Part shown: positions 1 through 64,000 of the stretch, piece after piece
Layout: the number at the start of each line of letters is the position of its first letter
Numbering within the stretch: the stretch's first letter is position 1
Sequence record: MW598459
Source: Escherichia phage vB_EcoM_RZ
DNA length: 64,000 bases
Reading direction: 5' to 3' (one strand)
Translations under genes and position numbers: made by a program
Notes under the pieces: generated by a model
Seen by the model: only the letters and a program-made list of their open reading frames with translations
Told to the model about the DNA's origin: nothing
Databases searched by the model: none

Positions 1-140
1 ATTTGCATCGCACTATCTGCATACTGGGTAAATTTACCATCTGTAGCAGAGGACATATTTGGGCCTAAACAGCCCATTAGTAATAGACTTAGAGAAAGTC
101 CTCGAATAAGGTCCATAAAGGACTCCTTATTGTTGGTCAT
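1..140 (-). CDS. partial lipoprotein-like ORF (5' part only; continues past window start)
   Basis: Minus-strand ATG at 140; N-terminus MTNNKESFMDLIRGLSLSLLLMGCLGP has a lipobox-like LMGC; reading frame runs off the window. Confidence 0.3.
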   Translation of the reverse strand, partial: MTNNKESFMDLIRGLSLSLLLMGCLGPNMSSATDGKFTQYADSAMQ

Positions 141-190
141 GATTACGCTTTGCAGCCTTAACATAGCGGAATACTAGTTAGTAACTGTAT

Positions 191-466
191 TTATAATCTT
201 TTAAATTTGAAACAATACATTGCAAATAAATCAGAAAAATGTCTATCAACCCATATTCTTTGCACTGGACTAGTAACAGTCAACATATAATGTGATTTTT
301 GTAAATTTATTCCATTTTTATTCGGGCATTCTTTATTAACAGAATGGTACGTGCTTGCTACTATTTCAATTTCCCTTTCATATCTCTCGCTATCTGTTTG
401 TGTGGGGATAAATGCAATCCCAGCAATAACAAAAATAGAGATATACGTCCAAACCTTGTATATCAT
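191..466 (-). CDS. small membrane-anchored protein (sits where T4 has rI next to tk; identity not established)
   Basis: 91-aa ORF with hydrophobic N-terminal helix WTYISIFVIAGIAFI followed by a Cys-containing soluble part; tightly packed upstream of tk. Confidence 0.45.
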   Translation of the reverse strand: MIYKVWTYISIFVIAGIAFIPTQTDSERYEREIEIVASTYHSVNKECPNKNGINLQKSHYMLTVTSPVQRIWVDRHFSDLFAMYCFKFKRL

Positions 467-473
467 GCGAACC

Positions 474-1046
474 TCAGCTTGTTAATTCGAGCCAATGTTT
501 CCTGCATAAAGATACGTACGATTCATTCCCACCGACTAACACTTGCTCGCCGTCCTTTACAGCAGCACCGTCGATTACTCGCGCGGTCATGGTTGCTTTC
601 CGGCCGCAATGACAGACGCCCTTTAATTCAACCAGTTTATCCGAAATAGCCAGAAGTCTGGCTGAACCGGGAAATAATTGACCCCGAAAATCTGTTCTTA
701 ACCCGTAACACATAACGGGGATATTGTAATTATCAACCACTTGAGCTAACTGGTCAATTTGCTCTGGTAACAAAAATTGAGCTTCATCGACCAGGACACA
801 ATGGATATCCTTTTGAGACTCGGCCCATTTATAGAATTCAAACAGGTTCATGTCGGCCGTTACCAGGTTTGCTTCCTGGCTAATACCAATACGTGATTTG
901 ATTTCAGATTCCGAGTCCCGATTATCAATAACAGGTTTTAGCAAAAGCACACTCATTCCACGCTCTTTATAGGAATAAGCTGCAGTCAGCAATGAAGCTG
1001 TTTTGCCTGCATTCATTGCTGCGTAATGATAAATTAAACTCGCCAT
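474..1046 (-). CDS. tk: thymidine kinase
   Basis: 190 aa; P-loop YAAMNAGKTASLL, CVLVDEAQFL, CYGLRTDFRG, C-terminal Zn-ribbon cysteines; closely resembles bacterial/T4 Tdk. Confidence 0.95.
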   Translation of the reverse strand: MASLIYHYAAMNAGKTASLLTAAYSYKERGMSVLLLKPVIDNRDSESEIKSRIGISQEANLVTADMNLFEFYKWAESQKDIHCVLVDEAQFLLPEQIDQLAQVVDNYNIPVMCYGLRTDFRGQLFPGSARLLAISDKLVELKGVCHCGRKATMTARVIDGAAVKDGEQVLVGGNESYVSLCRKHWLELTS

Positions 1047-1055
1047 ATCACCTTC

Positions 1056-1241
1056 TTAAAGCGTATTCACATAAGCTATTAATTCGTTTTCTTTCGCATC
1101 AAATCGATTAGCAAATTCTTCCTGATGTTCGGCATCTATCGGACCATATTCATCATAAAAGGCGTTTGCTTCCGTATGCTCATCCAAAAGCTCATGGATA
1201 AGCTCAAATAATCTACTTTTCTGACTAATGCTTAAACTCAT
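1056..1241 (-). CDS. hypothetical small acidic protein
   Basis: 61-aa ORF in tight operon spacing downstream of next gene. Confidence 0.45.
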   Translation of the reverse strand: MSLSISQKSRLFELIHELLDEHTEANAFYDEYGPIDAEHQEEFANRFDAKENELIAYVNTL

Positions 1242-1444
1242 TTCGGTTCACCATATCGCACAAATTTAGGATGTTCGCAATAACCAGAATGAAAACCTTC
1301 ACCCTTATGATTAGAACATCCTTTATTAGAACAGTACCACCAGTAATCATATTCGCAATTCATTTCATCATTGCATAAAGCTGCGATTACTGGCCATTCA
1401 CATTTTTCACATTTGGCCGTTTTAAGAATTCGGGCTTGGCTCAT
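1238..1444 (-). CDS. hypothetical Cys-rich small protein (possible Zn-binding)
   Basis: 68 aa with CEKCEW..CNDEMNCEY..CSNKGCSNH..CEH cysteine/histidine clusters; overlaps neighbours by 4 nt. Confidence 0.5.
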   Translation of the reverse strand: MSQARILKTAKCEKCEWPVIAALCNDEMNCEYDYWWYCSNKGCSNHKGEGFHSGYCEHPKFVRYGEPK

Positions 1445-1895
1445 AATCCACCACTATTAAATCAATATCAGGAGTAAACATGTCGATTAATTTAGAAACC
1501 TTATCCCAATCGCCGCCAGCAATACCACAACCAATACGAGGAATATAAATTACCGGTTTAAACAAAAGGGTTTCTGCCTGTAGATTTAATTCTATCATAC
1601 AATTTACTAAAGCGCCATAATCAAGATTAGGGCCCGGTTCATATTGGGTGTACAAATTATAGCACATACCAAACCCAGTAGGTTTATGTTTAAAAACAAT
1701 AGACATATCGCCGAGTTTTTCTCTGGAACCATATTCAGTAGTGGTTTTATCTATTTCTAAAACTTTTGGATAGGCCTTCGCCAACTGTCCAGCTACGCCA
1801 GAACCCATTGTGTGAAAGCAGTTGCAACCATGTGCAATAATATTGCCTTGAAGAAAGAGGGCGACGATATCGCCCTTAATATACTGGGTAATCAT
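1422..1895 (-). CDS. macro-domain (ADP-ribose binding/processing) protein
   Basis: 157 aa; motifs GDIVALFLQGNIIAHGCNC, GSGVAGQL, IPRIGCGIAGGDW are typical of macro domains. Confidence 0.7.
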   Translation of the reverse strand: MITQYIKGDIVALFLQGNIIAHGCNCFHTMGSGVAGQLAKAYPKVLEIDKTTTEYGSREKLGDMSIVFKHKPTGFGMCYNLYTQYEPGPNLDYGALVNCMIELNLQAETLLFKPVIYIPRIGCGIAGGDWDKVSKLIDMFTPDIDLIVVDYEPSPNS

Positions 1896-2251
1896 TTAGA
1901 GTTCAACCCTCTATTATATGAATCCACTAACCTGTCAACCATACTGGTGCAGGCCGCCTTATATTTTGCACTTGAAAGAATGCAATCCATTTCAAATAAT
2001 TTCTTTTCATATTTGTTGGATAATACATTCTTTTTCAAAAGTGTATGTTCAACATCATTTTGGCCATCTTTATATGCCGCGGTGAGCTTGGCGCTGAACT
2101 GGATTACACAATCCACATTGCTTGGTGCGCAATAATCTTTAGCCGTCCTCGTTGCATATTCTATGATGCTGTTGTTGTCATCGCTCTGTACTGAAGCTAT
2201 TCCTCCCATGCTGAATACTAACCCTATGGCTAAAGTGATAACTCTTACCAT
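1892..2251 (-). CDS. hypothetical secreted small protein
   Basis: 119 aa; N-terminal signal-peptide-like MVRVITLAIGLVFSMGGIASVQS; several Cys. Confidence 0.5.
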   Translation of the reverse strand: MVRVITLAIGLVFSMGGIASVQSDDNNSIIEYATRTAKDYCAPSNVDCVIQFSAKLTAAYKDGQNDVEHTLLKKNVLSNKYEKKLFEMDCILSSAKYKAACTSMVDRLVDSYNRGLNSK

Positions 2252-2253
2252 TT

Positions 2254-2796
2254 TTAATCCACCGTTTTTAATAGGCCTCGTGATTTTAAGTAGTTAGCTT
2301 TTTCTAGGACCTGTGAAGCATACGTATTACCAGCTTTCACATTCCATCCTGCGTTATATGATGATAGTGTTTTCCTTATATCCCCCTTATGAATATTCAA
2401 CCAGTATGAAAGCTCAATGTAAGCCCAGCGTGCACTGTTCTCTCTCTTGCTTATCATCTTGATTATTTCTTTATCTGTCATTGTCCACCCAACCTGTTTC
2501 ACGCGTTCGCGCACGGTTGGAAGATAATTTTGGAATATACCATATGCATGATGCTTATCTTTATTTAATCCAGTATTAATCCCAGCAGAACTCTCCTGCC
2601 AGGTTAAACCAGCCATGATATATCCCAAACCATTATGTTGGTGCGGATTTTCTTTGTACTTACCATTTTTCTGGAACTGTTCTCCAAACGCATAAGCATA
2701 TTGGAGGTTTTCCATTTGTTCATTACTGAAAGTAGGCTCTACGCTATGGGCAGACATACTAACTGTCAATAGTAAGGTGGCGATTACTTTTTTCAT
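2254..2796 (-). CDS. exported lytic transglycosylase-like (SLT domain) protein
   Basis: 180 aa; signal peptide MKKVIATLLLTVSMSAHS; SLT-like motifs LTWQESSAG (E-S), YGIFQ, SYNAGW. Confidence 0.6.
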   Translation of the reverse strand: MKKVIATLLLTVSMSAHSVEPTFSNEQMENLQYAYAFGEQFQKNGKYKENPHQHNGLGYIMAGLTWQESSAGINTGLNKDKHHAYGIFQNYLPTVRERVKQVGWTMTDKEIIKMISKRENSARWAYIELSYWLNIHKGDIRKTLSSYNAGWNVKAGNTYASQVLEKANYLKSRGLLKTVD

Positions 2797-2806
2797 GAAT
2801 TCCCCA

Positions 2807-3265
2807 TTAGATATAAATCACTTTTGTGCTAATTTTTCCTTCCAGACGATTAGAGTTAACAAACGCCATACGACAACACATGGTCGGAGACTTCCCAGGA
2901 ATAGCGGGGTTAACTGTCATTCCTAACCACAGGTTCTTGTCCGTGATTTCCAGACGAAGTGGACGGTAGTTCACATTCGGGTCAATTTGTGCTTCAACTT
3001 CCGGGAGTGGTTTCATCTCCAAGAATTCAACGATTTCTTTTACATGTGGTGTGATTTTTCCAAACAAGTCAAAAACATATTGTTCATCAATTTCACGTTG
3101 GATTGCACGGTCCAACAGGTGTGGACTGTACTTAATGAAGAATGCCTCAAGGCCTGCTTCTTTACAAGCCTTGTTGATAGCATTATTAATTTTGAGGAAC
3201 TCCGTTTCAAAAATGCGACGAAGTTTATTGCGGCGAATGTAAACACTTGAATCGATAGTAGTCAT
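2807..3265 (-). CDS. hypothetical protein
   Basis: Start placed at internal ATG (MTTIDSS) with SD AAGGAG; the longer track ORF would run through the upstream promoter. Confidence 0.5.
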   Translation of the reverse strand: MTTIDSSVYIRRNKLRRIFETEFLKINNAINKACKEAGLEAFFIKYSPHLLDRAIQREIDEQYVFDLFGKITPHVKEIVEFLEMKPLPEVEAQIDPNVNYRPLRLEITDKNLWLGMTVNPAIPGKSPTMCCRMAFVNSNRLEGKISTKVIYI

Positions 3266-3292
3266 GATTATCTCCTTTTGTTTGATGGGATA

Positions 3293-3321
3293 ATCATAAC
3301 TCATTTCAATCTGCTTGTACA

Positions 3322-3322
<1 letters not shown>
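3293..3322 (-). promoter_or_regulatory. T4-type early promoter cassette (-35 GTGTAC, 17 bp, -10 TTATGAT, leader TATCCCATCAAAC)
   Basis: Minus-strand reading GTGTAC-N17-TTATGAT-TATCCCATCAAACAAAAGGAG-ATG; same architecture as the other cassettes listed. Confidence 0.5.
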
Positions 3323-3901
<579 letters not shown>

Positions 3902-3905
<4 letters not shown>

Positions 3906-4120
3906 TTCACTTCCTCATCAGATGCAGTATCATATTCTACCAAACGAAGGCCATCATATCCGCCACGAACAGAGATATACGTACTCGGATAAACAATTTC
4001 TTTACCATTCCATTGGCCACCGTCCCAACATTCCATAAAGCCTTGTTCGCCCTGTTCATGGAACCAGTCAACAAACAGCTTCAGAGCTTCTTCAGAACCT
4101 TCAATTGTCAATTTAGACAT
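3902..4120 (-). CDS. hypothetical protein
   Basis: 72-aa ORF in operon packing. Confidence 0.45.
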
Positions 4121-4409
4121 ATTTTTTCCAATCAGAAATCATATGAATCTCTTGGTCATAAGTCAAGAGACTACGAGTAATAATACCCTTACAAGGCCCA
4201 GAGATGAACTCGAGAGTAAAGTAAGGAACCTGTTTCATTAATCGGATACTTGGAGCATGACATCTAAAACGAGAGCCCTTAAAGGGCCCCGACATGAATA
4301 CATATTCTAATGGATAGAAATAAGCATATTCAAAATTTGTAGTAAGGTCCTCTCTTCGGACCTTACGTGAGAAATAGCAGAACTCAAAAAGTTCTTCATC
4401 AGTCATCAT
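4113..4409 (-). CDS. hypothetical protein
   Basis: 98-aa ORF in operon packing. Confidence 0.45.
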   Translation of the reverse strand: MMTDEELFEFCYFSRKVRREDLTTNFEYAYFYPLEYVFMSGPFKGSRFRCHAPSIRLMKQVPYFTLEFISGPCKGIITRSLLTYDQEIHMISDWKKYV

Positions 4410-4933
4410 TGCATTCCTATCACAAAGAACAGTGGCAGAGGTTTAGAACCTTGGCACATAAATTTATTCATCATTGTCTGATAAGCTTCATAGAACTTAT
4501 CCATCGCTGGTAGGCGAATAGGCTCTTCAATAATAATCAATAATCGGGTAACAGACAGTCCACGATATTTGTGAAAATGATCTTCATCTAAAAATGAACG
4601 AACAGTATCATATACAACAAAACCAGGTCGTTCAACATTAAGATGTGGCTGTGCTTTAGAAACCCGCTTTATTATATCACAGATTTCTCGTGAGCGATGC
4701 GAAGAACTCGACATAACAATTACATCATTACCCTTAGAAACCCAATCCGCAGCAAATTGTGCAATGGCACTTGTTTTACCTGTTTGCCTTCCGCCGTCAA
4801 GTCTAAGAGTACCAAACTCTTGCATTCTTGAAGCGGGTTCATACCAGGTGTATTGGTCTGAATCTAAGCGTTCAATGGCGCGTTCAGCGAAGGCGTGCAT
4901 TAAGGTTAGATAAATGGGAGTTAAAAATTTCAT
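4406..4933 (-). CDS. small P-loop NTPase-like protein
   Basis: 175 aa; Walker A GGRQTGKTS and Walker-B-like hydrophobic stretch LLIIIEEP. Confidence 0.5.
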   Translation of the reverse strand: MKFLTPIYLTLMHAFAERAIERLDSDQYTWYEPASRMQEFGTLRLDGGRQTGKTSAIAQFAADWVSKGNDVIVMSSSSHRSREICDIIKRVSKAQPHLNVERPGFVVYDTVRSFLDEDHFHKYRGLSVTRLLIIIEEPIRLPAMDKFYEAYQTMMNKFMCQGSKPLPLFFVIGMQ

Positions 4934-5093
4934 AGTTGCCTCTTAGTTGTGGGGCCGTTCCTTGGCACATAATTCATCCGTGTATCCGTATGTAAACCCT
5001 TTACCGCACTTGGGCTCGACCTTATTACAGGTAGGGAAAGGTCCATCACTCAGAGGACGCAACGTTCATGAGGAGAGGGTCGGCTTGCCTTTA

Positions 5094-5393
5094 TTAGAAA
5101 GAACCAGAGCCTTTAATTGTGTTCTGGCGACCTTTATTTTCTAATTCAGAATGGTCGATTTCGTATGCTTGTGCTACACCAAAGGCCTTTTTAACTTTAG
5201 CTAAAGAACCTTTAGATGTAACAATATTAAAAGTATTACCTTTGGTAAAATCAACCAAATCAACTTGTACACCCTGTTTACCGAGGCTTGCGACAATAGC
5301 ATCAACATATTGTTGGTCTAAAGTACCTTGGACTCCAATTTGGAATGCTTTAGGGGCTTTGGCTTCTGTGATAAATTCTTGATAAGTTTTCAT
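5094..5393 (-). CDS. internal-protein-like head protein with capsid-targeting sequence
   Basis: Start at internal MKTYQEFITEAK; matches the N-terminal capsid-targeting sequence of T4 internal proteins (IPI/II/III); sits next to denV/e as ipII/ipIII do in T4. Confidence 0.6.
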   Translation of the reverse strand: MKTYQEFITEAKAPKAFQIGVQGTLDQQYVDAIVASLGKQGVQVDLVDFTKGNTFNIVTSKGSLAKVKKAFGVAQAYEIDHSELENKGRQNTIKGSGSF

Positions 5394-5441
5394 TTTATAT
5401 TCCATTGTTTGGCTGATAAAATCATTATACAACCTTTTTAG

Positions 5442-5858
5442 TTAAGCGTACACAGCTTTCCCATAGTATTTGTACCAAGCAGGCTTTTGAGAAATTTTCT
5501 CATTCAGTCTGGCTTGACTGATTTCAATTGACCAGATTGATGGTTGATAATCATTCTTCCATTCATCAGGAATATCAGTTAAATCTTGGGTAGAAATATC
5601 TTTTATGTTAAACCCTCGCTTTAAACATTCCGCAATAAGTTCTTGATGCCGGTTTTTAAGGAACAAAAGCTTATCATAAAAGAAGATGACATGACCAGTC
5701 CCTAAAAGGAAAGATGATGGGATTTTAAAGTCAGAAACCTTTTTACCATTTTGTACATGCTTACGAACAGCACCAAACACGCGAGGAAGTTCACGATATT
5801 CAGCCATAAGATGTTGGTCAGCGAGTTCAGATACCAGGGTTAAATTAATGCGAGTCAT
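5442..5858 (-). CDS. denV: endonuclease V (pyrimidine-dimer DNA glycosylase)
   Basis: 138 aa; N-terminus [35 protein letters not shown] near-identical to T4 DenV. Confidence 0.95.
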
Positions 5859-5884
5859 GTTTGTTCTCCGTAGTTGATAGGGTC

Positions 5885-5914
5885 ATTATAACCCTATCAT
5901 TTGGAGATGTACAC
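5885..5914 (-). promoter_or_regulatory. T4-type early promoter cassette with dyad around -10
   Basis: Minus strand GTGTAC-N17-TTATAAT; -10 flanked by inverted repeat GATAGGGT/ACCCTATC; leader CAACTACGGAG before denV ATG. Confidence 0.5.
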
Positions 5915-6402
5915 TAATATGCGTCAAAAGTTCCGGTGCGGAAAGTTTCAATAACTCGTTTAGCTCGGTTCGGAGTCTGGACTTTATACCATCTTGAGTC
6001 TGCCAGTTCCTTGGCAGCCGCTTCCCATGATTTAGCCTTCAGCAATCGCATACCCTTAGGAAAACCAGCAACACCAGCAACACCCATCTGGAATACCATA
6101 TTAATGAGTGCACAACGACGAACTTCATCAAGTACATCATAAACAGGTTTTAAGACAGGATGCCTCAAGATTCCGGCTTTAGCTTTTTCGACCGAACGGT
6201 TAAACAATGTTTCAGCTTCGTGCTGGGTTATGCGACCATTACAGACGCGACCCATGAGCTTGTCGAGCTCGGCACGAGCAACATCTTTAGATGGGTTCTT
6301 AGTTATCAGTTGCCCGATGCCAATGGTCCAATAGCCTTCAGTATCTTTATACAAATCCAACTTACAACCTTCATCTATACGTAACATTTCGAATATATTC
6401 AT
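5914..6402 (-). CDS. e: T4-type lysozyme (endolysin)
   Basis: 162 aa; [47 protein letters not shown] matches T4 lysozyme throughout. Confidence 0.97.
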
Positions 6403-6428
6403 AATACCCCCTTATATAGGGGTATTTA

Positions 6429-6893
6429 TTATCCGAAAATTTGAGTCATTACCTTGTACATCGATTTGCCCATCACATACTGCCATTGACTCGGTTTAAT
6501 CAGAGCAAATGCATCGAACTCTGGAACCGAACTACCATCCGGGAAGGTATGATAGGCAGAGCATTTACTATGTCTGAACTGCTCATGCTCGACCGGAACC
6601 GTGTACAAAAACAGGTGAAGATTTTTGTTATCTGAATAACGGAATTCACCTAAGTCTTTTAAGAATGCTGGGTCGTATTGGGTAAACCCGGTTTCTTCTT
6701 CGGTTTCACGGATAGCCGCTTCAATCGGGGATTCACCAGCTTCAACATGACCCTTAGGGATGTCCCATTTGTGTGCAGGCATACCTGGTTTACGAGAACC
6801 AGTCACACGACCCATGAATAACTCTTTATCTTCAGTCATGAAAATAATGCCAGCAGATAATTCTTTCACCTTGTTTTTCTTACTCATCGTCAC
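6429..6893 (-). CDS. nudE: Nudix hydrolase
   Basis: 154 aa; Nudix box GHVEAGESPIEAAIRETEEETG; sits next to e as in T4. Confidence 0.8.
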   Translation of the reverse strand: MTMSKKNKVKELSAGIIFMTEDKELFMGRVTGSRKPGMPAHKWDIPKGHVEAGESPIEAAIRETEEETGFTQYDPAFLKDLGEFRYSDNKNLHLFLYTVPVEHEQFRHSKCSAYHTFPDGSSVPEFDAFALIKPSQWQYVMGKSMYKVMTQIFG

Positions 6894-7116
6894 GTTTCCA
6901 TGATTGGTTAAAAATATCGCTCATTAAAAATTCAAGTCTATTTTCCAATGAAGGGCTTTCACTACTAGAAACTTGAACCATGTAGTCAGCAATAGGTCGG
7001 AACATATCCAAGTCAGTTTCTAAATCATCTTTGATTTTCTCTTCTGATGTACCTGTATCATAGGAATACAGATAAGAATCGCATGACTCAGATTTAATAT
7101 AAATTGCAATACTCAT
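6880..7116 (-). CDS. hypothetical acidic small protein
   Basis: 78-aa ORF; start ATG overlaps stop of upstream gene (TAAATGA). Confidence 0.4.
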   Translation of the reverse strand: MSIAIYIKSESCDSYLYSYDTGTSEEKIKDDLETDLDMFRPIADYMVQVSSSESPSLENRLEFLMSDIFNQSWKRDDE

Positions 7117-7700
7117 TTACGACATTCCTCAATAAAGGAGTTCAATGTATTTTTCTTAGTGATATCGTCATATACCTTTTTAACTTTAGAAATACGAAAA
7201 GGTACTTCAATAACCATAGTCCATAAAAATGATGCAATAAGCCCAGCGAGAGCAGTAGAAAAGCACGCACCCATTACAGCTACGGGTGCTTCATTTTTGC
7301 CTGTCAAGAAAAACCACAGGAATGGTAAAAATAAGATTCCAGCCCAGGCATAAAACCTGGAACAAATTAACTTATCAAATTCATCACTCCAGGTACGAAA
7401 TCCATATTTCTTGCTATAAGAAATTAATGGGTCGGGTGTCTGTTCTTTGAGCGGTTCTGGTTGATGCCCATTAATGATGTATCCCATTTTATATTCCTTA
7501 ATTAAAAGCTCTTTCACATGACGATTGCATCGCGACCAATCAACGTTTTCCACCTTGATTCCTTCATCACCATCATCAAGGTTCGCCCAATATTTTTTGG
7601 TAATCATAAATTCGTCTCTTGATACAATTATACCTGTATTTTCTGCCCGGCGGATGAAGTTTACATCAACACCCATGCAGCCAGTTTCATAAAGGGCCAT
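7113..7700 (-). CDS. hypothetical membrane protein (two predicted TM helices, C-terminal FIEECRK)
   Basis: 195 aa; hydrophobic segments AWAGILFLPFLWFFL and VMGACFSTALAGLIASFLWTMVI; C-tail resembles those of ORFs at 10746, 11086, 11420. Confidence 0.5.
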   Translation of the reverse strand: MALYETGCMGVDVNFIRRAENTGIIVSRDEFMITKKYWANLDDGDEGIKVENVDWSRCNRHVKELLIKEYKMGYIINGHQPEPLKEQTPDPLISYSKKYGFRTWSDEFDKLICSRFYAWAGILFLPFLWFFLTGKNEAPVAVMGACFSTALAGLIASFLWTMVIEVPFRISKVKKVYDDITKKNTLNSFIEECRK

Positions 7701-8386
7701 TACCAGCCCTCCATAGGGAATTCCAGATATACTTGAGCATTAACGCGGATTTCATTTGTAATCTTTTTAACACGGTCGGTATTACGAGACACACGACCAA
7801 ACCAGCGCCAACCGTTACTTACTGCGCGAGAACCCGTATGCCATGTCTGCCAATCAAACTGGAGCAACGTGCGGTCAGGAGCATCCCACTTGGTTAATTC
7901 ATTGGACTCAATTTTTTCCAGAACTTCTTTATGCCACTGGCGATAGATAAGTTCGCCTTCAGGAATCTGACTAAATTGCGCAGTTCCGGTTGCAAAATAA
8001 GTAGGACACACATCAGCGTTAACAAGACCAAGAATATGTTCAGAATGGTAACGAGGATTGTCATAATCAGGTTGCCCTGCAGTAATAAAGTGTTGACCAA
8101 CCGGAATATCCGGGCGTGGTACATCGTCATGGTGATAACCTGGGATAGCAGGATACCAACCAGGCATCAGCATATGAACCCGAGAATCAAATACAACCTG
8201 GTCGGTGTTCCAATCATCCGGCAGACTCATAATAAAGCTACGAGTAATAGGACCGCCATTGTCAAAAGCGAAAGCCAATGAGCTGTTGAAGAACATAGTT
8301 TCGTTTTTGATTTTATCATTAGAAATTTTACCAGCGAAACTGCCTACTGCATGAGCTTGAGAATTAAAAGTTTTTGGACCGTTCAT
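7700..8386 (-). CDS. hypothetical protein
   Basis: 228-aa ORF preceded by an early-promoter cassette. Confidence 0.5.
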   Translation of the reverse strand: MNGPKTFNSQAHAVGSFAGKISNDKIKNETMFFNSSLAFAFDNGGPITRSFIMSLPDDWNTDQVVFDSRVHMLMPGWYPAIPGYHHDDVPRPDIPVGQHFITAGQPDYDNPRYHSEHILGLVNADVCPTYFATGTAQFSQIPEGELIYRQWHKEVLEKIESNELTKWDAPDRTLLQFDWQTWHTGSRAVSNGWRWFGRVSRNTDRVKKITNEIRVNAQVYLEFPMEGW

Positions 8387-8413
8387 AATATTTTCCTCAT
8401 TGATTGTGGGACC

Positions 8414-8443
8414 ATTGTGTCATAGCCCCACTTGGATGTACAC
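8414..8443 (-). promoter_or_regulatory. T4-type early promoter cassette (imperfect dyad)
   Basis: Minus strand GTGTAC-N17-ACACAAT with inverted repeat GTGGGGC/GTCCCAC; leader CAATCAATGAGG before ATG at 8386. Confidence 0.4.
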
Positions 8444-8445
8444 AA

Positions 8446-9405
8446 TTATTTTTCGAAAGGGCGAATTAAATGCTGGTTAGCTTTGAAACGTTTAACATAG
8501 TCTTCGTGACCCAGGGTGTTGTACATATTAACCACTTCCTGATAATGTTCCCAGGCATACTCACGGAACCATCCAGAAGTAATGGAGGTACAGACTTTTT
8601 CCAGCGCAATATGGAAGCTCACGGATGGAGAGATATTGAACTCATTGGGAACCTGCGAACGCTCCAGAGCGAGTACACATGCTTCTTCATAAACCCCTGC
8701 CAGTTTAATAATCTCAGGGAGTGCTTCAAATTTTTCACGCGAGGTCATAACTTCTGAATCATCCTTCATATAGAACTTATATGCAGGTTTATCAGCAAGC
8801 GCCACGGCCTCGTGGATGGAGTCATGGTCAAGGGTATAGATTGTATCATTAAAGAAAGTTTTCTTGCCCACGTCTAGTTTAGGGTGACTATATGACAATG
8901 TTTCTGCCTGGCGCTGCAGCATGATTTTATGCAGTTCGTCATTAAGAACAACACCCTTATTGCGAAGGTAATTAATATGACTCATTGTCTTCAGGAAGAA
9001 TGGATTGTTCTTCAGGTAACGATGAGACAGTTTAATTGCCAGACAAATATCAGGAGTCGCCCAATAGAAACCTGTAAGACGGTCTTTCTTAATATGATTT
9101 TCAGCGTATTTCAAGAGACGATAACTTGAGGTGAAATCTTCATCTTGAAGCTCACCAGTAATTTCTCGTACGTTAGTCAGGGCACGGACAATATAAGCTT
9201 CAAAATAGGTTTCTTTGCCATTGTACATACATTTAAAAGCTTGGACATCAGGGTTATCCACAGGAACATGAGCACCGAACATACGTGCTTTAAAGTGGTT
9301 CCAGGAGCCCTGGTCAGCGATAAAGTCCCAATCAGAGTTTTCAATTTTCTGACTTTCAATCAGACCAGCGTTATGTAATGCACGAGAACCAATAACTAAC
9401 ATCAT
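8446..9405 (-). CDS. hypothetical protein (possible nucleotidyltransferase-like N-terminus)
   Basis: 319 aa; N-terminal VIGSRALH...SDWDFIAD loosely resembles a GS...DxD polymerase-beta-type NTase motif; not verified. Confidence 0.5.
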   Translation of the reverse strand: MMLVIGSRALHNAGLIESQKIENSDWDFIADQGSWNHFKARMFGAHVPVDNPDVQAFKCMYNGKETYFEAYIVRALTNVREITGELQDEDFTSSYRLLKYAENHIKKDRLTGFYWATPDICLAIKLSHRYLKNNPFFLKTMSHINYLRNKGVVLNDELHKIMLQRQAETLSYSHPKLDVGKKTFFNDTIYTLDHDSIHEAVALADKPAYKFYMKDDSEVMTSREKFEALPEIIKLAGVYEEACVLALERSQVPNEFNISPSVSFHIALEKVCTSITSGWFREYAWEHYQEVVNMYNTLGHEDYVKRFKANQHLIRPFEK

Positions 9406-9433
9406 AATATTTTCCTCATTAGTTGACGAGATA

Positions 9434-9463
9434 ATGATACTACGTTTCTTTAGACTTGTATAC
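9434..9463 (-). promoter_or_regulatory. T4-type early promoter cassette
   Basis: Minus strand GTATAC-N18-TATCAT-TATCTCGTCAACTAATGAGG before ATG at 9405. Confidence 0.5.
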
Positions 9464-9506
9464 TAAATCTTGTACATAATTTTCTTATCACATCCTTGTG
9501 ATTAAA

Positions 9507-9734
9507 TTATTTTCCTAACGAAATACGAGTAGGTTTTTTGCCAAAATATTCTTCATAAGAACCATCTAAACGACCCGCTTTAGACCGACAGTATGAATCG
9601 TACTTTTTGTAATAAGTCATCTCAGTATTATAACGCGGGTGTCTATCAGCCATAATAATACTTAATGGCCAACCTTTGGCATAATCGCGAAGACCATTTA
9701 TTTTACTAATGTATCTTTTCTTTAATTTTAGCAT
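9507..9734 (-). CDS. hypothetical basic small protein
   Basis: 75-aa ORF. Confidence 0.4.
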   Translation of the reverse strand: MLKLKKRYISKINGLRDYAKGWPLSIIMADRHPRYNTEMTYYKKYDSYCRSKAGRLDGSYEEYFGKKPTRISLGK

Positions 9735-9952
9735 GAGCTCGGGTACCAGATTTTACCGTCGGCGCGGGCAACGAAGGTACGACCAGCTTCTTCGCCGTAA
9801 CAAGAGCTATTCAGCCAATCTTCAAGACGAACTTCACCGTCATAATCATCTAGCTCAACACCAAAATCCTGAGCAGAAGCCATATCTTTTACTTTCTTAT
9901 ACAGGGCAGCCAGTTCAAGAGCAGCTTTTTCTAATTCGTTAATATCAGTCAT
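9728..9952 (-). CDS. hypothetical small protein (distant member of the C-terminal W-x-S-S-C family)
   Basis: 74 aa, acidic, ends KIWYPSSC-stop. Confidence 0.45.
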   Translation of the reverse strand: MTDINELEKAALELAALYKKVKDMASAQDFGVELDDYDGEVRLEDWLNSSCYGEEAGRTFVARADGKIWYPSSC

Positions 9953-9961
9953 TTTTATTCC

Positions 9962-10156
9962 TTAGCATTCGTAAGAGGAGGACACCCAAGAGGTACCACT
10001 AATTGTAATACAACCATTATAAAGCGTAATATGTCGTTCTAGGTCACGAACACCATCAATGTAGATATCAGCTTCTTCGCGTTCTTCTTTACAAATCTGG
10101 ATAACGTTTTCAATAGCTGCCGCGGCAGTACGGATTGCACAATCTAATTCACGAGA
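9962..10156 (-). CDS. small protein, WVSSSxEC C-terminal family
   Basis: Start at MSRELDC with SD AAGGAA; ends SGTSWVSSSYEC-stop. Confidence 0.5.
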   Translation of the reverse strand, partial: SRELDCAIRTAAAAIENVIQICKEEREEADIYIDGVRDLERHITLYNGCITISGTSWVSSSYEC

Positions 10157-10167
10157 CATATAATTCC

Positions 10168-10449
10168 TTAACATTCAGAAGAGGAGGACACCCAACCGCC
10201 ATTTTCCAGGTCAGTTGTATAGTCATGAGTGTTAACAATAGCCCATTCAGGATGGCCATATTCTTCCCAATGGGCAAGGTCAGCTTTCAAGGCACCAGGA
10301 GAATAATAGTCACCGCCCATACCGCGAGCAGGGTATATATTAAAATGAGTCTCATATTTGTTTGCAATTTCCTCGGCACGCCGAATAGCTTTATGGATGT
10401 CATTTACTGCGTTAGCCAGTTCTTTATTTTTACGGTAATCATTCATCAT
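10168..10449 (-). CDS. small protein, WVSSSxEC C-terminal family
   Basis: 93 aa; ends ENGGWVSSSSEC-stop; 3' coding DNA near-identical to the next family member. Confidence 0.5.
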   Translation of the reverse strand: MMNDYRKNKELANAVNDIHKAIRRAEEIANKYETHFNIYPARGMGGDYYSPGALKADLAHWEEYGHPEWAIVNTHDYTTDLENGGWVSSSSEC

Positions 10450-10458
10450 AACGTTTCC

Positions 10459-10749
10459 TTAGCACATTGCCGAAGAGGAGACCCAAGCACCAACTGTAAC
10501 GACACCGTTTTCAACTTCACCGCCGTTGTTTTCAATTTCATCTTTAAACCACTGGGAGCATTCATAACCGACAGGATAATATGTACGGCCTGAACCATAA
10601 TCACCGGTACCGAATTGGATACCATATTCATCTGCGATTTCTTCGCAGTGTTTTTCAATTTCAGAGGTCTTATTTAGAAGAGAATAGATGGCTTTTTCTG
10701 CAGATTTCTCATCATAATACTTGGGGATAGCAATTTCAATTTTATTCAT
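10459..10749 (-). CDS. small protein, WVSSSxEC C-terminal family
   Basis: 96 aa; ends TVGAWVSSSAMC-stop. Confidence 0.5.
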   Translation of the reverse strand: MNKIEIAIPKYYDEKSAEKAIYSLLNKTSEIEKHCEEIADEYGIQFGTGDYGSGRTYYPVGYECSQWFKDEIENNGGEVENGVVTVGAWVSSSAMC

Positions 10750-11099
10750 GATTTACATTCCTTAATAAAGGTTTCAAGGTCATTACGTTTTGTTTTGTCT
10801 AGGAACTTATTATACTCAGCCATTGCCGAAGCATATCTCTTACGGCTAGGAGCATTCACTGCATTTGTGTGACAGATATCATAAACAACCGGGATAAAAT
10901 AAGCCACAACAGCCGGAGCAATTATCATAAAGAAGCCCATCTCAATAGGCATGACTCCCTCGATTGCAGCCATAACCGTGGTCATTACCAGACCAACCAA
11001 ACCACCGAGCATACCGGTGACAATTCCCAATAATAAATTGCCGCCAATATCATATTCAGCCAATTGATAAACATGTGATGCAAGACTAGGCCGTTCCAT
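10746..11099 (-). CDS. small membrane protein (2 TM, C-terminal FIKECKS)
   Basis: Start at MERPSLAS preceded by SD TAAGGAGG; hydrophobic helices LLLGIVTGMLGGLVGLVMTTVMAAI and FFMIIAPAVVAYFIPVV. Confidence 0.5.
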   Translation of the reverse strand: MERPSLASHVYQLAEYDIGGNLLLGIVTGMLGGLVGLVMTTVMAAIEGVMPIEMGFFMIIAPAVVAYFIPVVYDICHTNAVNAPSRKRYASAMAEYNKFLDKTKRNDLETFIKECKS

Positions 11100-11446
11100 T
11101 ACGAACCTCCTTAATAAATTCTTCGGCACATTTAATTTTGTGCTCTTCTTGTAGGGAAACACATTTTTGTTCCCACTCTTTAACTCGTCCACGATATCCT
11201 TTATTCATATGATTTTGATGCCATACATTTATCAAAATCATACTCAGGACTGTAATAAAAGGAGCTGCGATTATTAGCGCCCAGGCAACTCCAACACTAA
11301 TGATATCCATATCCCCACAAACCACCATCATTATAACCCCAACAATGCACATGGACAAAGCTCCAAATGGAGGCATAAGGTCTTTATCAATCTTGTCTGC
11401 GTATACAAATTTTTCTGGTTTACTTGGCAGATATAACGTTCGCATT
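11086..11446 (-). CDS. small membrane protein (2 TM, C-terminal FIKEVRN)
   Basis: Start at MRTLYLPS with SD AAGGGG; two hydrophobic helices; its tail codons FIKEV contain the SD (AAGGAGG) of the downstream gene. Confidence 0.5.
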
Positions 11447-11992
11447 TTGAACCCCTTTAGCATATTCACGACATTCAGCAATAAAACGATTAAGCTTACG
11501 TTTCCGTTTACGACCCTCTAATGTATACTCAGCCGCCAAATCAAGAAGCTCATCTTTATCATAATTTTTAATATCAGTATAAGTTGGGCGGCGGTCAACC
11601 ATTCCAAAGTGGTCACCATTTTCCAACATCAAATAACACACCAAATGGTCATCATCGTCCGCATTAATAAGCTGCTTATAATCACTTGGTTCATTTAACG
11701 CATACACAGAATAACTCAGCCCAGCGAATTCCACTCGTTGAATACCCAGATTTACGTCAATAATTTCCAAGGCATCTGCAAAAGAAAGGTCTTCAGCTAA
11801 AGCAAAAATAAAAGGCAATTTGGTAGTATCGCCGCGACTTGTTGTTCTTCTTAAGAAATCATTGGAATAGCCCAAGTCGCGGCGGATTCTATAAAGAACT
11901 GTGTTAGTTTCAGTGGCAAGACCACTACCGCCAAACCATTCCACATTTGATAAAAGATTATCATATAAAGTCATAATTTTCTCCTCTCCCAA
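11420..11992 (-). CDS. hypothetical protein (C-terminal KRKRK..FIAECRE)
   Basis: 190-aa ORF, acidic core, basic tail. Confidence 0.5.
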   Translation of the reverse strand: MGEEKIMTLYDNLLSNVEWFGGSGLATETNTVLYRIRRDLGYSNDFLRRTTSRGDTTKLPFIFALAEDLSFADALEIIDVNLGIQRVEFAGLSYSVYALNEPSDYKQLINADDDDHLVCYLMLENGDHFGMVDRRPTYTDIKNYDKDELLDLAAEYTLEGRKRKRKLNRFIAECREYAKGVQNANVISAK

Positions 11993-12016
11993 TTAGGGGG
12001 CTTTACCCCCTTTATC

Positions 12017-12610
12017 TTACTTAAGTGAATTAATGTATTCTTCAATGTCAGCGGACGTGGTATCCACACCAACCTGTGGGCCTTTGAAGGTTTCAACACG
12101 CATCAGAGTGTCTTCAATATCAATCTTAGTCAATGCAGCGATTTCAACAACATCATCTGCAGTCGCAATACCCAGGGCAGATACCTTACGGGTTTCGCGG
12201 ATGTATTCCAGTTTAACAGCTAGTTCCTGACGAGAATCATCCAACTCTTTAACTTTCAATTTAATTTCATTACGCATTTCAACATAATCATCTGCCTTCT
12301 TACGAAGTTGTTTAGCAGTACGACGATACAGGAGACCCAGTTTAGCATGGACCTGGACATCCGCACCATCAGCAATCAGTTTGCGGATTTCACGCTCTTT
12401 TGAAGCGGCGAGTTGGTCTTTTTCATTCGCTAACTCACGGATGCGTTTTTCTTCATTAACCGACTTAACGTGGGCGGTCTGGAGCTCAGTAATCTTGTCA
12501 ATCAGGGTAGACGCTGCTTGAGTATATTGGTCTTCAATAGACAGATTTTTTGTCATTGCAGTACCCAGTTTGGAGCGGATGAATTCAACAAGTTTCTTTA
12601 AAGTATTCAT
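12017..12610 (-). CDS. hypothetical coiled-coil protein
   Basis: 197 aa, charged heptad-like K/E-rich sequence; own early promoter upstream. Confidence 0.55.
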
Positions 12611-12676
12611 GGTATTTCCTTCAGTTGGTTAATATTTTATTATCCAATGTTTTATTGTGTAACTCAGTATGGAATC

Positions 12677-12706
12677 ATTATGCCTTAAAGCAGGGGGCTT
12701 GTATAC
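12677..12706 (-). promoter_or_regulatory. T4-type early promoter cassette; -35 lies in a G5/C5 hairpin
   Basis: Minus strand GTATAC-N18-CATAAT-GATTCCATACTGAGTTACAC; hairpin GGGGGCTTGTATACCCCC (12693-12710) followed on plus by TTTTTT. Confidence 0.5.
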
Positions 12707-12718
12707 CCCCTTTTTTAA

Positions 12719-13162
12719 TTAAATTTCAAATTCTTTGCGGAAGTTGGAAGCATAAGACTGAACTGACGCTTTGTTGAATCCAAACTCACGCACAATCATA
12801 TCAATAACAGCTCTGCGAGCAGCACCATTAGACATATTAACAGTTTTGAACATATCATAGCATAAATCTTTGTTGCTCATACCGGAGCGTTTAGGTGCCT
12901 TACGCTCAGCTTTTGGTTCAGCTTTAGGAGTAGGTTTAACTTCTGGGTTAACCTGTCCATCATTCAGACCTTTAAAAATTTTACCTGCCAGAGTTGCCAG
13001 TTTAGCAGCTTCGCCACGAGTGATACCAAATACTGCCGGGTTAAATGAAATACCTTCAGCTGTCAGACGTTTGAAGAACATACGTGCTGCGGATTGTGCT
13101 TCAGCTTCAGAAGAGTTGTTTAATGCCAGTTTAACATACTTAACCAGTTTTGAAGTTTTCAT
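12719..13162 (-). CDS. hypothetical protein, paralog A (shared C-terminal VQSYASNFRK domain)
   Basis: Start at MKTSKLVKYV; C-terminal ~45 aa (NGAARRAVIDMIV..VQSYASNFRK) shared with ORF 13246-13671. Confidence 0.55.
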   Translation of the reverse strand: MKTSKLVKYVKLALNNSSEAEAQSAARMFFKRLTAEGISFNPAVFGITRGEAAKLATLAGKIFKGLNDGQVNPEVKPTPKAEPKAERKAPKRSGMSNKDLCYDMFKTVNMSNGAARRAVIDMIVREFGFNKASVQSYASNFRKEFEI

Positions 13163-13204
13163 TTTATTATCCCGTTTGTTTATTTGGTAACTCAGTATGG
13201 GATA

Positions 13205-13234
13205 ATTATACATTATCCCACCTGGAAGTAAAAC
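13205..13234 (-). promoter_or_regulatory. T4-type early promoter cassette with dyad around -10
   Basis: Minus strand TTTTAC-N17-TATAAT; -10 flanked by GGGATAAT/ATTATCCC; leader TATCCCATACTGAGTTACC. Confidence 0.5.
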
Positions 13235-13245
13235 ACTTTTCTCAA

Positions 13246-13671
13246 TTATTTTTGAGCTTTGCGGAAGTTGGATGCATATGACTGAACAACAGTCTTTTTG
13301 ATATCATGGGTGGTAACCAGAACATCAATCAGAGCGCGACGAGCTGCATTATCATTCATATCAATTTCTGCAAATGCCTGGAAGCAAATGTCACGAGCGT
13401 TACCAGATTTGGACTGGATTTTTTCTTCTTTAACTTCTTCAATTGGGAATTCAATCATTTCAGCTTGGATTAATTCAATGATAGATTCTTTTGACTGTTT
13501 GGTGTTTACCTTCAGTTCAGAATTAAGGGACTTGGCAATGGCAACAATCTGGGTTGAAGTCAGATGGATAAGTGCATCTTCACGAATGCAGATTTCACAT
13601 ACTTCGTCAGCAACCATTTTGTTAGTGATGCGGGTAACAGAGAATGCAGAGGTCAGGGTCAGAAAGTTCAT
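13246..13671 (-). CDS. hypothetical protein, paralog B (shared C-terminal VQSYASNFRK domain)
   Basis: Start at MNFLTLTS with SD GGAG; C-terminal NDNAARRALIDVLV..VQSYASNFRK. Confidence 0.55.
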   Translation of the reverse strand: MNFLTLTSAFSVTRITNKMVADEVCEICIREDALIHLTSTQIVAIAKSLNSELKVNTKQSKESIIELIQAEMIEFPIEEVKEEKIQSKSGNARDICFQAFAEIDMNDNAARRALIDVLVTTHDIKKTVVQSYASNFRKAQK

Positions 13672-13723
13672 TTTATTTCTCCAAAGTTTTGTTTGATTCA
13701 GTGTGTAACTCAGTATGGAATCA

Positions 13724-13752
13724 TTATGCACCCGGTCAATCTGGATGTACAC
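13724..13752 (-). promoter_or_regulatory. T4-type early promoter cassette
   Basis: Minus strand GTGTAC-N18-CATAAT-GATTCCATACTGAGTTACACAC; leader near-identical to the 12677 and 52392 copies. Confidence 0.5.
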
Positions 13753-13789
13753 TACTTTTTGAAGAAAATTTCAAATTTATTCGGGGTAT

Positions 13790-13810
13790 AAAAAAGCCCG
13801 CATTGCGGGC
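13790..13810 (-). terminator. rho-independent terminator
   Basis: Hairpin GCCCGCATTGCGGGC followed on the minus strand by a T-run; directly after stop of ORF 13813-14367. Confidence 0.6.
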
Positions 13811-13812
13811 TG

Positions 13813-14367
13813 TTAGTTCTTATAAAAGCGGAACGGATTTATATGGAAGGCGAGCATAGCCTTAGGGATGGGTCGGGACAGAAGGCTCTTGAGCTTCCAG
13901 CCACAATAAACACGCAGATAAAAGGTGATTCCACCGACCTTAAGATAAGGAACAGAAGCAAAAACACCCCAGGCATTGTCCGTCCACATAAAGAGCCATC
14001 CGTGATGAGCTTTATCCGGGGAACCAGATTCGACATCAGGATTACCTTTATAATGGAATTCTGAATTGCAATCACGACCGAGCTTGTGGTAAGCAAAATT
14101 GTATGCTTTGTTTCGCCAGAGCCAGGCTACTCGTTGGAAGTAAACACCTAATGGCCATTTTCGGATTTTTGACCAACGTTTGACATGACCCCGGTCACCA
14201 TCAATCGGATTATCATAAGTCATCATCCAATCAAACCCGAACGGAAGTTTACCAGTCTTTTTATTATGGAACGGAACTACAAATGGAGCCAGGATAACGG
14301 CCAGAATCATGGAGATAAAATCCAGCGGAACTAACAGAATCCAACTCAAATATTTTAACAGTTTCAT
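13813..14367 (-). CDS. hypothetical membrane protein
   Basis: Start at MKLLKYLSWILLVPLDFISMILAVILAPFVV (N-terminal TM helix); longer track ORF would run through a terminator. Confidence 0.5.
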   Translation of the reverse strand: MKLLKYLSWILLVPLDFISMILAVILAPFVVPFHNKKTGKLPFGFDWMMTYDNPIDGDRGHVKRWSKIRKWPLGVYFQRVAWLWRNKAYNFAYHKLGRDCNSEFHYKGNPDVESGSPDKAHHGWLFMWTDNAWGVFASVPYLKVGGITFYLRVYCGWKLKSLLSRPIPKAMLAFHINPFRFYKN

Positions 14368-14390
14368 ACGTTTCTCTTTAGTTGATTTAT

Positions 14391-14418
14391 AAAAAAGCCC
14401 CAACCTTTCGGAAGGGGC
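14391..14418 (-). terminator. rho-independent terminator downstream of tRNA region
   Basis: Hairpin GCCCC-loop-GGGGC followed on the minus strand by TTTTTT. Confidence 0.55.
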
Positions 14419-14454
14419 TATACCTTGTCGGGGTTCCACCTGCAAGGCAAGTGT

Positions 14455-14545
14455 TTGTACGAAACGCCGGGATTCGAACCCGGTTATTAAGCAGTTGACG
14501 CTACTCAATATTTTTAAAAGGCCATATCTCGACCATATCCGAACG
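14455..14545 (-). ncRNA. tRNA-like element (canonical T-arm and acceptor pairing, body non-canonical; possible long-arm tRNA, pseudo-tRNA or small stable RNA)
   Basis: Minus strand has CCGGGTTCGAATCCCGG T-arm and 3' CGTTTCG pairing with CGGAACG about 85 nt upstream; no convincing anticodon arm. Confidence 0.3.
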
Positions 14546-14718
14546 TTCCGTCAAAAACGCTACTCGGCTTACGGCAAAGATATTTCCTCGAATCGATAAT
14601 TCGGTGCGCCGTTTCTGCTGTGATATAAGGGGACATCAACAAATCGTAAAGATTTATTAATGTCAGTCCTTAAACAGGGAACATCAGTCCGACGACTTAC
14701 CGGTAGCGACCCGGTTTC

Positions 14719-14958
14719 TCATTCAATTGTAATAGCTAATTTGACTTTAACAACCTTATAATTGGAATCAAGGTCATTGAATTCCATAAAATTTGTTGCT
14801 AGTCTGCGAGTCGGGAAACTTAGATATTTATTATGTTCGGGTGGAGCAGTTAATGCAAACCATGGGACTTGTTTATCATTTTCGTCAAACTCATCAAAGC
14901 TATAAACCAGCTCGTTGCTGGTTATATCCATAACTGCATATGATTCACTAATAACCAT
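14719..14958 (-). CDS. hypothetical small protein within tRNA region
   Basis: Start at MVISESYAV; the longer track ORF would overlap tRNA-Arg. Confidence 0.4.
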   Translation of the reverse strand: MVISESYAVMDITSNELVYSFDEFDENDKQVPWFALTAPPEHNKYLSFPTRRLATNFMEFNDLDSNYKVVKVKLAITIE

Positions 14959-14973
14959 AATATCCTCAGTAAT

Positions 14974-15050
14974 TGGTCGGGGTGGTGGGATTCTAACCCA
15001 CAACCTACGGTTTAGAAGACCGTTGCTCTATACAATTGAGCTACACCCCG
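14974..15050 (-). tRNA. tRNA-Arg (anticodon TCT), CCA encoded
   Basis: Minus strand CGGGGTG acceptor pairs with CACCCCG; anticodon stem-loop ACGGT-CTTCTAA-ACCGT; T-loop GGTTAGAATCC; 3' ACCA. Confidence 0.75.
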
Positions 15051-15127
15051 GGTGGCCCCATCCAGATTTGAACTGGTAACCTTTCCCTTATGAGGGGACT
15101 GCTGCTAACCAATTGAGCTACAGGGCC
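15051..15127 (-). tRNA. tRNA with CAT anticodon (Met or Ile2-type)
   Basis: Minus strand GGCCCTGTAGCTCAATTGGTTAGCAG..CCCCTCATAAGGG..GTTCAAATCTGG..TGGGGCCACC; anticodon loop CTCATAA. Confidence 0.6.
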
Positions 15128-15132
15128 TAAAA

Positions 15133-15399
15133 TTAAATTACAAATCCAGCGGGAGCATTATCATCTTTAATCATATGCTGAATTGTATGATAAGTTAGTT
15201 CTTCTGGTGCAACCAGATAAGCCGCAACGTTAACTAGTGGAATTATTTTTGGTTTAGCGAATGTGCTATCGGCAATTGCCATAAAGGACTCGCCGTCGGT
15301 CTCAACTTCGCCAAATTGACACTCATACGAAATAGAGCAGCGTTTGGTAGTGGTTGTCTTTGTTTTAGGGTCATAAAAAGCTAATTTTAATACTAACAT
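15133..15399 (-). CDS. hypothetical protein
   Basis: 88-aa ORF immediately downstream of tRNAs. Confidence 0.4.
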   Translation of the reverse strand: MLVLKLAFYDPKTKTTTTKRCSISYECQFGEVETDGESFMAIADSTFAKPKIIPLVNVAAYLVAPEELTYHTIQHMIKDDNAPAGFVI

Positions 15400-15536
15400 A
15401 ACACCTCAAGTAAAATTAAGTAAAGTAAGTTTGATTAATAGCACATGCTATTATGAAAGATTCTTTGAGGGAAGAACCTTTGGTAATAGAGGGTACTTAT
15501 TAATAATAACACACAACTCTTAAAGCATATTACTTG

Positions 15537-15917
15537 TTAACCTTCATCAACAATAGTGTGGGTGTTGGCATTAACAATCTGCCACCAGTCAAAACGGTTA
15601 GAACCATAACAAGGCTTATTCTCGTTTTCTTTAATGATAACGCGCAGTTCATCTTCAGTCGCAGCTTTTGCAATTAGGTCTGCATAACCACCCCGGGGAT
15701 AATAGTTATCACCAGCAAAGAGCAAAAAGTTTGTTTTGATATTCTTGAATTCTTCAAGAGTAATAACCGTTCCAGATGGTTGAACAATATCTACGTAACT
15801 ATATCCTAATTTTTGAGCTTCATCTACCGCTTCAAGCAGGGTGTCATGCGCCCACCCAATTTGGCAATCTGGTTTTTCAGATGGATTTGCCTGATAATCC
15901 GCATACACTTTATACAT
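15537..15917 (-). CDS. hypothetical protein
   Basis: Start at MYKVYADY with SD GGTGAG. Confidence 0.45.
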   Translation of the reverse strand: MYKVYADYQANPSEKPDCQIGWAHDTLLEAVDEAQKLGYSYVDIVQPSGTVITLEEFKNIKTNFLLFAGDNYYPRGGYADLIAKAATEDELRVIIKENENKPCYGSNRFDWWQIVNANTHTIVDEG

Positions 15918-15918
15918 T

Positions 15919-16103
15919 TTACTCACCTTTAGAGATTTTATCCATAACGAAAGAGATTGAACCAATTAAAAATGCAACTACTAAAGAGATTATATTCTCA
16001 GAAGTTGAAAGCATATTCAACATAAAGCCAGCAAACATGCTAAAACCAAAAGTGGTAACAGCAACAAGGGCAGTAACATTTCTAATTAATTCGCAACGTT
16101 TCA
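15919..16103 (-). CDS. small membrane protein
   Basis: Start at MKRCELIRNVTALVAVTTFGFSMFAGFML with SD GAGGAG; two hydrophobic segments. Confidence 0.4.
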
Positions 16104-16123
16104 TTTTATTCTCCTCAGTAGTT

Positions 16124-16148
16124 GATAGGTCTAGGTTATGATATACTA
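16124..16148 (-). promoter_or_regulatory. stem-loop plus conserved early leader (variant promoter cassette)
   Basis: Inverted repeat GGTCTAG-TATATCATAA-CCTAGACC followed by TATCAACTACTGAGGAG leader; -35/-10 assignment unclear. Confidence 0.35.
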
Positions 16149-16162
16149 GACCAGTAACTGTT

Positions 16163-16384
16163 TTATTCAGCACCAACGGCTTTCAAAAGTTTTTTAAGGT
16201 TGACAATACCACGGGCAGAGAAAGTAACCTTACCACCTGTTTCAGATACAGAACCTGTAAGTTTTGCCAATTTATCATTTGGTAACTTTTTAAAATCCTT
16301 CAGTGTACCATCAAAAGTTTTAGATTGAATCGGCAATTCGTCATGCATTTTAGCTTCGTTAATAAATTCTTGATACGTTTTCAT
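16163..16384 (-). CDS. internal-protein-like protein with capsid-targeting sequence
   Basis: N-terminus MKTYQEFINEAK (MKTYQEFI + I-x-E motif); own early promoter. Confidence 0.65.
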   Translation of the reverse strand: MKTYQEFINEAKMHDELPIQSKTFDGTLKDFKKLPNDKLAKLTGSVSETGGKVTFSARGIVNLKKLLKAVGAE

Positions 16385-16412
16385 TTTTTGACCCTCAGTA
16401 GTTGATGGGATA

Positions 16413-16441
16413 ATTATACGCTATCCCATTTAAAAGTACAC
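16413..16441 (-). promoter_or_regulatory. T4-type early promoter cassette with dyad around -10
   Basis: Minus strand GTGTAC-N17-TATAAT; ATGGGATA/TATCCCAT inverted repeat flanks the -10; leader TATCCCATCAACTACTGAGGG. Confidence 0.55.
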
Positions 16442-16696
16442 TTATTTTTTAGGGATACGATAGTAACGCATCTCAACATCTTTCTGCTTGTACCACTTTT
16501 TGATAAGGTCTTCAGAACCGCTAATAGTAACGATGTCATAACGACCATCATGCGATACTTCAGCACTTAACTGCATGAAATTGTCCAGTGAACGACGGAA
16601 TTCCTCATTGGAAAAACTGCCACGCGGCGAACCAACATAAGCAAACTCAACTTTTGCATTTGCAGATTCAGTAATAAATTCTTGATAAGTTTTCAT
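16442..16696 (-). CDS. internal-protein-like protein with capsid-targeting sequence
   Basis: Start at MKTYQEFITESA; own early promoter. Confidence 0.65.
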   Translation of the reverse strand: MKTYQEFITESANAKVEFAYVGSPRGSFSNEEFRRSLDNFMQLSAEVSHDGRYDIVTISGSEDLIKKWYKQKDVEMRYYRIPKK

Positions 16697-16722
16697 ATAG
16701 TCTCCAGTAGTTGATGAGATAA

Positions 16723-16752
16723 TCATACTACAGTTATCCCATCGCGTATACT
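16723..16752 (-). promoter_or_regulatory. T4-type early promoter cassette with dyad around -10
   Basis: Minus strand GTATAC-N18-TATGAT; GATGGGATAA/TTATCTCATC inverted repeat; leader CAACTACTGGAG. Confidence 0.55.
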
Positions 16753-16995
16753 TTATTTTAAGTCTTCCAGACGTTTTTTCATCTTGGTGCCGTTCTTAGC
16801 AATTTCACCCGCGTCTGAACAAAGAGCAAGGAGAGCTTTAACTTTACCCTGGTCGCCTTTAAAAGATGATGCATCTACAGAATCGGCAAGTTCTTTGATA
16901 CGTGCAAACAGGCGCTCTGCTTCAGCAAGGGCTTGACCAAGTTTAACTTCCATACCATGGGAAGATTCTGTTATAAATGTTTGATAAGTTTTCAT
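16753..16995 (-). CDS. internal-protein-like protein with capsid-targeting sequence
   Basis: N-terminus MKTYQTFITESS. Confidence 0.65.
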   Translation of the reverse strand: MKTYQTFITESSHGMEVKLGQALAEAERLFARIKELADSVDASSFKGDQGKVKALLALCSDAGEIAKNGTKMKKRLEDLK

Positions 16996-17003
16996 TTGAA
17001 GCC

Positions 17004-17276
17004 TTATTTAAGATAAATTGCATATTTTTTATAACCAGCTGTCTCATGACGGAGACCCTTGTCATTGGCAAAACGCTCAATGTTATTAATTTGGTTCTGG
17101 TCAAGTTCTGAAATGTCAAACGCGAAAAAGTTGCGTTTGTTACCAATTGTTATATGGTCAGTCAAGTCAATGCTATACAGGTGATTGATATTGTCAATCA
17201 TAGATTTGACTGCTTTACTAATTTTTACTTCTTCATTCAGTTGTGACTCGTTGAAAAATTCATTGAAAGTTTTCAT
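17004..17276 (-). CDS. internal-protein-like protein (divergent capsid-targeting sequence)
   Basis: N-terminus MKTFNEFFNESQ. Confidence 0.55.
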   Translation of the reverse strand: MKTFNEFFNESQLNEEVKISKAVKSMIDNINHLYSIDLTDHITIGNKRNFFAFDISELDQNQINNIERFANDKGLRHETAGYKKYAIYLK

Positions 17277-17284
17277 AAGAAACC

Positions 17285-17617
17285 TTATTTATAAAGTTTT
17301 GCCAGTTCTTTACGTCCACGAGCAGACATAATAAATTGTTCATCGCCAATTTTAAAATATGCCATACCACCGTCAACAGCGATACCAATTTCTTTAGTAC
17401 CTTCTTTGCCTTTCCACTTGCCACCAGATTTCAGGACAGCTTCAACTGCAGCTTTGGAATATTTGGACGTTTGAAAACGTTCATTACCAATCTGAAAGAA
17501 AACACCATCTGCATTTTTGGTTAAACCAAATTTCAGAGAGCCTTCACTATCATCAATTGATTTGGTCTCATTGATGGCGGATTCGGCTAAAAACTCGTTG
17601 TAAGTTTTGATGTTCAT
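17285..17617 (-). CDS. internal-protein-like protein (divergent capsid-targeting sequence)
   Basis: N-terminus MNIKTYNEFLAESA; lysine/glycine-rich body; own early promoter. Confidence 0.55.
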   Translation of the reverse strand: MNIKTYNEFLAESAINETKSIDDSEGSLKFGLTKNADGVFFQIGNERFQTSKYSKAAVEAVLKSGGKWKGKEGTKEIGIAVDGGMAYFKIGDEQFIMSARGRKELAKLYK

Positions 17618-17648
17618 TTTAACTCCGTTTGTTCGTTGGTGTAGGTGT

Positions 17649-17677
17649 ATAATACTGCACCTACACTCATTTGTACA

Positions 17678-17678
<1 letters not shown>
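17649..17678 (-). promoter_or_regulatory. T4-type early promoter cassette with dyad around -10
   Basis: Minus strand GTGTAC-N18-TATTAT; inverted repeat GTGTAGGTG/CACCTACAC flanks the -10. Confidence 0.5.
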
Positions 17679-18368
<690 letters not shown>

Positions 18369-18369
<1 letters not shown>

Positions 18370-19046
18370 TATATTACCTTATTAATTTTATCAAAAAGTT
18401 CTTCGAGTGTGCCATCGTTTTTAATAACAATGTCACTAGCTAGTGGTGGAAGTCCAGCTTCCGTAATGTGTGTATCAGTAGAATGATTTGCTTCATCGCG
18501 TTCTACAAAGATTATTGTAGCACCCATCGCCCGAAGCGAATCAAGTTCGTTCTTTTGGCGAACATCTGGGACAACGTAATATTTATATCCAGAATAGAGG
18601 TTGTCAAGATAGTCGCATGCAAAAGTTTTAATCCAAAACATGCTGTCGAACTCTGTACAAACAATATCAGTTCCAAGGGTCTGCATGAAACGTCTAACTG
18701 TCCAGGGCTCAACATTATTTAGTGTGTGAAATTCAATGATTTTACGAACCATATCTGGATTCGGAAGGTCAAGATTATATTGTTGTTTCAACCATTCAAG
18801 AGCATCAACCAGAAGAATATAAGCTTCGGTGTTGTTCATTATCAAGGTTTTTTCACGGTCATAACCTTGTCCATCAAAATTTTCCAGGGTCAAATTGTGT
18901 GGCAGGTCTTGACGAATCCACGCGTTATAAAGCGCTTCTTTAATCGGACCAGCAAGCTGCCACTTTGTTCCGTTTTGACTAATAACATAATCAGCAGTCG
19001 TATCTTTACCACTGCGTTTTTTACCCACAATCGCAATTAATTTCAT
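18369..19046 (-). CDS. 1: dNMP kinase
   Basis: 225 aa; GKKRSGKDTTADYV, YQLAGPIK, VRRFMQTLGTD, MGATIIFVER, DTHITEAGLP match T4 gp1. Confidence 0.9.
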
Positions 19047-19642
19047 ACGTTTCTCATAGATGGATGCATTGACTTAGACCTGATTTCCTGTTGCATTGCC
19101 GCATTACTATCAATCTGTGGTCTACCTTCTATTATTATACCATCAATTTCTACAGCAAAAGACTTAAAGTTAAAAGTTGCTGTTGCAATGATAGCCGGGT
19201 CAGAATCTTCTTTATATGAATACTGAATCTCTGACAGGTCGGACGGCCATGCTCCATAGTAATGGATTGACATGACAATTTTGTCCTTGTTGTTATCTAA
19301 GATATGAAGCGTGACCGCTTCGGGACGACCCTTCGGATGCCATGCTTTTGATTCGTGTGTGATGTAGTTGTTGAGCGAGAGCATCCATTTATAGATATCA
19401 AGCCATGCTCTTAGGTCTTTGTCACACAGAAAGTTAACAATCAGCGGGTCGAATTCTATTGTACTACCAGGAAGACTGGAGCGATTTATACCTTGTGTTC
19501 CGCCCGGGACATCCGTCACAGGAATGTGAACCCCTGGGAGGGTAACGTCTTGAACGTTTAGTTTAAAGGTCTGTGTGAGGTTTGAATCGCTCACCTCTAA
19601 TATAAAGTTAGTCGTGTTAGTTTGATTATATAAACCTGACAT
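19043..19642 (-). CDS. 3: tail completion / sheath stabilizer protein gp3
   Basis: Between genes 1 and 2 as in T4; start set at MSGLYNQ with SD AGGTG (track ORF extends further upstream). Confidence 0.6.
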   Translation of the reverse strand: MSGLYNQTNTTNFILEVSDSNLTQTFKLNVQDVTLPGVHIPVTDVPGGTQGINRSSLPGSTIEFDPLIVNFLCDKDLRAWLDIYKWMLSLNNYITHESKAWHPKGRPEAVTLHILDNNKDKIVMSIHYYGAWPSDLSEIQYSYKEDSDPAIIATATFNFKSFAVEIDGIIIEGRPQIDSNAAMQQEIRSKSMHPSMRNV

Positions 19643-19653
19643 AGTGCACCTTG

Positions 19654-19681
19654 TTTGCTTTAAAACAATCAGTGTTATAAT
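19654..19681 (+). promoter_or_regulatory. consensus T4 middle (MotA-dependent) promoter, antisense to gene 2
   Basis: Plus strand TTTGCTTTA (MotA box) - 13 bp - TATAAT - GGTTCTAGACC, in the gp3/gp2 intergenic gap and pointing into gene 2. Confidence 0.45.
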
Positions 19682-19727
19682 GGTTCTAGACCTTTTGTCC
19701 TTACCAATAACACTGACCGATAATAGA

Positions 19728-20561
19728 TTATGAATTTCTCCATACTTTCTGTGAAGAAAATCTTTTGCCTTTTGAAAAAAACTGCTGAAGGGGGAGTAAT
19801 ACCACATTTGCCCAGTCACTGGGCTTGATTTCAGTAATAGTACCTTTTATATTGCCAGGTATATATGCTTTAATCATCTGGTCAGCCCCTTTAAATCCCT
19901 TCACCTTTGACCAATCAATCTTCAGATGAGTCTTGTTCGTAATCGTAGGAGTATTAGCATATTGCTTAAGAAGTTCCTCAAGGAACTCTTGACGTGCCTT
20001 CGGTGGAATATAGTGCAAGTTCAAACCATACATCAAATTGTGCTTACCTAGCCCAAGATAAATGATTAACGGATATTTGTCCCAGTACGGAAGAGTATCC
20101 TTATGCTTTGCATCATAGATATAAGCATAAATCTTACCCGGTTGAGGTTTAGCCGTTACGTGGCCACGAACTGATTTCTTAATTGTCTCAGCGAACCATC
20201 TGGCAGATTTGGTGTTGCTTGCTGCGCCTTCGTTAGCAATCTTATCTCTTATGCTCTTTCTAAAGCTATTCACCATTATCAGCTGGCGTTCAGCCTTCGT
20301 AAGTTTACCGGCGGGTTTCTTTTTGAGCTTGGATACTTTATAAGCAGTCTGAATTCTCGAATGATATCTTGACATGCTTTTGGTAAAGGTCGAATAGTTG
20401 ATTCCTTTCTCTTCAGCAAACTTCTTCGAGGTCATTCCCTTTTCTTTTGCTGTATAAAATTCAACCCCTATTTCAACCCATTGTTGTTCGGATTTACTGG
20501 GTTTTGGACCTGGTTTATCTACAGATTCATTGATAAATGTAAAAATACTCATCCTTTCCAT
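19728..20561 (-). CDS. 2: DNA end protector protein gp2
   Basis: 277 aa (T4 gp2 274 aa), basic, between gene 3 and gene 4 region. Confidence 0.7.
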
Positions 20562-21277
20562 CCTTCTATAAAATTAATCAAATCATTTTTTAAATAGTAT
20601 GGTAAGGTTTCTGTATAGCCATCGACCATAATATCTTTATTCAAATAACCTCTGTCTTTTATATATAATACAGATATTGCGGATTCTAACATTTTGGCTT
20701 GTGCACCCAGTTCAAATTCTCGATAATATAATTTGGAACTAATGCATTTGGAAAAATGATTTTGCTGCCACAATCTAAAATCATGATTGGAAGTTATACC
20801 ATACTTTAAAGCAGTTCCGCCCGGATATTCTATTTTATTAACATAAACAATAGCAGGTTTCTTTGCGTTAAATCCTTTGTGACAACAGTTTGGACATCCT
20901 TTGTTTTTTGTTGTAAAGTTGTTTAGATTTGTAATCCAACTGGTTGAACATGTAGAACACTTTATATAGGCTTTTGATTTTGTAAAAGTTGAATATGTGG
21001 TATCCCATTTATCAAAACTATACAATGGATTCACGGAATTTATTCTTGTGATTGCATCTAATTCAGATATTAATTTGCTTTCACCATAAGAACGTTTTAA
21101 ATTACAATTAGAACACCAACTTTTTGTTTTTAACTTATGCTTTAAAACAGTTGCTTTGTATTTGCATGTTTCTTCACATATAAAGCACTTTACAAATATC
21201 AAAGTTTTTGATTTATTAAAATCGCCTTGTCCCACTATCTCGCCATTTGTGATGTTAAAATCTGAACAATCGTACAT
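20549..21277 (-). CDS. inserted Zn-ribbon protein with C-terminal GIY-YIG-like nuclease motifs
   Basis: 242 aa; CxxC pairs ([22 protein letters not shown]); then AIVYV-x11-KYGIT, downstream R and E; no gene at this position in T4. Confidence 0.5.
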
Positions 21278-21729
21278 TATAAACCCTTATATCCCATTTT
21301 TCTAAGCGCATCTTCAGTAATCAATCTAAACTGGATGCCCATTTTATCGGCTACGGCCTGCGCTGCTTTCCACTTATCCTTGTTAACGGCCCAAGTGTAC
21401 ATTTCGTTCATAAACCTCTTCTTACTTGCGGCGGTCGTATTGACTGGTTTTGCCGGCGGCCTTGTTTCCTTTTTGGGTTTGACCTCAAAGAAAAACTGTT
21501 GTCCATTTGAGAATTTCACCCACATATCCATGTAATATCTGCGTTTTTTACCATCCGCATTACTGAAATATGGAATAATTACGGTCTCAGAGCCCCATTG
21601 TATCACATCTGGATGATTATCTAACCAATTAAATACAAATTTTTCCCAATTTGACCTGTATGTGATTTTCTTCCAGTCTCCTTTGTACTTGGCAACGTTT
21701 TTTGGCTGCCACTTCCCGGAGTATGCCAT
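21277..21729 (-). CDS. 4: head completion protein gp4
   Basis: 150 aa (T4 gp4 150 aa); divergent from gene 53; late promoter just upstream. Confidence 0.75.
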   Translation of the reverse strand: MAYSGKWQPKNVAKYKGDWKKITYRSNWEKFVFNWLDNHPDVIQWGSETVIIPYFSNADGKKRRYYMDMWVKFSNGQQFFFEVKPKKETRPPAKPVNTTAASKKRFMNEMYTWAVNKDKWKAAQAVADKMGIQFRLITEDALRKMGYKGL

Positions 21730-21757
21730 ATAGCCTCCTAATAAATATTGATATACT

Positions 21758-21765
21758 TATTTATA
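21758..21765 (-). promoter_or_regulatory. late promoter (TATAAATA) for gene 4
   Basis: Plus TATTTATA = minus TATAAATA about 30 nt upstream of gp4 ATG. Confidence 0.5.
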
Positions 21766-21777
21766 AATGGAGGCTTT

Positions 21778-22380
21778 ATGCTTTTTTCATTTTTTAACCC
21801 AATTGATTATGATGCAAAAACAATCAGAAAAAACTCGGCATCATTAACGAAAGAAGACGTCTTAAGCATCCCAATGACTGACATCTTCAGAAACTATCGT
21901 GCCTATTTTGATAAGGTTGCGGTTAATTATACACCAAAAACATATTACATCGCTGGAGCTCCGAGACCTGAAGAACTTGCATACCAGCTCTATGGAAACA
22001 CGCAACTCTATTGGGTTCTCCTTATGCTTAATAATATCTATGACCCTTATTATGGTTGGATATGTTCACAAGAATCATCGTATCAGGCATCAATTCAACG
22101 CTATTCAAATATAGGTGGTAATCAGGTTCTTTATCATGTAAATGAAGATGGTGAAAAATTCTGGAATCTTGTTTCTTATCCTGATAATCCGTACACCTGG
22201 TATGATAAAGGTGATAAGAATAAATTGTACCCACAATATGAAGGTCCATTGGCTGCAGTAGATATCTATGAAGATGCTATTCGCAAAAATGAATATAAAC
22301 GAGAAATAAAGATAATCGACCCTAATGATATCGAATCATTTATTTCGGCATTAATCCGTGAGATGGAGAAGGCATTATGA
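21778..22380 (+). CDS. 53: baseplate wedge protein gp53
   Basis: Start at ATG after SD AATGGAGG; 200 aa; position before gene 5. Confidence 0.75.
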   Translation: MLFSFFNPIDYDAKTIRKNSASLTKEDVLSIPMTDIFRNYRAYFDKVAVNYTPKTYYIAGAPRPEELAYQLYGNTQLYWVLLMLNNIYDPYYGWICSQESSYQASIQRYSNIGGNQVLYHVNEDGEKFWNLVSYPDNPYTWYDKGDKNKLYPQYEGPLAAVDIYEDAIRKNEYKREIKIIDPNDIESFISALIREMEKAL

Positions 22381-24119
22381 TTAATATGTCAGATAATGTA
22401 AGTTGGTTCGTCGGTGTTGTCGAAGACCGAATGGACCCACTTCAACAAGGCCGAGTCCGTGTCCGTGTATGGGGTATGCATCCATATGAGAAATCGCAAG
22501 GGCCTGTAAAAGGTATCAGAACTGAAGACCTGCCATGGATGTCTGTACTGATGCCAACATCATCTGCATCAGTTTCTGGTATTCAAACTGCAATGACCGG
22601 TATGGTGCCAGGGACTCAAGTATATGGTCACTTTTTAGACAAGTGGAAACTCAACGGGCTTGTTATTGGTACGTATGGTTCAGCCTCAAGACAAAAAGCA
22701 AATCCCAACGAAGGCTTCTCTGACCCCACAGGACAATATCCACTTTATGTAGGTAATGATGCTGCTGCGCTCAACCGTGGCGGTGAGGTTGGTTATGATG
22801 CAACTTCGAACGTAATTCAGGATGCAAACACCGATGTAGGTATTAACCCTGATGGCCTTGATTTGAGTCAAGTTAAGCCAGATGATAATCCTAATTTCAC
22901 AATTGAAAATATGCTTCACCGTGATGAAGGTCTTCGTTTGAAAGTATATTGGGACACCGAAGGTTATCCTACTATAGGTATAGGACACTTAATTGCACCA
23001 CAACCTATTAGAGATATGAATCAGATAAACAAAATATTATCTAATCAAATAGGCCGTGAAGTTAAAGGTAACCCTGGTGCAATATCAATGGACGAGGCTT
23101 CTAAGTTATTCCAGGAAGACCTTAAAAAAGTTCAAAACGATATAGGCCGGCATAGTGTTGTAGGCCCGGTTTACAATAAAGAAAACCGTTCGAGACAAAT
23201 GGCTCTTGAAAACATGGCTTTCCAAATGGGATTGGGTGGGCTTGCTAAATTTAAAACGATGCTCGCTGCAATGTTAGCCGGAGATTATAAGAAAGCATTT
23301 GATGCCGCCCGTGATTCTGTATGGTTTAACCAAACTAAAGGCCGTGCATCAAGGGTATCAATGATTATCCTCACAGGTAATATGGAATCATATGGTATTA
23401 TGGCCCCTAAAGAAAGGTCATTTAAAGGGCGTTCATATAGGATGATTCAAACCTTTGCAGCCCCTGCAAATTCTGACCCAGCCGACCCGTGGACTCCAGA
23501 AGATACGAGGATTTTGTTTAAAGAGCCAGAATCCAGTTACAAGGGCGAATATCCTTATGTGCAGACAATGCAAACTGAAGGCGGGCATGTTCAGGAATTC
23601 GATAACACCCCTGGACAAGAACGTTATCGACTGATTCACCCGACCGGTTCCTATGAGGAAGTTGCACCAGATGGTCGTAAGACTTCGAAGACAGTGGCTG
23701 ATGGATATTATATGACCCAGGGCGATTCGAGTACTTACGTTGGCGGTAATAATAAAGTCAACGTTGGTGGTGATGAAACCTATTATAATATGGCTAACGT
23801 TCGTCGTCAGACCGATGGAAACGAAAGCATTCATATTCGTGGGAATGAAACCAAAACCATTGAAGGTGACGGTACAATTATTGTCAAAGGTAATGTAAGT
23901 ATTCTGGTCGAAGGTAATGCTGAAATAACTGTTAAAGGTGACGCAAAAACTCTTGTCGAAGGTAACCATGATTATACGGTAAATGGTAATGTCAAATGGT
24001 CCGTTAATGGAAACGTTGATATGACCGTGGCTGGCAATTGGTCCGAAACAATGTCAACAATGAGTTCTATTGCATCTGGTCAATATACTATTGATGGTTC
24101 GAGGATTGACATTGGCTAA
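22377..24119 (+). CDS. 5: baseplate hub + tail lysozyme gp5
   Basis: 580 aa; N-terminal OB domain, lysozyme domain (DEGLRLKVYWDTEGYPTIGIGHLI) and C-terminal beta-helix repeats (VEGNAEITVKGDAKTLVEGN). Confidence 0.95.
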   Translation: MINMSDNVSWFVGVVEDRMDPLQQGRVRVRVWGMHPYEKSQGPVKGIRTEDLPWMSVLMPTSSASVSGIQTAMTGMVPGTQVYGHFLDKWKLNGLVIGTYGSASRQKANPNEGFSDPTGQYPLYVGNDAAALNRGGEVGYDATSNVIQDANTDVGINPDGLDLSQVKPDDNPNFTIENMLHRDEGLRLKVYWDTEGYPTIGIGHLIAPQPIRDMNQINKILSNQIGREVKGNPGAISMDEASKLFQEDLKKVQNDIGRHSVVGPVYNKENRSRQMALENMAFQMGLGGLAKFKTMLAAMLAGDYKKAFDAARDSVWFNQTKGRASRVSMIILTGNMESYGIMAPKERSFKGRSYRMIQTFAAPANSDPADPWTPEDTRILFKEPESSYKGEYPYVQTMQTEGGHVQEFDNTPGQERYRLIHPTGSYEEVAPDGRKTSKTVADGYYMTQGDSSTYVGGNNKVNVGGDETYYNMANVRRQTDGNESIHIRGNETKTIEGDGTIIVKGNVSILVEGNAEITVKGDAKTLVEGNHDYTVNGNVKWSVNGNVDMTVAGNWSETMSTMSSIASGQYTIDGSRIDIG

Positions 24120-24129
24120 TATACTTCCA

Positions 24130-24651
24130 ATGAGCACTGACCTAGGAGACTCCATGGAAGGAGCCTCAATCGATGTTACGTTTACGGCTCAATTAGAAAC
24201 AAACGAAACATTAGTCGAAATAAATATAACTGAATATGAGGCCACCCCTGGCGTTAATGTTGAGGAGAATCATCTTTATGGTGTTTATGAATCCGTGTTC
24301 GGATTCGCAGATGATGCACTTAAATATCGGCTTAATGATGAATTCAAAACTGCCGGTTCATGGGAAGACCTTCCTACCGATAAGAGTACTCAATTGTATC
24401 TCTGGAGGGCTCCAGCGAGCCTCCAGAAGGTCTTTTCATACACGGTAACCCTAACCTATGACTTTCAAGAAGAGAGCTCTGGTGGAGACACAGGGAGCTC
24501 CGGCGGCAGTAATAGCCGTGCAGGTAATGAGACCGACCCACCTCCTGCTCCAGTAAGAAAAACAATGACAAAAGTTTACACAAAAACTATCGTTGGTAAC
24601 TGGTCAAGATGGGCAGATAAACTGCGTTCATACGTATACGCGAGGGATTAA
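24130..24651 (+). CDS. 5.1: gp5.1-like hypothetical protein
   Basis: Start at MSTDLGD just after gp5 stop; position matches T4 5.1. Confidence 0.5.
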
Positions 24652-24944
24652 TGGCTGGATTAAGTTTTAATCAATGTGTTACAGCAGGCCACGAAGCATG
24701 GCCACCGACTGTAATTAATGCAACTCAAGGTAAAGTATTCACCGGGGGAATTCCGGTGTTAGTTGCCGGAGACCCTATTACCGAGCATACCGAAATTAAA
24801 AAACCATATGAAACTCACGGTGGAGTAACACAACCGCGCACATCAAAAGTATTTGTTACCGGTAAGAAAGCTGTTCAAATGGCAGACCCGATTTCATGTG
24901 GTGATACTGTGGCTCAAGCCTCATCAAAAGTCTTTATAAAATAG
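24651..24944 (+). CDS. 5.4: PAAR-repeat tail spike tip protein gp5.4
   Basis: 97 aa (T4 gp5.4 97 aa); position after 5.1; Gly/Pro-rich small protein. Confidence 0.75.
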
Positions 24945-24952
24945 GAAATAAA

Positions 24953-26899
24953 ATGGCTACTCCTACGAATTACCAATTAACAAGAACCGTTAACGCTATC
25001 CCAAAAGTATTTGTGGGAGCTACGTTTGAAGAAATTAAAAAGAACATCATCGACTGGTTATCAAGCCAGGATGAATTTAAGGATTATGATTTCGTAGGTT
25101 CGCGAATGAATATCCTGATTGATATGCTTGCGTATAATACACTTTATATGCAGCAGTTTGCTAATACAGCAGTTTATGAATCATTTATCGGAACTGCAAA
25201 CTTAAGGTCTTCGGTTGTTCAGGCGGCACAGGATAATGGATATCTTCCATCTTCACGTTCGGCCGCAAAGACTTCGGTTATGTTGACATGTTCTCATGCT
25301 CTACAACCATCGAATATTGAAATCCCACGAGGAACTAAATTCCTGGCCTATGCTCGTGATACATCAGCTGACCCTTATGTTTTTGTTACCACGGAAAACG
25401 TTATCGCGGTTAAAGATATTAACAACCAATACCTTCCGATTGTATCTCTGGCACAGGGTCGTATTATTCGTACGGAACTTTTATATGACCCGAAACAACC
25501 TATTCTTATCCGCGACCCGGATATCGACCGCAAAGAAGTTAAGTTATATGTGAATGGTGTTGAGTGGGATGACTGGACGAACAAATCAATGGTTCATGCT
25601 GGTTCGACTTCCACCATATTTTATATGCGTGAAACAATCGATGGCTATACCGAATTTTTCTTTGGTGAAGGTGAATCCACCAAATCTGTAGCTGGTGGTG
25701 TTATGGAAGCCAACTATATTGGCGGTCTCAAACCTGTGCAAGATTCGACAATTGTTATTGAATATCTTCGTACCTCAGGGGCAGATGCAAACGGTGCTGT
25801 TGATTTCAGTTATGCCGATACTTTGTCCTATATAACAGTGGATAAAATTACTGAAAACTATAATAACGACCCTGATTATGTCGGTGCCGATGGCGGTGGT
25901 GACCCAGAAGATATCGAACGTATCCGTGAACTAGCTGTTGTTAAACGTGAAGCGCAGATGCGTGCTGTCACCGGAACGGATTATGATACCTTCGTATCCG
26001 AAAGATTTGGCTCAATCGTGCAAGCCGTACAGACGTTTACAGACGCTAATAAACCTGGGTATGCGTTTATATCAGTTAAGCCTAAATCGGGCTTGTATCT
26101 CACTGCAGTGCAGCGTGAGGACATCCAGAACTACCTTAGCGAGTTCAACGTATCAACAATTACACCATCGGTAATTTCTCCGGATTATTTGTTCCTTAAA
26201 CATAATATCAAAGTATCTTATGCGCTGAACAAATTACAAGAATCTGAACAATGGTTGCAAGCACAAATCATTAATCAGATTGACCGTTATTATATCGATG
26301 AAGTTGAAATCTTTAACAGAAGTTTTGCTAAGTCAAAAATGCTTACATATGTGGATAATACTGACCATAGTATTCTTGGTTCATCTGCAACCATTTCGAT
26401 GGTGCGTGAAGTCCTGAACTTCTTTAAGACTCCAGAATCCGGCATTAAATACTATAACCAGTATGGCAACCGTTCAGTCGAATCAAGTGAATTTGAATTT
26501 GTTCCGACCACGGGTGAAGCCTATAACGTTCGCATTGTCGCAACTGATAAAGATTCTCGTGGTGACGGTAAAATGGTAATTGGTCCATTCCGTCCAGGCG
26601 ATGTTATTGAAAATGTAAACATCCAGCCTTACCTACTAGATGACTTTAATAAAATGGAAGCTCCGGCTGACCAAACAGTTTATTACGCAATTGGCGAAAT
26701 TGACTATTACTCTGATTATATTTTTTGGGATATCGCTGCGATTGGATTGACCTCCGACCGCTTTGAAGTTCAATCAATCGAACTTTATGCAAGCCCTAAC
26801 CAAGATAATATATACACGCAAGATGGTTCACTGATTGTATTTGAGAATGACCTTCGTCCGCAATATACAAAGATTGACCTTGAACCAATTACACTATAA
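24953..26899 (+). CDS. 6: baseplate wedge protein gp6
   Basis: 648 aa (T4 gp6 about 660 aa); in the 5-6-7-8 order. Confidence 0.85.
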   Translation: MATPTNYQLTRTVNAIPKVFVGATFEEIKKNIIDWLSSQDEFKDYDFVGSRMNILIDMLAYNTLYMQQFANTAVYESFIGTANLRSSVVQAAQDNGYLPSSRSAAKTSVMLTCSHALQPSNIEIPRGTKFLAYARDTSADPYVFVTTENVIAVKDINNQYLPIVSLAQGRIIRTELLYDPKQPILIRDPDIDRKEVKLYVNGVEWDDWTNKSMVHAGSTSTIFYMRETIDGYTEFFFGEGESTKSVAGGVMEANYIGGLKPVQDSTIVIEYLRTSGADANGAVDFSYADTLSYITVDKITENYNNDPDYVGADGGGDPEDIERIRELAVVKREAQMRAVTGTDYDTFVSERFGSIVQAVQTFTDANKPGYAFISVKPKSGLYLTAVQREDIQNYLSEFNVSTITPSVISPDYLFLKHNIKVSYALNKLQESEQWLQAQIINQIDRYYIDEVEIFNRSFAKSKMLTYVDNTDHSILGSSATISMVREVLNFFKTPESGIKYYNQYGNRSVESSEFEFVPTTGEAYNVRIVATDKDSRGDGKMVIGPFRPGDVIENVNIQPYLLDDFNKMEAPADQTVYYAIGEIDYYSDYIFWDIAAIGLTSDRFEVQSIELYASPNQDNIYTQDGSLIVFENDLRPQYTKIDLEPITL

Positions 26900-26919
26900 G
26901 CCTCTTCGGAGGCTTTTTA
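26899..26919 (+). terminator. hairpin terminator/attenuator between genes 6 and 7
   Basis: AGCCTCTTCGGAGGCT hairpin (UUCG-type loop) followed by TTTTT. Confidence 0.45.
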
Positions 26920-26927
26920 AGGAAACC

Positions 26928-29900
26928 ATGATGAGTGTTAAAGCCCCTTATGTAACCAGCTTACGGATTGATAAACTATCTGCTAACCAGGTTAGCATAA
27001 AATGGGATAATGTTGGCGCCAACTTTTATTATTTTGTTGAGATTGCTCCGACAAAAGAAAATGGTGTTGCTATTCCAGAAGAAAATCTGTTATGGAGGAA
27101 TTTAGGTTATACTCCAGACAATGAATGGTTCGAACAAGATTTTATTCGTCCAGTATCATTTTACAAAATGCGTGTTGCTGTTGCAGCAATGGGTTTTGAA
27201 CAATCTGATTGGGTTTATACCGAAGAATTTGAAACCTTTGCAACTAACGCATACACATTTGAACACATGCGTGAGTTTACATTAACAAATAAATTCATCG
27301 AAGAAAAATTCACAAACAATAATCAGGCTTATATCAACTTTAATAATGATGCAATTATGGCATCGTTGATGTCTGAAGATTTTAGCTTTACTCCTGCCTA
27401 TTCTCATTTGTCTTCAATTTCAAACTATGTATTAAAAGAAGACCAATATCACGAAATTCAGGGTAGTATTCAGCCAGTGTGTAACGATGTTAATCGTACG
27501 ATGATTGCTGAACTCGGTGGTGTACTGTATTTGTTTGAACGATTCCAGACAACGGTCAAAGTCTCCAATGATAAAGGGCAGAACTGGTATTATGTAAAAT
27601 TGTTTAATGACCGTATCGGTAACCCGGTTTCGCGCACAATTTATTATCAATCAGATACGACAACTTACGTACTCGGGTATGACCGAATTTTTTACGGTCG
27701 CAAATCAAGTGATATAAGATGGTCTGCTGATGATGTTCGATTCAGTTCTCAGGATATAACATTTGCAAAAATTGGTTCGGATATCAATCTCGGATTTGAT
27801 ATTGAAATATTTGGCACATACGCAAGACTCCCGGCATACATCTCGACAATTGCCGAAGCAATTACTACCACCGATTCCATGATTTACGTTGCCGGGCGCG
27901 ACCGCGTATACAAGGCTAAATCTTCTGATGCTCCAATTGATAACGACCCTAACTCTCCAACATTCGGTGAAAAATTATTTGAAGCTGGATATAGTACAAT
28001 AAGCGGCAACCCAAAAGCTGTTTGTTACAAGATGGATTCAATTGACGGTGAAGTGTTTGCATTAATCACGGGTGAAGTAAAGGAAGAACGCCAAGACCCG
28101 ACTAAGCCTGAAAACGTTGTCGATTCATTATCAAAGGGCGTTTATAAATTAAATACCGATACCGATACATGGACACGAGTTTTTGGTAATACAGAGGATG
28201 AACGTCGCCGTATTGAACATGGTTACACAAGCATGTCAACTGATGGAATTGAACTTTTTATCAGTTCAAGTAACTTCCGTTATTCCGTTGAGCCAGATAC
28301 CGAACTCCCTGCTAAGTATCCTGAAGAAGTTAACGAAGCAGTCAAATATGTGTATGATGAACAATGGATACATGACAAGCATTATTTGATGATGAGTTTT
28401 AGGTCGAATAAAGATTCAGGTTGGGAAGAGTTTAAACCTGGACGTATGTCATATTACGCTGAACCGTTCTTTAACTGGTCTCGCCGTGATGATACTCGTT
28501 GTTGGATTACCACATCAGACAGAGCTCTGGTTGTATATAATGACATGCTGTATCAAAAGATTATCGATACCTTTGGTGGTTCATCCCCTGAACGTATTGT
28601 GCACGAATACTGGAATAAAGGTCAAGTGAAAGTTACTTCTCCTAACATCGAATTCAATGGCTTTAAAAAATATGCCTCGGGTATTATGTTACATAAAAAT
28701 ACTGGTGAGCTTATTGGTTATTTTGAATTCGACTATCGTATGCGTGATGAAGTTAGATTAATCTGGAAACCGAAAGAAGTTATGTTCACTGCAGAATTAC
28801 AGAACCAGGAACATGATATTCCATGGACCCCGGATAATGATGAACAAGAGAAAGACCCGGACTTGCGTCCTCTTTTAACAAAGATGGTTCCGGATAGTTA
28901 TTTGCTCCAGGATAGCAACTTCGAAAAATTCTGTGAATATTATTTGCAGTTTATCAGTGATGGTTCTGGCACATATTATAACAACCTTTTGAACTTGATT
29001 CGCAACCAATACCCACGCGAGGAAGATGCATGGGAATACCTTTGGAGTGAAATGTACAAAAGAAATATATATTTGTCAAAGACCAAGCGTGACGAAGTAG
29101 TTCGTTTCTTTGAAGCAAGACAGTCTGATTTTTGGGCAACCAAGGGGACTGAAGCATCCTATAAGTTTTTATTCAAATTGTTATATAATGAAGACGTTGA
29201 AATCGATATTGAATCCAAGAACGGAACCGAGTATGACATAATCGTCGAATCTGATAACATCAGCGAAGATATTGTTGGACAAACAATTTACACACCAACT
29301 GGCCGCAGTAACGTTACCTATATGGAGCGTGACTACAAACAGGGTAAATTGAGATGGCGTATCACGATTCATAACTTGCTTGGTCGCTTTATTGTTGGGC
29401 AAGAAATTAAATCCGAAAGGACTTCCTTTGAAGGCATGATTGTTCAGGGTGTTCGCGGAAAAGAATTACTTAGCAACAACATCGATTATATCAACCGAAA
29501 TCGTTCTTACTATGTAATGACCATTAAATCAAGTCTCCCAACATCTCGTTATCGTAATGACGTATTGAGATTTGTTCATCCGGTTGGATTTGGATTCGTT
29601 GGAATTACATTATTGACAATGTTTGTTAATGCTGGTCTGTCATTAAAACACACAGAAACCATTATCAATAAACTGAACAACTATCGTTGGTCGTCGGGTA
29701 TTCCGTCAGAATGGTGTGACCGTATCGCAGTTATTGGAGCCGATGGAAACATTGAGCATAATGCTGTTACAGGCGAAGCAGTATATAATATTGCTCCTAA
29801 CGCAGGTTTACCGTTCCCATTACCAGCAGATTATGACGCCGAAAACGATTTTTCAGATTTTCATGGGACTCTCCCATCTGAACGTCGTAAAAAATACAGT

Positions 29901-30026
29901 CCATTGTTTGACCAGTCCGCCGTGACTTTTGCTAACTGGCGCAATTTGGTTAATCAACGTCTTAAGGATGATATTGGTAATCCACGCGACCCGAAAGACC
30001 CCACACAGGTAAAGGTAAATGAATAA
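26928..30026 (+). CDS. 7: baseplate wedge protein gp7
   Basis: Start at ATGATG after SD AAGGAAACC gives 1032 aa, the T4 gp7 length. Confidence 0.85.
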   Translation: MMSVKAPYVTSLRIDKLSANQVSIKWDNVGANFYYFVEIAPTKENGVAIPEENLLWRNLGYTPDNEWFEQDFIRPVSFYKMRVAVAAMGFEQSDWVYTEEFETFATNAYTFEHMREFTLTNKFIEEKFTNNNQAYINFNNDAIMASLMSEDFSFTPAYSHLSSISNYVLKEDQYHEIQGSIQPVCNDVNRTMIAELGGVLYLFERFQTTVKVSNDKGQNWYYVKLFNDRIGNPVSRTIYYQSDTTTYVLGYDRIFYGRKSSDIRWSADDVRFSSQDITFAKIGSDINLGFDIEIFGTYARLPAYISTIAEAITTTDSMIYVAGRDRVYKAKSSDAPIDNDPNSPTFGEKLFEAGYSTISGNPKAVCYKMDSIDGEVFALITGEVKEERQDPTKPENVVDSLSKGVYKLNTDTDTWTRVFGNTEDERRRIEHGYTSMSTDGIELFISSSNFRYSVEPDTELPAKYPEEVNEAVKYVYDEQWIHDKHYLMMSFRSNKDSGWEEFKPGRMSYYAEPFFNWSRRDDTRCWITTSDRALVVYNDMLYQKIIDTFGGSSPERIVHEYWNKGQVKVTSPNIEFNGFKKYASGIMLHKNTGELIGYFEFDYRMRDEVRLIWKPKEVMFTAELQNQEHDIPWTPDNDEQEKDPDLRPLLTKMVPDSYLLQDSNFEKFCEYYLQFISDGSGTYYNNLLNLIRNQYPREEDAWEYLWSEMYKRNIYLSKTKRDEVVRFFEARQSDFWATKGTEASYKFLFKLLYNEDVEIDIESKNGTEYDIIVESDNISEDIVGQTIYTPTGRSNVTYMERDYKQGKLRWRITIHNLLGRFIVGQEIKSERTSFEGMIVQGVRGKELLSNNIDYINRNRSYYVMTIKSSLPTSRYRNDVLRFVHPVGFGFVGITLLTMFVNAGLSLKHTETIINKLNNYRWSSGIPSEWCDRIAVIGADGNIEHNAVTGEAVYNIAPNAGLPFPLPADYDAENDFSDFHGTLPSERRKKYSPLFDQSAVTFANWRNLVNQRLKDDIGNPRDPKDPTQVKVNE

Positions 30027-31023
30027 TTCATCTGTAGTTTATCGTTCGATAATTACCTCGAAATTTCGAACTGAAAAAATGTATAACTTTTATAAAATGA
30101 TTGGCAACGAGCCCGACCAGAATACGATGTATGTAACATTCGGTCGTGCTGAACCCTGGGCATCAAATGAGAATGACCCGGGGTTCGCCCCGCCTTATCC
30201 GGTTGATACGGCACAAGGTGTTGAAGATACTTGGACAAATATGATGGGTGCAGTCAAAGTTTATAAGTCAATGCTTGATTGTGTTGTCCCACGTAAAGAC
30301 TGGGGCGATATTAGATATCCTAATCCGCTTAACTTCCAGGTAGGGGAAATTGTTGTAGCTAACAGTGCTCCGTATAACCGAACTGATGTTGGTAAAGGTT
30401 GGATGGTTTATCGTTGTGTAGACGTTCCTGATGTTGGGACTTGCTCCATTTATTCTATTATCAATAAAGAAGAGTGTTTAAAACTCGGTGGTAAATGGAC
30501 TGCAGAATATAACTCGACGAGAGCTCCAGCTGGGACTGGCGATACAGAAGGACGAGTCGATATGGGCGATGGTTATCTCTGGGAATATTTGTATGAGATT
30601 CCACCTGATGTATCCATCAACCGTTGTACTAACGAATATATTGTTGTTCCATGGCCTGAAGAAATCGAAGAAGACCCATCACGTTGGGGCTACAAAGACA
30701 ATATCAGCTGGCAACAAGATGATTTCGGTTTAATATACAGAATCAAAGGATATACAATCAGATTTAAAGCATTTATGGATTCCATTTATTTCCCAGAGTT
30801 CAGTCTCCCGGGGAACAAAGGTTTCCGCCAGCTGTCGATTATATCCAACCCACTTGAAGTTAAAGTACATCCTAATGACCCAAATATCAAAGCAATCAAA
30901 GAATACTACGATGCAATTGATTTGGACCGTCATTCCGGGGAAATGATTTATATGGAAAACCGCCCACCGATTATTCGTGCAATGGACCAGACAGAAGAAG
31001 TTAACATTATTTTTGAATTCTAA
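30019..31023 (+). CDS. 8: baseplate wedge protein gp8
   Basis: 334 aa (T4 gp8 334 aa). Confidence 0.85.
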   Translation: MNNSSVVYRSIITSKFRTEKMYNFYKMIGNEPDQNTMYVTFGRAEPWASNENDPGFAPPYPVDTAQGVEDTWTNMMGAVKVYKSMLDCVVPRKDWGDIRYPNPLNFQVGEIVVANSAPYNRTDVGKGWMVYRCVDVPDVGTCSIYSIINKEECLKLGGKWTAEYNSTRAPAGTGDTEGRVDMGDGYLWEYLYEIPPDVSINRCTNEYIVVPWPEEIEEDPSRWGYKDNISWQQDDFGLIYRIKGYTIRFKAFMDSIYFPEFSLPGNKGFRQLSIISNPLEVKVHPNDPNIKAIKEYYDAIDLDRHSGEMIYMENRPPIIRAMDQTEEVNIIFEF

Positions 31024-31026
31024 CAA

Positions 31027-31048
31027 GGGACCTTCGGGTCCCTTTTTT
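31027..31048 (+). terminator. rho-independent terminator after gene 8
   Basis: GGGACCTTCGGGTCCC hairpin + TTTTTT. Confidence 0.65.
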
Positions 31049-31053
31049 ATTCT

Positions 31054-31061
31054 ATAAATAT
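31054..31061 (+). promoter_or_regulatory. late promoter TATAAATA for gene 9
   Basis: Exact TATAAATA 27 nt upstream of gp9 ATG. Confidence 0.6.
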
Positions 31062-31087
31062 AGCTATATCAATAACGAGGCTTACCT

Positions 31088-31957
31088 ATGATTAATCAAA
31101 CCCCAAAATTATTAGTAGACATCGGCGAGATTGGTAACGCCAGCACCGGTGATATTCTATATGAAGGCGGTCGTAAACTGAACGTGGATTTAGACAGTTT
31201 GTATAATACATTCGGCGACCAGCGTCTGTACTCTGTGAACAATGGAGAAAACTCCCAGGTACTTCATGCTACTGGCTACTATCAAAAAGCCACAAATATC
31301 ATCGAATGGAACTCAACTGTTGCTCTCGGTTCTATGCGGGATGTCAATACTGCCGAAGGCGTTATCACTGCAAGAATTGCAAAAGGTAAAGCAGGCGAAG
31401 GTGTTATCTTTATTAACTCCAATGGTTCATTATCCACCTCGTTGCCTCTGGAAGTTGAACTACAAGGCACAGATTCATTCCTGACTGCTGCAACGAACAA
31501 AATGAAATTTACTCAGCCTTATACAAAAATTACATTGTGGTGTATTGACGATGCTAACGGCGTAGGGACCTGGGACTACAAAATTGAAAGTATGTTTGGC
31601 AACCAATCTGTATTGCTCGACAAAACATACAATATGAGCTCGGTTGTTCGTGATATTCCACTTGCTTTCCGTGCAGATTATAAAACTATCAAATTGATGC
31701 TGACGGCTATTTCAACAGACGAAACTAAATACAAAGCATCAGAAATATTACTTTACATCGACCTTAAGGACCGCAAGGTATATAGCACAGAATACGCTGT
31801 AATCAGACGTGGACAAACCAATGAAGAAGATGAGATATATGCCATCGATTTTAGAATTGATAACCAGGATATCATTCAGGCGGCTATAAGCTCACCCACT
31901 GCCATGAAGCTCGCTATTAAAGTAATTTCCGCCCAAACAATCGGAGTACCGGTATAA
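31088..31957 (+). CDS. 9: baseplate protein gp9 (long tail fiber socket)
   Basis: 289 aa (T4 gp9 288 aa). Confidence 0.85.
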   Translation: MINQTPKLLVDIGEIGNASTGDILYEGGRKLNVDLDSLYNTFGDQRLYSVNNGENSQVLHATGYYQKATNIIEWNSTVALGSMRDVNTAEGVITARIAKGKAGEGVIFINSNGSLSTSLPLEVELQGTDSFLTAATNKMKFTQPYTKITLWCIDDANGVGTWDYKIESMFGNQSVLLDKTYNMSSVVRDIPLAFRADYKTIKLMLTAISTDETKYKASEILLYIDLKDRKVYSTEYAVIRRGQTNEEDEIYAIDFRIDNQDIIQAAISSPTAMKLAIKVISAQTIGVPV

Positions 31958-33768
31958 TGAAACAGAATTTAAAAATTGGCAATATGGTTGATGATGGTAC
32001 TGGTGATTACCTTCGTCTCGGCGGTCAAAAAATAAACAATAACTTTGACGACCTTTATTATCAGCTGGGTGATGGTGAAAATCCTCATGCGGCTGGTGCA
32101 TGGAAAACTTGGACTACACAAGAAGGCACCGAGTTGTCTGCTGTTATGGGTCGAAGCTATACCATCGATACATCAGCCGGTGCGGTTCGAGTCGTCCTCC
32201 CGAAAGGAACAACTCAAGAATACAATTATGTAATTCGATTGCGTGATGTGTTTGCTACCTGGCAAATCAACCCGGTGACAATTGTTCCTGCAGTCGGGGA
32301 TACGATTAAAGGCTCACCAAATCCAGTAGAAATTAAACGCAACTTAGCCGACCTTGAACTTGTATATTGTTCACCAGGTCGTTGGGAATATATCGATAAT
32401 AAACAAGTCGATAAAATTTCAAATAACGACGTTGCTACGGTTGCATCCCAACAGTTTATTGCTACCGAAGGACAAACTGACTTTATCAATGTGTTTGGTG
32501 CTATTCCGTATAGCGTATCGAACTTAGAAGTCAAACATCGTGGTAACGACCTGTTTTATGGTAAAGATGATATTTTCGACCCGGTGAATGCTGAATTTGG
32601 TTCCCCTGGTGCAAACCCTGGTGAAATCGTTGCGCTTGATGGTAAAAGCATCCGTCTGAAAATGCCATGCGCTGAAGGTGATACGGTTATCATCCGAACA
32701 TTTAATGATGGCATTGCACAATGGCGTAGTTCGTATAATCGTCGTGATGTACTTGTTCGTAGTCAAGACAGGACCAAAGAAACAACAATTAATGGTTCTT
32801 TGATTGTTACGGATTTGACAACCAAACACACCTTTACAATTGAAGAACTTGGCATTTCTCCGGGTAGCCCAATTAACCCAAACGCATGTCAAGTATTCAT
32901 TAACAGTATTTTACAACACCAAGCCGGGACTGCAGGAACTCCAGTATTTTATTGCGAAGGTGCACAAGGTTCCACTGCGGCAGAATGTAGCGCAAATGGT
33001 GGCAGTTGGTCTGAATCAACCCAGGATTATTTGCTGCAATTTGATGATGACAACCGCATCGAAGGTATTAGCATTTATCGTGAATTTGAAGACGGTGATA
33101 TTCTGTCGGTCATTTGGTACAATAACGATATCGGCACAACTATGACCATGGATGAAATCCGTGATGAGACTGACACTCTTTATGTTTCTCAGGGAAATAC
33201 ATTGAGCCTAACTGGTCGTGTACGTATTACAGATTTTGATAATCCGTTTGCACCAAACGTTGAACCGGTCGGTCTTCAGGAAGTTGTTCCATCTTCTGTT
33301 GGCGCTATCTTTGAATTATTCTATCCGGTTGGTACAATTTACGAAAATACGGTTAACCCGAATAACCCGGTTACTTATATGGGATTCGGTTCATGGAAAC
33401 GTTTGAAAGAACGTGTAATCGTTGCCTGGTCTGATGACCCTGCCTCAAACTTCCATACAAACAATAATGACCTGGATTCTGGTGGTAACCCACAAGCGAC
33501 GGCGGGTGGCACAGGTGGTAGTGTTGAAGTTCATATTAAAGATATAAACGTACCTAAACTTGAAACCGATGAGAAAGTTTTGGTTGTTGATGATAATGGT
33601 CCGATTGTTGTTGGCGGTTGTCAGGTAGACCCGGATGCACAAGGTCCAGCTTATACCAAATACAGAGAAGATAAAGCCACCATTAATCAGGCGCAAGACC
33701 CTCAAGCTCAACCGGTTTATACAATGCCTCCATATTTGATTGCTCATCGCTGGGTAAGGATTGCTTAA
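31957..33768 (+). CDS. 10: baseplate wedge protein gp10
   Basis: 603 aa (T4 gp10 602 aa). Confidence 0.85.
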   Translation: MKQNLKIGNMVDDGTGDYLRLGGQKINNNFDDLYYQLGDGENPHAAGAWKTWTTQEGTELSAVMGRSYTIDTSAGAVRVVLPKGTTQEYNYVIRLRDVFATWQINPVTIVPAVGDTIKGSPNPVEIKRNLADLELVYCSPGRWEYIDNKQVDKISNNDVATVASQQFIATEGQTDFINVFGAIPYSVSNLEVKHRGNDLFYGKDDIFDPVNAEFGSPGANPGEIVALDGKSIRLKMPCAEGDTVIIRTFNDGIAQWRSSYNRRDVLVRSQDRTKETTINGSLIVTDLTTKHTFTIEELGISPGSPINPNACQVFINSILQHQAGTAGTPVFYCEGAQGSTAAECSANGGSWSESTQDYLLQFDDDNRIEGISIYREFEDGDILSVIWYNNDIGTTMTMDEIRDETDTLYVSQGNTLSLTGRVRITDFDNPFAPNVEPVGLQEVVPSSVGAIFELFYPVGTIYENTVNPNNPVTYMGFGSWKRLKERVIVAWSDDPASNFHTNNNDLDSGGNPQATAGGTGGSVEVHIKDINVPKLETDEKVLVVDDNGPIVVGGCQVDPDAQGPAYTKYREDKATINQAQDPQAQPVYTMPPYLIAHRWVRIA

Positions 33769-34433
33769 TGAAAACATTAACGAATAAAAAGGCTGGAGTA
33801 ATTTCCCGCCTTGCTAGTTACTTAGAATTTCAAAATACATCAAAAAATATTACGGCTGTCATGGGTCAACGAGCAATCGGCGGCCCATCCGCAACACAAA
33901 CAACCGAGGGTATTTTTTATCCAACAGTTCAGAGCGCAATAGATGATATTGCGTTTCGATATGAGCTTCCGGTTGGCAGTGTAATTACTAATACGAATAA
34001 CCTTTCTCCTGCGGCAATTAGTCAGTCGGATAAAATTAAATTCACCGGGTCTATTTCTGGTGCTGGGGTTGGTGATACTGTTTTATTTTTCATTTTTGGT
34101 ATTCCAGTTGAGGTTATTGTCGGGGATTCGGCTGTATTAGTTGCTTCCAAGGTTAACGATGCTTTGCTGACGGCTGTTGCTGATAGTTTAATTGTGTCAA
34201 GCTCTGCAATTGATAGCGTGGACCAGTCTATATTAAATATTACATATAACGACTACCAAAACCATAATTTTGCACCTTTCACTCAATATGGTTGTACGCT
34301 TAGCCAGACTATTACACAGCAACCGCGCGGTGGGTATGGTTCATGGGAATATCTTGGAACTTCAACCCAGACATTATCAGGTGGCACAGCAAATGGCGCA
34401 ATTTCACTTTACCATTATAAGCGAGTATCGTAA
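33768..34433 (+). CDS. 11: baseplate wedge protein gp11 (short tail fiber attachment)
   Basis: 221 aa (T4 gp11 219 aa). Confidence 0.8.
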   Translation: MKTLTNKKAGVISRLASYLEFQNTSKNITAVMGQRAIGGPSATQTTEGIFYPTVQSAIDDIAFRYELPVGSVITNTNNLSPAAISQSDKIKFTGSISGAGVGDTVLFFIFGIPVEVIVGDSAVLVASKVNDALLTAVADSLIVSSSAIDSVDQSILNITYNDYQNHNFAPFTQYGCTLSQTITQQPRGGYGSWEYLGTSTQTLSGGTANGAISLYHYKRVS

Positions 34434-35983
34434 TGACAACGACTAACACGCTAAAACACATTAGCGATAAATCCGAATATAAAACATTCGACCCGACGGG
34501 AACAGCTTTCCCGTCGACTGTTACCAACGTACAAGAGGCTTTAGGGTCTCTTAATAAAATTGCGTTAGATGGATATATCCCAGCCTCTTCCGAAACGACC
34601 GCAGGGCTCATCAGGCTAGCCACCACACAAGAAGTTATTGATGGTATTAGTCCAGACTCTGCAGTTACTCCAGCGACCTTAAAAGCTCGTTTAGACATCC
34701 CTACGCAAGCCACAGAAACTTATGTAGGTATTACCCGTTATGCAACCAATGCTGAAGCAATTGCCGGAACAGTAACCGATGCGGCTATTGTTCCATCTTC
34801 ATTAAAAGCAACAATTGATGATGTTTTTGCTGTTCGTGTCGGTACCGAAAATAATTTGGGTGTTCTTCGTATTAGTACCGAGGATGCAGCTTTAGCTGGT
34901 ACAGATGATACAACCGCTATGTCTCCGTTGAAAGTTGCTCTGGCAATTGGCAAAGCAACAGCAGCGCTTCCGACTTATTCAACTGCCACACAAACTGTTT
35001 CTGGTTTAGTACGAATTGCTACAAATGCTGAAGTGCAAGCAGGAACCCTGGGTGACGGTGTGGCAATTTCTCCAGCAGGTTTAAATGCTCGTACAGCAAC
35101 ACAAGACCGCGCTGGGATTATTCGTCTTGGTACTCAGTCAGAGATTAATAACAGTGTTGATGGTGTTGCGGTAACCGGAGCAACTCTTAATGACCGTGGC
35201 GCTACAACCGATATTCGCGGTGTTGTTAGATTAACTAATCAGGCAGGGGTTGCTCCCGGGGGTGACGGTGCTGGTGCCTTGGCTTGGAACGCTGATGTAA
35301 TTAACACTCGCGGTGGTCAACGAATTAATGGAAGTCTTTCTTTAGATTATATTTCCACCGGCAATTTTGATTCCAATACAGCTCATATGGGCGGTCAATT
35401 ACTTTCTACACAGCGTTATGCTTCTGAACGGGTTCCTGTCGGAACGGTGATGATGTTCGCAGGTGATAGTGCTCCTCCTGGCTGGATTATGTGTCATGGT
35501 GGCACCGTTAATGGTGACCAATTCCCTGACTATCGAAATACTGTTGGGACTCGTTTTGGTGGTGATTGGAATAACCCTGGCGTTCCTGATATGCGCGGCT
35601 TATTCGTTCGTGGCGCAGGTACGGGCGGTCATATTCTGAATAACCGTGGTCAAGATGGTTATGGTAAAGACCGTTTGGGTGTTGGTTGTGATGGAATGCA
35701 TGTTGGCGGTGTTCAGGCACAACAAATGTCATACCATAAACACGCTGGTGGCTGGGGTGAATATCAACGCAATGAAGCTCCATTTGGTGCGTCAGTTTAT
35801 CAGGGTTATCTTGGTACCAGAAAATATGCAGACTGGGACAATGCCTCGTATTTCACAAATGACGGATTTGAATTAGGTGGTGGTCGTGATTCTCTCGGAA
35901 CGTTAAACCGTGAAGGCCTTATCGGATATGAAACAAGACCTTGGAATATGTCTTTAAACTATATTATTAAAGTTCACTATTAA
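34433..35983 (+). CDS. 12: short tail fiber protein gp12
   Basis: 516 aa; internal repeats G(L/I/V)xR(L/I)(A/S)T..E..(D/A)G; C-terminal receptor-binding domain. Confidence 0.85.
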   Translation: MTTTNTLKHISDKSEYKTFDPTGTAFPSTVTNVQEALGSLNKIALDGYIPASSETTAGLIRLATTQEVIDGISPDSAVTPATLKARLDIPTQATETYVGITRYATNAEAIAGTVTDAAIVPSSLKATIDDVFAVRVGTENNLGVLRISTEDAALAGTDDTTAMSPLKVALAIGKATAALPTYSTATQTVSGLVRIATNAEVQAGTLGDGVAISPAGLNARTATQDRAGIIRLGTQSEINNSVDGVAVTGATLNDRGATTDIRGVVRLTNQAGVAPGGDGAGALAWNADVINTRGGQRINGSLSLDYISTGNFDSNTAHMGGQLLSTQRYASERVPVGTVMMFAGDSAPPGWIMCHGGTVNGDQFPDYRNTVGTRFGGDWNNPGVPDMRGLFVRGAGTGGHILNNRGQDGYGKDRLGVGCDGMHVGGVQAQQMSYHKHAGGWGEYQRNEAPFGASVYQGYLGTRKYADWDNASYFTNDGFELGGGRDSLGTLNREGLIGYETRPWNMSLNYIIKVHY

Positions 35984-35991
35984 GGACCAAA

Positions 35992-37623
35992 ATGATTAAT
36001 AAACTCAGTCTCAAAGAACTGCCGTATAGCATCGGTATTCCAGACGAAGGCCAACAGAGAATTCGTTGGATACAAAACGGTGATTGTATGACTGCGGCCA
36101 GTACCAAATATGGTCATGATGGTAATTTGAACGCCGCCGCGGTTGGCGTTCAAACAAACGTAGATACACTCGACGACAACTCAAATACATCTAAAGAAAA
36201 AATAAACGAAATTATTGATAACGTCAATAATATTCAGGAAGCTTTGGATATAACAACTAACACGGAAGTTGTTAAACAAATTGAAAAAAACCGTACGGAT
36301 ATTCTTGACCTTGATGAACGTCAATTTAATACCGAATTACTGTCAAGCGAAACATCCGAAGGCCTTAAAACGTTAAAAGAAGATGTTGGTGCTTATGACC
36401 CGTTAACCGATTCATATTATCGCACAGTTCGTAATGACCTCGTATGGATTAAAAATGAATTAGGCCAGTATGTTGACCAAGATATAAATGGTCTCCAGGT
36501 TATCGGCAATCCGTCAAAAGGCATGAAACGCCGCATCATCGATAACAGTTCTGCTATTGTTGCTCATGGAGTTCGTATTAAGACTCTTGAGGACAATTAC
36601 CATGATTCTGATGTCGGTTCTCTTAACGTAAAAGTAATTAAAATTCGTGAAGAATTAGGTGAGTCTACTTTAGCAATAGGTAAACCGGCTGTATTTGTTA
36701 GACTGAATACTCTTGATGGTAAAGCAGTCGAAATTGACGAAGATATTACCAACATTCAAGAAGCTATTGGTTTTGGTACAGGGATTGCAATTACAACCCG
36801 CGTTGAAAATCTCGGCGGACGTGTTTCAGTCAATGAAACAGATATTGCGAATATCAAACCAAGACTCACGAAGGTTGAAACTGATATTGGAACAGCACTG
36901 GAGCCATTGACAATTAATGGTCGAATCAGTGCTTTACGCGCGGATGTCAATGGATTACAGGTTGTTGTTGGCCAGGATTCAAGTTCCGGTTTGCGTGGTA
37001 CCACTGCATGGCTTTCTCAGAGAATCGGTACAGAGCAATCTCCAGAGCCAAACACTATCACGTATAAGTTGAATGCAACCACTACGCTGGCTAACGAAAC
37101 TGCATCAGGTCTCCAGGATGTACAAGCTGAAATTGGTACAAATAACACTGGTATGAAAGGTTCTATTTTGACTTTAACTAGTCAGATGAATGGTACAAAC
37201 CCTAACGGTGCTACTGTGGCTGAACGTGGTGTTCTTCCGGTTGTAATTAACTTGGATATGCTGATGGCGTCCAAGCTGAACGATGCACCATTGGACAATA
37301 AGTTATATGGTCGCAAGCAAGGAACCTGGGCTGAAATTATCGATGCTGAAACCGAGATTGATGCAATTAAACTTGATACTGCAAAAATTGCACCATTAAC
37401 CACTCGTGTGACAACCCTTGAAGGTACAGTAACTCCGCTCCCTGGTCGCCTGGATGCGGCCGAGACGAAGATAACTACTTTAGAAGGTAAAGTATCAGCC
37501 TTAGAAACAGAGCTCGCCAAAAGGCCTCCTGTCGCTCCTGTGGCCGATGGTCTCCCGTATGTTCTAGTTGATAATGCATGGGTTCTTTTGTCAACATTCG
37601 TGACATTAAATCCAGCACCATAA
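35992..37623 (+). CDS. wac: fibritin (whisker) protein
   Basis: 543 aa coiled-coil-rich protein between 12 and 13; C-terminal foldon-like GLPYVLVDNAWVLLSTF. Confidence 0.8.
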   Translation: MINKLSLKELPYSIGIPDEGQQRIRWIQNGDCMTAASTKYGHDGNLNAAAVGVQTNVDTLDDNSNTSKEKINEIIDNVNNIQEALDITTNTEVVKQIEKNRTDILDLDERQFNTELLSSETSEGLKTLKEDVGAYDPLTDSYYRTVRNDLVWIKNELGQYVDQDINGLQVIGNPSKGMKRRIIDNSSAIVAHGVRIKTLEDNYHDSDVGSLNVKVIKIREELGESTLAIGKPAVFVRLNTLDGKAVEIDEDITNIQEAIGFGTGIAITTRVENLGGRVSVNETDIANIKPRLTKVETDIGTALEPLTINGRISALRADVNGLQVVVGQDSSSGLRGTTAWLSQRIGTEQSPEPNTITYKLNATTTLANETASGLQDVQAEIGTNNTGMKGSILTLTSQMNGTNPNGATVAERGVLPVVINLDMLMASKLNDAPLDNKLYGRKQGTWAEIIDAETEIDAIKLDTAKIAPLTTRVTTLEGTVTPLPGRLDAAETKITTLEGKVSALETELAKRPPVAPVADGLPYVLVDNAWVLLSTFVTLNPAP

Positions 37624-37626
37624 TAA

Positions 37627-37646
37627 AAGGGCTTCGGCCCTTTTTT
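37627..37646 (+). terminator. rho-independent terminator after wac
   Basis: AAGGGCTTCGGCCCTT hairpin + TTTTTT. Confidence 0.65.
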
Positions 37647-37648
37647 CG

Positions 37649-37656
37649 TATAAATA
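37649..37656 (+). promoter_or_regulatory. late promoter TATAAATA for gene 13
   Basis: Exact TATAAATA about 20 nt upstream of gp13 ATG. Confidence 0.6.
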
Positions 37657-37674
37657 CAGTAAAGAGGAAAACAT

Positions 37675-38613
37675 ATGGCAACTGAATCATACAACCCGAA
37701 ACAATTAAAAGATGCAATCCTTCGTCGTCTTGGTGCTCCAATCACGAATATCGAAGTTACGACCGAACAGGTTTATGATTGCATCCAGCGCGCATTAGAA
37801 TTATATGGCGAATATCACTATAATGGTTATAACAAAGGTTATCAGGCTTTTTATATTGGCCATGATGAAGTTTCACAGCAGAAATTCCGCGATGGCGTTT
37901 TCGATTTAAAAGGACGTAATATTTTTGCAGTAACGCAGATTATTCGTACTAATGTCGGTTCATTAACTTCGATGGATGGTCAAGCTACATATCCGTGGTT
38001 CACAGATTTCGTTCTGGGACTGGCCGGGATTAACGGTGGAATGGGTAGCTCATGTAACAGCTTTGGTCCAAATGCTTTTGGTGCAGACCTTGGTTATTTT
38101 ACACAGCTTATGCAATACCGTTCAATGATGCAAGACCTGATGGTTCCGCTGCCAGATTACTGGTATAATGACGATACTGAACAACTTAAAATTATGGGCA
38201 ACTTCCGTCAGGGAGATGTGATTGTAATTGAAGTTTACACCAAATCCTTTAATGGTGTTGATGCAATGGCCAGCAATACAGCTGGATATGGTTTTGCTTC
38301 GGCCGATTGTGATAATCCGTGGAATGCTGGTGCACAGTGGGATAACCCAGCGCGCAGAATAAGCGGTATGAGAGCCGGTGAGGACCTTGGACTTCAAGAT
38401 GGTGCATACAACAACCGTTGGGTGAAAGACTATGCCACGGCGCTCGTTAAGGAAGTTAACGGCAACGTATTGGCTAAACACCAGGGGATGATGATGCCAG
38501 GTGGTACCACGGTTGATGGTGTTCGTTTAATTGAAGAAGCTCGTATGGAAAAAGAACGGCTCCGCGAAGAACTTGACCTGCTGGATGCACCCGCTGGAAT
38601 ACTAATTGGGTGA
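37675..38613 (+). CDS. 13: neck protein gp13
   Basis: 312 aa (T4 gp13 309 aa). Confidence 0.8.
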
Positions 38614-38616
38614 TTA

Positions 38617-39252
38617 ATGGCTACTTACTATAGACTTTATGTATCAACATTTGAAACATCTAATGGGATAATGGTATATGGCGGTAAACGCCATTCACAT
38701 TATGAAGATTCTAAAGCGGATAGTTATTTCGGTTCTGGTACTATTGTCAAGCGAGCTAAACAAAAATACGGAAGGAAATGTTTAGTCGACATTACATGGT
38801 CTAAACCTTTTGAATCGCCTGCCCTATTAAAAGAAGCCGAAGCCTTACTAGTCAGTGAGCTTTTAGAAAGTTTTGATAATTGTGCAAATTTACATCCAAC
38901 AGGGGGAGGCGGACCAGAAGGTTATAGTTGTCCAGAAGATTCCCCTGCCTTTGGTAAAAAGAGAACAGCAGAATCAAGAAAACGAATGTCAGACGCAGCA
39001 AAACAAAGGGAATGGTCAGAAGAAGGATTAAAACGTCGTAAAGAATCAACAGCTCGAATGTGGATTGATTTTAAGGACAGACATCCAGATTTTTCTGATG
39101 ATAAAAATCCGGCCGCGCGTAAAATTATTACAGGCGACCTAGAATTTTGTACCGGAAGAAAATGTGCAGAATATTATTCGATAACACCGGCGACGGTCAT
39201 TTACAGATGTAAAAGTACAGCCGAAAAATGGAAATTATGGAATTATGCGTAA
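38617..39252 (+). CDS. GIY-YIG homing endonuclease (Seg-like) inserted between genes 13 and 14
   Basis: 211 aa; N-terminal GIY-YIG-like [32 protein letters not shown]3-like [18 protein letters not shown]; no gene here in T4. Confidence 0.7.
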
Positions 39253-40033
39253 TTCTTATGATGCAAGCTTATTCGCTCGGCTCGAAGATGGAACCGGGTA
39301 TGACAATACAAACTCGTCAGAGATACTCAACCAATATGTAAACTTTATGCATCATGAAAATACCCAGACTTTAGCTGATGCTATTGTTGCTGAAAGTATT
39401 CAGATGCGCGGAATGTCTCTATATTATATCCCAAGACAATTCGTTAAACCGGATTTGTTATTCGGTGAAGACCTTCAGAGTAAATTTGATAAAGCATGGA
39501 AATTTGCTGGCTATCTGGATACGTTTGACGCATATCAGGGTGATGGTTCTATCTTTAGTAAATTCGGTATGACTGTGAACGATGAAATCACAATATCGAT
39601 TAACCCTAATCTGTTTAAACATCAATGCAACGGAACCGAACCTATTGCAGGGGATTTGATTTATTTCCCTCTTGATAACAGTCTGTTCGAAATTACATGG
39701 GTGCAACCTTACGACCCATTCTATCAGGTAGGTCAAAACGCCATTCGTAAAATCACCGCGAGCAAATACATTTACTCCGGGGAAGAGCTTAAACCTGAAT
39801 TGCAACGGAATGAAGGTATTAATATTTCAGAATTCAGCGAGCTCGATTTACAACCAATCCACAATATCGATGGCCTTACAGATATCAGCGATATCCCTTA
39901 TGCTGAATCCAATGAGATTAACGCAGAAGCAGCTGAATATGTTAAACCATATTTTGTGCAGAATGGCCGTGGACTTGAGGCTCCTCCGAAGGCAAAACAG
40001 GATAGCTTTGACGATAGTTTCTTTGATGAATAA
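39245..40033 (+). CDS. 14: neck protein gp14
   Basis: 262 aa (T4 gp14 256 aa); start overlaps stop of the endonuclease ORF. Confidence 0.8.
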
Positions 40034-40076
40034 ATACATTTATTAATGCGCCCGAATTGGGCGCCTGGAGGTTACT

Positions 40077-40948
40077 TTGTTTGGGCATTTTTATAATTCG
40101 TCTCTGCGTCGCTATATCGTTTTAATGGGCGATTTATTTTCCCATGTACAAGTGGCCAGAACCAGAGAAGACACTGGACTTAAATATATTAAGGTCCCTA
40201 TTTCTTATGCTTCAAAAGAAAAATTCATGATGCAGCTTGGAAAATGGACCGCTATTCAGAATACACCGACTCCTGACATGACACCACAAGAACGTGCTGC
40301 TCAGAAGGCTAAAATCGAGACCGTATTGCCCCGTATGAACCTACATATGGTTGACTTGATGTATAACGGGCAATATAAAACGGCTCTCCAGAATCACACA
40401 CAAGCGCGATTTGCTAATAACGACCCTCGCAAGCAGATATCTCAATATTCTCCTGTGCCGGTCAAAATGATTTTCGAGCTTGGAATATATACAAGGCATC
40501 AAGATGATATGTTCCAGATTATCGAACAAATCATGCCTTACTTCCAGCCACATTTTAATACAACCATCACTGAACTTTACACGAATGAAATTACATTCGA
40601 ACGTGATATAAGAATCGTATTGCAGTCAATTGCTATGGATGAGCAAATTGAAGGTGATGCAATGACTCGTCGTAGACTCGAATGGTCCATTATGTTCGAA
40701 GTTAACGGTTGGTTATATCCACCGGTCAAGGAAGTAGCCGGGGAAATCCGTACTATCTATCTTGACTTCTTTGCAAATTCCAGAGAGCTTGCACCGGAGG
40801 GCAATTTCGAATCTGTTGACTCGGAAGCTGTTCCACGAGACGTCGACCAAGAAGACTGGCAAGGTGAATCTGTTCAAACATATTCGCAGGATATTCCTGT
40901 GCCGGTTGACCCAGCACCGCCAGCCCCAAGAAAAAATAGGGTACCACT

Positions 40949-40952
<4 letters not shown>
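40077..40952 (+). CDS. 15: tail sheath stabilizer/completion protein gp15 (TTG start inferred)
   Basis: N-terminus (M)[20 protein letters not shown] matches T4 gp15 start; first codon is TTG 7 nt after GGAGG. Confidence 0.8.
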
Positions 40953-43259
<2,307 letters not shown>

Positions 43260-43288
43260 AAGTAAAGCAAACTATTAGAGGACTCAAA

Positions 43289-45268
43289 ATGGCTTTATTA
43301 TCTCCGGGCATTGAGCTCAAAGAAACAACGGTCCAAAGCACTGTTGTTCGTAACGCGACGGGTCGTGCGGCGCTGGTTGGTAAATTCCAGTGGGGCCCAG
43401 CTTTCCAGGTAACTCAGATTACAAACGAAGTTGAACTTGTTGATTTGTTTGGTGGTCCGAATAATGAAACAGCAGATTACTTTATGAGTGGGATGAACTT
43501 CCTGCAATATGGTAATGACCTCCGTACTGTACGTGTTGTTAACCGTGACGAAGCTAAAAACGCATCCCCGATTGCTGGCAATATTGAAACTACCATTGTA
43601 ACTGCTGGTACAAACTATGCTGTCGGTGATGTTATTCAGGTTAAACACAACCAGACTGTTGTTGAACCAGCTGGCCGTGTGACCAAGGTCGATGTTGATG
43701 GTAAAATTCTGGCAATCTTTATTCCTACCAATAAGATTATTGCATTTGCTAAAACTATTAATCAGTATCCTAATTTGGGCAGTGCATGGACTGCAGAAGT
43801 TACGACCACTTCTTCCGGTGTATCTGGTACCATCACTGTCGGGAAAATTGTTACCGATTCTGGCATTCTGTTGACTGAAGCAGAAAACAGTGAAGAAGCA
43901 ATTACTTCTCTGGAATTCCAGGCATCATTGGCAAAATATGCAATGCCGGGTGTTGTTGCTCTTTATCCTGGTGAAATTGGTTCGACTCTTGAAGTTGAAA
44001 TCGTATCCAAAGCTGAATTTGAAAAAGGCGCAACTGCAAATCTGGATATTTTCCCCGGTGGTGGTTCCCGCGCTTCTATAGCTCGTGCAGTGTTTAACTA
44101 TGGTCCTCAGACCGAAAACCAATATGCAATTATCGTTCGCCGCGATGGTGCAATCGTCGAAAACGTTGTTTTGTCTACTAAGCAGGGCGAAAAAGATGTT
44201 TATGGTAATAACATTTACCTGGATGACTACTTTGCAAAAGGTACTTCCAACTACATCTATGCAACATCTCGCAACTGGCCTGTAGGCTTCAGTGGTATCA
44301 TCAATCTGTCTGGTGGTATTTCTGCAAACGATAAGATTACCGCTGGTGATTTGATGCAAGGTTGGGACCTGTTCGCTGACCGTGAAGCTCTGCATATCAA
44401 CCTGCTTATCGCTGGTGCTTGTGCTGGTGAAGGTGATGCGACCGCTTCCACTGTTCAGAAGCACGTAGTTTCTATTGCTGACGAACGTCAGGATTGCTTG
44501 GCATTCATTTCCCCGCCGAAAGGTCTGTTGGTTAACGTTCCTCTGACCCGTGCAGTGGATAACCTGATTGACTGGCGTACAGGTGCTGGTGCATTTGATA
44601 CTGATAACATGAATATCAGCACGACTTATGCAGCGATTGATGGCAACTATAAATATCAGTATGATAAATATAACGACGTTAACCGTTGGGTTCCTCTGGC
44701 AGCTGATATGGCTGGACTGTGTGCTCGTACTGATGATGTTTCTCAGCCTTGGATGTCTCCGGCAGGTTATAATCGTGGTCAGATTCTGAACGTTCTGAAA
44801 TTGGCTGTTGAACCACGTCAGACCCAACGTGACCGCATGTATCAGGAAGCTATCAACCCGGTTGTTGGTTTCGCAGGTGGTGATGGTTTTGTTCTGTATG
44901 GTGATAAGACTGCAACTAAAGTTCCATCTCCGATGGACCATATCAACGTTCGCCGTCTTACGAATATGCTGAAGAAAAATATCGGTGACGCATCCAAATA
45001 TAAACTGTTTGAGCTTAACGATAACTTCACTCGTGCATCATTCCGTATGGAAACTTCTCAATACTTGGATGGTATTCGTGCGCTCGGTGGCATTTATGAA
45101 GGTCGTGTGGTTTGTGATACTACTAACAACACCCCGGCGGTTATTGACCGAAATGAGTTTGTTGCTAGCATTTATTATAAACCTGCCCGCAGTATTAACT
45201 ATATACAGCTTAATTTCGTTGCCACTAGCACTGGTGCTGATTTCGATGAGCTGATTGGGCCACAATAA
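43289..45268 (+). CDS. 18: tail sheath protein gp18
   Basis: 659 aa (T4 gp18 659 aa); MALLSPGIELKETT... N-terminus. Confidence 0.95.
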   Translation: MALLSPGIELKETTVQSTVVRNATGRAALVGKFQWGPAFQVTQITNEVELVDLFGGPNNETADYFMSGMNFLQYGNDLRTVRVVNRDEAKNASPIAGNIETTIVTAGTNYAVGDVIQVKHNQTVVEPAGRVTKVDVDGKILAIFIPTNKIIAFAKTINQYPNLGSAWTAEVTTTSSGVSGTITVGKIVTDSGILLTEAENSEEAITSLEFQASLAKYAMPGVVALYPGEIGSTLEVEIVSKAEFEKGATANLDIFPGGGSRASIARAVFNYGPQTENQYAIIVRRDGAIVENVVLSTKQGEKDVYGNNIYLDDYFAKGTSNYIYATSRNWPVGFSGIINLSGGISANDKITAGDLMQGWDLFADREALHINLLIAGACAGEGDATASTVQKHVVSIADERQDCLAFISPPKGLLVNVPLTRAVDNLIDWRTGAGAFDTDNMNISTTYAAIDGNYKYQYDKYNDVNRWVPLAADMAGLCARTDDVSQPWMSPAGYNRGQILNVLKLAVEPRQTQRDRMYQEAINPVVGFAGGDGFVLYGDKTATKVPSPMDHINVRRLTNMLKKNIGDASKYKLFELNDNFTRASFRMETSQYLDGIRALGGIYEGRVVCDTTNNTPAVIDRNEFVASIYYKPARSINYIQLNFVATSTGADFDELIGPQ

Positions 45269-45300
45269 GACTTTACTTCTGATTTAACTTGGGTTATAAT

Positions 45301-45323
45301 GCGCGTATAATATAAATACGCGC
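45301..45323 (+). promoter_or_regulatory. late promoter TATAAATA embedded in a perfect hairpin, upstream of HNH gene
   Basis: GCGCGTATAATATAAATACGCGC: 8-bp arms enclose TATAAATA (45311-45318). Confidence 0.5.
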
Positions 45324-45335
45324 AAGGATTTACAA

Positions 45336-45941
45336 GTGATTATTTCTAAATTTGTTGAAGTTAAAATACGAAATCATGCAAAATGGTGGAGTGAATACTT
45401 AGGTAAAACTCTAACATACCATGATGTAATTTCTGTTCCAGTTGAACAAATGCCAGATAATAGTAATAAAAAGATTGAGTGTTCCTGTGATGAATGTGGG
45501 GTACATTTTGAGCGCGGCATTCAGCTGCTTCGTCGTGTTGATAAACATTTATGTAAAGCATGTTCAAGAAAAGATATTGGACAAAAGAATGTTATTGCGC
45601 AAGGTGGTGTACCAAGACCATGGCAACGCGGTGAAAAACATCATAGCTGGAAGGGTAATAAGCGCGAATTCTATTTGTATGCTCAACGCGTTCATGCATT
45701 GACAAGAGCAAAACATCTAAAGAATATTTGGTCAACATGGGAAAATGCAGATAAGATAGGAAAATGTGGAGAAGATGGTGCATATCAACTTGACCACAAA
45801 GTTTCTATTGCATATGGATTTTATAATCACATACCAGAGACTGTTATCGCTTCGCTCAACAATTTAGAAATAGTCACTTGGGAATCTAATAGGTCCAAAG
45901 GAAAATCAAATAGTATTGACTTATGGGATATATTATCCTGA
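45336..45941 (+). CDS. HNH homing endonuclease inserted between genes 18 and 19 (GTG start inferred)
   Basis: HNH motif YQLDHKVSIAYGF..NLEIVTWESNRSKG plus Cys clusters CSCDECG..CKAC; SD AAGGA 7 nt before GTG. Confidence 0.7.
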   Translation: MIISKFVEVKIRNHAKWWSEYLGKTLTYHDVISVPVEQMPDNSNKKIECSCDECGVHFERGIQLLRRVDKHLCKACSRKDIGQKNVIAQGGVPRPWQRGEKHHSWKGNKREFYLYAQRVHALTRAKHLKNIWSTWENADKIGKCGEDGAYQLDHKVSIAYGFYNHIPETVIASLNNLEIVTWESNRSKGKSNSIDLWDILS

Positions 45942-45965
45942 CAGTAAATGTAATTAAGCAGTAAA

Positions 45966-46018
45966 CCGTAGAACCATTATACAATGCTATAAATAAAAGC
46001 ATATCATCGGTTCTACGG
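45966..46018 (+). promoter_or_regulatory. long hairpin enclosing a late promoter (TATAAATA at 45988-45995)
   Basis: Arms CCGTAGAACC / GGTTCTACGG (10 bp) around ATTATACAATGCTATAAATAAAAGCATATCAT. Confidence 0.5.
45977..46001 (-). promoter_or_regulatory. possible degenerate middle promoter on minus strand (antisense to HNH gene)
   Basis: Minus strand TGCTTTT(A)-12/13 bp-TATAAT-GGTTCTACGG; box differs from MotA consensus at one position. Confidence 0.25.
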
Positions 46019-46076
46019 ACTCCTCAGAGCTCCTCCAGCGACCTAAATACATTTATTGATGAATCATATTACCTAG

Positions 46077-46084
46077 TATAAATA
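46077..46084 (+). promoter_or_regulatory. late promoter TATAAATA for gene 19
   Basis: Exact TATAAATA about 50 nt upstream of gp19 start. Confidence 0.55.
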
Positions 46085-46136
46085 CATGCATCAGGGACGC
46101 GTTCGCGCGACCTGTGTCTATAAAGAGGATTCCTTA

Positions 46137-46628
46137 ATGGAGTTGACCGATATCACACGCGCTTTCGAATCCGGCGACTTTGCTCGCCCTAACCTGTTCG
46201 AAGTCGAAATCCCATTCCTGGGTAAAAACTTTGCTTTCCATTGTAAAGCAGCCCCGATGCCTGCTGGCATTGTAGAAAAAGTTCCTGTTGGTTACATGAA
46301 CCGTAAAATCAACGTTGCGGGCGACCGTACATTTGATGACTGGACTATTACGATTTATAACGACGATGCTCATAAAGTTCGTCAAGCAATTGTTGATTGG
46401 CAAAATCTGTGTCACGGTATGACTAACGAAATCACCGGTGCAGCTCCTGCTGATTATAAGAAAACCGCTACTGTCCGCCAGTTCCATCGTGATGGCAAGA
46501 CCGTTACGAAAGAAGTTGTTATTACCGGCATGTGGCCAACCAACGTTGGGGAAGTCCAGATGGATTGGGACTCCAATAACGAAATTGAAACGTTCGAAGC
46601 GACGTTCGCAATTGACTGGTGGGAATAA
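46137..46628 (+). CDS. 19: tail tube protein gp19
   Basis: Start at MELTDITRAF gives 163 aa, the T4 gp19 length. Confidence 0.9.
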   Translation: MELTDITRAFESGDFARPNLFEVEIPFLGKNFAFHCKAAPMPAGIVEKVPVGYMNRKINVAGDRTFDDWTITIYNDDAHKVRQAIVDWQNLCHGMTNEITGAAPADYKKTATVRQFHRDGKTVTKEVVITGMWPTNVGEVQMDWDSNNEIETFEATFAIDWWE

Positions 46629-46629
46629 G

Positions 46630-46637
46630 TATAAATA
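46630..46637 (+). promoter_or_regulatory. late promoter TATAAATA for gene 20
   Basis: Exact TATAAATA after gp19 stop; followed by GAGGCTTCGGCCTC stem-loop (46645-46662) in the leader. Confidence 0.55.
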
Positions 46638-46685
46638 AAGTTATTATGAGGCTTCGGCCTCATTTCCCAAACTTCGGAGACTCTA

Positions 46686-48260
46686 ATGGCAGGTTTTAAT
46701 ACAATACTAAATTTTCTTAAGCCTTGGGCTAAAGAAGATGAACAAGAATATAAGCAACAAGAAAAAAATAATTTAGAGTCAATGACCGGGCCGAAGTTTG
46801 ATGATGGGGCTCGCGAAATTGAGTCACAAGAACAAAACGTCCCGTATAATGCATTGATGCAACAGATGTTCGGGAGCAATGAACCTGAAGTAAAAAATAC
46901 CAGGGAATTAATTGACACCTACCGCAACTTACTAAATAATTATGAAGTTGATAACGCAGTGCAAGAAATTGTGTCTGATGCTATCGTTTTTGAAGACGGT
47001 AAAGATGTTGTAGCTCTTAACCTTGATGCTACCGAATTTAGTCAGAAAATTAAAGACCGAATCCTCGAAGAATTTTCGGAAGTCAATAACCTCCTTAATT
47101 TCGAGCGCAAAGGTTCTGACCACTTTAAACGTTGGTATGTGGATTCTCGAATTTTCTTCCACAAAATTATCAACCCATCAAAACTTAAAGATGGAGTTCA
47201 AGAACTTCGTCGCCTTGACCCAAGACAAATCCAGTTCATCCGTGAAATCGTTACACGCATGGAAAACGGTACAAAAATTGTCGACGGTTACAGAGAATAT
47301 TTTGTATACGATACTGGCCATGAAAGTTATTGTGCCGATGGTCGTATATATGAAGCAGGTACTAAAATAAAAATTCCTCGTGCGGCGATTGTATATGCGC
47401 ATTCTGGATTACTTGATTGCTGCGGCAAGAATATCATCGGATACTTGCAACGAGCAATTAAACCTGCAAACCAATTAAAACTATTAGAAGATGCTTTAGT
47501 CATTTATCGTATAACTCGTGCTCCAGACCGCCGAGTCTTTTATATCGATACCGGGAATATGCCGTCCCGTAAAGCAGCAGCACACATGCAACATATTATG
47601 AACACGATGAAAAACCGTGTCGTATATGATGCAACTACGGGTAAAATCAAAAACCAACAGCACAACATGTCAATGACGGAAGACTATTGGTTGCAACGTC
47701 GTGATGGTAAAGCAGTCACTGAAGTTGATACACTCCCGGGTGCACAAGGCATGTCGGATATGGACGATGTTCGCTGGTTTAAGAACAACCTATATCAGGC
47801 TCTCCGAATTCCATTATCTCGTATCCCTAATGACCAAAACAGTGGTGTTATGTTTGATGCGGGCGCGACAATTACTCGCGATGAATTGAATTTCTCTAAA
47901 TGGATTCGACAGCTACAGAATAAATTTGAAGAAGTTTTCCTCGACCCACTTAAAACCAACCTTATCCTGAAAAAAATTATTTCAGAAGAGGAATGGGAAA
48001 AGGAACTAAATAATATTAAAGTTACGTTCAACCGTGATAGCTATTTCACTGAAATGAAAGATGCAGAAATCATGGAACGCAGAATCAATATGCTAACGAT
48101 GGCTGAACCGTTTATCGGTAAATATATTTCGCATCAAACGGCTATGAAGGATTTCCTCCAGATGTCTGATGAAGAAATTAATCAAGAAGCTAAGCAAATT
48201 GAATTGGAGTCCAAAGAGGCTCGTTTCCAAAACCCTGAAGAAGAAGAAGAGGATTTCTAA
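46686..48260 (+). CDS. 20: portal vertex protein gp20
   Basis: 524 aa (T4 gp20 524 aa). Confidence 0.95.
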
Positions 48261-48520
48261 TGGATGATTTATTTGAAGCCATTAAATCAAACGACCTCGT
48301 AGCCGTTCGCAAATATTTTGCTGAAAACATTGGCCCAGTATGCGGTAGTTTGATTGAAGAACGTAAGATTGAAATTGCACGTTCCATCATGATTGAAGGC
48401 GAAGAGCCTAAAGATGATGAAGATGAAGACAAGGACGACGGTAAAGCAGAAAAGAAAGACAAAAAAGAATCTGATGACGCTGACGAAGGCGACGATGATG
48501 AAGATGAGGACGATGAATAA
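48260..48520 (+). CDS. 67: prohead core protein gp67
   Basis: 86 aa with very acidic D/E tail; position 20-67-68-21 as in T4. Confidence 0.7.
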
Positions 48521-48948
48521 TGTTTATTATCCCTGATGATTACGAATTAACTCTTGAAAACATCGAAAGTGTTTCCGAAGAAGCTCAGGGACAATTTGAT
48601 TCATTATCTGAAGCCTTAGAAAAAGACGATATAAATATTATTGTAGAAAACATGTTTGCAGCCGGTGAATACGAAAAAGCAACGGTTATCGGCGCTCTGA
48701 ATGAAGGTGTTCAGCTTAACGAATTTATCGTTAAACATGTATCGTCTCGCGGTGAGTTAACCCGCACAAAAGACCGAGCTACTCGTAAGCGTAATGCTTT
48801 CCAAACAACTGGTCTTTCTAAAGCTAAACGTCGTCAAATTGCCCGTCTGGCTACTAAAACGAAAAGAGCAAACCCATCTACGCAAATCAGAGCAGAGCGC
48901 AAGCGCAAAAAAGCTCGAGCTAAGCGTAAAGCATTCGGACTTGATTAA
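48520..48948 (+). CDS. 68: prohead core protein gp68
   Basis: 142 aa (T4 gp68 141 aa); basic C-terminus. Confidence 0.7.
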
Positions 48949-49586
48949 TGGAACAGAAACCAGAGTTACTAATCGAACACTGGGGTCAACCGGGCGAAAT
49001 TAAAGATGGTGTACCGATGTTGGAATCTCATGATGGTTCCAGCAGCGGTTTAAAGCCAGGACTTTATATTGAAGGTATTTTCCTACAAGCTGAAGTTGTT
49101 AACCGTAATAAACGACTTTATCCTAAACATATTTTGGAAAAAGCCGTTGCGGACTATATCGCCGAACAGGTTGAAACCAAGCAGTCTCTTGGAGAATTAA
49201 ACCATCCACCTCGTGCAAACGTTGACCCTATGCAGGCGGCAATTATTATCGAGGAAATGTGGTGGAAAGGGAATGATGTATATGGCCGCGCTCGTATTAT
49301 CGAAGGCGACCATGGCCCAGGTGATAAACTTGCTGCGAATATAAGAGCAGGTTGGATTCCTGGTGTATCTAGTCGTGGACTTGGTTCCCTGACTAAATCA
49401 GCAAAAGGTTATAGCATCGTTAATGAAGGTTTTAAATTGACGGTTGGAGTAGACGCAGTATGGGGGCCAAGTGCTCCGGACGCTTGGGTCAAACCAAAGC
49501 AGATTACAGAATCACAAACGGCTGTTGCCGATACCAGTGCCGATGACGCCTTTATGGCTCTCGCAGAGGCTTTAAAGGCGTTATAA
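48948..49586 (+). CDS. 21: prohead core scaffold protease gp21
   Basis: 212 aa (T4 gp21 212 aa); position before gene 22. Confidence 0.9.
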   Translation: MEQKPELLIEHWGQPGEIKDGVPMLESHDGSSSGLKPGLYIEGIFLQAEVVNRNKRLYPKHILEKAVADYIAEQVETKQSLGELNHPPRANVDPMQAAIIIEEMWWKGNDVYGRARIIEGDHGPGDKLAANIRAGWIPGVSSRGLGSLTKSAKGYSIVNEGFKLTVGVDAVWGPSAPDAWVKPKQITESQTAVADTSADDAFMALAEALKAL

Positions 49587-49589
49587 ATA
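49582..49589 (+). promoter_or_regulatory. late promoter TATAAATA for gene 22
   Basis: Exact TATAAATA overlapping gp21 stop codon. Confidence 0.55.
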
Positions 49590-49618
49590 AATGTATATCT
49601 TAACAACAGGACTACAAA

Positions 49619-50437
49619 ATGCTTAAAGAACAACTCATTGCCGAAGCTCAGAATATCGATGCTTCCGTTGCTCTCGATAGTATTTTCGAATCAGTTAATT
49701 TGTCCCCGGAAGCGAAAGCTACCTTCGGCACTGTATTCGAAGCTACCGTCAAGCAACACGCCATCAAACTGGCAGAATCTCACATTCACGCCATCGCTGA
49801 AAAAGCTGAAGAAGAAGTCGAAAAGAATAAAGAAGAATCCGACGAAAAAGCAGAGAAAAAACTGAAAGAATCTGCAGCTAAATTCCTGGACCACGTTGCT
49901 AAAGAATGGCTTGCTGAAAATAAACTGGCTGTCGACCGTGGCATTAAAGCTGACCTGTTCGAATCCATGTTCACCGGCATGAAAGAACTGTTCGTTGAGC
50001 ACAACGTTGTTGTTCCGGAAGAATCTGTCGATGTTGTCGCAGAAATGCAGGAAGAACTGGCTGAACAGAAAGAAGAAACCGCTAGCCTGTTCGAAGAAGT
50101 TTCTAAGCGTGATGCTTATATCAATTATGTCCAACGTGAAGTTGCGTTGACTGAAGCAACTAAAGACCTGACTGAATCTCAGAAAGAAAAAGTTGGTTCT
50201 CTGGTAGAAGGCATGGAATACTCTGATGCATTCGGTACCAAAATTGGCGCTATCGTTGAAATGGTTAAAGGACAGGTAGAACCCACCGACAAACCAATCA
50301 CCGAAGCCGCTATAAATAAAAATGTAGACGATGCTGCGGCACTGAATTACATTTCAGAAGCAGTTGAAGAAAAAGGCGCCAAGCCTACCCTGTCCTTCGC
50401 GGACTTGTCTGCTCTCGCAGCATCACGAATTTCTTAA
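49619..50437 (+). CDS. 22: prohead core scaffold protein gp22
   Basis: 272 aa, highly acidic helical protein (T4 gp22 269 aa). Confidence 0.85.
   Translation: MLKEQLIAEAQNIDASVALDSIFESVNLSPEAKATFGTVFEATVKQHAIKLAESHIHAIAEKAEEEVEKNKEESDEKAEKKLKESAAKFLDHVAKEWLAENKLAVDRGIKADLFESMFTGMKELFVEHNVVVPEESVDVVAEMQEELAEQKEETASLFEEVSKRDAYINYVQREVALTEATKDLTESQKEKVGSLVEGMEYSDAFGTKIGAIVEMVKGQVEPTDKPITEAAINKNVDDAAALNYISEAVEEKGAKPTLSFADLSALAASRIS
50311..50318 (+). promoter_or_regulatory. late promoter TATAAATA for gene 23 (inside 3' end of gene 22)
   Basis: Exact TATAAATA about 140 nt upstream of gp23 ATG. Confidence 0.5.
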
Positions 50438-50458
50438 TTTAATAAGGTTATACAACAC

Positions 50459-52018
50459 ATGAAAAAGAATGCATTAGTTCAAAAATGGTCCGCTCTGCTG
50501 GAAAACGAAGCTCTTCCGGAAATCGTTGGTGCTTCTAAACAAGCTATCATCGCTAAAATCTTTGAAAACCAGGAACAAGATATTCTGACCGCTCCTGAAT
50601 ACCGTGACGAAAAAATCTCCGAAGCATTTGGTTCTTTCCTGACCGAAGCTGAAATCGGTGGTGACCATGGTTATGATGCTACCAATATTGCTGCTGGCCA
50701 GACCTCTGGTGCAGTAACTCAGATTGGGCCGGCAGTTATGGGTATGGTTCGTCGTGCTATCCCGCATCTGATTGCGTTTGATATTTGTGGCGTACAGCCT
50801 CTGAACAACCCGACTGGCCAGGTATTTGCACTGCGTGCAGTATACGGTAAAGACCCTGTCGCTGCTGGTGCTAAAGAAGCTTTCCATCCGATGTATGCTC
50901 CGAACGCTATGTTCTCTGGTCAGGGCGCTGCTCAGACTTTTGAAGCACTGGCTGCAAGCAAAGTTCTGGAAGTTGGTAAAATTTATTCTCACTTCTTCGA
51001 AGCAACCGGTTCTGCACACTTCCAGGCTGTTGAAGCTGTAACTGTTGATGCTGCTGCTACCGATGCTGCTAAACTTGACGCTGCTGTTACCGCTCTGGTT
51101 GAAGCTGGTCAGCTGGCTGAACTGGCTGAAGGTATGGCTACCTCCATCGCCGAACTGCAAGAAGGTTTTAACGGTTCCCAGGATAACCCGTGGAACGAAA
51201 TGGGCTTCCGCATCGACAAACAAGTTATCGAAGCTAAATCCCGTCAGCTGAAAGCAAGCTACTCCATCGAACTGGCACAGGACCTCCGCGCTGTTCACGG
51301 TATGGATGCTGATGCCGAATTGAGTGGTATTCTGGCTACCGAAATTATGCTGGAAATCAACCGCGAAGTTATCGATTGGATTAACTACTCCGCACAGGTT
51401 GGTAAATCTGGTATGACCAACACCGTTGGCGCTAAAGCTGGTGTGTTTGACTTCCAGGACCCGATTGATATCCGTGGTGCTCGTTGGGCTGGTGAAAGCT
51501 TCAAAGCTTTACTGTTCCAGATTGATAAAGAAGCCGCTGAAATCGCTCGTCAGACCGGTCGTGGTGCAGGTAACTTCATCATCGCTTCCCGTAACGTAGT
51601 TAACGTGCTGGCTGCTGTTGATACTTCTGTTAGTTATGCTGCTCAGGGTCTGGGTAAAGGTTTCAACGTTGACACCACTAAAGCTGTGTTCGCTGGTGTA
51701 CTTGGTGGTAAATACCGCGTATACATCGACCAGTATGCTCGTGCAGATTACTTCACCATCGGTTACAAAGGCGCTAACGAAATGGATGCTGGTATCTACT
51801 ACGCACCATATGTTGCACTGACCCCGCTGCGTGGTTCTGACCCGAAAAACTTCCAGCCGGTTATGGGCTTCAAAACCCGTTACGGTATCGGTATCAACCC
51901 GTTTGCTGACCCTGCTGCTCAGGCTCCGACCAAGCGCATTCAGAACGGCATGCCGGACATCGTTAACAGCCTTGGCTTGAACGGTTACTTCCGCCGCGTA
52001 TATGTTAAAGGAATTTAA
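50459..52018 (+). CDS. 23: major capsid protein gp23
   Basis: 519 aa; long stretches identical to T4 gp23 (AIIAKIFENQE..GGDHGY..TQIGPAVMGMVRRAIP..). Confidence 0.97.
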   Translation: MKKNALVQKWSALLENEALPEIVGASKQAIIAKIFENQEQDILTAPEYRDEKISEAFGSFLTEAEIGGDHGYDATNIAAGQTSGAVTQIGPAVMGMVRRAIPHLIAFDICGVQPLNNPTGQVFALRAVYGKDPVAAGAKEAFHPMYAPNAMFSGQGAAQTFEALAASKVLEVGKIYSHFFEATGSAHFQAVEAVTVDAAATDAAKLDAAVTALVEAGQLAELAEGMATSIAELQEGFNGSQDNPWNEMGFRIDKQVIEAKSRQLKASYSIELAQDLRAVHGMDADAELSGILATEIMLEINREVIDWINYSAQVGKSGMTNTVGAKAGVFDFQDPIDIRGARWAGESFKALLFQIDKEAAEIARQTGRGAGNFIIASRNVVNVLAAVDTSVSYAAQGLGKGFNVDTTKAVFAGVLGGKYRVYIDQYARADYFTIGYKGANEMDAGIYYAPYVALTPLRGSDPKNFQPVMGFKTRYGIGINPFADPAAQAPTKRIQNGMPDIVNSLGLNGYFRRVYVKGI

Positions 52019-52037
52019 TCCTAGATTAAATTAAATA

Positions 52038-52069
52038 GAAAGGGACCCTTGAGGTCCCTTTCTTGTTTT
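52038..52069. terminator. bidirectional rho-independent terminator (between convergent gene 23 and minus ORF)
   Basis: AGGGACC-CTTGA-GGTCCCT hairpin with T-rich runs on both strands. Confidence 0.6.
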
Positions 52070-52350
52070 CATACCATACCATTTAAATGAACTTCTACCC
52101 GGCGCTTGATAAGGTCTCTGAAGTTAACATTGTTTTCTTGAAGTTTCAACCAGTTACCATTTTTATCTTTAGTGTGAGTAGAATAATTACCATTCCACCA
52201 GAAATCAGTGTCATATGCTAAGTTTTCATATTTTTTAACTAGTTTGTTCAGAGCATTACCATTAACACCATTTGGGTATTTGTTGACCAAGGCAATAACT
52301 TCAATTTCCAGATTTTTAAAGGTGTTCAGAAGGAAAGTTGCTTTGTTCAT
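52069..52350 (-). CDS. hypothetical early protein inserted between genes 23 and 24
   Basis: 93-aa minus-strand ORF with its own early-promoter cassette; occupies the position where T4 carries segD. Confidence 0.5.
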   Translation of the reverse strand: MNKATFLLNTFKNLEIEVIALVNKYPNGVNGNALNKLVKKYENLAYDTDFWWNGNYSTHTKDKNGNWLKLQENNVNFRDLIKRRVEVHLNGMV

Positions 52351-52391
52351 TTTTAAACTCCAGGTTTTGTTTGTTAACTCAGTATGGAATC

Positions 52392-52421
52392 ATTATGTCT
52401 TATCTTAATCTGGTTGTAAAC
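52392..52421 (-). promoter_or_regulatory. T4-type early promoter cassette
   Basis: Minus strand GTTTAC-N18-CATAAT-GATTCCATACTGAGTTAAC; leader near-identical to the 12677 and 13724 copies. Confidence 0.5.
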
Positions 52422-52427
52422 AACTTT

Positions 52428-52435
52428 TATAAATA
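52428..52435 (+). promoter_or_regulatory. late promoter TATAAATA for gene 24
   Basis: Exact TATAAATA 26 nt upstream of gp24 ATG; back-to-back with the minus-strand early promoter. Confidence 0.55.
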
Positions 52436-52460
52436 AAGTATATCACAAAAGGAAATAGCA

Positions 52461-53741
52461 ATGGCTAAAATTAACGAACTCTTAAAAGAGTCGACCACGA
52501 CCACAAGTTCTTCGATTGGTCGACCGAATCTAGTAGCTTTAACCAGAGCTACGACTAAACTGATTTACACCGATTTAGTAGCACAACAGCGCACATCCCA
52601 GCCACTGGCGGCATTATACGGTCTTAAATACCTGACTCAGCAAGATGAATTATCTTTCCAGACTGGTGCAACCTATTCCGGTGCAGTATCAGCAAAAGAC
52701 CGTGCGACCATTCCGGTTTTTGTTGCTGGCACAGTTTATGCTAAAGACGATTTGTTCCAGTTTGAAAATGTAGTTTATAAAGCGCTGGTAGCAACTCCAT
52801 TTGCTGGAGCAACGGGCGATGAGTATGACCAGCTTCAAGAAGCGATGGTTAAATTGACCATCCGTATTATGTCCGAAGCTGCAATCACCGAACGTTTTGA
52901 AGGACCACAGGAAGTCGAAATTGCCGAAGCTAAATTTTTGGTTAACAAATGGAATGCTCCGGTTAAATCTCGTAAGCTGAAAAGCACTGTTACAGTGGAA
53001 CTGGCCCAGGACCTGGAAGCAAATGGTTTTGACGCTCCAAACTTCCTGGAAGACCTGTTAGCTACCGAAATGGCTGATGAAATTAACAAAGATATCCTGC
53101 AATCCCTGGTAACAGTTTCCAAGCGTTATAAAGTTGCTGGGCTCTGTGATGATGGCCTGATTGACCTGTCTTATACTAACTCTCCGGAAGCTTCACGCAA
53201 GTTGTACGAAATCATGTGTGAGATGGTCTCCCATATTCAGCGGGCAACTTCTTACACCGCAACATACGTTGTTGCTTCTACGCGTGTAGCTGCAGTTTTG
53301 GCTGGTTCTGGTTGGTTGAAGCATCGTCCACAAGATGAGAAATATCTCTCCGATAATGCGTATGGTTTCTTGGATAATGGTCTACCGCTTTATTGCGATA
53401 CGAACACTCCATTTGATTATGTGACTGTTGGTGTTAAAGAAGATTTCGGTGGGAAAGAGATGGTGGGTTCACTGTTTTATGCACCTTATACCGAAGGTCT
53501 TGACCTGGAAGACCCTGAACATGTTGGTTCGTTCAAAGTTGTCGTTGACCCAGAAAGTTTGCAGCCGTCTATTGCATTAATGGTTCGTTATGCGTTAGCA
53601 GCTAACCCTTATACAGTGACTGCTGATGATAAACAAGCTCGTATTATTGATGCAACAAATATGGATTTGATGGCAGGACGTTCAGATATGTCTGTACTGC
53701 TTGGTGTGAAACTTCCTAAAGTTCTGACTGAAATAAATTAA
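52461..53741 (+). CDS. 24: head vertex protein gp24
   Basis: 426 aa (T4 gp24 427 aa); gp23-like fold motifs. Confidence 0.9.
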   Translation: MAKINELLKESTTTTSSSIGRPNLVALTRATTKLIYTDLVAQQRTSQPLAALYGLKYLTQQDELSFQTGATYSGAVSAKDRATIPVFVAGTVYAKDDLFQFENVVYKALVATPFAGATGDEYDQLQEAMVKLTIRIMSEAAITERFEGPQEVEIAEAKFLVNKWNAPVKSRKLKSTVTVELAQDLEANGFDAPNFLEDLLATEMADEINKDILQSLVTVSKRYKVAGLCDDGLIDLSYTNSPEASRKLYEIMCEMVSHIQRATSYTATYVVASTRVAAVLAGSGWLKHRPQDEKYLSDNAYGFLDNGLPLYCDTNTPFDYVTVGVKEDFGGKEMVGSLFYAPYTEGLDLEDPEHVGSFKVVVDPESLQPSIALMVRYALAANPYTVTADDKQARIIDATNMDLMAGRSDMSVLLGVKLPKVLTEIN

Positions 53742-53770
53742 AAAGGGACCTTCGGGTCCCTTTATTTTTA
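53741..53770. terminator. bidirectional rho-independent terminator between gene 24 and rnlB
   Basis: GGGACCTTCGGGTCCC hairpin flanked by A-run and T-run. Confidence 0.65.
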
Positions 53771-54775
53771 TTCACTAACTAATGCAATCCAAACATGTCT
53801 TAATGTTTCTCTTACATTTGCGATGAGTTGCTTTTTAACTTCAACAGGATTTTCCGTCAGGGACAATTCAAGACCTTCGCGCCCCGCTTCTTCCAGAATA
53901 TCTTGGACTGTTAACCCCATTACTTTTCCAAAATCCTTCGGTGTTACTTCCCCAATTTTACTGATAACATTGTTGATACGGTTAACAGTCACATAATCAG
54001 TGAAATTCCACAGTAAATCCATATCATTTTGGCTCAGAACCACTGCAGCCTTAATAGGCTTATCAGACTTTTTCTTTTCACTGAATTTAGAGTTCTTACA
54101 TTTAATCGCTACACGCTCGCCGTTAGGTAACCATGCAGGAACATCAGGTTTTAATACAAATCCTTCAGCAGTGAATACTTTACCTTCCACCTTTGCATCA
54201 AAATCAGTGGTATTTGCTGTAGTCAAACCTGCGTTATCCACTGTAAAATTGTAATCAGGGACAACAGAATCCAGGTCATTAGGGAGCTTAATTAATTCTT
54301 CAAAACTACCTGTAGCCAGGCGCGGCGCAACCTTAAACTTATGGATAATACAGAATGCTTCCATCAGGGTGTCAGTCAGGACGGATTCAAAACCATCTTC
54401 TTTAGTAACGCGGATATCAAATACATAAAAATCTTTATCACCGTAATCCACATTCTTCTGGATACCTGCCCCGGCAAACTCACCATAAATCTGGTATGCC
54501 TGGTAATTAATATCCTGCAAAAGTTTCTGCACAGATTTAATAGAATCTGCATAGTTCTTTAATACAATTTCATAACCATAGAAATCTTCTGCAGGCAGGA
54601 TAGGTCCAGTGCGTTTCGCACATGTTACATTGTCTTGTTCAATGATTAATGAAAAGTTGGTACCATGAATCTTCTCGCGAGCTACCCATTCACCGCTGGT
54701 GAAGCCTTGCAGGCGAATCTTTTCAATGAACTTGTTGTTATAGTGATTTTCAAGGCTGTTGTATTTCTTAAACAT
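53768..54775 (-). CDS. rnlB: RNA ligase 2
   Basis: 335 aa; nucleotidyltransferase motif I REKIHGTN; position after gene 24 as T4 rnlB (24.1). Confidence 0.85.
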
Positions 54776-54873
54776 AATCTCTCACTTTTGATGTTATAAA
54801 TATCATTATAAATTAGACCCACTATACTTTCTTTCTCTGAAAGGAATTAATAGTCGCAAAGGGGTCTAGAACC

Positions 54874-54901
54874 ATTATACCACAATTTTATTTGAAGCAA
54901 A
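54874..54901 (-). promoter_or_regulatory. T4 middle (MotA) promoter for rnlB
   Basis: Minus strand TTTGCTTCA - 13 bp - TATAAT - GGTTCTAGACCCC. Confidence 0.55.
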
Positions 54902-54905
54902 AAGG

Positions 54906-55169
54906 TCAGAATTTTACATACAGCATTGGCTTGGCTTCTTGCCAATCATAATTCCAGGTAAATGATGTAAATTTTTCTGCTCGCAGAAATTCAGATATCT
55001 TTGCGCGGTTTCCTTCTTCATACTCTTTTTCAGAAACTGCCATATTAACAGCATCTTTGCCATTTTCAGCGGCGGCAATAGCCACTTTGCGGAATATAGC
55101 AATAAAGTCATTTGCAACTTTATCTTGTGACTCTTTGGCCATTTGACGTAGTTCTTCTGCGAATGTCAT
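54906..55169 (-). CDS. hypothetical protein (24.2/24.3 position)
   Basis: 87-aa ORF between hoc-like gene and rnlB. Confidence 0.45.
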   Translation of the reverse strand: MTFAEELRQMAKESQDKVANDFIAIFRKVAIAAAENGKDAVNMAVSEKEYEEGNRAKISEFLRAEKFTSFTWNYDWQEAKPMLYVKF

Positions 55170-55369
55170 TTCTTCACCTTTTTGTTATTCAAACGTTTAC
55201 GATAAACAATCTTTTCTTTCGCTTTAAATTTAGCTTTAGCTTGTTCTACATCAACCCAGGCCTTTGCCATCTCTTTAGCAGTCCCGCCTAATACCTTGGC
55301 AATTTCAATAAATGTCATACCAGATTCATGCAGAAAATGTACTTTAACCTTATCCATAATGATTCTCAT
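55166..55369 (-). CDS. small basic protein with helix-turn-helix-like segment
   Basis: 67 aa; MTFIEIAKVLGGTAKEMAKAW resembles an HTH; lysine-rich C-terminus. Confidence 0.4.
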   Translation of the reverse strand: MRIIMDKVKVHFLHESGMTFIEIAKVLGGTAKEMAKAWVDVEQAKAKFKAKEKIVYRKRLNNKKVKK

Positions 55370-55454
55370 GTTGAGTTAGTGAAGCTATCTTAACATGGAA
55401 TTTTTAACTTGTAAACAGGGTTTTTATGCCAGGCAACGTTTGTACAGTACCATA

Positions 55455-55483
55455 AAAACAAAGGGACCCGAAGGTCCCTTTTT
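55455..55483. terminator. bidirectional rho-independent terminator
   Basis: GGGACCCGAAGGTCCC hairpin flanked by A-rich and T-rich runs. Confidence 0.6.
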
Positions 55484-55485
55484 AA

Positions 55486-56334
55486 TTAATAAACGTAATC
55501 GTATATAATACCAGCTTCTAAAGCGGTGCGATGAATAATTCGACCATTACGAGATTCTTGTACATCAACCTCTGGATAGTCGGTAATCATTTTTTGAAGG
55601 GTATATCGGTGCAAATAATACGGGCTATCTGGAGCATCAGTTTTCCAGTCTTGCCCAGCAAGAGTCATTTTCTGAATTTCGTCCATAACCCACCAACCAC
55701 ACCAGATATAAGCTGAATTACGAACTGGCAGCGGATGAACGTAAGGTAGTTCGCCCTCTGGTTCAGGAGCTACTTTAGCCGTGACTGTTACATTACCAGT
55801 TTTTGTAACGGTTACAGGGTTATAATCAGTAGCAGATACAACAACAGAAACTTCAATTACCTGGGAACCTTCGGTGCTTGTATCGATTGCTAGAGTATCC
55901 GTGGTGTCAACTACAGGAGAACCGTCTTTCTTCCATGAATAGGCAAAAGTAGCACCAGCAGGCGCGCCAACTACATCTGCTTTAAATGAAGCTAGGGTGT
56001 CTTCCGGAACATTAATCGAAGCTGGAGTTAATGTCACAGAAACACCAGACATTGTTTTATTCTGGATAGTTAAAGTTGTTTCGGCTTCAGCTGTTTCTGG
56101 TTCGCCGTCCGCTGGTGTAGTTGTTGCAACAACTTTAATAGTCTTACTGTCTGCTGGACCAACAGCAACATAATCCATTGCAGCAGTCACAGAAGATTGA
56201 GGAACGCCATCAACGGTCCAGACAAATGATTCGGTACCTTCAGCTGCAGCACCGGAACCGGTCGCAGTGAAATTGGTTGTTGCTCCAATAACGGCCGTAG
56301 CCGTCAAAGGAGCAATAGTTACGGTATAAGCCAT
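55486..56334 (-). CDS. hoc: Hoc-like head outer capsid protein (Ig-like domains)
   Basis: 282 aa; T/V/A-rich beta-strand repeats typical of Ig-like domains and a Trp-rich C-terminal domain; position as T4 hoc. Confidence 0.55.
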   Translation of the reverse strand: MAYTVTIAPLTATAVIGATTNFTATGSGAAAEGTESFVWTVDGVPQSSVTAAMDYVAVGPADSKTIKVVATTTPADGEPETAEAETTLTIQNKTMSGVSVTLTPASINVPEDTLASFKADVVGAPAGATFAYSWKKDGSPVVDTTDTLAIDTSTEGSQVIEVSVVVSATDYNPVTVTKTGNVTVTAKVAPEPEGELPYVHPLPVRNSAYIWCGWWVMDEIQKMTLAGQDWKTDAPDSPYYLHRYTLQKMITDYPEVDVQESRNGRIIHRTALEAGIIYDYVY

Positions 56335-56343
56335 AATAAACCC

Positions 56344-57009
56344 TTATTTTAAAGTGACAAAAGATGAGTTACGAGTTTCTCGTACTAGAACAGACCCATT
56401 ACGATTGATGTAATAAATCAAACTGAATAGAGTTTGGTGTGCGGTGGGATGTGGGAAAGCAGTTGGACGTTCTTTCCAATCTGGAGTCTCGGCAATCCAC
56501 TGATAAATCCACCATGGAACAGTGCAGAATCCAGGGTTCTTACCAATAAGCATTAAATTCGGGCTAAAGTTTTTTGGCAGAGCAAATACGGGTTTTTCAG
56601 ATTCGATAACCTTAGCAACAGCAGCTTCGAACCTTTCTTCGACAAAAGGAATATCTTCTTCAACCACAACAACTGGTTCTTCGATTTCAACAACTTCAAC
56701 CTTTGCTTCGGTTGGAGCATCAAATAAGAGTTTAGCTTCTTCTTTAGCTGACTCATCGCCATCAAATTTAGCACCTGACAATTCATCATCGGCATCGATA
56801 AGGTCAGTGATGCTCAGGCCTTCATTATCATCAGGCATAGGCATGTCAGCAAATGCTTTAAGTCCTGCTTCCAGGTCAGCCAACATATTATCAAAGGTTT
56901 TTGTTTTCTTAACATCAACACCAAGTGATGCTGCATATTCGGCTAATTTTTCTTTGGCTTCTTTTTTCTCGAGGACACGAATTTCCTCAATGTAGTTCTT
57001 GTCAATCAT
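56344..57009 (-). CDS. inh: Inh-like protein (prohead protease inhibitor position)
   Basis: 221 aa acidic protein (T4 Inh 226 aa) located between hoc and uvsW as in T4; by position and size only. Confidence 0.45.
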   Translation of the reverse strand: MIDKNYIEEIRVLEKKEAKEKLAEYAASLGVDVKKTKTFDNMLADLEAGLKAFADMPMPDDNEGLSITDLIDADDELSGAKFDGDESAKEEAKLLFDAPTEAKVEVVEIEEPVVVVEEDIPFVEERFEAAVAKVIESEKPVFALPKNFSPNLMLIGKNPGFCTVPWWIYQWIAETPDWKERPTAFPHPTAHQTLFSLIYYINRNGSVLVRETRNSSFVTLK

Positions 57010-57027
57010 GATGAACCTCGGTTAGTG

Positions 57028-57035
57028 TATAAATA
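57028..57035 (+). promoter_or_regulatory. late promoter TATAAATA for uvsW
   Basis: Exact TATAAATA about 28 nt upstream of uvsW ATG. Confidence 0.55.
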
Positions 57036-57063
57036 TAGATATATTTATTACCTTGGAATCATC

Positions 57064-58563
57064 ATGGATATTAAAATCAACTTTCTAAATTTTAGTCACG
57101 TGCATGTTGAATGTGAAGATGGAATCTTCTACGAACTCCGTGATTACTTCAGCTTCGAAGCTGAAAACTATCGCTTCAATCCAAAGTTCAAGCAGGGAGT
57201 TTGGGACGGACGAATCCGCCTCCTGGATTACAACCGTAAATTACCATACGGTTTGGTTAATCAAATTAAAAAGTTCGCTGACCAGTTTGGCTATTCATTC
57301 TGGATTGACCCACAAATCACCGAGAAAGAAGAAATCTCTCGCGAAGAATTCAACAAATGGGTCGAGTCAAAAGAAATCTATTCAGGCAATACCAAGATAA
57401 CGCCCCATTGGTATCAATCTGACGCCGTATATGATGGTCTGGTCAACAGAAGAAAGATTCTGAACTTACCTACGTCTGCAGGTAAAAGCCTCATCCAGGC
57501 GCTTCTGGCGCGATATTATCTCGAGAACTATGAAGGCAAGGTGCTTATCCTTGTTCCTACAACTGCGCTTGTTGACCAGATGATTAATGACTTTGTTGAT
57601 TATCGGCTTTTCCCTCGTGCAGCTTGTCTGGGTATTCGTTCTGGGACTAAACGCGATTCTGATGCGATGATTTATGTATCGACTTATCAGACGGCTGTAA
57701 AACAACCTAAAGAATGGTTTGAACAGTTTGGCCAGTTTATGAATGACGAATGCCACATGGCTACAGGTAAATCGATTTCGACGGTTATCGAAGGCCTTAC
57801 GAATTGCATGTTTAAATTTGGTCTGTCAGGTTCACTCCGTGATGGCAAAGCCAACCTTATGCAATATATGGGTCTGTTTGGTGATATCTTTAAACCAGTA
57901 TCAACATCTAAATTAATGGAAGATGGCCAGGTTACTGACCTTAAAATAAATAGTATTTTCCTTCGTTACCCTGATGAATTCACCGTTAAAATGAAAGGTA
58001 AAACTTATCAGGATGAAATCAAGGTAATTACAAAAGCTACACGCAGAAATAAATGGGTAACAAACCTTGCCCTCAAGCTTTCTAAAAAAGATGAAAACGT
58101 CTTTTTGATGTTTAAGAATATCGAGCACGGTAAATCGATGTTTGAAATGATTAAGGAAGCTGGTCATGAAAAAGTGTATTATGTTTCTGGGGAAGTCGAT
58201 ACCGAAACTCGTAATGCTCTGAAGGTCATGGCAGAGAATGGAAAGGGAATTATTGTTGTAGCTTCATATGGTGTATTCTCGACGGGGATTTCCGTTAAAA
58301 ACCTCCATCATATTATTTTCGCTCACCCAGTCAAGTCAAAGGTAATTGTACTCCAGACAATTGGTCGTGTGCTTCGAAAACATGAATCCAAATCGACCGC
58401 AAACGTGTGGGACATTGTGGATGATATGGGGGTCAAACCCAAATCAGCAAACGCTAAAAAGAAATATGTTCATATTAACTTTGCGCTTAAACATGCACTA
58501 GAACGTATTCAGCGGTATGCAGACGAAAAATTCAATTATGTAATTAAACAGGTGGAAATATAA
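57064..58563 (+). CDS. uvsW: UvsW RNA-DNA/DNA-DNA helicase
   Basis: Start at MDIKINF as in T4 UvsW; helicase motifs LPTSAGKS and DECH (MNDECHMATG). Confidence 0.9.
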   Translation: MDIKINFLNFSHVHVECEDGIFYELRDYFSFEAENYRFNPKFKQGVWDGRIRLLDYNRKLPYGLVNQIKKFADQFGYSFWIDPQITEKEEISREEFNKWVESKEIYSGNTKITPHWYQSDAVYDGLVNRRKILNLPTSAGKSLIQALLARYYLENYEGKVLILVPTTALVDQMINDFVDYRLFPRAACLGIRSGTKRDSDAMIYVSTYQTAVKQPKEWFEQFGQFMNDECHMATGKSISTVIEGLTNCMFKFGLSGSLRDGKANLMQYMGLFGDIFKPVSTSKLMEDGQVTDLKINSIFLRYPDEFTVKMKGKTYQDEIKVITKATRRNKWVTNLALKLSKKDENVFLMFKNIEHGKSMFEMIKEAGHEKVYYVSGEVDTETRNALKVMAENGKGIIVVASYGVFSTGISVKNLHHIIFAHPVKSKVIVLQTIGRVLRKHESKSTANVWDIVDDMGVKPKSANAKKKYVHINFALKHALERIQRYADEKFNYVIKQVEI

Positions 58564-58790
58564 TGAAATCCTTCGAAGAAATTATGTACGAAGCATCAAT
58601 TGAAGGCTTTATGGCTAAGATTGGTTCCTGTCAGACCATGGACGGTCTGAAGGAGTTGGAAGGCTATTATAAGAAACGCAGCAAAGAAGCTGAACTGAAA
58701 GATTCCGATGATATCAGTGTTCGCGATGCTCTTGCCGGTAAACGCGCCGAGCTTGAGGATATGGACGACGAAGAAGACGAAGATTTCTAA
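58563..58790 (+). CDS. uvsW.1: UvsW.1 small acidic protein
   Basis: 75 aa (T4 UvsW.1 76 aa), overlapping uvsW stop. Confidence 0.6.
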   Translation: MKSFEEIMYEASIEGFMAKIGSCQTMDGLKELEGYYKKRSKEAELKDSDDISVRDALAGKRAELEDMDDEEDEDF

Positions 58791-58791
58791 A

Positions 58792-58820
58792 TAAAAAGGC
58801 CCCAACCAAAAGGAAGGGGC
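58792..58820 (-). terminator. rho-independent terminator for leftward uvsY operon
   Basis: GCCCC-loop-GGGGC hairpin followed on the minus strand by TTTTTT. Confidence 0.55.
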
Positions 58821-58839
58821 AAAACCAAAAATGGTTAAC

Positions 58840-59015
58840 AACACTAGCTAAATTAAAAGTTGGGTCTCGTTCAGTTGCTCTTCTGTATTTTCCGTAACTG
58901 GCAAACTCTGAACATAATTATAACAGGCGCCCGGATGCACCGGACCTTGGTCTGTATCCACAACCAATGCAGAATCGATTGGAGTTTTACAGACAACACA
59001 AATCTTATCTGACAT
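58840..59015 (-). CDS. small Cys-containing ORF (uvsY.-2 position)
   Basis: 58-aa ORF (below track cutoff) read manually: MSDKICVVCKTPIDS..; between uvsY.-1 and terminator. Confidence 0.35.
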
Positions 59016-59154
59016 GATTGTCTCCTCAGTTAAACTTACATATCTATTTAGTGCTCTTCATAATAGCAGCACGAGCTTTCATCTCATTAACAATTTCGGT
59101 TATTCGGTTTGCAGAGATAACCATCTCGTCGAGAATCTTACTAATATTTTTCAT

Positions 59155-59388
59155 TTAATTTTCCTTAAAGTATCTCATACCGGTATCTATTCCCATATTG
59201 TGAGAATAGAACGCATCATCGATGTATCCTGCAAATTTACCTTTAACATAGATAACATCTTCACCACAAGGGTGGTCAGCGCAGATACGAATATCTGCAC
59301 GATTCAATTTCCATTCCTTCATCATATACTTAATTTCTTCTTCGAACTCTTCGTCTTGGTTAAACGCATCGTCGATAGAATATCGCAT
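59155..59388 (-). CDS. uvsY.-1: UvsY.-1-like protein
   Basis: 77 aa (T4 UvsY.-1 76 aa), immediately downstream of uvsY. Confidence 0.55.
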   Translation of the reverse strand: MRYSIDDAFNQDEEFEEEIKYMMKEWKLNRADIRICADHPCGEDVIYVKGKFAGYIDDAFYSHNMGIDTGMRYFKEN

Positions 59389-59822
59389 TACTTGCCCGCC
59401 TCAAATTGTCTTATTTCTAACATATGTTTAAGTGCGAAACTTCGTGACTTAACACCATCTAATGCAGCGCTACAGAAGTCCTGGAGCAGTGTCCAATACT
59501 GAATTGACGTATCAATCTTCAGTACGCTTGAATCTGCGGCCATGACTGTTTTCAATTCTGACTTCTCGTACACATCCATGCATACTTCTTCCCCTGGGTC
59601 ACCCCTTCCTGTATAATGGTCTAGTCGTTTTTTCAGTGCAGTTTTCTTCTGAATCTCAAGACGCATTATTTCTTTCTTGCAGTTGGTATACAATCTCAAC
59701 CATTTGCTATGCAACAAAACGTTGTTTTGTGTTTCATATTGAAGTTGTGTACCATCAATTTTTAAATCTGCATCTAACTCATCCTGAAAGACTTCTAACT
59801 TATATTCAATCTCTGTTTTCAT
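59388..59822 (-). CDS. uvsY: UvsY recombination mediator
   Basis: Start at MKTEIEYKLE; LQYETQNNVLLHSKWL, LDHYTGRGD, LKIDTSIQYW, KHMLEIRQFEAGK match T4 UvsY. Confidence 0.9.
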   Translation of the reverse strand: MKTEIEYKLEVFQDELDADLKIDGTQLQYETQNNVLLHSKWLRLYTNCKKEIMRLEIQKKTALKKRLDHYTGRGDPGEEVCMDVYEKSELKTVMAADSSVLKIDTSIQYWTLLQDFCSAALDGVKSRSFALKHMLEIRQFEAGK

Positions 59823-59850
59823 AATGTATCCAATGTAAGGGTCTAGAACC

Positions 59851-59877
59851 ATTATACAGCCATAAAATTAAAGCATT
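59851..59877 (-). promoter_or_regulatory. T4 middle (MotA) promoter for uvsY
   Basis: Minus strand AATGCTTTA - 12 bp - TATAAT - GGTTCTAGACCC; box overlaps gp25 stop. Confidence 0.6.
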
Positions 59878-60265
59878 AACCGTTTTGACTTAGCTGAATC
59901 CTGATTTGTTCGAGGGTATCAGGGTCATCAACAATGCTGAACTGAACTGTTACGATAATGGAGTTATCATCATACATAGGGACAACTGCCACCTGTAGAT
60001 TGCTTATCCTTGGTTCGAAGTTCCGCACCGCGGAGACGATGTTGCGTTTAATGGTATCTGTGATTAATGGAGTGATATTCTCGAAAAGCTGATTACTTAT
60101 ATCACATCCAAATTCAGGCATAAAAGGCCTTGACCCTTTTCTTGTGGTGATTATTCCCAAAAGACTGTTCTTAACAGACCTTGCACCAGTTACTTTAGCA
60201 ACGTCTTTATCCCAACTTGTAGATAAGTCGGGAGACACATCGCTATACATTTTGTTTATATTCAT
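59876..60265 (-). CDS. 25: baseplate wedge protein gp25
   Basis: 129 aa (T4 gp25 132 aa); position uvsY-25-26. Confidence 0.8.
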   Translation of the reverse strand: MNINKMYSDVSPDLSTSWDKDVAKVTGARSVKNSLLGIITTRKGSRPFMPEFGCDISNQLFENITPLITDTIKRNIVSAVRNFEPRISNLQVAVVPMYDDNSIIVTVQFSIVDDPDTLEQIRIQLSQNG

Positions 60266-60889
60266 TTACATAAACTTAAAGAATTCTTTAAGCCCCTTAA
60301 TTACATGGACAGAATGTGCTCCGCACTCGCAAGAGATAGGAATAGCCATTTGGACCTGTGGCTTGAGAAGTTCTTCTGTTAGTGCATTTATATCATCGAG
60401 GGTAATTGCATTGTACAGGTCCTCGATTTCAGCTTCATTTAAGTCATCAACAACGATGCGCTCACCGCCTTCCGTGATAATATATTCGATACAACAAGCA
60501 ATCATTTTTCCTTTATCACCATCTTCAAACAGTCCAGGATAACGGAATTTAATTTTAAACGCCCCGAAATCACGAATAACTTCAGACTCATCCACGATGC
60601 TTGCGCGACTTATAGTCACAGGAATATCTTGTTCCTTTCCGCACTCACATACCCATGTATGCTCGACGTTAACAGCTCCGAGACTATTTGCCCAGAGATT
60701 AATAAGAAGCAGCTCGGCTTCCTGTTTGTTTAACCCTTTAGCATCAGTGCATTTATTAAGCAGTTCAATTATTGCAGGTTCCATACGCTTTTCTAATTTT
60801 GCCTGAAGCAAATCTTTGTATTCGCGCAAGGTAAAAGCCCTACAATTTATAGTTTTATTTTTAATTTGGACAATAAATTCATAAGTCAT
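60266..60889 (-). CDS. 26: baseplate hub protein gp26
   Basis: Start at MTYEFIV with SD AAGGAG gives 207 aa (T4 gp26 208 aa). Confidence 0.75.
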   Translation of the reverse strand: MTYEFIVQIKNKTINCRAFTLREYKDLLQAKLEKRMEPAIIELLNKCTDAKGLNKQEAELLLINLWANSLGAVNVEHTWVCECGKEQDIPVTISRASIVDESEVIRDFGAFKIKFRYPGLFEDGDKGKMIACCIEYIITEGGERIVVDDLNEAEIEDLYNAITLDDINALTEELLKPQVQMAIPISCECGAHSVHVIKGLKEFFKFM

Positions 60890-60906
60890 AATTTGCTCCT
60901 TTACTG

Positions 60907-60918
60907 TATTTATAAATA
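60907..60918. promoter_or_regulatory. palindromic bidirectional late promoter TATTTATAAATA (gene 26 leftward, gene 51 rightward)
   Basis: Perfect palindrome containing TATAAATA on both strands between the divergent gp26 and gp51 starts. Confidence 0.5.
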
Positions 60919-60942
60919 TCAATAAAGATAAAAGGGGATTCT

Positions 60943-61695
60943 ATGGCCAATATCGTAAGATGTGAAATGCCAGACGGAGTTCATCGTTTCAAACCGTTTA
61001 CAGTCGCTGATTACCGTGATTTACTGCTTGTGCGAAACGACATGAACAACAAACCCGTCGAAGAACAAAAACAATTATTAGACGAACTGTTGGAAGATTA
61101 TTTTGGAGAGTATCCAAAAGCATGGAGGCCTTACATATTTCTGAAGGTATTCACTTCCTCTATCGGTAAGACAAAAGTCCCGGTAGCGTTTGAATGTCAA
61201 AAATGTAAAAAGACAAAGCAGACTTTGTTTAACCTGAATCAGGGTCCATTAGTAAATCCAACGATGGAAACCGCCGGGATAAAAATACAATTTAAGTTCC
61301 CTGAAGTGGAATATAAAGATAAGTCAGAGCTTGTCTTGAATACCATCCAGACTGTCGAAGACTCGGAACAAAAATACAATTGGGAAGACCTTCCTGAAGA
61401 AACAAAGATGCAGGTTATCGATGCAATTGATATAGAGAGCCTCGAAGCACTCCTTAAGAAAATGCATTCGGTTTATATTCCATTTACATATGGCTGTTGT
61501 GAAAAGCACAAAACCGAATACACTGACCTGCTTGACGTCTTTAAGCTTATCCTTAACCCGGATGAAGTCTTTGTATTTTATCAAATTAACCACTTGCTGG
61601 TAAAGAATCAATATTCGCTGGATAGCATCATGCATATGATTCCTATTGAACGAGGTATTGCTTTATCACTAGTTGAGAAGGACTTGAAAAAATGA
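60943..61695 (+). CDS. 51: baseplate hub assembly protein gp51
   Basis: 250 aa (T4 gp51 249 aa). Confidence 0.75.
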
Positions 61696-62861
61696 CAGTT
61701 AAATCTATGCAGCGCGAAGGCTTTCCTAATATCAGCATCCGCCTTTACGAAGATTATGATGCATGGCTTGAGCACCGTTTTGTGGAACTAGCTGCTACCT
61801 TTACAACGTTAACCATGCGCGATTCCCTTTACGGAAGAAATGAAGGTCTCTTGCAATTCTATGATACGAAAAACCTACATACAAAAATGAATGGTGAACA
61901 GGTTATTCAGATTTCCGTTAAGAATGCCAACTCTGACCGAACCCAATCTAGAATATATGGAAGTAAACACTTTGCCGTTTCCGTGGATTCAAAGGGTGAT
62001 AACATAATTACAATTCAGTTGGCTCCTATTCACGAAATTGAAGACTTGAAATTTAGTCGTATGTTTTACCCGAGCGTACAGGAAACATTAGTCGAAATGG
62101 CCGGGGTAATTTATCAAGATAGACCATTACTTTCCCCACCAATAAACGGCATAAACGTTTATGCTCCTAACGTTCCATGGTGTGATTCGATGCACCAATA
62201 TATGGAATTCATAAGGGAAGTTGGCCTGTCGGTAGAAACTGATAAATTTGTTTTTGTATGGGAAGATATTGATGGGATAAGTATCCAGGATTATGAATGG
62301 TTAACATCACAAGAGCCAATTAATTTTGTGGTGGGGGAACCTCGATTGGTTGGGCAATTTGTACAAAACCTGACTACTCCTTTAGCCTTCGATTTTGAAT
62401 GGTTAACAAAGGCAAACCAACACACAAGAAAACCATACGAAAACGCAACTGTGTATGCGCATTCATTCCTTGATAAGAACGCAACCAGAATAACTTTTGG
62501 GGAAGGACAAAACAGTATTCTGGTATCTCGTTCCGGTGGCTATGCAGATTACACATACCGAAATGGTTTCGAGGAAGCACAACGATTGATAACTATGTCA
62601 CAATACGACGGTTACGCGCATTGCAAAACATACGGGAACTTTGAACTGACCCCGGGTGATAAGATAAATTTCTTTGACCCTAAGAACCAATTCAAATATG
62701 ATTTTTACGTAGACGAAGTTATTCATGAAGTGAGTAACAATACATCAATTACAAACCTCTATATGTTTACCAATGGTAAGCCTATCGAAGTTGAAGAACC
62801 ACCGAAGGTTAAAAATGAACTTAAAACTGATTCTGCCGACGAAGAAAATACAGCTGGGTGA
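61692..62861 (+). CDS. 27: baseplate hub protein gp27
   Basis: 389 aa (T4 gp27 391 aa). Confidence 0.85.
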
Positions 62862-63333
62862 TAAAGAGATTCATGTTCCTAAGCTTGGTCTCAAGCATCA
62901 CAATCTGATTAAAAACGAACCTAACCCATACGCTGCATTAAGAAAGATTATGCAATCGATATTCCCTAATCTTACAGCAGCCGAATCCGACTTTGTATCT
63001 TTACATCTCCTGGAATTCAATGGTAAGCTAAAAGACAAACGCGAGATTAATGGATTTACATATAAGCTGGATGATGTTTATATCTGTCAGCGCCTTGAAT
63101 TTTCTTATCAAGGGAAGACATTTAAATTCCGCTCCAATAAACCGTATGAAGAATTCGGACCAGTTGACAATCTCCTGGAGACCCTTTATCTCGGGGAAGA
63201 TGTTCCAGACTTTCTGGATATGCCTGCTTTTGTTGCTAAGTGGGCAGACGATATCACAAGCACATTAGCAATCCCGGGCCCGAATGGTCCTGTTAAGGGG
63301 TTACTGAAAATAATGGAACTCCTAAATGAATAA
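62815..63333 (+). CDS. 28: baseplate hub protein gp28
   Basis: Start at MNLKLILP (track ORF begins earlier); about 172 aa (T4 gp28 177 aa); overlaps gp27 end. Confidence 0.65.
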
Positions 63334-64000
63334 GAACTCCGAACAAACGAGCTTCAGACGCGGTGGACCGAATAAAAAGCTTATTGAAGAATTAGCACCA
63401 CAAAGGAGGGCGGAAGCCCTCTCTGCCGAACAGAATGACGAACTATCGAATCTGAATACAACTCTTACAAATACTCAGGCCGCAACCGAACTTGTGTCGG
63501 AAGCTATTGAGGATAAGGGTAATCAGATTATCGAGAATATCCAAACCAATAATGGAGTCCTCCAGGATATCAGTGCTGGGGTCGAACTGACGGCCGAAGC
63601 CACCGAGAAGACTCAACAAGGGATTAAAAACCTCACGGATATTCTCTCGGATAAACTCGACAAACTCAGTGCAATGATAAGCGGTAAACTAGGCGTCACG
63701 TCTCCTGTGGCTGGTTCTGAAAGCCTTAAACCTGTGGAGGATGCATTACCAGAGCCTGAAGAGAATAAGCCCACGGCGAGCGTTCCAGAGCTCATACCGC
63801 CAGAAGAACAAAAGCCAGACGCAGACTTCATTCCAGAACCAGAACAGCCAAAAACCGATGCAGAAGGTAAAGAGACTAATACCTGGTCACTTGGTGATAA
63901 GCTTGATACCCTTTCGAAGATAACCGAAAAAGGATTTAAGGCATCGGTTTCTGTTGCTGACCGAATCTCCGGGATGCTGTTCAAATATACAATTACGGCA
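63326..64000 (+). CDS. 29: baseplate hub / tail length determinator gp29 (5' part; continues past window end)
   Basis: ATG overlaps gp28 stop (ATGAATAA); open frame to window end; position after gene 28. Confidence 0.6.
   Translation, partial: MNKNSEQTSFRRGGPNKKLIEELAPQRRAEALSAEQNDELSNLNTTLTNTQAATELVSEAIEDKGNQIIENIQTNNGVLQDISAGVELTAEATEKTQQGIKNLTDILSDKLDKLSAMISGKLGVTSPVAGSESLKPVEDALPEPEENKPTASVPELIPPEEQKPDADFIPEPEQPKTDAEGKETNTWSLGDKLDTLSKITEKGFKASVSVADRISGMLFKYTITA

Follow-up and report, generated by a model that had tools for sequence, protein, structure and literature searches.

An open reading frame (ORF) in the window, the whole 64-kb stretch of phage DNA that was analyzed, can be assigned by homology and gene order as the orthologue of phage T4 tk.4, recently renamed adfM. 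Its product belongs with the ALC1-like macrodomains in predicted fold and sequence, and it carries a glutamine at the position of the catalytic lysine of DarG. We lean slightly towards the reading that window Tk.4 is an anti-DarT2 macrodomain hydrolase, which would remove ADP-ribose from DNA. The gene itself is a well-conserved, already annotated and already known member of the T4 family, so that the label to be given to it in a genome scan is tk.4/adfM and not that of a new gene.

The positions of the gene, its neighbors and its predicted active-site elements are collected in Table 1. The original prediction had placed a 157-aa macro-domain ORF at exactly these coordinates without giving the strand, which is minus, and the hallmark motifs that it quoted were all found in the translation: GDIVALF at residues 8-14, IAHGCNC at 20-26, GSGVAGQL at 31-38, and IGCGIAGG at 121-128. 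The Pfam Macro profile (PF01661) matched the ORF with 34.2 bits (E = 2.8e-8; gathering cut-off, 22) over profile positions 2-117 of 118, and PHROG 335 matched it with an E-value of 9e-71. The protein database held 775 homologues of the product, and of 50,697 phage records searched with it by tblastn, 2759 gave matches. Because of these profile and homologue matches, the ORF is taken to be a real gene. A protein of phage TH54 in GenBank was 100% identical to the window-type protein.

Table 1. Positions of tk.4, its neighbors and its predicted active-site elements in the window
Feature	Position	Strand	Basis or remark
tk.4 (adfM orthologue), CDS	1422..1895	minus	ATG start, 157 aa; single macro domain, no other
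vs, upstream neighbor of tk.4	1892..2251	minus	ORF list
Cys-rich 68-aa ORF, downstream neighbor of tk.4	1238..1444	minus	ORF list
vs/tk.4 ATGA overlap	1892..1895	minus	vs stop TGA 1892-1894, tk.4 ATG 1893-1895; read from sequence
tk.4 3' end over start of downstream ORF, 23 bases	1422..1444	minus	ORF list
ADP-ribose-binding loop 1 (predicted), H22-A35, HGCNCFHTMGSGVA	1791..1832	minus	homologue conservation
Asn25 codon	1821-1823	minus	within loop 1
Gln84 codon CAA	1644..1646	minus	catalytic-Lys position of DarG K80, TARG1 K84 and PhiKZ AdfM K78
Diphosphate-binding loop 2 (predicted), P119-W130, PRIGCGIAGGDW	1506..1541	minus	conservation

Over its first 6.5 kb, the window was 98.6% identical to Yersinia phage vB_YenM_P8; its identity to Shigella phage SP18, which is a Gaprivervirus of the Tevenvirinae, was 94% there. 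The window is that of a T4-like (Gaprivervirus-like) phage. In the SP18 annotation, the counterpart of the gene appears as tk.4, "phosphatase"; the encoded protein was 97% identical to that of the window. In T4, Tk.4 (NP_049723) is encoded between tk.3 and vs and is described in RefSeq as "phosphatase; contains A1pp phosphatase motif"; it shared 58% identity with the window protein over 153 of the 157 aa (E = 3e-70). The assignment as tk.4 was made because of this identity and because both genes are flanked by the tk cluster and vs. The original prediction knew of no macro-domain gene at this place in T4, which was a mistake, and since T4 has tk.4 there, the implied novelty of the window gene is gone. 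The T4 and window products are also alike in the ATGA overlap of their genes, in length (155 vs 157 aa), and in the HGCNC, GSGVAG and YTQ motifs, but 42% of their residues differ, and the diphosphate loop reads IGCGIAGGDW in the window and IGAGIGKGNW in T4. In the homologue alignment, the T4 states G126, K127 and N129 were rare in the family, and the window protein keeps the consensus.

The gene lies in a minus-strand cluster ordered tk, tk.2, the small Cys-rich ORF, tk.4, vs, vs.1 and regB, then denV and e, and the order tk - tk.2 - (orf) - tk.4 - vs - vs.1 - regB is common to the window, SP18, RB5, and T4. From this location in the tk - vs - regB cluster, the earlier label "early region" appears reasonable. 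The gene tk.3, found in SP18, is absent from the window, where about 203 bp are missing in a blastn comparison with SP18, with the junction at about 1441-1446. The 4-base overlap of vs and tk.4 is common to T4, SP18, and RB5, and it suggests co-transcription and translational coupling of the two genes; a GAGGG lies 11-16 bases upstream of the tk.4 ATG. Scans for sigma-70-like sites and MotA boxes showed no convincing promoter immediately ahead of tk.4: the frequency of sigma-70-like sites did not exceed that of shuffled sequence, the internal match at 1906..1878 was weak, and no MotA box was matched on the minus strand near tk.4. Because no promoter was found there, the gene is presumably expressed from promoters further upstream, through vs.

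The locus differs between close relatives in a manner that its neighbors do not. T4 and RB5 are members of one genus, with amino acid identities of 99.5% for Tk, 100% for Vs, 100% for RI.1 and 93% for Tk.3, but 58% for Tk.4. Between RB5 and the window, identities were 94% for Tk.4, 72% for Tk and 45% for Vs, and at the DNA level, the window and RB5 were 87.6% identical over 1441-1942, with flanks at 66-78%. Because the identities among T4, RB5, and the window conflict with those of the flanks, we conclude that two deeply diverged tk.4 alleles are in circulation and are swapped as a cassette between genera of T4-like phages. By these comparisons, these phages have a hot spot of allele replacement at tk.4, and cassette exchange of this kind is typical of host-conflict genes. 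The window-type allele, at 90-95% identity, was present in about 300 records of the phage collection.

A structural model of the window protein was built with AlphaFold2 from an alignment of 55 sequences (mean pLDDT, 95.3; pTM, 0.90), and its strands and helices alternate in the three-layer alpha/beta/alpha arrangement of the macro fold. When the model was compared with the PDB by Foldseek, the top 50 matches were all macrodomains or designs built on them, with a probability of 1.00; TARG1 ranked first (E = 2.6e-10; TM, 0.74/0.82), followed by BT1257, Poa1p (E = 1.2e-8), and DarG. The nearest PDB entries by sequence were BT1257 (2AFC/2FG1), TARG1, Poa1p, SCO6735 (5E3B), and the DarG macrodomains (5M3I and 5M31), with E-values from 3e-20 to 3e-10 in sequence or profile matches. 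The set of BT1257, TARG1, Poa1p, and DarG constitutes the ALC1-like macrodomain class (PMC9411070). The macro-domain identity that had been proposed is borne out by a Pfam Macro score above threshold together with the PDB macrodomain matches to the model, and the profile assignment to a subfamily, which had been suggested as a check, leads to the ALC1-like class as the nearest set; as far as model and sequence can tell, Tk.4 matches this class.

Two other assignments were considered and not adopted. Membership among the DarG antitoxins was rejected on an NCBIfam NF048014 score of 31.4 bits, where the cut-off is 250, covering only profile positions 3-149 of 338, and on architecture, the product being a single domain of 157 aa that lacks the C-terminal DarT-binding domain and has no adjoining darT. 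The best weak matches in NCBIfam and PADLOC were both to DarG, in its macro half only and far below cut-off. An O-acetyl-ADP-ribose deacetylase of the YmdB/MacroD type was set aside, with an NCBIfam E-value of 0.076 and MacroD structures ranking below the ALC1-like set. Some sources give the name of a YmdB/MacroD-type deacetylase to some of the homologues.

Conservation was measured on 121 aligned homologues, in which H22, G23, N25, C26, G33, A35, N80, Y82, Q84, P119, G122, G124, and W130 were invariant or nearly so. The stretches that aligned with loop 2 were PRIGCGLDRLQW in TARG1 and PRIGCGLAGGKW in BT1257. N25 aligned with DarG N22 and with N23 of PhiKZ AdfM, whose N23A mutant served in a de-ADP-ribosylation assay (PMC13309987). 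With N25, G31-x-G33 and G122-x-G124 conserved in the loops, Tk.4 is a putative ADP-ribose-binding protein.

Gln84 was present in all 121 homologues. In the HMMER profile alignment, Y-T-Q of the window protein paired with I-T-K84 of TARG1, and the Gln paired with the Gln of BT1257. In the MAFFT L-INS-i alignment, YTQY paired with PTKK of both DarG proteins, ITKK of TARG1, and PTKD of PhiKZ gp104, whose Lys78 has been named catalytic (PMC13309987). The hhalign comparison with PhiKZ AdfM put Q84 one column off K78 in a low-confidence stretch, and the MAFFT and HMMER alignments were preferred because they are mutually consistent and fit a T-[KQ] motif. At the position of TARG1 Asp125, the window protein has Ala126 and no Asp. 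Neither the catalytic Lys nor the Asp125 of TARG1 thus has a counterpart in aligned Tk.4, and with Gln84 and Ala126 in place of Lys84 and Asp125, the chemistry of DarG and TARG1 cannot be carried over unchanged.

The residues that mark the Gln type in SCO6735, N27, Q85, and G128, are represented in Tk.4 by N25, Q84, and G122/G124, the equivalence of SCO6735 Q85 being taken from a structure-based alignment with TARG1 K84 (PMC9411070). SCO6735, which has Gln85 and is without both TARG1 catalytic residues, efficiently frees DNA of ADP-ribose linked to thymidine and gives protection against DarT; activity is lost in the Q85A mutant, and the reaction has been proposed to be mediated by water (PMC9411070). 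On aligned residues, the Tk.4 family fits this SCO6735-like, Gln-type pattern. SCO6735 and BT1257 (profile E-values of 4.5e-16 and 3e-20) resemble the window protein in being ALC1-like with Gln at the catalytic-Lys position, but they are cellular proteins with about 25% identity to it; SCO6735 has a longer mobile loop, and BT1257 is without known function. TARG1 (C6orf130) and Poa1p, the best structural matches, have the H-x-C-(N/S) and PRIGCG motifs in common with the window protein, to which they are about 22% identical. They differ from the window protein in other respects, TARG1 by its Lys84/Asp125 dyad and Poa1p by being 20 residues longer, with an insertion.

The DarG macrodomains and PhiKZ gp104 are of the same fold class as the window protein (TM about 0.74-0.77) and share with Tk.4 the proposed job of removing the ADP-ribose of DarT2 from DNA, and PhiKZ gp104 is likewise an orphan phage copy. 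Both differ in having a catalytic Lys (K80 in DarG, K78 in PhiKZ) where the Tk.4 family has Gln, and DarG differs further in its second, DarT-binding domain. PhiKZ gp104, which was independently named AdfM, takes the ADP-ribose of DarT2 off oligonucleotides and gives chimalliviruses protection (PMC13309987). The protein is DarG-like and of the Lys type, with an E-value of 9e-25 to 5M3I, and its BLAST similarity to the window protein was marginal (E = 0.001), with a profile probability of 96%. Because the BLAST similarity is marginal, the two proteins called AdfM, that of the T4 type and that of PhiKZ, are placed in different branches.

The functional evidence comes from T4. In a HIDEN-SEQ transposon screen of T4 on a DarTG2 host, tk.4 was the single significant match, and a clean tk.4 knock-out sensitized T4 to DarTG2, after which the gene was renamed adfM, according to a 2025 preprint (bioRxiv 10.1101/2025.11.20.689424). 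The work described there is genetic, and removal of ADP-ribose from DNA by the Tk.4 enzyme is put forward in it as a proposal (10.1101/2025.11.20.689424). The result accords with earlier work, in which T4 without adfA and adfN remained DarTG2-resistant (PMC11825919). The original prediction had suggested that a phage macro domain could reverse ADP-ribosylation imposed by the host; owing to the tk.4 result of HIDEN-SEQ, this idea was already backed for the T4 orthologue, the knock-out of which is DarTG2-sensitive. For the diverged allele of the window, we infer the same DarTG2 role, as well as the enzymatic action on DNA and the timing of expression.

In the mechanism that we propose, Tk.4 would be a stand-alone macro-domain enzyme made together with vs, before or during phage DNA replication. 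In a DarTG2 host, freed DarT2 would put ADP-ribose on thymidines of single-stranded DNA, by which phage replication would be blocked. Tk.4 would grip the ADP-ribose with two conserved loops rich in glycine and hydrolyze the thymidine-ribose bond, yielding free ADP-ribose and a restored base, and would in effect be an orphan antitoxin without a DarT-binding domain. Catalysis is probably of the SCO6735-like Gln type, with Asn25, Gln84 and an activated water, and a route that depends on Lys, as in DarG and TARG1, is improbable for Tk.4.

An alternative main activity is that of an ADP-ribose-1''-phosphate (ADPR-1''-P) phosphatase like Poa1p and Adpp, which would convert ADPR-1''-P to ADP-ribose as the sole or a second role of the protein, the substrate being supplied by RES-domain NAD+ phosphorylases (e.g., in aRES defense) or as a by-product of RNA 2'-phosphate removal. 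We consider this unlikely, yet it is a live rival because the nearest biochemically tested relative of the window protein is Adpp. Adpp, from Vibrio phage Gary (KNV71_gp137), is part of NARP1-AP. This macrodomain protein resembles Poa1p and has its gene between those of Adps and Namat; it removes the phosphate from ADPR-1''-phosphate, and this activity lets NARP1 rebuild NAD+ after an aRES attack (10.64898/2026.01.28.702374). Adpp, for which the locus tag KNV71_gp137 was confirmed, is 39% identical to the window protein (E = 2e-25) and shares with it the Gln (in YGQY) and a near-identical IGCGLAGGDW loop; it differs in the residue that precedes the Gln, Gly in place of Thr, and in an insertion of 7 residues that follows the Gln. 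Poa1p was among the best PDB matches, with its His23 aligned to His22 of the window protein, and the database annotation of the gene has long been "phosphatase." Adpp, however, acts within an Adps-Adpp-Namat operon, whereas tk.4 in the window has vs and the small Cys-rich ORF as neighbors; tblastn with the Gary proteins found no Adps or Namat homologue in the 64-kb window, and no gene so annotated was present in the first 50 kb of the SP18 genome. Without NARP1, the phage could not turn the product ADP-ribose back into NAD+, and the closer, syntenic T4 Tk.4 has the DarTG2 phenotype described in the preprint. We favor the anti-DarT2 reading because the T4 gene is more closely related and occupies the orthologous position, because Gln-type ALC1-like macrodomains are able to perform the reaction on DNA, because tk.4 is unlinked to NARP1, and because allele replacement at the locus is the pattern expected of a counter-defense gene. 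Thymidine, the target of DarT2, is not known to be modified by T-even phages, which we also counted in favor of this reading, as we did the weak best matches to DarG in NCBIfam and PADLOC. It is weakened by a T4 support that consists of one genetic preprint on the T4 allele, by the 42% divergence of the window allele, by a diphosphate loop that matches the phosphatase Adpp rather than T4, by the absence of the DarG catalytic Lys, and by Adpp being much closer in sequence than the DNA eraser PhiKZ AdfM.

Less probable still is a broader eraser of other ADP-ribosyl conjugates, which could be RNA or protein marks set by other host toxins or the marks left by the phage's Alt, ModA and ModB. ModA and ModB are encoded in the closely related SP18, and the two deeply diverged allele classes could mean different targets. 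The Alt/ModA/ModB modifications are arginine-linked, and macrodomains are not known to cleave this linkage, which counts against such a role; the earlier suggestion that the protein might tune the phage's own modifications is left unsupported, as nothing in the analysis points there. TARG1 and SCO6735, both structural relatives, do act on protein substrates too (PMC9411070), but direct evidence for broader erasure is lacking, and tk.4 scored for DarTG2 alone among the defenses covered by the passages quoted from the account of the T4 screen (10.1101/2025.11.20.689424). It is very improbable that DarT2 is neutralized mainly by binding of the toxin or by sequestering of ADP-ribose-containing molecules, with catalysis unneeded. 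Through interaction, catalytically dead SCO6735 (Q85A), DarG, and TARG1 remain inhibitory to DarT in vitro (PMC9411070), and the ICP1 factor AdfB acts by DarT binding; the window protein, however, is without the C-terminal DarT-binding domain of DarG, and N25, Q84, and the two glycine loops, strictly invariant in the 121 homologues, point to a conserved active site and not to a variable binding surface.

Erasure of defense-imposed ADP-ribosylation by phage macrodomains is a current topic, and the points of interest here are the allele specificity and the Gln chemistry of the family; in sequence, the family is closer to a proven ADPR-1''-P phosphatase than to the proven PhiKZ DNA eraser. One member of the family has a genetic anti-DarTG2 phenotype, and another has proven phosphatase activity. 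A tentative reading, which we regard as possible without expecting it to hold, is that the Gln-type phage macrodomain family (PHROG 335) is bifunctional or split, with the same active site serving both for an ADPR-1''-phosphate phosphatase directed against aRES (Adpp) and for a thymidine-ADP-ribose DNA glycohydrolase directed against DarTG2 (T4 AdfM). If the family is split, the two swapped tk.4 allele classes would differ in the host system that they counter. The window allele keeps the Adpp-like loop and might therefore, under a split, not counter DarTG2; it might instead counter another DarT2 variant or toxin. Members of the family lie beside NARP1 genes in Thalassavirus phages and in Pseudomonas phage Kassivere, and away from NARP1 in Vequintavirus A51.2 and in Mooglevirus Sf14, where the domain is part of a 264-aa protein.

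The gene tk.4 and its neighbors were compared among T4, RB5 and the window. Phages T4 and RB5 belong to the same genus and share 99.5% identity in Tk and 100% in both Vs and RI.1, but their Tk.4 proteins were only 58% identical. The window allele was 94% identical to RB5 Tk.4, whereas the flanking genes of RB5 showed only 45-72% identity to those of the window. The same was observed at the DNA level, where identity between the window and RB5 was 87.6% in the cassette and 66-78% in the flanks. By these identities, tk.4 is an allele-replacement cassette. The features of the region are listed below.

Features located in the window
Feature	Position	Strand	Remarks
tk.4 cassette	1441-1942		tk.4 and the final ~47 bases of vs; from DNA identity to RB5
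68-aa Cys-rich ORF	1238..1444	-	pattern CEKCEW...CNDEMNC...CSNKGCSNH...C
vs (valyl-tRNA synthetase modifier)	1892..2251	-	ATGA overlap couples vs to tk.4
regB, mechanical ORF	2807..3322	-	GTG start, 171 aa
ORF at nudE position	6429..6893	-	Nudix hydrolase by annotation in SP18 and vB_YenM_P8
MotA-box-like matches, examples	15503-15527, 54874-54899, 59851-59875	- (all)	pattern match

The adjacent gene tk.3 was found in Shigella phage SP18, T4 and RB5 and was absent from both the window and Yersinia phage vB_YenM_P8. Approximately 203 bp were missing relative to SP18, in which this segment lies at 1940-2142 of locus L001. Because the junction of this loss (window ~1441-1446) falls inside the final codons of tk.4, the C-terminal residues of the protein are altered, reading ..YEPSPNS in the window and ..YEST.. 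in SP18. The end of tk.4 also overlaps the Cys-rich ORF by 23 bases. The ORF possibly encodes a zinc-binding protein; its counterpart gp111 in SP18 is labelled hypothetical, the vB_YenM_P8 copy was given a shorter start, and the RB5 copy showed 69% identity, while no counterpart was present in the T4 stretch compared.

On the other side of tk.4, Vs of the window was only 45% identical to that of T4. The preprint that also describes the tk.4 work (bioRxiv 10.1101/2025.11.20.689424) reports vs as the T4 gene with the strongest depletion in minimal medium. For regB, the annotated protein of the relatives starts at the internal ATG at 3304, yielding 165 aa with 100% identity to vB_YenM_P8. The ORF at the nudE position is 4.5 kb from tk.4. 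Since ADP-ribose is a substrate of T4 NudE (reviewed in PMC9503650), the product of this ORF could, speculatively, remove ADP-ribose released by Tk.4.

The whole window was scanned for a MotA-box-like middle-promoter pattern (TGCTTNA-N11-13-TANNNT) and compared with 100 shuffles. Eight matches were detected against 2.8 expected, a number reached in 1 of the 100 shuffles, and none of the eight lay just upstream of tk.4.

Several product names in the closest record, vB_YenM_P8 (PP693301.1), look like annotation-transfer errors when compared with the SP18 annotation. Among them, a 98-aa vs.7-like ORF is named "DNA ligase", a 72-aa ORF is named "pyrimidine dimer DNA glycosylase", vs itself appears as "valyl-tRNA synthetase", and the 91-aa ORF adjoining tk is entered as "head assembly GroEL cochaperone".

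The name AdfM has been given to two proteins, T4 Tk.4 and PhiKZ gp104 (L005, 12518-13006), which belong to different branches of the ALC1-like class. T4 Tk.4 was far nearer to the phosphatase Adpp of Vibrio phage Gary (L007, 2001-2477) than to PhiKZ AdfM, with E-values of 2e-23 and 0.005, respectively, and carries Gln at the position of the PhiKZ catalytic Lys78. The diphosphate-binding loop 2 of T4 Tk.4, IGAGIGKGNW, contains rare substitutions (G126 in 12/121 family members, K127 in 4/121 and N129 in 11/121), whereas the window protein (1506-1541) retained the consensus IGCGIAGGDW, also present in Adpp and BT1257.

Homologues were also identified in more distant phages. In Shigella phage Sf14 (L010, 3495-4289), the homologous macrodomain makes up the N-terminal portion of a larger protein of 264 aa, with a polynucleotide kinase gene 2.5 kb upstream of its gene. 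In Pseudomonas phage Kassivere (L011, 97-4016), an Adps - x - Namat cluster is followed downstream by two small genes and then the homologue, so that the NARP1-AP arrangement (Adps-Adpp-Namat) is present in a less compact form.

What the first reader, a model, noticed from the sequence alone, without database searches (positions are those of the whole stretch)
1892..2796. Exported SLT-like lytic transglycosylase next to a small secreted protein
ORF 2254-2796 has a signal peptide and SLT-family motifs (E-S, GIFQ, SYNAG), and the adjacent ORF 1892-2251 also starts with a signal-peptide-like sequence. This is in addition to the cytoplasmic T4 lysozyme e and the gp5 tail lysozyme in the same window. 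A periplasm-targeted muralytic enzyme expressed from the early region could remodel the wall during infection or affect superinfecting phage.
Basis: partly seen in the sequence, partly recalled or inferred. Interest (0 to 1): 0.4.

Follow-up and report, generated by a model that had tools for sequence, protein, structure and literature searches.

The report
Exported phage murein enzyme and partner
These are the T4-type phage genes vs.1 and vs. The first is an early, secreted cell-wall-cutting enzyme already predicted in the literature; the second is a small protein that also looks secreted, although it is catalogued as a modifier of a cytoplasmic tRNA synthetase.

Summary
Both ORFs lie on the minus strand of a JS98/SP18-like T-even phage and are the orthologues of T4 vs.1 (2254-2796) and vs (1892-2251).

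The added value concerns vs:
- In 55 of 70 phage loci a Vs-family gene starts within 8 nt of the vs.1 stop.
- Every orthologue checked has a signal peptide; Karamvirus orthologues have a lipoprotein box instead.
- Four cysteines are conserved.
- In published T4 transposon data, vs and vs.1 were the only two genes in the stretch from tk to vs.8 with reduced insertion counts.

The best reading is a conserved, early, periplasmic two-gene module of enzyme plus partner. This conflicts with the label "valyl-tRNA synthetase modifier", and I could not resolve the conflict. Export, activity and binding are all untested.

The parts
2254..2796 (-). vs.1 CDS, 180 aa: an exported protein with the fold of lytic transglycosylases and goose lysozyme (orthologue of T4 Vs.1, about 65% identical)
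2743..2796 (-). Vs.1 signal peptide, residues 1-18 (MKKVIATLLLTVSMSAHS | VEPTF). Cleavage after A-H-S is predicted. There is no Cys and no lipobox, and the hydrophobic core is only about 13 residues.
   Evidence: pLDDT 61-66 for residues 1-20 against 85 or more for most of the domain
2593..2595 (-). Codon of Glu68 (GAG), the predicted catalytic acid, followed by Ser69. It sits in the invariant W-x-E-S-S motif.
2530..2541 (-). G86-I-F-Q89, motif II of family 1 lytic transglycosylases (G and Q invariant in the close family)
2347..2361 (-). S146-Y-N-A-G150, motif III (A/S-Y-N-x-G); Y147 and G150 are invariant even in the wide family
2320..2322 (-). Codon of Tyr159, the invariant motif IV tyrosine
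2411..2413 (-). Codon of Glu128, a second invariant Glu specific to this family (E-L-x-x-W132). Its role is unknown. It leaves open hydrolase rather than transglycosylase chemistry.
   Evidence: aligned to Tyr in EtgA
2249..2256 (-). Junction: vs.1 stop TAA (2254-2256), a 2-nt spacer, then vs ATG (2249-2251). This close spacing suggests translational coupling. A GGTGGA Shine-Dalgarno-like run lies inside the vs.1 3' end.
   Evidence: a spacing of -8 to +7 nt is kept in the 55 loci that have a Vs-family gene
1892..2251 (-). vs CDS, 119 aa: orthologue of T4 Vs ('valyl-tRNA synthetase modifier', about 46% identical). Predicted to be an exported four-helix protein.
2195..2251 (-). Vs signal peptide, residues 1-19 (MVRVITLAIGLVFSMGGIA | SVQ)
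   Evidence: pLDDT below 50 for residues 1-8 and 13-23
1949..2131 (-). Span holding the four conserved Cys codons of mature Vs: C41 (2129-2131), C48 (2108-2110), C90 (1982-1984) and C101 (1949-1951). They flank the helix1-helix2 and helix3-helix4 loops. They are read here as two disulfides, although a Zn(Cys)4 site cannot be excluded.
2797..2806 (-). 10-nt regB-vs.1 spacer holding the vs.1 Shine-Dalgarno-like GGGGA. There is no room for a promoter of its own, so vs.1 is probably read through from regB.
   Evidence: the promoter scan was not above shuffles
1422..1895 (-). tk.4 macrodomain gene. Its ATG overlaps the vs stop (ATGA). It is the downstream member of the same tightly packed transcription unit and is not part of the proposed periplasmic module.

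Best explanation
vs.1 and vs form a conserved, closely spaced (probably translationally coupled) two-gene module. It is expressed early in infection and both products are sent to the periplasm.

Vs.1 is probably cleaved after residue 18, giving a basic 18.7-kDa protein. It is a soluble single-domain enzyme with the fold of lytic transglycosylases and goose lysozyme. It most probably cuts the MurNAc-GlcNAc bond of host murein using Glu68 as its only catalytic acid, which would make it a lytic transglycosylase. Its nearest solved relative by sequence is the small 'specialised' transglycosylase EtgA.

Vs is probably cleaved after residue 19, giving an 11.2-kDa four-helix protein with two probable disulfides. 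I propose it is the periplasmic partner that restrains or tunes Vs.1. This would parallel T4 Spackle restraining the gp5 lysozyme. The pair would let the phage place a wall-cutting activity in the periplasm before lysis without killing the cell too early.

What is shown: gene structure, conservation, motifs, predicted fold and gene linkage; early expression and mild fitness cost for the T4 orthologues, from the literature. What is inferred: export and cleavage, enzymatic chemistry, disulfides. What is speculative: Vs-Vs.1 binding and the direction of its effect.
For: Enzyme:
- All 31 aligned family members match Pfam SLT at E up to 1, best 1.3e-7; 16 of 89 clusters carry a precomputed PF01464 hit.
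- The AlphaFold model has mean pLDDT 85.
- A wide-family profile hits EtgA at E 1.3e-4, with 'AAIAwqESsaG' aligned to 'KAIAWNESKNK', and hits goose lysozymes at 'AAIISRESRAG'.
- E68, G86, E128, W132, SYNAG and Y159 are kept in lineages with and without vs.

Export:
- The three-part signal-peptide pattern occurs in 30/31, 41/45 and 25/25 members of three alignments, against 3/77 ORFs in the window.
- The N-terminal segment diverges faster than the domain (31% against 55% identity).
- Vs orthologues of Enterobacter phage CC31 and Cronobacter phage Pet-CM3-4 carry an L-S-G-C lipobox at the position of the cleavage site.

Linkage:
- In 55/70 IMG/VR loci the ORF starting -8 to +7 nt from the vs.1 stop is a Vs-family protein. 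These include Klebsiella (hhalign probability 97%, E 1.4e-11) and Acinetobacter phages (E 9e-5, all four Cys aligned).

T4 data from the literature:
- Both genes are classed as early RNA with protein detected by mid-infection (PMC9697503 supplement).
- Both are non-essential on plates.
- In the liquid LB control of the transposon study (bioRxiv 10.1101/2025.11.20.689424), mean insertion counts are vs 26.6 and vs.1 22.6, against 128-767 for the other genes from tk to vs.8 (regB 179, tk.4 290, vs.3 652).
- From LB to M9-glucose, vs falls by log2 -2.19 (adjusted p 0) and vs.1 by -0.87 (p 0.0055, adjusted 0.155).
- On clinical strain CFE299, vs.1 falls by -1.20 (adjusted p 0.015).

Precedent: a Sec-secreted phage enzyme with transglycosylase motifs whose gene can be transcribed by host RNA polymerase like early genes, Kayvirus Tgl (PMC7150955).
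Against: - No experiment on Vs.1 was found in the library.
- The window protein alone misses the Pfam SLT threshold, and the close-family profile finds no solved structure by sequence.
- vs.1-like genes occur without vs in Pseudotevenvirus, Aeromonas 44RR-type phages, Ackermannviridae and Felixounavirus. The enzyme therefore does not need Vs.
- The classical literature, which I recall but could not read here, identifies Vs as the tau peptide that binds cytoplasmic ValRS. It also reports that vs mutations let T4 plate on valS(ts) relA, which is an in vivo link.
- Four Cys at one end of a helix bundle could bind zinc in the cytoplasm instead of forming disulfides.
- The shared transposon phenotype could be polarity of vs.1 insertions on vs.
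- An invariant second Glu (E128) leaves hydrolase chemistry possible.
Confidence: 0.55

Rival explanations
1. Vs is what the annotation says: a cytoplasmic peptide (tau) that binds host valyl-tRNA synthetase. Its hydrophobic N-terminus is not a cleaved export signal, or export is only partial. Its position next to vs.1 reflects tight gene packing and not shared function. Vs.1 acts alone in the periplasm.
For: The name and the biochemical history of vs, cited in PMC8076793 and in the transposon preprint. vs is the gene most depleted in minimal medium, which its authors relate to translation. vs.1 exists without vs in several phage groups. From memory only: Marchin 1980, vs mutants plate on valS(ts) relA.
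Against: The signal-peptide pattern is kept in 25/25 diverse orthologues at 29% identity in that segment. A lipobox replaces it in Karamvirus orthologues that GenBank also labels vs. T4 Vs has no internal Met before residue 100 that could give a leaderless form. Four Cys are conserved. The immediate downstream position is kept in 55/70 loci across Escherichia, Klebsiella, Enterobacter and Acinetobacter phages. Full-length His-tagged T4 Vs is insoluble in the cytoplasm.
Confidence: 0.25
2. Vs.1 is a second endolysin delivered by the Sec pathway. It accumulates in the periplasm and contributes only at the moment of lysis, together with lysozyme e and the holin. This is what is proposed for Kayvirus Tgl and known for secreted endolysins. 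Vs plays no part.
Against: It is an early gene, far from the holin t and from e in timing. In Felixounavirus it sits beside rIIA/rIIB/pnk and not in a lysis cassette. An unrestrained transglycosylase in the Gram-negative periplasm would have immediate access to murein, so some control is needed; the coupled Vs is the obvious candidate. From established T4 genetics (my knowledge): e mutants do not lyse, so Vs.1 cannot replace e.
Confidence: 0.3
3. Vs.1 is a hydrolase (a true lysozyme) or a catalytically weak murein-binding protein, not a lytic transglycosylase.
For: Goose-type lysozymes score as well as transglycosylases in fold and profile searches. A second invariant Glu (E128), absent from EtgA, could serve as a second carboxylate. 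The loop after the catalytic Glu is modelled poorly (pLDDT below 50 for residues 73-79).
Against: No conserved Asp lies at the positions of the goose-lysozyme or EtgA second acid (family knowledge applied). All four family 1 transglycosylase motifs are present.
Confidence: 0.2
4. The module is aimed at other phages or other cells. It might alter the wall to hinder superinfecting phage, or be released at lysis to act on neighbouring cells or debris.
For: Only circumstantial. T4 has other early periplasmic proteins with such roles (Spackle, Imm; for the Spackle annotation). vs.1 insertions are significantly depleted on one clinical strain.
Against: No data link vs.1 or vs to exclusion. The fitness cost appears in ordinary single-strain liquid culture.
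Confidence: 0.1

Closest known systems
T4 Vs.1 (NP_049725, UniProt P13311) and its orthologues in Tevenvirinae
   Same: Orthologue: about 65% identity over the full length, with the same signal peptide, motifs and position between regB and vs. The SLT similarity was already reported (PMC1524935) and is used in some GenBank records.
   Different: Nothing substantive; this is the JS98/SP18-lineage copy. Function is uncharacterised in T4 as well.
EtgA / IpgF / VirB1-type 'specialised' lytic transglycosylases of secretion systems
   Different: Not encoded with a trans-envelope machine. It has an extra N-terminal helix (F-S-x-x-Q...A-Y-x-x-G) and an invariant E128. It lacks the Asp60 of EtgA.
Family 1 lytic transglycosylases (Slt70, MltE, MltF, MltC, MltD) and goose-type lysozyme (GH23)
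   Different: About 13-20% identity. There are no accessory domains and no lipid anchor. The window protein is below the Pfam gathering score.
Kayvirus Tgl (staphylococcal phage K group)
   Same: Works alike: a phage-encoded muralytic protein with transglycosylase motifs, secreted by the host Sec system. Its gene can be transcribed by host RNA polymerase like early genes, and it is additional to the main endolysin (PMC7150955).
   Different: Gram-positive host, different domain family (IsaA/SceD-like), no reported coupled partner. Homology was not tested.
T4 Spackle-gp5 lysozyme, and type VI effector-immunity pairs such as Tse3-Tsi3
   Same: Analogy for Vs: a small periplasmic protein (signal peptide or lipoprotein) that restrains a muralytic enzyme. 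In effector-immunity pairs it is encoded just downstream of the enzyme. Tse3 appears among the fold matches of Vs.1.
   Different: No homology between Vs and Spackle (hhalign probability 2.7%), and no fold match of Vs to any known inhibitor. Binding is untested.
T4 Vs, the tau factor or 'valyl-tRNA synthetase modifier' (NP_049724, UniProt P13310; Pfam PF26829)
   Same: Orthologue: about 46% identity, phrog_1256 E 8.5e-33, same four Cys and the C-terminal S-M-V-D-R-L-V-D-S-Y-N-R-G-L block.
   Different: The catalogued function is cytoplasmic; the sequence features of the whole family point to export.

Membership tests
SLT / family 1 lytic transglycosylase (Pfam PF01464, GH23) | Lysozyme-like alpha-helical fold of the SLT/goose-lysozyme type | tested here: met
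SLT / family 1 lytic transglycosylase (Pfam PF01464, GH23) | Catalytic Glu followed by Ser (E-S), aligned with the catalytic Glu of solved members | tested here: met
   E68-S69 is invariant in 31 close members, and E68 in 45 distant ones. It aligns with the E-S motif of EtgA and goose lysozyme; these are the catalytic Glu42 and Glu73 according to my knowledge of those structures.
SLT / family 1 lytic transglycosylase (Pfam PF01464, GH23) | Motifs G-L/I-M/F-Q, A/S-Y-N-x-G and a downstream Tyr | tested here: met
   G86-I-F-Q89, S146-Y-N-A-G150 and Y159 are conserved in lineages with and without vs.
SLT / family 1 lytic transglycosylase (Pfam PF01464, GH23) | Score above the curated Pfam gathering threshold | tested here: not met
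   14.4 bits against 21.3 for the window protein. Other members of the same family do better: all 31 match at E up to 1, best 1.3e-7, and 16 of 89 clusters have a precomputed PF01464 hit.
SLT / family 1 lytic transglycosylase (Pfam PF01464, GH23) | Non-hydrolytic cleavage giving 1,6-anhydro-MurNAc | not testable with these tools
   Needs purified enzyme and muropeptide LC-MS. The invariant E128 leaves hydrolysis possible.
Sec-exported protein with a type I signal peptide | Basic start, uncharged hydrophobic core of 7-15 residues, small residues at -3/-1 | tested here: met
   Rule-based test only; no SignalP was available. Vs.1 and Vs both pass, as do 30/31, 41/45 and 25/25 relatives, against 3/77 window ORFs.
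Sec-exported protein with a type I signal peptide | Actual translocation and cleavage | not testable with these tools
   Needs fractionation, reporter fusions, or N-terminal sequencing.
SAR (signal-anchor-release) endolysin | Uncleaved, weakly hydrophobic N-terminal transmembrane segment of about 18-20 residues rich in Gly/Ala | tested here: not met
   The hydrophobic core is about 13 residues and is followed by an A-H-S cleavage-type site; no other hydrophobic segment is present.
Vs / 'valyl-tRNA synthetase modifier' family (phrog_1256, PF26829) | Sequence homology to T4 Vs | tested here: met
   phrog_1256 E 8.5e-33; about 46% identity to T4 Vs; precomputed PF26829 on all 28 homologue clusters.
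Vs / 'valyl-tRNA synthetase modifier' family (phrog_1256, PF26829) | Binding to and modification of host valyl-tRNA synthetase | not testable with these tools
   Known only from the 1970s T4 biochemistry cited. The predicted export of the family is hard to reconcile with it.
Periplasmic inhibitor or immunity protein of a muralytic enzyme (Spackle, Tsi3, Ivy, PliG type): works-like comparison only | Homology or fold similarity to a known inhibitor | tested here: not met
Periplasmic inhibitor or immunity protein of a muralytic enzyme (Spackle, Tsi3, Ivy, PliG type): works-like comparison only | Encoded next to the enzyme, exported to the same compartment, and directly binding it | tested here: inconclusive
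   Adjacency is met (55/70 loci) and predicted export is met. Binding is untested because no multimer prediction was available.

The most novel reading that the evidence does not exclude
The gene called vs for half a century does not primarily encode a cytoplasmic modifier of valyl-tRNA synthetase. It encodes the exported, disulfide-bonded partner (probably an inhibitor or regulator) of the early periplasmic transglycosylase Vs.1. The pair would be a conserved envelope module of T4-like phages. The ValRS 'modification' would then be a side effect of the precursor, or of mixing cell compartments in extracts. The minimal-medium fitness defect of vs mutants would be an envelope phenotype, not a translational one.
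Probability: 0.25. Interest if true: 0.7.

Novelty: already known. Interest (0 to 1): 0.35.

Why it matters
As it stands, the finding re-identifies two annotated T4-family genes, and the SLT prediction for vs.1 is already published. That part is ordinary.

Three things give it some value:
- The prediction is now much firmer. It rests on fold, aligned catalytic Glu and a family-wide signal peptide, where before there was only a marginal domain hit.
- vs.1-like exported enzymes turn out to be a widespread early gene. They occur in 2087 phage records, in T4-like phages, Ackermannviridae and Felixounavirus. No function has been tested.
- The coupled gene vs looks exported in every lineage. This challenges its textbook label. 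It also offers a concrete, cheap way to attack two open questions: what the ValRS modification is for, and why vs matters in minimal medium.

Tried and rejected
- The close-family profile (A1) searched against PDB sequences found nothing relevant (top hit metacaspase, E 0.36). Only the wider alignment A3 reached EtgA.
- The idea that Vs is a Spackle homologue was rejected (hhalign probability 2.7%).
- The sigma-70 promoter scan of 1000-6000 found 16 sites against 15.2 expected, which is uninformative. I did not pursue MotA-box or early-promoter searches.
- NCBIfam gave no meaningful hit for either protein.
- Miller et al. 2003 (PMC150520) and Muller & Marchin 1975 (PMC354445) are not held. The classical vs literature therefore could not be checked and is cited from memory only.
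- Nolan 2006 ran SignalP on all ORFs, but a search of the held supplements did not retrieve a signal-peptide entry for vs.1.
- The scan of 185,579 bacterial and archaeal species genomes found one locus, a 167-kb contig of T4-like genome size filed as 'bacterium'. No host origin was found.
- P0132, a 2679-aa repeat protein hit by the profile, is a spurious sum of repeat matches.
- Positions conserved only in vs-containing lineages (F23, S24, N30, I60, Q67, S70, W124, Y169) were listed as possible interface residues. They cannot be separated from plain phylogeny, so I make no claim.
Full report
**1. What is there**

The window is a T-even phage of the JS98/SP18 lineage (genus Gaprivervirus). Bases 1400-3400 are 99.5% identical to Yersinia phage vB_YenM_P8 and 96.7% identical to Shigella phage SP18. 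The two ORFs of the finding exist at the stated coordinates, but on the minus strand.

- ORF 2254-2796 (180 aa) is the orthologue of T4 vs.1: phrog_600, E 2e-67, listed as 'unknown function', and about 65% identical to T4 Vs.1.
- ORF 1892-2251 (119 aa) is the orthologue of T4 vs, catalogued as the 'valyl-tRNA synthetase modifier': phrog_1256, E 8.5e-33, and about 46% identical to T4 Vs.

The genes are tightly packed on one strand. The order is regB, a 10-nt spacer, vs.1, a 2-nt spacer, vs, then a 4-nt ATGA overlap into tk.4. The plus-strand ORFs across the region have no support.

Lysozyme e is at 5914-6402(-), and the gp5 lysozyme domain is at about 22902-23393(+). Vs.1 has no paralogue in the window.

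**2. Is Vs.1 an SLT-type enzyme?**

On its own, the window protein only grazes Pfam SLT (E 0.029, 14.4 bits against a gathering score of 21.3). That is the same 'marginal' match reported for six T4-like phages in 2006 (PMC1524935). The family-level evidence is much stronger.

- *Sequence family.* All 31 aligned relatives hit SLT at E up to 1, with a best E of 1.3e-7.
- *Conserved residues.* The invariant columns in the close family are W66, E68, S69, S70, G86, Q89, N90, E128, W132, Y147-N-A-G150 and Y159. In a 45-sequence alignment reaching 25% identity, Q27, E68, W132, Y147, G150 and Y159 stay invariant.
- *Predicted fold.* The AlphaFold2 model is confident (pLDDT 85.4, pTM 0.80).
- *Foldseek.* It returns the same set of proteins.
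- *Catalytic Glu.* The close-family profile found no solved relative by sequence. The wider profile hits EtgA at E 1.3e-4 and goose lysozymes at E 0.01-0.07. In those alignments E68 sits on the Glu of their E-S motif, which I know as the catalytic residue of these enzymes.

No conserved Asp occupies the position of the second acid of goose lysozyme or EtgA. That favours transglycosylase chemistry. However, an invariant, family-specific Glu (E128) means hydrolysis cannot be ruled out.

**3. Is it exported?**

SignalP was not available, so I used an explicit rule. The rule requires a basic residue before an uncharged hydrophobic window, followed by a -3/-1 small-residue site or a lipobox.

- Vs.1 reads MKK-VIATLLLTVSMSA-HS|VEPTF. 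It has no Cys, no lipobox and no second hydrophobic segment.
- The pattern holds in 30/31 close and 41/45 distant relatives. Two of the failures have evident upstream mis-starts (P0088, P0125).
- In a looser test it holds in 108/132 full-length representatives from a 1.84-billion-protein library.
- The N-terminal segment evolves faster than the domain (31% against 55% pairwise identity). It is modelled as a detached, lower-confidence helix.
- Only 3 of 77 ORFs in the window pass the same kind of test, and two of them are this pair.

The hydrophobic core of about 13 residues, followed by a cleavage-type site, argues against a SAR anchor.

**4. Distribution and expression**

Vs.1-like proteins occur in 2087 of 50,697 phage records. 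They are found in T4-like phages of enterics, Aeromonas, Acinetobacter and Vibrio. They are also found in Ackermannviridae (for example Det7 gp70) and in Felixounavirus, where the gene follows rIIA-rIIB and precedes pnk.

The family is compact, with 480 representatives at E up to 1e-3. It appears essentially restricted to phages. A pattern scan of 185,579 bacterial and archaeal species genomes found one locus, on a 167-kb contig of T4-like genome size.

For T4 itself, published omics class both vs.1 and vs as early transcripts with protein detected by mid-infection (PMC9697503 supplements). I found no experimental study of Vs.1 in the library.

**5. The neighbour is the more interesting half**

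All 24 aligned Vs sequences share three features: a hydrophobic N-terminus, four Cys (C41, C48, C90, C101) and a nearly invariant C-terminal block S-M-V-D-R-L-V-D-S-Y-N-R-G-L. The model is a four-helix bundle with an unstructured leader, and the Cys pairs flank the two loops at one end.

I then asked whether the pairing with vs.1 is general.

- Among 70 IMG/VR loci that encode a Vs.1 relative, the ORF starting -8 to +7 nt from the vs.1 stop is a Vs-family protein in 55. The T4-type HMM found 48, and one rebuild brought the total to 55.
- These include Klebsiella and Acinetobacter phage proteins too diverged for tblastn. They are recovered by profile comparison: probability 97% (E 1.4e-11) and E 9e-5 respectively, with all four Cys aligned.
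- All 25 representatives keep the signal-peptide pattern at only 29% identity in that segment.
- In Karamvirus (Enterobacter phage CC31, Cronobacter phage Pet-CM3-4) the protein, annotated 'vs' in GenBank, has the lipoprotein box L-S-G-C in place of the cleavage site.

A lipobox is hard to reconcile with a cytoplasmic protein. T4 Vs reads MTKILVLCIGLISFSASASA|DTS. It has no internal Met before residue 100, so no leaderless form is available. Its predicted mature mass is 11.0 kDa, against 13.1 kDa for the precursor. From memory, the purified tau factor was reported at about 10 kDa. Full-length His-tagged T4 Vs went to inclusion bodies (PMC8076793).

**6. Functional link from published genetics**

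These data come from the T4 transposon study (bioRxiv 10.1101/2025.11.20.689424).

| Condition | vs | vs.1 | Other genes, tk to vs.8 |
|---|---|---|---|
| Plates (saturation; call) | 0.94; non-essential | 0.88; non-essential | not examined |
| Liquid LB control, mean insertion count | 26.6 | 22.6 | 128-767 (regB 179, tk.4 290, vs.3 652) |
| LB to M9-glucose, log2 change | -2.19 (adjusted p 0) | -0.87 (p 0.0055, adjusted 0.155) | regB +1.17; the rest within ±0.3; none significant |
| K-12 to clinical strain CFE299, log2 change | -1.04 (not significant) | -1.20 (adjusted p 0.015) | regB +0.69; the rest within ±0.4; none significant |

The authors confirmed a plaque defect of a vs deletion in M9-glucose.

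The two genes therefore share a fitness profile that the other genes from tk to vs.8 lack. Polarity of vs.1 insertions on vs is an alternative explanation that I cannot exclude.

**7. Mechanism I commit to**

The module is made early and both products are exported by Sec.

- Mature Vs.1 (18.7 kDa, pI 9.4) would cleave glycan strands with Glu68.
- Mature Vs (11.2 kDa, probably two DsbA-made disulfides) would bind and restrain or tune Vs.1.
- The phage could then keep a wall-cutting activity in the periplasm before lysis without lysing too early.

Two analogies support this. T4 Spackle is a small exported protein that restrains the gp5 lysozyme. Kayvirus Tgl is a Sec-secreted extra lysin whose gene can be transcribed by host RNA polymerase like early genes (PMC7150955).

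My confidence differs by step:

| Step | Confidence |
|---|---|
| Exported muralytic SLT-fold enzyme | about 0.85 |
| Vs exported | about 0.8 |
| Vs is a functional partner of Vs.1 | about 0.5 |
| Vs acts as an inhibitor and not an activator | little better than a guess |

**8. What argues against it**

- vs.1 occurs without vs in several lineages.
- Vs resembles no known inhibitor.
- The four Cys could bind zinc.
- The classical literature ties Vs to cytoplasmic ValRS, including an in vivo genetic interaction that I recall but could not read here.

I cannot explain how an exported protein meets ValRS. Possible answers are binding by the precursor, dual location, or mixing of compartments in extracts.

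**9. Novelty and score**

The genes and the SLT prediction are already known, so the finding as written is ordinary. The new elements are all computational: the firm fold and catalytic assignment, the family-wide export signals, and the conserved vs.1-vs module that conflicts with the vs label. Interest is 0.35. If the novel reading of vs proved true, interest would be about 0.7.

Noticed in passing
window 1422-1895 (-): tk.4 orthologue, a macrodomain protein (Pfam Macro E 2.8e-8). Its ATG overlaps the vs stop. The T4 orthologue was recently named AdfM, an anti-DarT2 factor (bioRxiv 10.1101/2025.11.20.689424). Many GenBank records still call it 'phosphatase'.
   Followed up: partly
window 191-466 (-): A 91-aa ORF with a strongly hydrophobic N-terminal anchor (MIYKVWTYISIFVIAGIAFIP...). 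It is the only other ORF of 77 that passes the signal-peptide heuristic. It sits where T4 has rI.1, next to the lysis-inhibition gene rI. In PP693301 it is labelled 'head assembly GroEL cochaperone', which looks like a mislabel.
   Followed up: no
L008 2363-2755 (Klebsiella phage Roth80) and L007 2312-2737 (Acinetobacter phage Minot): In these phages a third signal-peptide protein (130-141 aa, two conserved mature-domain Cys, shared C-terminal ...RV(W/Y)N..NEY.TYK motif) follows the vs-like gene. The locus is therefore a run of three exported proteins. The window has no such gene.
   Followed up: no
L038-L040, L042, L057 (Karamvirus: Enterobacter phage CC31, Cronobacter phage Pet-CM3-4), ORF just downstream of vs.1: The protein that GenBank annotates as 'vs valyl-tRNA synthetase modifier' begins MKKLFVLLVVFALSGCK..., a textbook lipoprotein signal. 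The L042 copy is truncated to 65 aa.
   Followed up: partly
L012 3541-3798 (Escherichia phage vB_EcoM_005; protein P0117): Here Vs is an 85-aa in-frame deletion variant that has lost the first Cys pair and helix 2. It is possibly a decaying copy.
   Followed up: no
Phage records listed: Annotation of vs.1 orthologues is chaotic: 'endoribonuclease', 'C-type lysozyme/alpha-lactalbumin family', 'putative lysin', 'membrane-bound lytic murein transglycosylase F', 'SLT domain-containing'. Vs is often called 'valyl-tRNA synthetase', an enzyme it is not.
   Followed up: no
L068-L075 (Pseudotevenvirus, RB43/GAP161 type): vs.1 is followed by a 67-nt gap and an unrelated 131-134-aa protein without a signal peptide. 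Nolan 2006 predicted a terminator right after vs.1 in RB43. The Vs.1 of this group keeps E68, E128, SYNAG and Y159 but differs at about a dozen positions that are conserved in vs-containing phages.
   Followed up: partly
Protein P0132: A 2679-aa tandem-repeat protein scored E 1.4e-39 against the Vs.1 profile through 18 weak repeat matches to positions 123-166. This is a spurious hit and a warning about summed repeat scores.
   Followed up: yes
window 2807-3322 (-): The mechanical regB ORF starts at a GTG (171 aa), but the Pfam RegB match begins at residue 23 and the nearest relative is annotated 165 aa long. The real start is probably an internal ATG (Met7 or Met20).
   Followed up: no

What the first reader, a model, noticed from the sequence alone, without database searches (positions are those of the whole stretch)
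7113..11992. Membrane-protein family sharing a C-terminal F-I-x-E-C-(R/K) tail
ORFs 7113-7700, 10746-11099 and 11086-11446 each have two hydrophobic helices followed by a charged tail ending ..SFIEECRK, ..TFIKECKS, ..EFIKEVRN. ORF 11420-11992 (no obvious TM helix) ends ..RFIAECRE.. Part of the conservation is explained by a Shine-Dalgarno sequence for the next gene lying inside these codons (FIKEV = TTT ATT AAG GAG GTT). The motif nonetheless recurs at different distances from the stop, so a real paralogous family of small membrane proteins is plausible (superinfection-exclusion, holin/antiholin-like or anti-defence candidates).
Basis: seen in the sequence. Interest (0 to 1): 0.4.

Follow-up and report, generated by a model that had tools for sequence, protein, structure and literature searches.

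The report
Shared tail on T4 e.2–e.5 proteins
Four neighbouring early genes of a T4-like phage (T4 genes e.2, e.3, e.4, e.5) end in the same short protein helix (F-I/V-x-x-C-R), which is conserved across many T4-like phage genera for protein reasons and not because of a ribosome-binding site, and which always lies just downstream of a gene (e.6) that looks like the bacterial membrane-repair protein PspA/Vipp1, so it is probably a docking tag of an uncharacterised phage membrane module.

Summary
The window is a Gaprivervirus (T4-like). The four ORFs are T4 genes e.2, e.3, e.4 and e.5. Three are two-helix membrane proteins and e.5 is soluble. All four end in F-I-x-E-[C/V]-[R/K]; chance expects 0.007 such C-terminal hits.

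The Shine-Dalgarno explanation fails as the main cause. In 47 tail-bearing genes from 11 lineages, F, I/V, C and R are kept using all six Arg codons and both Cys codons. The two middle positions, which hold the SD in the commonest arrangement, are the most variable. The motif persists 34-83 nt upstream of the next start codon.

The "paralogous family" reading is only partly right. e.3 and e.4 remain similar with the tail removed. e.2 and e.5 share only the tail.

The motif marks genes downstream of e.6: 127 hits in 768 ORFs, against 1 in 674 upstream and 2 in 1133 on the opposite strand. e.6 resembles PspA/Vipp1 (ESCRT-III) with moderate support. RB49 lacks both e.6 and the tail genes.

My inference is that the tail is a cytoplasmic amphipathic docking helix that links membrane anchors (e.2-e.4) and a soluble protein (e.5) to a common partner, most likely e.6. 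No binding has been shown. Function remains unknown experimentally.

The parts
12017..12610 (-). e.6 (197 aa). The first gene of the module. An all-helical hairpin protein resembling PspA/Vipp1/IM30 (ESCRT-III superfamily). It carries no tail motif itself.
11420..11974 (-). The gene at the e.5 position (184 aa). Soluble, with no TM segment. A divergent homologue of T4 e.5. Its tail is ..LNRFIAECREYAK.., 15 residues before the stop.
   Evidence: phrog_8788, with a weak hit to phrog_2607. hhalign against T4, RB69 and Roth04 e.5 gives 92%. Hydropathy. AF2 has low confidence but models the C-terminus as a helix, residues 153-183.
11468..11485 (-). Tail motif of e.5 (FIAECR). Its F codon lies 40 nt upstream of the e.4 ATG, so the motif sits outside the SD window.
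11086..11445 (-). e.4 (119 aa). A two-TM hairpin (residues 27-44 and 51-73) with a basic helical tail ending ..EEFIKEVRNGTA. It overlaps e.5 by 26 nt and e.3 by 14 nt.
   Evidence: phrog_2604. Hydropathy and charge. Orthologues in T4, RB69 and Klebsiella phages.
11101..11118 (-). Tail motif of e.4 (FIKEVR). Val replaces Cys, as V/I/S/M do in e.4 of other lineages. It contains the AAGGAGGT SD of e.3.
10746..11099 (-). e.3 (117 aa). A two-TM hairpin (residues 20-45 and 53-73) with a basic tail ending ..LETFIKECKS. A paralogue of e.4.
   Evidence: phrog_2330. BLASTP against e.4 gives E 5e-6 over 84 aa. hhalign gives 95%, and 79% without the tail.
10752..10769 (-). Tail motif of e.3 (FIKECK).
7113..7700 (-). 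e.2 (195 aa; alternative start at M32). A soluble N-terminal domain of about 110 residues, then a two-TM hairpin (114-134 and 142-164), then a tail ending ..LNSFIEECRK. It is separated from e.3 by a 3-kb insertion relative to T4.
   Evidence: phrog_2203. Annotated as e.2 in SP18 and JS10. Hydropathy.
7119..7136 (-). Tail motif of e.2 (FIEECR).
11995..12011 (-). GC-rich hairpin (GGGGG-TAAAG-CCCCC on the coding strand) between e.6 and e.5, with no T-run after it. A similar hairpin at 12692-12711, together with promoter-like hexamers, lies upstream of e.6.
   Evidence: Consensus scan only; function not tested.

Best explanation
What is shown:
- The four ORFs are the T4 early genes e.2, e.3, e.4 and e.5 in a Gaprivervirus.
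- e.2, e.3 and e.4 each have two hydrophobic helices. e.5 has none.
- All four end in one short amphipathic helix: hydrophobic-x-x-F-[I/V]-x-x-C-R-[K/R/G], with V/I/M/S in place of C in the e.4 lineage.
- The helix is maintained by selection on the amino acids. The Shine-Dalgarno sequence that often lies inside it does not explain it.
- The motif marks 1-6 genes per genome, both membrane and soluble, that lie immediately downstream of e.6 in at least 12 Straboviridae lineages.

What is moderately supported:
- e.6 is a PspA/Vipp1-like (ESCRT-III superfamily) helical-hairpin protein.

What is inferred:
- e.2, e.3 and e.4 are inner-membrane proteins with an N-in/C-in helical hairpin. This follows from the positive-inside rule, and it places the tail in the cytoplasm.
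- The tail is a docking peptide through which these otherwise dissimilar proteins bind one common partner, most likely e.6.
- The hairpin proteins would act as membrane anchors or nucleation sites. PspB/PspC, LiaI and PspM play this role for bacterial PspA homologues.
- e.5 would act as a soluble adaptor or competitor.
- Together they would form an early-expressed phage module that maintains or remodels the host inner membrane during infection.
For: 1. Identity and synteny.
2. Non-randomness. In 46 e.6-anchored loci the strict motif occurs at C-termini 127 times in 768 downstream same-strand ORFs, against 1 in 674 upstream and 2 in 1133 on the opposite strand.
3. Protein-level selection. In 47 genes from 11 lineages the motif positions read F43/W2/Y2, I35/V11/L1, x, x, C38, R43/K4. 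Position -3 is hydrophobic in 42 of 47. All six Arg codons and both Cys codons are used. The x-x positions use 19 different codons each. The distance from the F codon to the next start is 17-83 nt, and in 12 cases it is 34 nt or more.
4. Amphipathic helix. Mean hydrophobic moment is 0.53 against 0.30 when shuffled, and 96% exceed their shuffled mean. Net charge is about 0.
5. Topology: a short loop with at most one basic residue (none in e.3 and e.4) and K/R-rich tails.
6. The tail is the only shared feature. With tails removed the proteins fall into 27 clusters, and e.5 matches the others through the tail only.
7. e.6 resembles PspA/Vipp1.
8. Linkage to e.6. The first gene after e.6 carries F[IV]xxC in 43 of 44 loci. 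This includes Klebsiella phage phi1_146010, where e.6 sits in the nrd region, and the Ceceduovirus CC2.
9. Co-absence: RB49 has no e.6 and no tail genes in its whole genome.
10. In T4, e.2-e.6 are all early transcripts and all five proteins were detected (PMC9697503, supplementary files 4 and 6).
11. Bacterial PspA homologues are typically encoded next to small membrane partners (PMC11237479).
Against: - No direct evidence of any interaction.
- The e.6-PspA link is borderline by sequence. Pfam PF04012 does not hit, hhalign gives only 30%, and the HMMER score carries a large bias term.
- Adjacency to e.6 could simply reflect conserved gene order in T4-like genomes.
- Most of the 46 loci are closely related. 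Only one complete genome lacking e.6 (RB49) was checked.
- e.2-e.4 match no PspB, PspC or LiaI model.
- In Ceceduovirus the Arg is not kept (FVNYCI, FVDYCV).
- AF2 of e.5 failed, with pLDDT 42.
Confidence: 0.4

Rival explanations
1. The tail proteins bind each other, not e.6. All tail-bearing genes descend from one ancestor by tandem duplication and have diverged beyond recognition except for the tail. The tail mediates homo- or hetero-oligomerisation, for example a helical bundle that ties soluble e.5 to the membrane hairpins. e.6 is only a neighbour.
For: - e.3 and e.4 are demonstrable tandem paralogues.
- P0086 combines an e.3-like body with an e.4-like tail.
- Lineage-specific variants co-occur within genomes: two of the four Gualtarvirus PSTRCR_127 tails tabulated start with Y (three of six in L065), two Roth04 tails start with W, and three of four T4 tails have FV. 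This fits co-evolving partners or local duplication.
- The amphipathic, charge-neutral helix suits helix-helix packing.
Against: - No similarity outside the tail for most pairs, including profile-profile comparisons at null level.
- The carriers have different architectures: 0, 2 or 4 TM segments and 49-316 aa.
- It does not explain why the set always begins right after e.6, even in a different genomic context.
- It is not exclusive of the main explanation.
Confidence: 0.22
2. The tail is a recognition tag for a host factor, for example a degron or adaptor site for FtsH, Lon or ClpXP, or a chaperone or targeting factor. It would give a set of early phage proteins a common fate, such as timed turnover or delivery.
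For: - It is a short C-terminal motif, exposed in the cytoplasm and shared by unrelated proteins.
- The T4 protein products accumulate in different temporal classes although all the RNAs are early.
- C-terminal tags are a known principle (general knowledge).
Against: - I know of no degron or targeting signal that resembles F-[IV]-x-x-C-R (from memory, not tested).
- The restriction to the e.6 neighbourhood is unexplained. Early T4 proteins elsewhere in the genome lack the motif.
Confidence: 0.1
3. The tail is a membrane-targeting or in-plane amphipathic helix, like the C-terminal MTS of MinD or FtsA. It would hold e.5 and the cytoplasmic tails of e.2-e.4 on the lipid surface.
For: A strong helical hydrophobic moment, 0.53 against 0.30 when shuffled, and a C-terminal position.
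Against: - Net charge is about 0, against +3 to +4 for the MinD and FtsA helices (those reference sequences are from memory).
- Mean hydrophobicity is low.
- Near-invariant F, C and R argue for specific protein recognition. Lipid-binding helices tolerate much more sequence variation.
- Proteins that are already membrane-anchored would not need it.
Confidence: 0.08
4. The motif is a nucleotide-level feature: codons constrained by the Shine-Dalgarno sequence and translational coupling of the next gene, or a short DNA linker that promotes recombinational shuffling of gene cassettes.
For: - In the commonest arrangement the F codon is 20 or 26 nt before the next ATG. The SD then lies in the x-E-C or C-R-K codons, for example AAGGAA, AAGGAGGT or GCAGGAAA.
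- Most genes overlap their neighbour by ATGA.
Against: - The conserved positions are F, I/V, C and R. They are encoded by TTT/TTC, six different I/V codons, TGT/TGC and all six Arg codons.
- Aromatic substitutions (Y, W) are conservative only at the protein level.
- The positions that hold the SD are the most variable.
- The motif is intact where it lies 34-83 nt from the next start, in 12 of 45 cases.
- Other T4 genes with embedded SDs never encode it.
- Identical nucleotide runs between tails within the window are at most 11 nt.
Confidence: 0.03

Closest known systems
T4 genes e.2, e.3, e.4, e.5 (PHROGs 2203, 2330, 2604, 2607/8788). The search database also tags e.4 and e.5 relatives with Pfam PF26873 and PF26876.
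   Same: Direct orthologues by profile match and by synteny between e.6 and nudE. In T4 they are early transcripts and the proteins have been detected.
   Different: All are annotated as hypothetical or predicted membrane proteins. I found no description of the shared tail. In this window e.3 and e.2 are separated by a 3-kb insertion, and the e.5 body is a divergent variant (phrog_8788).
Small membrane partners of bacterial PspA homologues: PspB/PspC (E. coli), LiaI/LiaF (B. subtilis), PspM (M. tuberculosis).
   Same: Small integral membrane proteins with cytoplasmic helical regions, encoded beside and co-oriented with a PspA-family gene (PMC11237479). This matches the layout e.6 then e.5, e.4, e.3 ... 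e.2.
   Different: No sequence similarity to the PspB, PspC or LiaI models. These are two-TM hairpins, not PspB's single TM helix or the four-TM LiaI-LiaF-TM domain. A common C-terminal motif shared with a soluble partner is not described for those systems. The PspA identity of e.6 is only moderately supported.
C-terminal hub-docking peptides of T4 replication and transcription proteins: gp43 SLDFLFG, gp33 TLDFLL and gp55 SLDFLYEAND, which bind the gp45 clamp.
   Same: The same principle: unrelated T4 proteins carry a short hydrophobic C-terminal peptide that docks on one hub (sequences read; the clamp-binding role is from general knowledge).
   Different: A different sequence and spacing: L-D-F-L-[FLY] against hydrophobic-x-x-F-[IV]-x-x-C-R. 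Only a few tails have LDF. There is no evidence that these proteins bind gp45.
The capsid-targeting sequence shared by the polymorphic T-even internal proteins (IPI, IPII, IPIII, Alt).
   Same: A hypervariable locus in which dissimilar proteins share one short terminal peptide that gives them a common fate (general knowledge).
   Different: That signal is N-terminal, is cleaved by the gp21 protease and serves head packaging. The present motif is C-terminal and sits on membrane or cytoplasmic early proteins.
T4 Imm and Sp (superinfection exclusion), and holin T with antiholin RI.
   Same: Small phage membrane proteins.
   Different: No profile hit to any holin family. T4 imm, sp, t and rI lie elsewhere and lack the motif.

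Membership tests
T4 e.2/e.3/e.4/e.5 orthologous groups | Full-length profile match to the group | tested here: met
   e.2 hits phrog_2203 at 3.7e-65, e.3 hits phrog_2330 at 1.2e-45, e.4 hits phrog_2604 at 2.2e-45, and e.5 hits phrog_8788 at 8e-111. The window e.5 aligns with T4-type e.5 at 92% by hhalign.
T4 e.2/e.3/e.4/e.5 orthologous groups | Position between e.6 and nudE/e, on the same strand | tested here: met
   Met for e.3 against e.4: 79% with the tail removed, null 4%. Not met for e.2 against e.3 or e.4 (6% and 0.9%, equal to the null). Not met for e.5, which matches through the tail only.
Shine-Dalgarno / translational-coupling by-product | The motif must overlap the SD window of the next gene | tested here: not met
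   The distance from the F codon to the next start is 17-83 nt. In 12 of 45 cases it is 34 nt or more, including e.5 in this window at 40 nt.
Shine-Dalgarno / translational-coupling by-product | Conservation at nucleotide level, not amino-acid level | tested here: not met
   All six Arg codons, both Cys codons and both Phe codons are used. The SD-bearing positions are the most variable.
Holins / antiholins | Match to a holin or antiholin family profile | tested here: not met
   No such hit in Pfam or PHROGs. The 'holin' label in the EAWsc9 record is an automatic annotation.
Holins / antiholins | Controls lysis timing | not testable with these tools
   Needs genetics. In T4 the roles are held by t and rI, which lie elsewhere.
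Superinfection exclusion (Imm, Sp) | Blocks DNA entry of a superinfecting phage | not testable with these tools
   No computational proxy exists. T4 imm and sp lack the motif.
PspA-partner membrane proteins (PspB, PspC, LiaI-LiaF-TM, PspM) | Encoded next to, and co-oriented with, a PspA-family gene | tested here: met
   Conditional on e.6 being PspA-like. The tail genes follow e.6 in all 46 e.6-anchored loci.
PspA-partner membrane proteins (PspB, PspC, LiaI-LiaF-TM, PspM) | Sequence match to the PspB, PspC or LiaI models | tested here: not met
   No Pfam hits for the window, T4, RB69 or Roth04 proteins.
PspA-partner membrane proteins (PspB, PspC, LiaI-LiaF-TM, PspM) | Binds or recruits the PspA homologue | not testable with these tools
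   No complex prediction was available.
PspA/IM30/Vipp1 (ESCRT-III superfamily), for e.6 | Long alpha1-alpha2/3 helical hairpin | tested here: met
   [not shown]
PspA/IM30/Vipp1 (ESCRT-III superfamily), for e.6 | Significant sequence-profile similarity | tested here: inconclusive
   The PDB profile search gives Vipp1 at E 1.2e-3, 5.5e-3, 0.022 and 0.038, in register from residue 1. One e.6 family member hits TIGR02977 at 9.5e-4. hhalign gives 30%, E 5.5e-4. Pfam PF04012 gives no hit.
PspA/IM30/Vipp1 (ESCRT-III superfamily), for e.6 | Polymerises and binds or remodels membranes | not testable with these tools
   An experiment is needed.
C-terminal membrane-targeting helices (MinD/FtsA type) | An amphipathic helix with net positive charge | tested here: not met
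   The helix is amphipathic (hydrophobic moment 0.53), but its mean net charge is +0.06.

The most novel reading that the evidence does not exclude
T-even and related phages encode an ESCRT-III/PspA-like membrane-remodelling or membrane-repair protein (e.6). Its anchors and adaptors are recruited through a dedicated C-terminal peptide code, hydrophobic-x-x-F-[I/V]-x-x-C-R. Fast-evolving and otherwise unrelated membrane and soluble proteins carry this code in a hyperplastic locus. This would be a motif-based recruitment system not described for any bacterial Psp system. It might protect the infected cell's inner membrane, for example against pore-forming abortive-infection effectors or premature lysis.
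Probability: 0.25. Interest if true: 0.75.

Novelty: new variant of a known kind. Interest (0 to 1): 0.5.

Why it matters
T4 is the best-studied large phage, yet about half of its genes have no known function, e.2-e.6 among them. A peptide motif shared by four to six expressed early proteins, tied to a PspA/ESCRT-III-like neighbour across many genera, turns five anonymous ORFs into one testable module. The tests are simple: point mutants of F, C and R, and pairwise binding assays.

If the link holds, it would be a phage-encoded membrane-maintenance system with a new recruitment principle. That bears on lysis inhibition, on abortive-infection defences that attack the membrane, and on ESCRT-III evolution.

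If the link fails, the result is still useful. It gives a clean example of a protein-level C-terminal motif that an embedded ribosome-binding site only appears to explain.

Tried and rejected
- AF2 of e.5 with a 36-sequence alignment gave pLDDT 42, so no fold search was run on it.
- A single-sequence homologue search for e.3 found only close relatives. Profile searches showed that the TM-hairpin superfamily is tiny and confined to T4-like phages: 14 representatives in 1.84 billion proteins.
- Pfam gave no informative hit for any of the four proteins or for their T4, RB69 and Roth04 orthologues.
- An IMG/VR scan with e.4 returned only 8 loci.
- Literature searches by gene name returned noise. 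No paper linking a phage-encoded PspA to T4 was found. The PSP survey does not mention viruses.
- I considered the resemblance to the gp45 clamp-binding peptide (LDFL) and rejected it. The spacing differs, and only a few tails have LDF.
- Recent gene conversion between tails is unlikely. Paralogous tails within a genome differ at synonymous sites, and their identical runs are at most 11 nt.
- A disulfide or metal site shared with e.6 is unlikely, because the window's e.6 protein, read, contains no Cys.

Full report
**Identity of the region.** The window is a T4-like phage of the genus Gaprivervirus, 97% identical over 7000-12100 to Escherichia phage DK-13. All genes in the region are on the minus strand.
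- T4 gene e.2 (7113-7700, phrog_2203)
- e.3 (10746-11099, phrog_2330)
- e.4 (11086-11445, phrog_2604)
- the gene at the e.5 position (11420-11974, phrog_8788). This is a divergent homologue of T4 e.5 by hhalign (92%).

In T4 the four genes are contiguous. Here e.3 and e.2 are separated by a 3-kb insertion that is also present in RB69, JS10 and SP18. Upstream lies e.6 (12017-12610). Downstream lie a 78-aa ORF, nudE and the lysozyme gene e.

**Check of the observation.** The tails are as described.
- Hydropathy confirms two hydrophobic segments in e.2, e.3 and e.4. They are separated by a 6-7 residue loop with at most one basic residue (none in e.3 and e.4) and followed by K/R-rich sequence. By the positive-inside rule this implies an N-in/C-in hairpin with the tail in the cytoplasm.
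- e.5 has no TM segment.
- The core pattern F[IV]xEC[RK] occurs three times among the 417 ORFs of at least 40 aa in the window. All three lie at C-termini in this cluster. Shuffles expect 0.007.
- In the complete T4 genome, all four C-terminal hits to the looser pattern are e.2, e.3, e.4 and e.5.

As the cause of the conservation, however, the SD fails.

I collected 47 tail-bearing genes from 11 lineages: Gapriver-, Tequatro-, Mosig-, Dhaka-, Kanagawa-, Winkler-, Teguna-, Moon-, Karam- and Gualtarvirus, plus a Klebsiella phage.
- The conserved positions read F (43; W 2, Y 2), I/V (46), x, x, C (38; V/I/M/S 9), R (43; K 4). Position -3 is hydrophobic in 42 of 47.
- Phe uses TTT and TTC. Cys uses TGT (22) and TGC (16). 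Arg uses all six codons, AGA 16, CGT 9, CGA 6, AGG 6, CGC 4 and CGG 2.
- The two x positions carry the SD in the commonest arrangement, and they are the most variable (19 codons each).
- The distance from the F codon to the next start ranges from 17 to 83 nt. In 12 of 45 cases it is 34 nt or more, so the motif lies outside any SD window. This includes e.5 of this window (40 nt) and genes followed by an intergenic gap (PS49 s113, JS10 gp122, Roth04 x3).
- Substitutions of F by Y or W are conservative only at the protein level.

The motif is therefore a peptide feature that often hosts an SD, not the reverse.

**Is it one paralogous family?** Only partly.
- e.3 and e.4 align over 84 residues with one gap (BLASTP E 5e-6). 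With family profiles, hhalign gives 95% (108 columns). It still gives 79% (82 columns) after the tail is removed, against 4% for a reversed-sequence null. They are tandem paralogues.
- e.2 against e.3 gives 92% with the tail but 6% without it, equal to the null.
- e.5 matches the others only over 10-17 tail residues.
- Across lineages, cutting off the tail splits the 47 proteins into 27 BLASTP clusters. The carriers range from 49 to 273 aa and have 0, 2 or 4 TM segments.
- A profile of the TM-hairpin proteins finds only 14 representatives among 1.84 billion proteins. The group is confined to T4-like phages.

**The wider pattern.** I used e.6 as an anchor: tblastn finds it in 1109 phage records, and an IMG/VR scan added further loci. 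I then examined 46 loci.
- The strict pattern [FYW][IV]xxC[RK], within 20 residues of a C-terminus, occurs 127 times in 768 same-strand ORFs downstream of e.6. It occurs once in 674 ORFs upstream and twice in 1133 on the opposite strand.
- The first gene after e.6 carries F[IV]xxC near its C-terminus in 43 of 44 loci. The exception is a frameshifted e.5.
- This holds in Klebsiella phage phi1_146010, where e.6 lies among nrd genes and not near the lysozyme gene.
- It also holds in the Emmerichvirinae phage CC2, although there the Arg is lost.
- RB49 (Krischvirus), scanned completely, has no e.6 homologue (best E 0.2). Its only C-terminal motif hit is thymidine kinase, which is unrelated.

The tail genes and e.6 therefore travel together. 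The caveats are that many loci are close relatives and that only one negative genome was checked.

**What e.6 is.**
- An e.6 family profile searched against all PDB sequences puts Vipp1/IM30 in the first four places (E 1.2e-3 to 0.038). The alignment is in register from residue 1 over about 140 residues, and further Vipp1/PspA chains appear lower in the list.
- One e.6 family member hits TIGR02977 (PspA) at 9.5e-4.
- hhalign against a two-sequence Vipp1+PspA profile gives 30% probability (E 5.5e-4), residues 1-67 in register.
- A single-sequence AF2 model has a confident helical hairpin, pLDDT of about 71-97 over residues 21-140. Its ten best Foldseek matches in the PDB are all Vipp1/PspA, with E from 1.7e-4.

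I rate "e.6 is PspA/Vipp1-like" at about 0.6.

**Properties of the tail.** Modelled as a helix, the 12 residues from -6 to +5 have a mean hydrophobic moment of 0.53, against 0.30 when shuffled. In 96% of cases the value exceeds the shuffled mean. Net charge is about 0. The hydrophobic face is made of positions -3, 0, +1 and +4. In the e.4 lineage Cys is replaced by V, I, M or S, so Cys probably acts as a small hydrophobic residue and not as a metal or redox ligand. The window's e.6 protein contains no Cys.

**Mechanism.** I commit to the following, marking which parts are inferred.
- Shown: a conserved, cytoplasm-facing, amphipathic C-terminal helix, shared by otherwise dissimilar membrane and soluble proteins of one early transcription unit. 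In T4, e.2-e.6 are early RNAs and all five proteins were detected (PMC9697503, supplementary files 4 and 6).
- Inferred: the helix is a docking peptide for one common partner, most likely e.6. Under this reading e.2, e.3 and e.4 are membrane anchors or nucleators and e.5 is a soluble adaptor or competitor. This would parallel the small membrane partners (PspB/C, LiaI, PspM) and the soluble PspAA partner that accompany bacterial PspA homologues (PMC11237479).

The rivals are set out in the rival section with the evidence for and against each:
- tail-tail oligomerisation without e.6
- a host-factor tag or degron
- a lipid-binding helix
- a nucleotide-level feature

**Comparison with known families, and novelty.** The genes themselves are known hypothetical T4 genes. 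The search database tags e.4 and e.5 relatives with new Pfam accessions, PF26873 and PF26876, which are absent from the local Pfam copy. I found no description of the shared tail or of its link to e.6. One deposited genome (NM4.3) notes "shock protein" as the HHsearch result for its e.6. The proteins are not members of the holin, Imm/Sp, PspB/PspC or LiaI families by any test available here. If the mechanism holds, the closest working analogy is a PspA system with small membrane partners, with a motif-based recruitment twist. I therefore file it as a new variant of a known kind, with moderate interest.

Noticed in passing
[not shown]
   Followed up: yes
window 9728-10749 (-): ORFs 9728-9952, 9962-10174, 10168-10449, 10459-10749: Four consecutive small soluble ORFs all end at the very C-terminus in W-x-[SP]-S-S-(x-x)-C: WVSSSSEC, WVSSSYEC, WVSSSAMC and WYPSSC. 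They match phrog_899 and phrog_4882, both of unknown function. The same C-terminal signature recurs in 2-5 genes per genome in Dhaka-, Kanagawa-, Winkler-, Teguna-, Moon- and Karamvirus, interleaved with the FIxxCR-tail genes. This is a second family of unknown meaning defined by its terminus.
   Followed up: partly
window 12719-13213 and 13246-13752 (-): Two adjacent paralogues (phrog_18416 and phrog_9997, cross-hitting at about 1e-16) share a C-terminal domain ending ..VQSYASNFRK. There is no Pfam hit.
   Followed up: partly
L004 5722-6030 and 6018-6209; NC_000866 67472-67960: In reference T4, e.2 is split. The annotated 102-aa e.2 stops after the first TM segment. A separate 63-aa ORF encodes the second TM segment and the ..NNFITECRKLK tail. 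Other Tequatroviruses (L011, L012, L014) have an intact 162-aa e.2. The T4 laboratory strain may therefore carry a frameshifted e.2.
   Followed up: partly
window 11420-11445; T4 68662-68693: e.5 and e.4 overlap out of frame by 26 nt (32 nt in T4). The conserved e.4 N-terminus (LYLPSKP) is encoded over the conserved e.5 C-terminal residues (..ISAK / ..IPSK), so this stretch is dual-coding.
   Followed up: no
window 11995-12011 and 12692-12711: Two similar GC-rich hairpins (AGGGGG-loop-CCCCCT) flank e.6. The upstream one lies next to sigma-70-like promoter hexamers. Neither is followed by a T-run on the coding strand. They may be early-promoter or RNA-stability elements.
   Followed up: no
window 6880-7116 (-): A 78-aa acidic ORF (phrog_2900) follows the last tail gene and precedes nudE. 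Counterparts ending ..SWE.. occur at the same place in RB69, JS10, Roth04, X20, Kc304 and PS49 (and possibly, more weakly, in PSTRCR_127), but not in T4.
   Followed up: no
P0013, P0080: Near-identical copies of phage e.4 and e.5 are deposited under bacterial names: 'sulfurtransferase [Xanthomonas pisi]' on a 508-bp contig, and 'hypothetical protein, partial [Enterococcus faecalis]' on a 413-bp contig. These are probably phage contamination of the assemblies, with a misannotation in the first case.
   Followed up: no
window 8446-9405 and 7700-8386 (-): The insertion between e.3 and e.2 carries a 319-aa DUF7277+DUF7275 protein and a 228-aa phrog_1843 protein. In Aeromonas phage CC2, a homologue of the latter lies just upstream of e.6, with one small ORF between them.
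   Followed up: no

Follow-up and report, generated by a model that had tools for sequence, protein, structure and literature searches.

In the GlnD–PII and GlnE–glutamine synthetase pairs, nucleotidyltransferases of the Pol-beta fold uridylylate or adenylylate a protein tyrosine. In MntA–HepT (type VII toxin–antitoxin), and in AbiEii and MenT with their upstream antitoxins, the target of covalent modification by the enzyme is its partner or tRNA. CitX and MdcG, also of the nucleotidyltransferase fold, place a nucleotide-derived prosthetic group on a serine of the acidic proteins CitD and MdcC. Additionally, in multi-precursor RiPP clusters many LanA or ProcA precursors are served by one lanthipeptide synthetase.

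Here we analyse a 64-kb stretch of DNA (the window) from Escherichia phage vB_EcoM_RZ, in which four tandem genes for small acidic proteins (10749-9728) are followed downstream by an enzyme-like gene (9405-8446), all on the minus strand (Table 1). The small proteins share a C-terminal tail, and the downstream gene encodes a DUF7277+DUF7275 protein. Together they appear to form a so far undescribed module of two components, in which an enzyme is probably paired with tagged partner proteins.

Like GlnD and GlnE, the enzyme-like protein would have a nucleotidyltransferase-type domain at its N-terminus and, after it, a helical domain with many conserved His and Asp residues, and a dedicated small partner would present an exposed hydroxyl-bearing element. 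It differs in having no detectable sequence similarity to GlnD or GlnE, in being confined to phages and in its up to five partners, none of them PII-like; in place of a loop tyrosine, a C-terminal Ser/Cys tail would be the acceptor. With MntA–HepT, AbiEii and MenT it shares the arrangement of a gene for a minimal G-S...D-x-D nucleotidyltransferase, putative here, beside a small partner gene. However, the partners have neither similarity to HEPN, AbiEi or MenA nor any PADLOC or Pfam match, the small genes are multi-copy, and the Cys tail has no counterpart in those systems. Thus, the marks of a toxin–antitoxin system (a HEPN, AbiEi or MenA partner, 1:1 pairing and a place in bacterial chromosomes) were not found.

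The closest chemical analogy to the reaction proposed below would be CitX/MdcG, where an enzyme of the Pol-beta fold modifies a serine of a small acidic protein of ~100 residues. The phage proteins are not homologous to these, no gene for a CitG-type precursor synthase lies close by, and the setting is a lytic phage. Multi-precursor RiPP clusters resemble the locus in their tandem short divergent genes, single conserved recognition element, Ser...Cys pattern and single adjoining enzyme gene. In contrast to leader-core peptides, however, the phage proteins have confidently predicted folded domains (pLDDT 92), and the Pfam domains of the neighbours include no LanB, LanC, LanM, LanKC or radical-SAM homologue, so that the locus does not qualify as a RiPP cluster.

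Table 1. Tail genes, tail motifs and partner gene in the window
Feature	Coordinates	Strand	Details and basis
Class A96, small acidic protein, 96 aa, pI 4.4	10459..10749	minus	terminal WVSSSAMC; ORF
Class A93, small acidic protein, 93 aa	10168..10449	minus	terminal WVSSSSEC; ORF
Class S65, small acidic protein, 65 aa	9962..10159	minus	terminal WVSSSYEC; ORF
Class B74, small acidic protein, 74 aa	9728..9952	minus	terminal IWYPSSC and internal DWLNSSCYGE; ORF
A96 tail codons, WVSSSAMC	10462..10485	minus	translation
A93 tail codons, WVSSSSEC	10171..10194	minus	translation
S65 tail codons, WVSSSYEC	9965..9988	minus	translation
B74 terminal motif, WYPSSC	9731..9748	minus	translation
B74 internal motif, WLNSSC	9800..9817	minus	translation
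Partner gene, 319-aa DUF7277+DUF7275 protein	8446..9405	minus	Pfam DUF7275 E=1e-75, DUF7277 E=4.5e-26

Four tail genes and their family

Translation of the last codons places a TAA stop directly after all four tails, and all four proteins belong to the W-x-S-S-S-x-x-C family, being small, acidic and ended by W-x-[S/A/P]-S-S-x(0-2)-C. An earlier note, made from the sequence alone, had placed the tail at the extreme C-terminus of adjacent ORFs, and this was borne out for the four minus-strand ORFs. We found no frame errors, and the annotated orthologues in VR7 and DK-13 keep the same reading frames. One boundary needed correction: the note's limit of 10156 for the second ORF cuts away its start codon, the ATG at 10157-10159. 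This ATG stands behind an AAGGAA Shine-Dalgarno, which is better than that of the alternative ATG at 10174 (ORF 9962-10174). No tail-bearing ORF occurs elsewhere in the 64-kb window, and a promoter and terminator scan of 8300-11700 gave no excess over shuffled expectation.

Three of the proteins match phrog_899 (A96, E=3.7e-23; A93, E=5e-20; B74, E=6.4e-10), while S65 matches a different entry, phrog_4882 (E=4.8e-35). In hhalign comparisons, S65 aligned to the main family profile with 93.5% probability over its last 13 residues only, and B74 aligned to the family at 95.5% over the N-terminal helix and first strand. A96 and A93 carry the hairpin motifs GDYGSGRTYYP and ARGMGGDYYSP, respectively, and the sole cysteine of A93 is its last residue. 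Orthologues of A96 are 65-99% identical, A93 was found in 280 phage records by tblastn, and both copies of the B74 motif are invariant in 11 orthologues. The best explanation is that the four genes belong to a widespread family restricted to phages, either as paralogues or as analogues that share the tail.

An AlphaFold2 model of A93 built on a 110-sequence alignment (pLDDT 92.3) has a helix at residues 9-32, a hairpin at 35-41/44-49, a second helix at 51-63 and a strand at 84-88, with a low-confidence tail at 89-93. A first prediction from a shallow 15-sequence alignment was discarded (pLDDT 53). Family members are small, very acidic proteins predicted to be folded, built from a long helix at the N-terminus and a sheet of three strands, with an acidic insert that varies. 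Mean net charge across the family is -7, and the window proteins have pI values of 4.3-5.2. None of the small proteins matched Pfam, NCBIfam, PADLOC or the PDB.

The module is confined to phages and hardly ever seen in cellular genomes: five matches were found in 185,579 species, all in metagenome-assembled genomes. Among 50,697 phage records there are 730 carriers (~1.4%). Carriers include many coliphages, phages of Acinetobacter, Aeromonas, Pseudomonas and Klebsiella, jumbo phages and Myxococcus phage Mx1. Consistent with the earlier note, which did not recognise the family from T4, a six-frame scan of the whole T4 genome found no match to the enzyme profile at E<=10 and no ORF with the tail; the best match to the small family (E=0.015) lacks the motif. 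Genes e.2 and e.3 abut in T4, and the small genes lie in an accessory e.2-e.3 region that is missing there. The catalogue entries phrog_899, phrog_4882 and Pfam DUF7275/DUF7277 record no function, tail motif or linkage, and literature searches with the DUF accessions, PHROG ids, ORF names and descriptive terms returned nothing relevant.

Conservation of the tail

The tail is real and under protein-level selection. Word-indexed single-sequence searches recovered close relatives only, and the distant family was reached by exhaustive HMMER and profile searches. Among 147 representatives (50% clustering; 1.84-billion-protein library), 142 end in W-x-[S/A/P]-S-S-x-x-C, with at most one residue after it. 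The spacing from W to C is fixed, and the cysteine is the very last residue in 132 of the 142 and the penultimate one in 9. In a 139-sequence alignment with a mean column identity of 18%, the only invariant columns are W, S and C. The earlier note had described divergent N-terminal parts, and the tail is the most conserved element of otherwise divergent paralogues. Across 85 related loci the terminal motif occurs in 227 of 2632 same-strand ORFs and in 0 of 2712 ORFs on the opposite strand, an excess that chance cannot account for and which marks it as family-specific and not a widespread low-complexity ending, the outcome that would have undone the original observation.

These data also bear on whether the signal arises at the level of nucleic acid, as an RNA element in which CCUCC pairs with the Shine-Dalgarno of the next gene for translational coupling, or as a trivial Ser-rich ending. 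Two window tails do have TTGGGTGTCCTCCTCTT in common, and the stops overlap the TAAGGA Shine-Dalgarno of the next gene. However, the fixed spacing with invariant W and C, together with the empty control set, speaks against an artefact, and the RNA-level explanation is refuted by the free variation of Ser, Cys and stop codons among homologues. Among 121 distinct tail DNAs, every one of the six Ser codons, the two Cys codons and the three stops occurs: at the two invariant serines TCT, TCC, TCA, TCG, AGT and AGC are all seen, and homologues end in TAA, TGA or TAG. Additionally, many homologue tails have no Shine-Dalgarno after them. We consider explanations of this kind to have a negligible chance of being right.

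The near-identical 3' DNA of two copies had been taken to suggest recent duplication or gene conversion. The 17-nt identity is real, but it is explained by identical residues and codon preference, as orthologues in other phages use different codons. The proposed recent event does not agree with the wider comparison: the paralogues are ~27% identical to one another, tail codons vary between phages, and each paralogue class is conserved across genera, with separate orthologues in Klebsiella, Citrobacter, Enterobacter and Edwardsiella phages.

Three features suggest that the tail is portable and accessible: S65 and the main family have nothing else in common, B74 contains it twice, and in the otherwise confident A93 model it is the sole low-confidence segment, presumably a flexible one. 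In 81 of 147 members the terminal cysteine is the single one, which rules out a zinc or Fe-S site within one protein as a general feature. Nor does the tail family have a CaaX-type prenylation signal (Cys at -4, then a-a-X) or the beta-grasp fold and C-terminal Gly-Gly of ubiquitin-like and sulfur-carrier proteins such as ThiS and MoaD. About 6% of members have one additional residue beyond the cysteine, which argues against alpha-carboxylate chemistry.

The partner protein and its linkage to the tail genes

The N-terminal part of the 319-aa partner bears a nucleotidyltransferase-like signature, G6-S7...D25-x-D27...E69; further on, K-V-C-T-S contains an invariant Cys272. Among 15 diverse homologues the five signature residues are the sole invariant ones of the N-terminal domain. 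They fit the Pol-beta motif hG[GS]-x(9-17)-D-h-[DE]-h, with a third carboxylate on a later strand and a spacing typical of Pol-beta nucleotidyltransferases. Three depositors name homologues '(putative) nucleotidyltransferase', and one homologue weakly matches the nucleotidyltransferase family DUF6036 in Pfam (E=0.25). HMMER profiles of the whole protein and of either domain found no match in the PDB, and the protein has no similarity to T4 NrdC.11, a RlaP-type nucleotidyltransferase. Alignment by hhalign to KNTase and AadA gave probabilities <2%, though the aligned pieces were the equivalent motifs. From this short motif, we infer that the partner may have a Pol-beta-type nucleotidyltransferase fold.

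Linkage between the two gene types holds in both directions. Starting from the small protein, 36 of 38 retrieved loci proved to have a downstream DUF7277/7275 gene in the same orientation; the other two are truncated contigs. Reciprocally, a strict pattern found an upstream motif ORF in 77 of 85 loci fetched via the enzyme; variant tails were recognised by eye in three more and one locus is truncated, so that about 80 of 84 are linked. The enzyme has no tail gene within 3.5 kb upstream in three near-identical loci (L087, L089 and L099) and in L066. Tail genes lie upstream in 25 of 27 enzyme lineages (60% identity), and the linkage extends to Myxococcus phage Mx1 and unrelated metagenomic phages.

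A single enzyme gene is accompanied by one to five tail genes, with independent expansions to five in several lineages. This fits several substrates better than a 1:1 inhibitor. No third gene of the module is conserved across the compared loci; neighbours in other phages include Macro, HopBF1-kinase, Gad2 and NUDIX genes. In T-even relatives, 0.1-1 kb of DNA with a hairpin and sometimes inserted ORFs lies between the array and the enzyme gene, and thus co-transcription is not assured.

A KVP40.0037-type sister clade of the enzyme provides a comparison (37 loci sampled, with the enzyme ORF called in 36 and the cysteine position readable in 32). Its members have I, A, V or L at the position of the invariant cysteine, and their loci have no tail-family genes. 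Instead, the enzyme adjoins one to four tandem genes whose small proteins form a separate family; these share a conserved T-x-[Y/F/W] motif that lies 1-5 residues before the C-terminus. Thus, an enzyme with a small-protein array bearing a hydroxyl-containing C-terminal motif recurs. The cysteine equivalent to Cys272 is present in 122 of 122 close-clade homologues and co-occurs with the tail cysteine there, versus 0 of 32 in the sister clade, a contrast that reflects a single phylogenetic split and counts as one event.

Candidate roles of the tail

The idea of a shared interaction or modification tag, raised when the tail was first noticed, fits the near-obligate linkage to one enzyme-like gene. 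A targeting role, raised with it, finds no support on either side. We infer that the tail may be an enzyme substrate, and from there what its chemistry and biological role could be. Tentatively, and with a little less than even confidence, we propose that the tail is what the neighbouring enzyme recognises and probably modifies. The exposed C-terminal tail G-x-W-x-S-S-S-x-x-Cys would act as a functional tag that the DUF7277+DUF7275 enzyme recognises and then acts on. The likeliest reaction would be transfer of a nucleotide-derived group onto an invariant tail serine, and the terminal cysteine, together with the invariant cysteine of the enzyme, may help docking, provide thiol chemistry or take part in a subsequent reaction. 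On this view a single enzyme would handle between one and five small proteins, each 'loaded' differently; their acidic inserts, which vary, would form the active surfaces, probably aimed at host targets early in infection.

The same observations could instead reflect control of the enzyme, as small antitoxins control nucleotidyltransferase toxins. The small proteins would then bind it and either restrain or activate it, with the tail entering the active site or its cysteine pairing with Cys272. The tight linkage of an upstream small gene to a downstream enzyme gene is in keeping with this, as is the co-occurrence of the Cys tail with an invariant enzyme cysteine. However, one to five divergent, individually conserved paralogues per enzyme gene are not a 1:1 arrangement, no toxin–antitoxin component is matched in Pfam or PADLOC, and the module is essentially absent from cellular genomes; we find such regulation doubtful. 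Alternatively, the small acidic proteins may hit host targets alone, for example as nucleic-acid or protein mimics acting against host defences or enzymes, and would themselves use the tail for binding, oligomerisation or holding a metal, with adjacency to the enzyme gene reflecting shared timing or a shared pathway. Their strong acidity, their place in an accessory region missing in T4, the kinds of neighbours seen in other phages and the variable inserts that differ among conserved paralogue classes all agree with independent action. It sits poorly with near-universal linkage across enzyme lineages in which no other neighbour is conserved, with a sister enzyme clade that has its own, different small-protein arrays, and with the confinement of tail-bearing ORFs to this one array of the window, and we consider it rather unlikely.

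Modification of the tail by the partner could also be part of something more elaborate, although we regard this extension as a long shot. In such a new kind of phage protein-maturation system, a tail serine would be activated by nucleotidylylation and the terminal cysteine, with help from Cys272, would then react, yielding up to five small acidic effectors with a modified C-terminal warhead against host functions. The sister clade would use a near-terminal tyrosine instead, and enzymes with arrays of C-terminally tagged mini-proteins would then be a general feature of large phages. The outcome may be a thioether (lanthionine-like) C-terminal ring formed by elimination and addition, or a covalent thiol adduct between enzyme and partner or between partner and target.

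Whatever the mechanism, the tail and its linkage provide a precise handle to annotate hundreds of genes and to fix their misannotation. The system is easily tested, as the proteins are small and soluble, there is a single enzyme and the tag is defined and eight residues long. If the tail-modification reading is true, ~1.4% of sequenced phages, including many coliphages considered for therapy, carry an unrecognised module of an enzyme and tagged proteins. Protein nucleotidylylation would gain a novel class of substrates and perhaps also a novel chemistry, acting on Ser and Cys in a C-terminal tail. Additionally, several conserved 'hypothetical' genes in the hyperplastic region of T-even-type genomes would be explained.

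Small acidic proteins with a shared C-terminal tail

All four small ORFs described in the earlier note are real, with TAA directly after each shared tail, and the orthologues of VR7 and DK-13 are annotated in the same frames (always as hypothetical protein), which removes the concern that frame errors had created the tails. The end previously given for the 65-aa ORF (10156) omits its ATG and is corrected here. The four proteins are acidic (pI 4.3-5.2, net charge -6 to -9), and every small-gene stop overlaps the TAAGGA Shine-Dalgarno of the next gene. A second possible ATG of the 65-aa gene lies at 10174, within the final codons of the previous gene (GA-ATG-TTAA, 10168-10174); its orthologue is annotated as a 70-aa form in DK-13 and a 65-aa form in VR7. 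A fifth paralogue (VR7 locus L001, 3341-3568; 75 aa, ending FWYNSSMSC) separates the 65-aa and 74-aa genes in VR7 and many relatives and is absent from the window (9952-9962). Wrong-looking GenBank product names on orthologues in UPEC07, vB_YenM_P8, EAWsc9, vB_EcoM_005 and ABTNLsp5 (tail completion protein, major capsid protein, CAZy GH13 protein, malate synthase, transposase) are evidently spurious.

Features of the array, the enzyme gene and sister-clade example loci
Feature	Position	Strand	Description
A96 gene	10459-10749	-	96 aa, ends WVSSSAMC
A93 gene	10168-10449	-	93 aa, ends WVSSSSEC
S65 gene	9962-10159	-	65 aa, ends WVSSSYEC
B74 gene	9728-9952	-	74 aa, ends WYPSSC
Internal second motif copy of B74	9800-9817	-	DWLNSSCYGE
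Basic 75-aa ORF	9507-9734	-	pI 9.9, phrog_7065; interval between array and enzyme gene
Enzyme gene	8446-9405	-	DUF7275 E=1e-75, DUF7277 E=4.5e-26 (Pfam)
Sister-clade example loci	L134:2818-3979, L135:2306-3363, L132:2809-4797		

Searched exhaustively with HMMER (E<=0.001), 1.84 billion representative proteins yielded 216 tail-family members, almost all of 64-145 aa. The tail is family-specific: 142 of 147 usable members end in W-x-[S/A/P]-S-S-x-x-C, with the Cys as the very last residue in 132 and one residue beyond it in 9. Only the tail W, one S and the C are invariant in a 139-sequence alignment (mean column identity 18%), where a hairpin, A-Y-G-M-G-G-T-Y-Y-P, forms a second conserved element. 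The tail is a protein-level feature. Across 85 related loci, 227 of 2632 ORFs on the gene strand end in the motif, against 0 of 2712 on the opposite strand as control. Between them, 121 distinct tail DNAs use all six Ser codons at the two invariant serines, both TGC and TGT for the Cys and each of the three stops (TAA, TGA, TAG); this free variation rules out an RNA-level explanation. The earlier suggestion of recent duplication or gene conversion is weakened by the varied tail codons, by the 27% identity of the 93- and 96-aa paralogues and by conservation across phage genera, as each of five paralogue classes (A96, A93, S65, B74 and C75) has orthologues in Klebsiella, Citrobacter, Enterobacter, Edwardsiella and other phages.

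The small proteins have no sequence match in Pfam, NCBIfam, PADLOC or the PDB; phrog_899 takes in three of the four window proteins and phrog_4882 the 65-aa one, both with no function recorded. A confident AlphaFold2 model of the 93-aa protein (110-sequence alignment, pLDDT 92.3) predicts a helix (9-32), a beta-hairpin (35-41/44-49) turning at the G-M-G-G motif, a helix representing a variable insert (51-63) and a strand formed by G-G-W-V-S (84-88), with the final residues as the sole low-confidence segment. Its only matches in a viral model library are uncharacterised proteins from T4-like phages of Yersinia, Aeromonas, Acinetobacter and Pseudomonas. In profile comparisons with the main family, the B74 class scores 95.5% over the helix and first strand, where it is homologous; the S65 class scores 93.5%, with the match confined to the 13-residue tail. 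Thus, the tail behaves like a portable tag. The terminal Cys is the sole Cys in most members, which excludes an intramolecular metal site as a general feature. Five longer members (P0071, P0073, P0110, P0111 and P0069; 131-175 aa) carry additional N-terminal regions of 50-100 residues, in agreement with the phrog_899 profile, which spans 221 positions and is matched by the window proteins only over its C-terminal 70-90.

Linkage to a putative nucleotidyltransferase gene

The window phage is a Gaprivervirus-type T-even phage, 99.3% identical over this region to Escherichia phage DK-13 and about 94% to VR7. The array occupies an accessory region, with every gene on the minus strand, between e.2-side genes and e.3/e.4 membrane-protein genes. 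In T4, e.2 abuts e.3 with no gene in between and neither the tail family nor the enzyme is present, consistent with the first impression that the family is not one recognised from T4. Upstream of the array, the e.3- and e.4-like genes (10746-11192 and 11086-11481, minus strand) both match phrog_2330 (E=2.4e-45 and E=0.0023), an indication that they are distant paralogues.

At loci found through the small protein, the gene for a 319-aa DUF7277+DUF7275 protein, the putative enzyme, lies downstream on the same strand in 36 of 38, and the remaining two contigs stop short of its position. Only the 75-aa ORF and a 100-nt spacer intervene in the window, and on each contig looked up the gene is directly downstream of distant tail-family members, including Myxococcus phage Mx1, T4-like contigs and metagenomic phages with unrelated replication genes. 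A separate collection of 85 loci, found through the enzyme, gave 77 with one or more upstream ORFs ending in the motif by a strict pattern. Motif variants occur at L068, L125 and L124, L116 has just 353 nt of upstream sequence, and L066 and the near-identical L087/L089/L099 have no tail gene within 3.5 kb upstream. Tail genes accompany 25 of 27 enzyme lineages (60% identity) in 1-5 copies, and expansions to five arose independently in several lineages. Clustering all ORFs of all loci revealed no third conserved gene. Of 50,697 phage records, 730 contain the enzyme; among 185,579 prokaryotic species (one genome each) it is present in only 5 contigs, all from metagenome-assembled genomes. Thus, the module is phage-restricted.

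The ATG of the 75-aa ORF overlaps the final Cys codon of the 74-aa gene (TC-ATG-C TAA); as this ORF is found in some relatives yet missing from VR7-type genomes, an insertion seems likelier than a module component. A small conserved inverted repeat, ATCACAAGGATGTGAT, lies 3' of the array (about 9485-9505, minus strand, after the inserted ORF; also at L001, L005, L008 and L013), and the spacer upstream of the enzyme gene holds a sigma-70-like TATACA-17-TATCAT. In T-even-type phages, the array and the enzyme gene may thus be transcribed separately.

Across diverse homologues, the N-terminal domain has only G6, S7, D25, D27 and E69 invariant, arranged as h-h-h-G-S, 10-17 residues, D-x-D-h-h and a later strand h-E-h, the signature of Pol-beta-type nucleotidyltransferases. 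Many polar residues of the C-terminal domain are also invariant: K125, S127, H128, R129, K139, T140, R165, H194, D195, H198, E240, E241, E248, R249, C272, W279 and R281. HMMER profiles of the enzyme found no match in the PDB; hhalign against KNTase and AadA (approximate sequences) gave negligible probabilities, the short aligned pieces being the equivalent motifs. One homologue weakly matches the nucleotidyltransferase family DUF6036, and three GenBank records label homologues "(putative) nucleotidyltransferase". We moderately favour the nucleotidyltransferase assignment.

A sister clade with its own small proteins

Distant DUF7275 proteins form a sister clade, known from many metagenomic contigs and from phages of Gordonia, Streptomyces and Vibrio (KVP40-like and others) and sampled here as 37 loci (L132-L168; enzyme ORF called in 36). 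These enzymes retain G-S...D-x-D and most C-domain motifs, and have no tail-family gene nearby. I, A, V or L replaces the first clade's invariant Cys, which is present in 122/122 first-clade homologues versus 0/32 readable sister-clade sequences. Adjoining the sister enzymes are 1-4 tandem copies of another small protein family, with no Pfam entry, that conserves G-G-E-G-x-G, Y-F-R-K-x-G-x-Y-x-S-Y-x-G and a near-terminal V-T-x-[Y/F/W]-E; the last falls within the final nine residues in 41 of 53 proteins, and 48 of 53 have an aromatic residue 1-5 residues from the C-terminus. Each enzyme clade therefore travels with its own small-protein array bearing a conserved hydroxyl-bearing extreme C-terminal motif, which supports the module idea. 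The enzyme Cys is restricted to the clade whose partner tails end in Cys; as a single phylogenetic split, this is a lead, not proof.

A candidate two-component module

The evidence best supports a module of two components, with the tail as the part that the enzyme would recognise and most likely modify. GlnD, GlnE, MntA and CitX share the Pol-beta fold and target hydroxyl groups of proteins, and by this analogy the invariant tail serines would be the likeliest acceptors; the tail Cys might dock to Cys272, or act in thiol chemistry or in a subsequent reaction. A serious rival is that the small proteins are inhibitor or antitoxin-like partners of the enzyme. However, several conserved paralogues accompany each enzyme, and the tail looks portable and flexible, so we favour several substrates for one enzyme over a 1:1 inhibitor. 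More loosely, the small acidic proteins could be independent host-directed effectors.

Both components are catalogued solely as families of unknown function, and neither their identifiers nor any such tail was found in the PMC open-access and bioRxiv literature. Since the array sits in an accessory region, its role might be in host takeover or counter-defence. As a pairing of a nucleotidyltransferase-type enzyme and small proteins dedicated to it, the module would be of a known general kind, with a modest chance that its chemistry is new.
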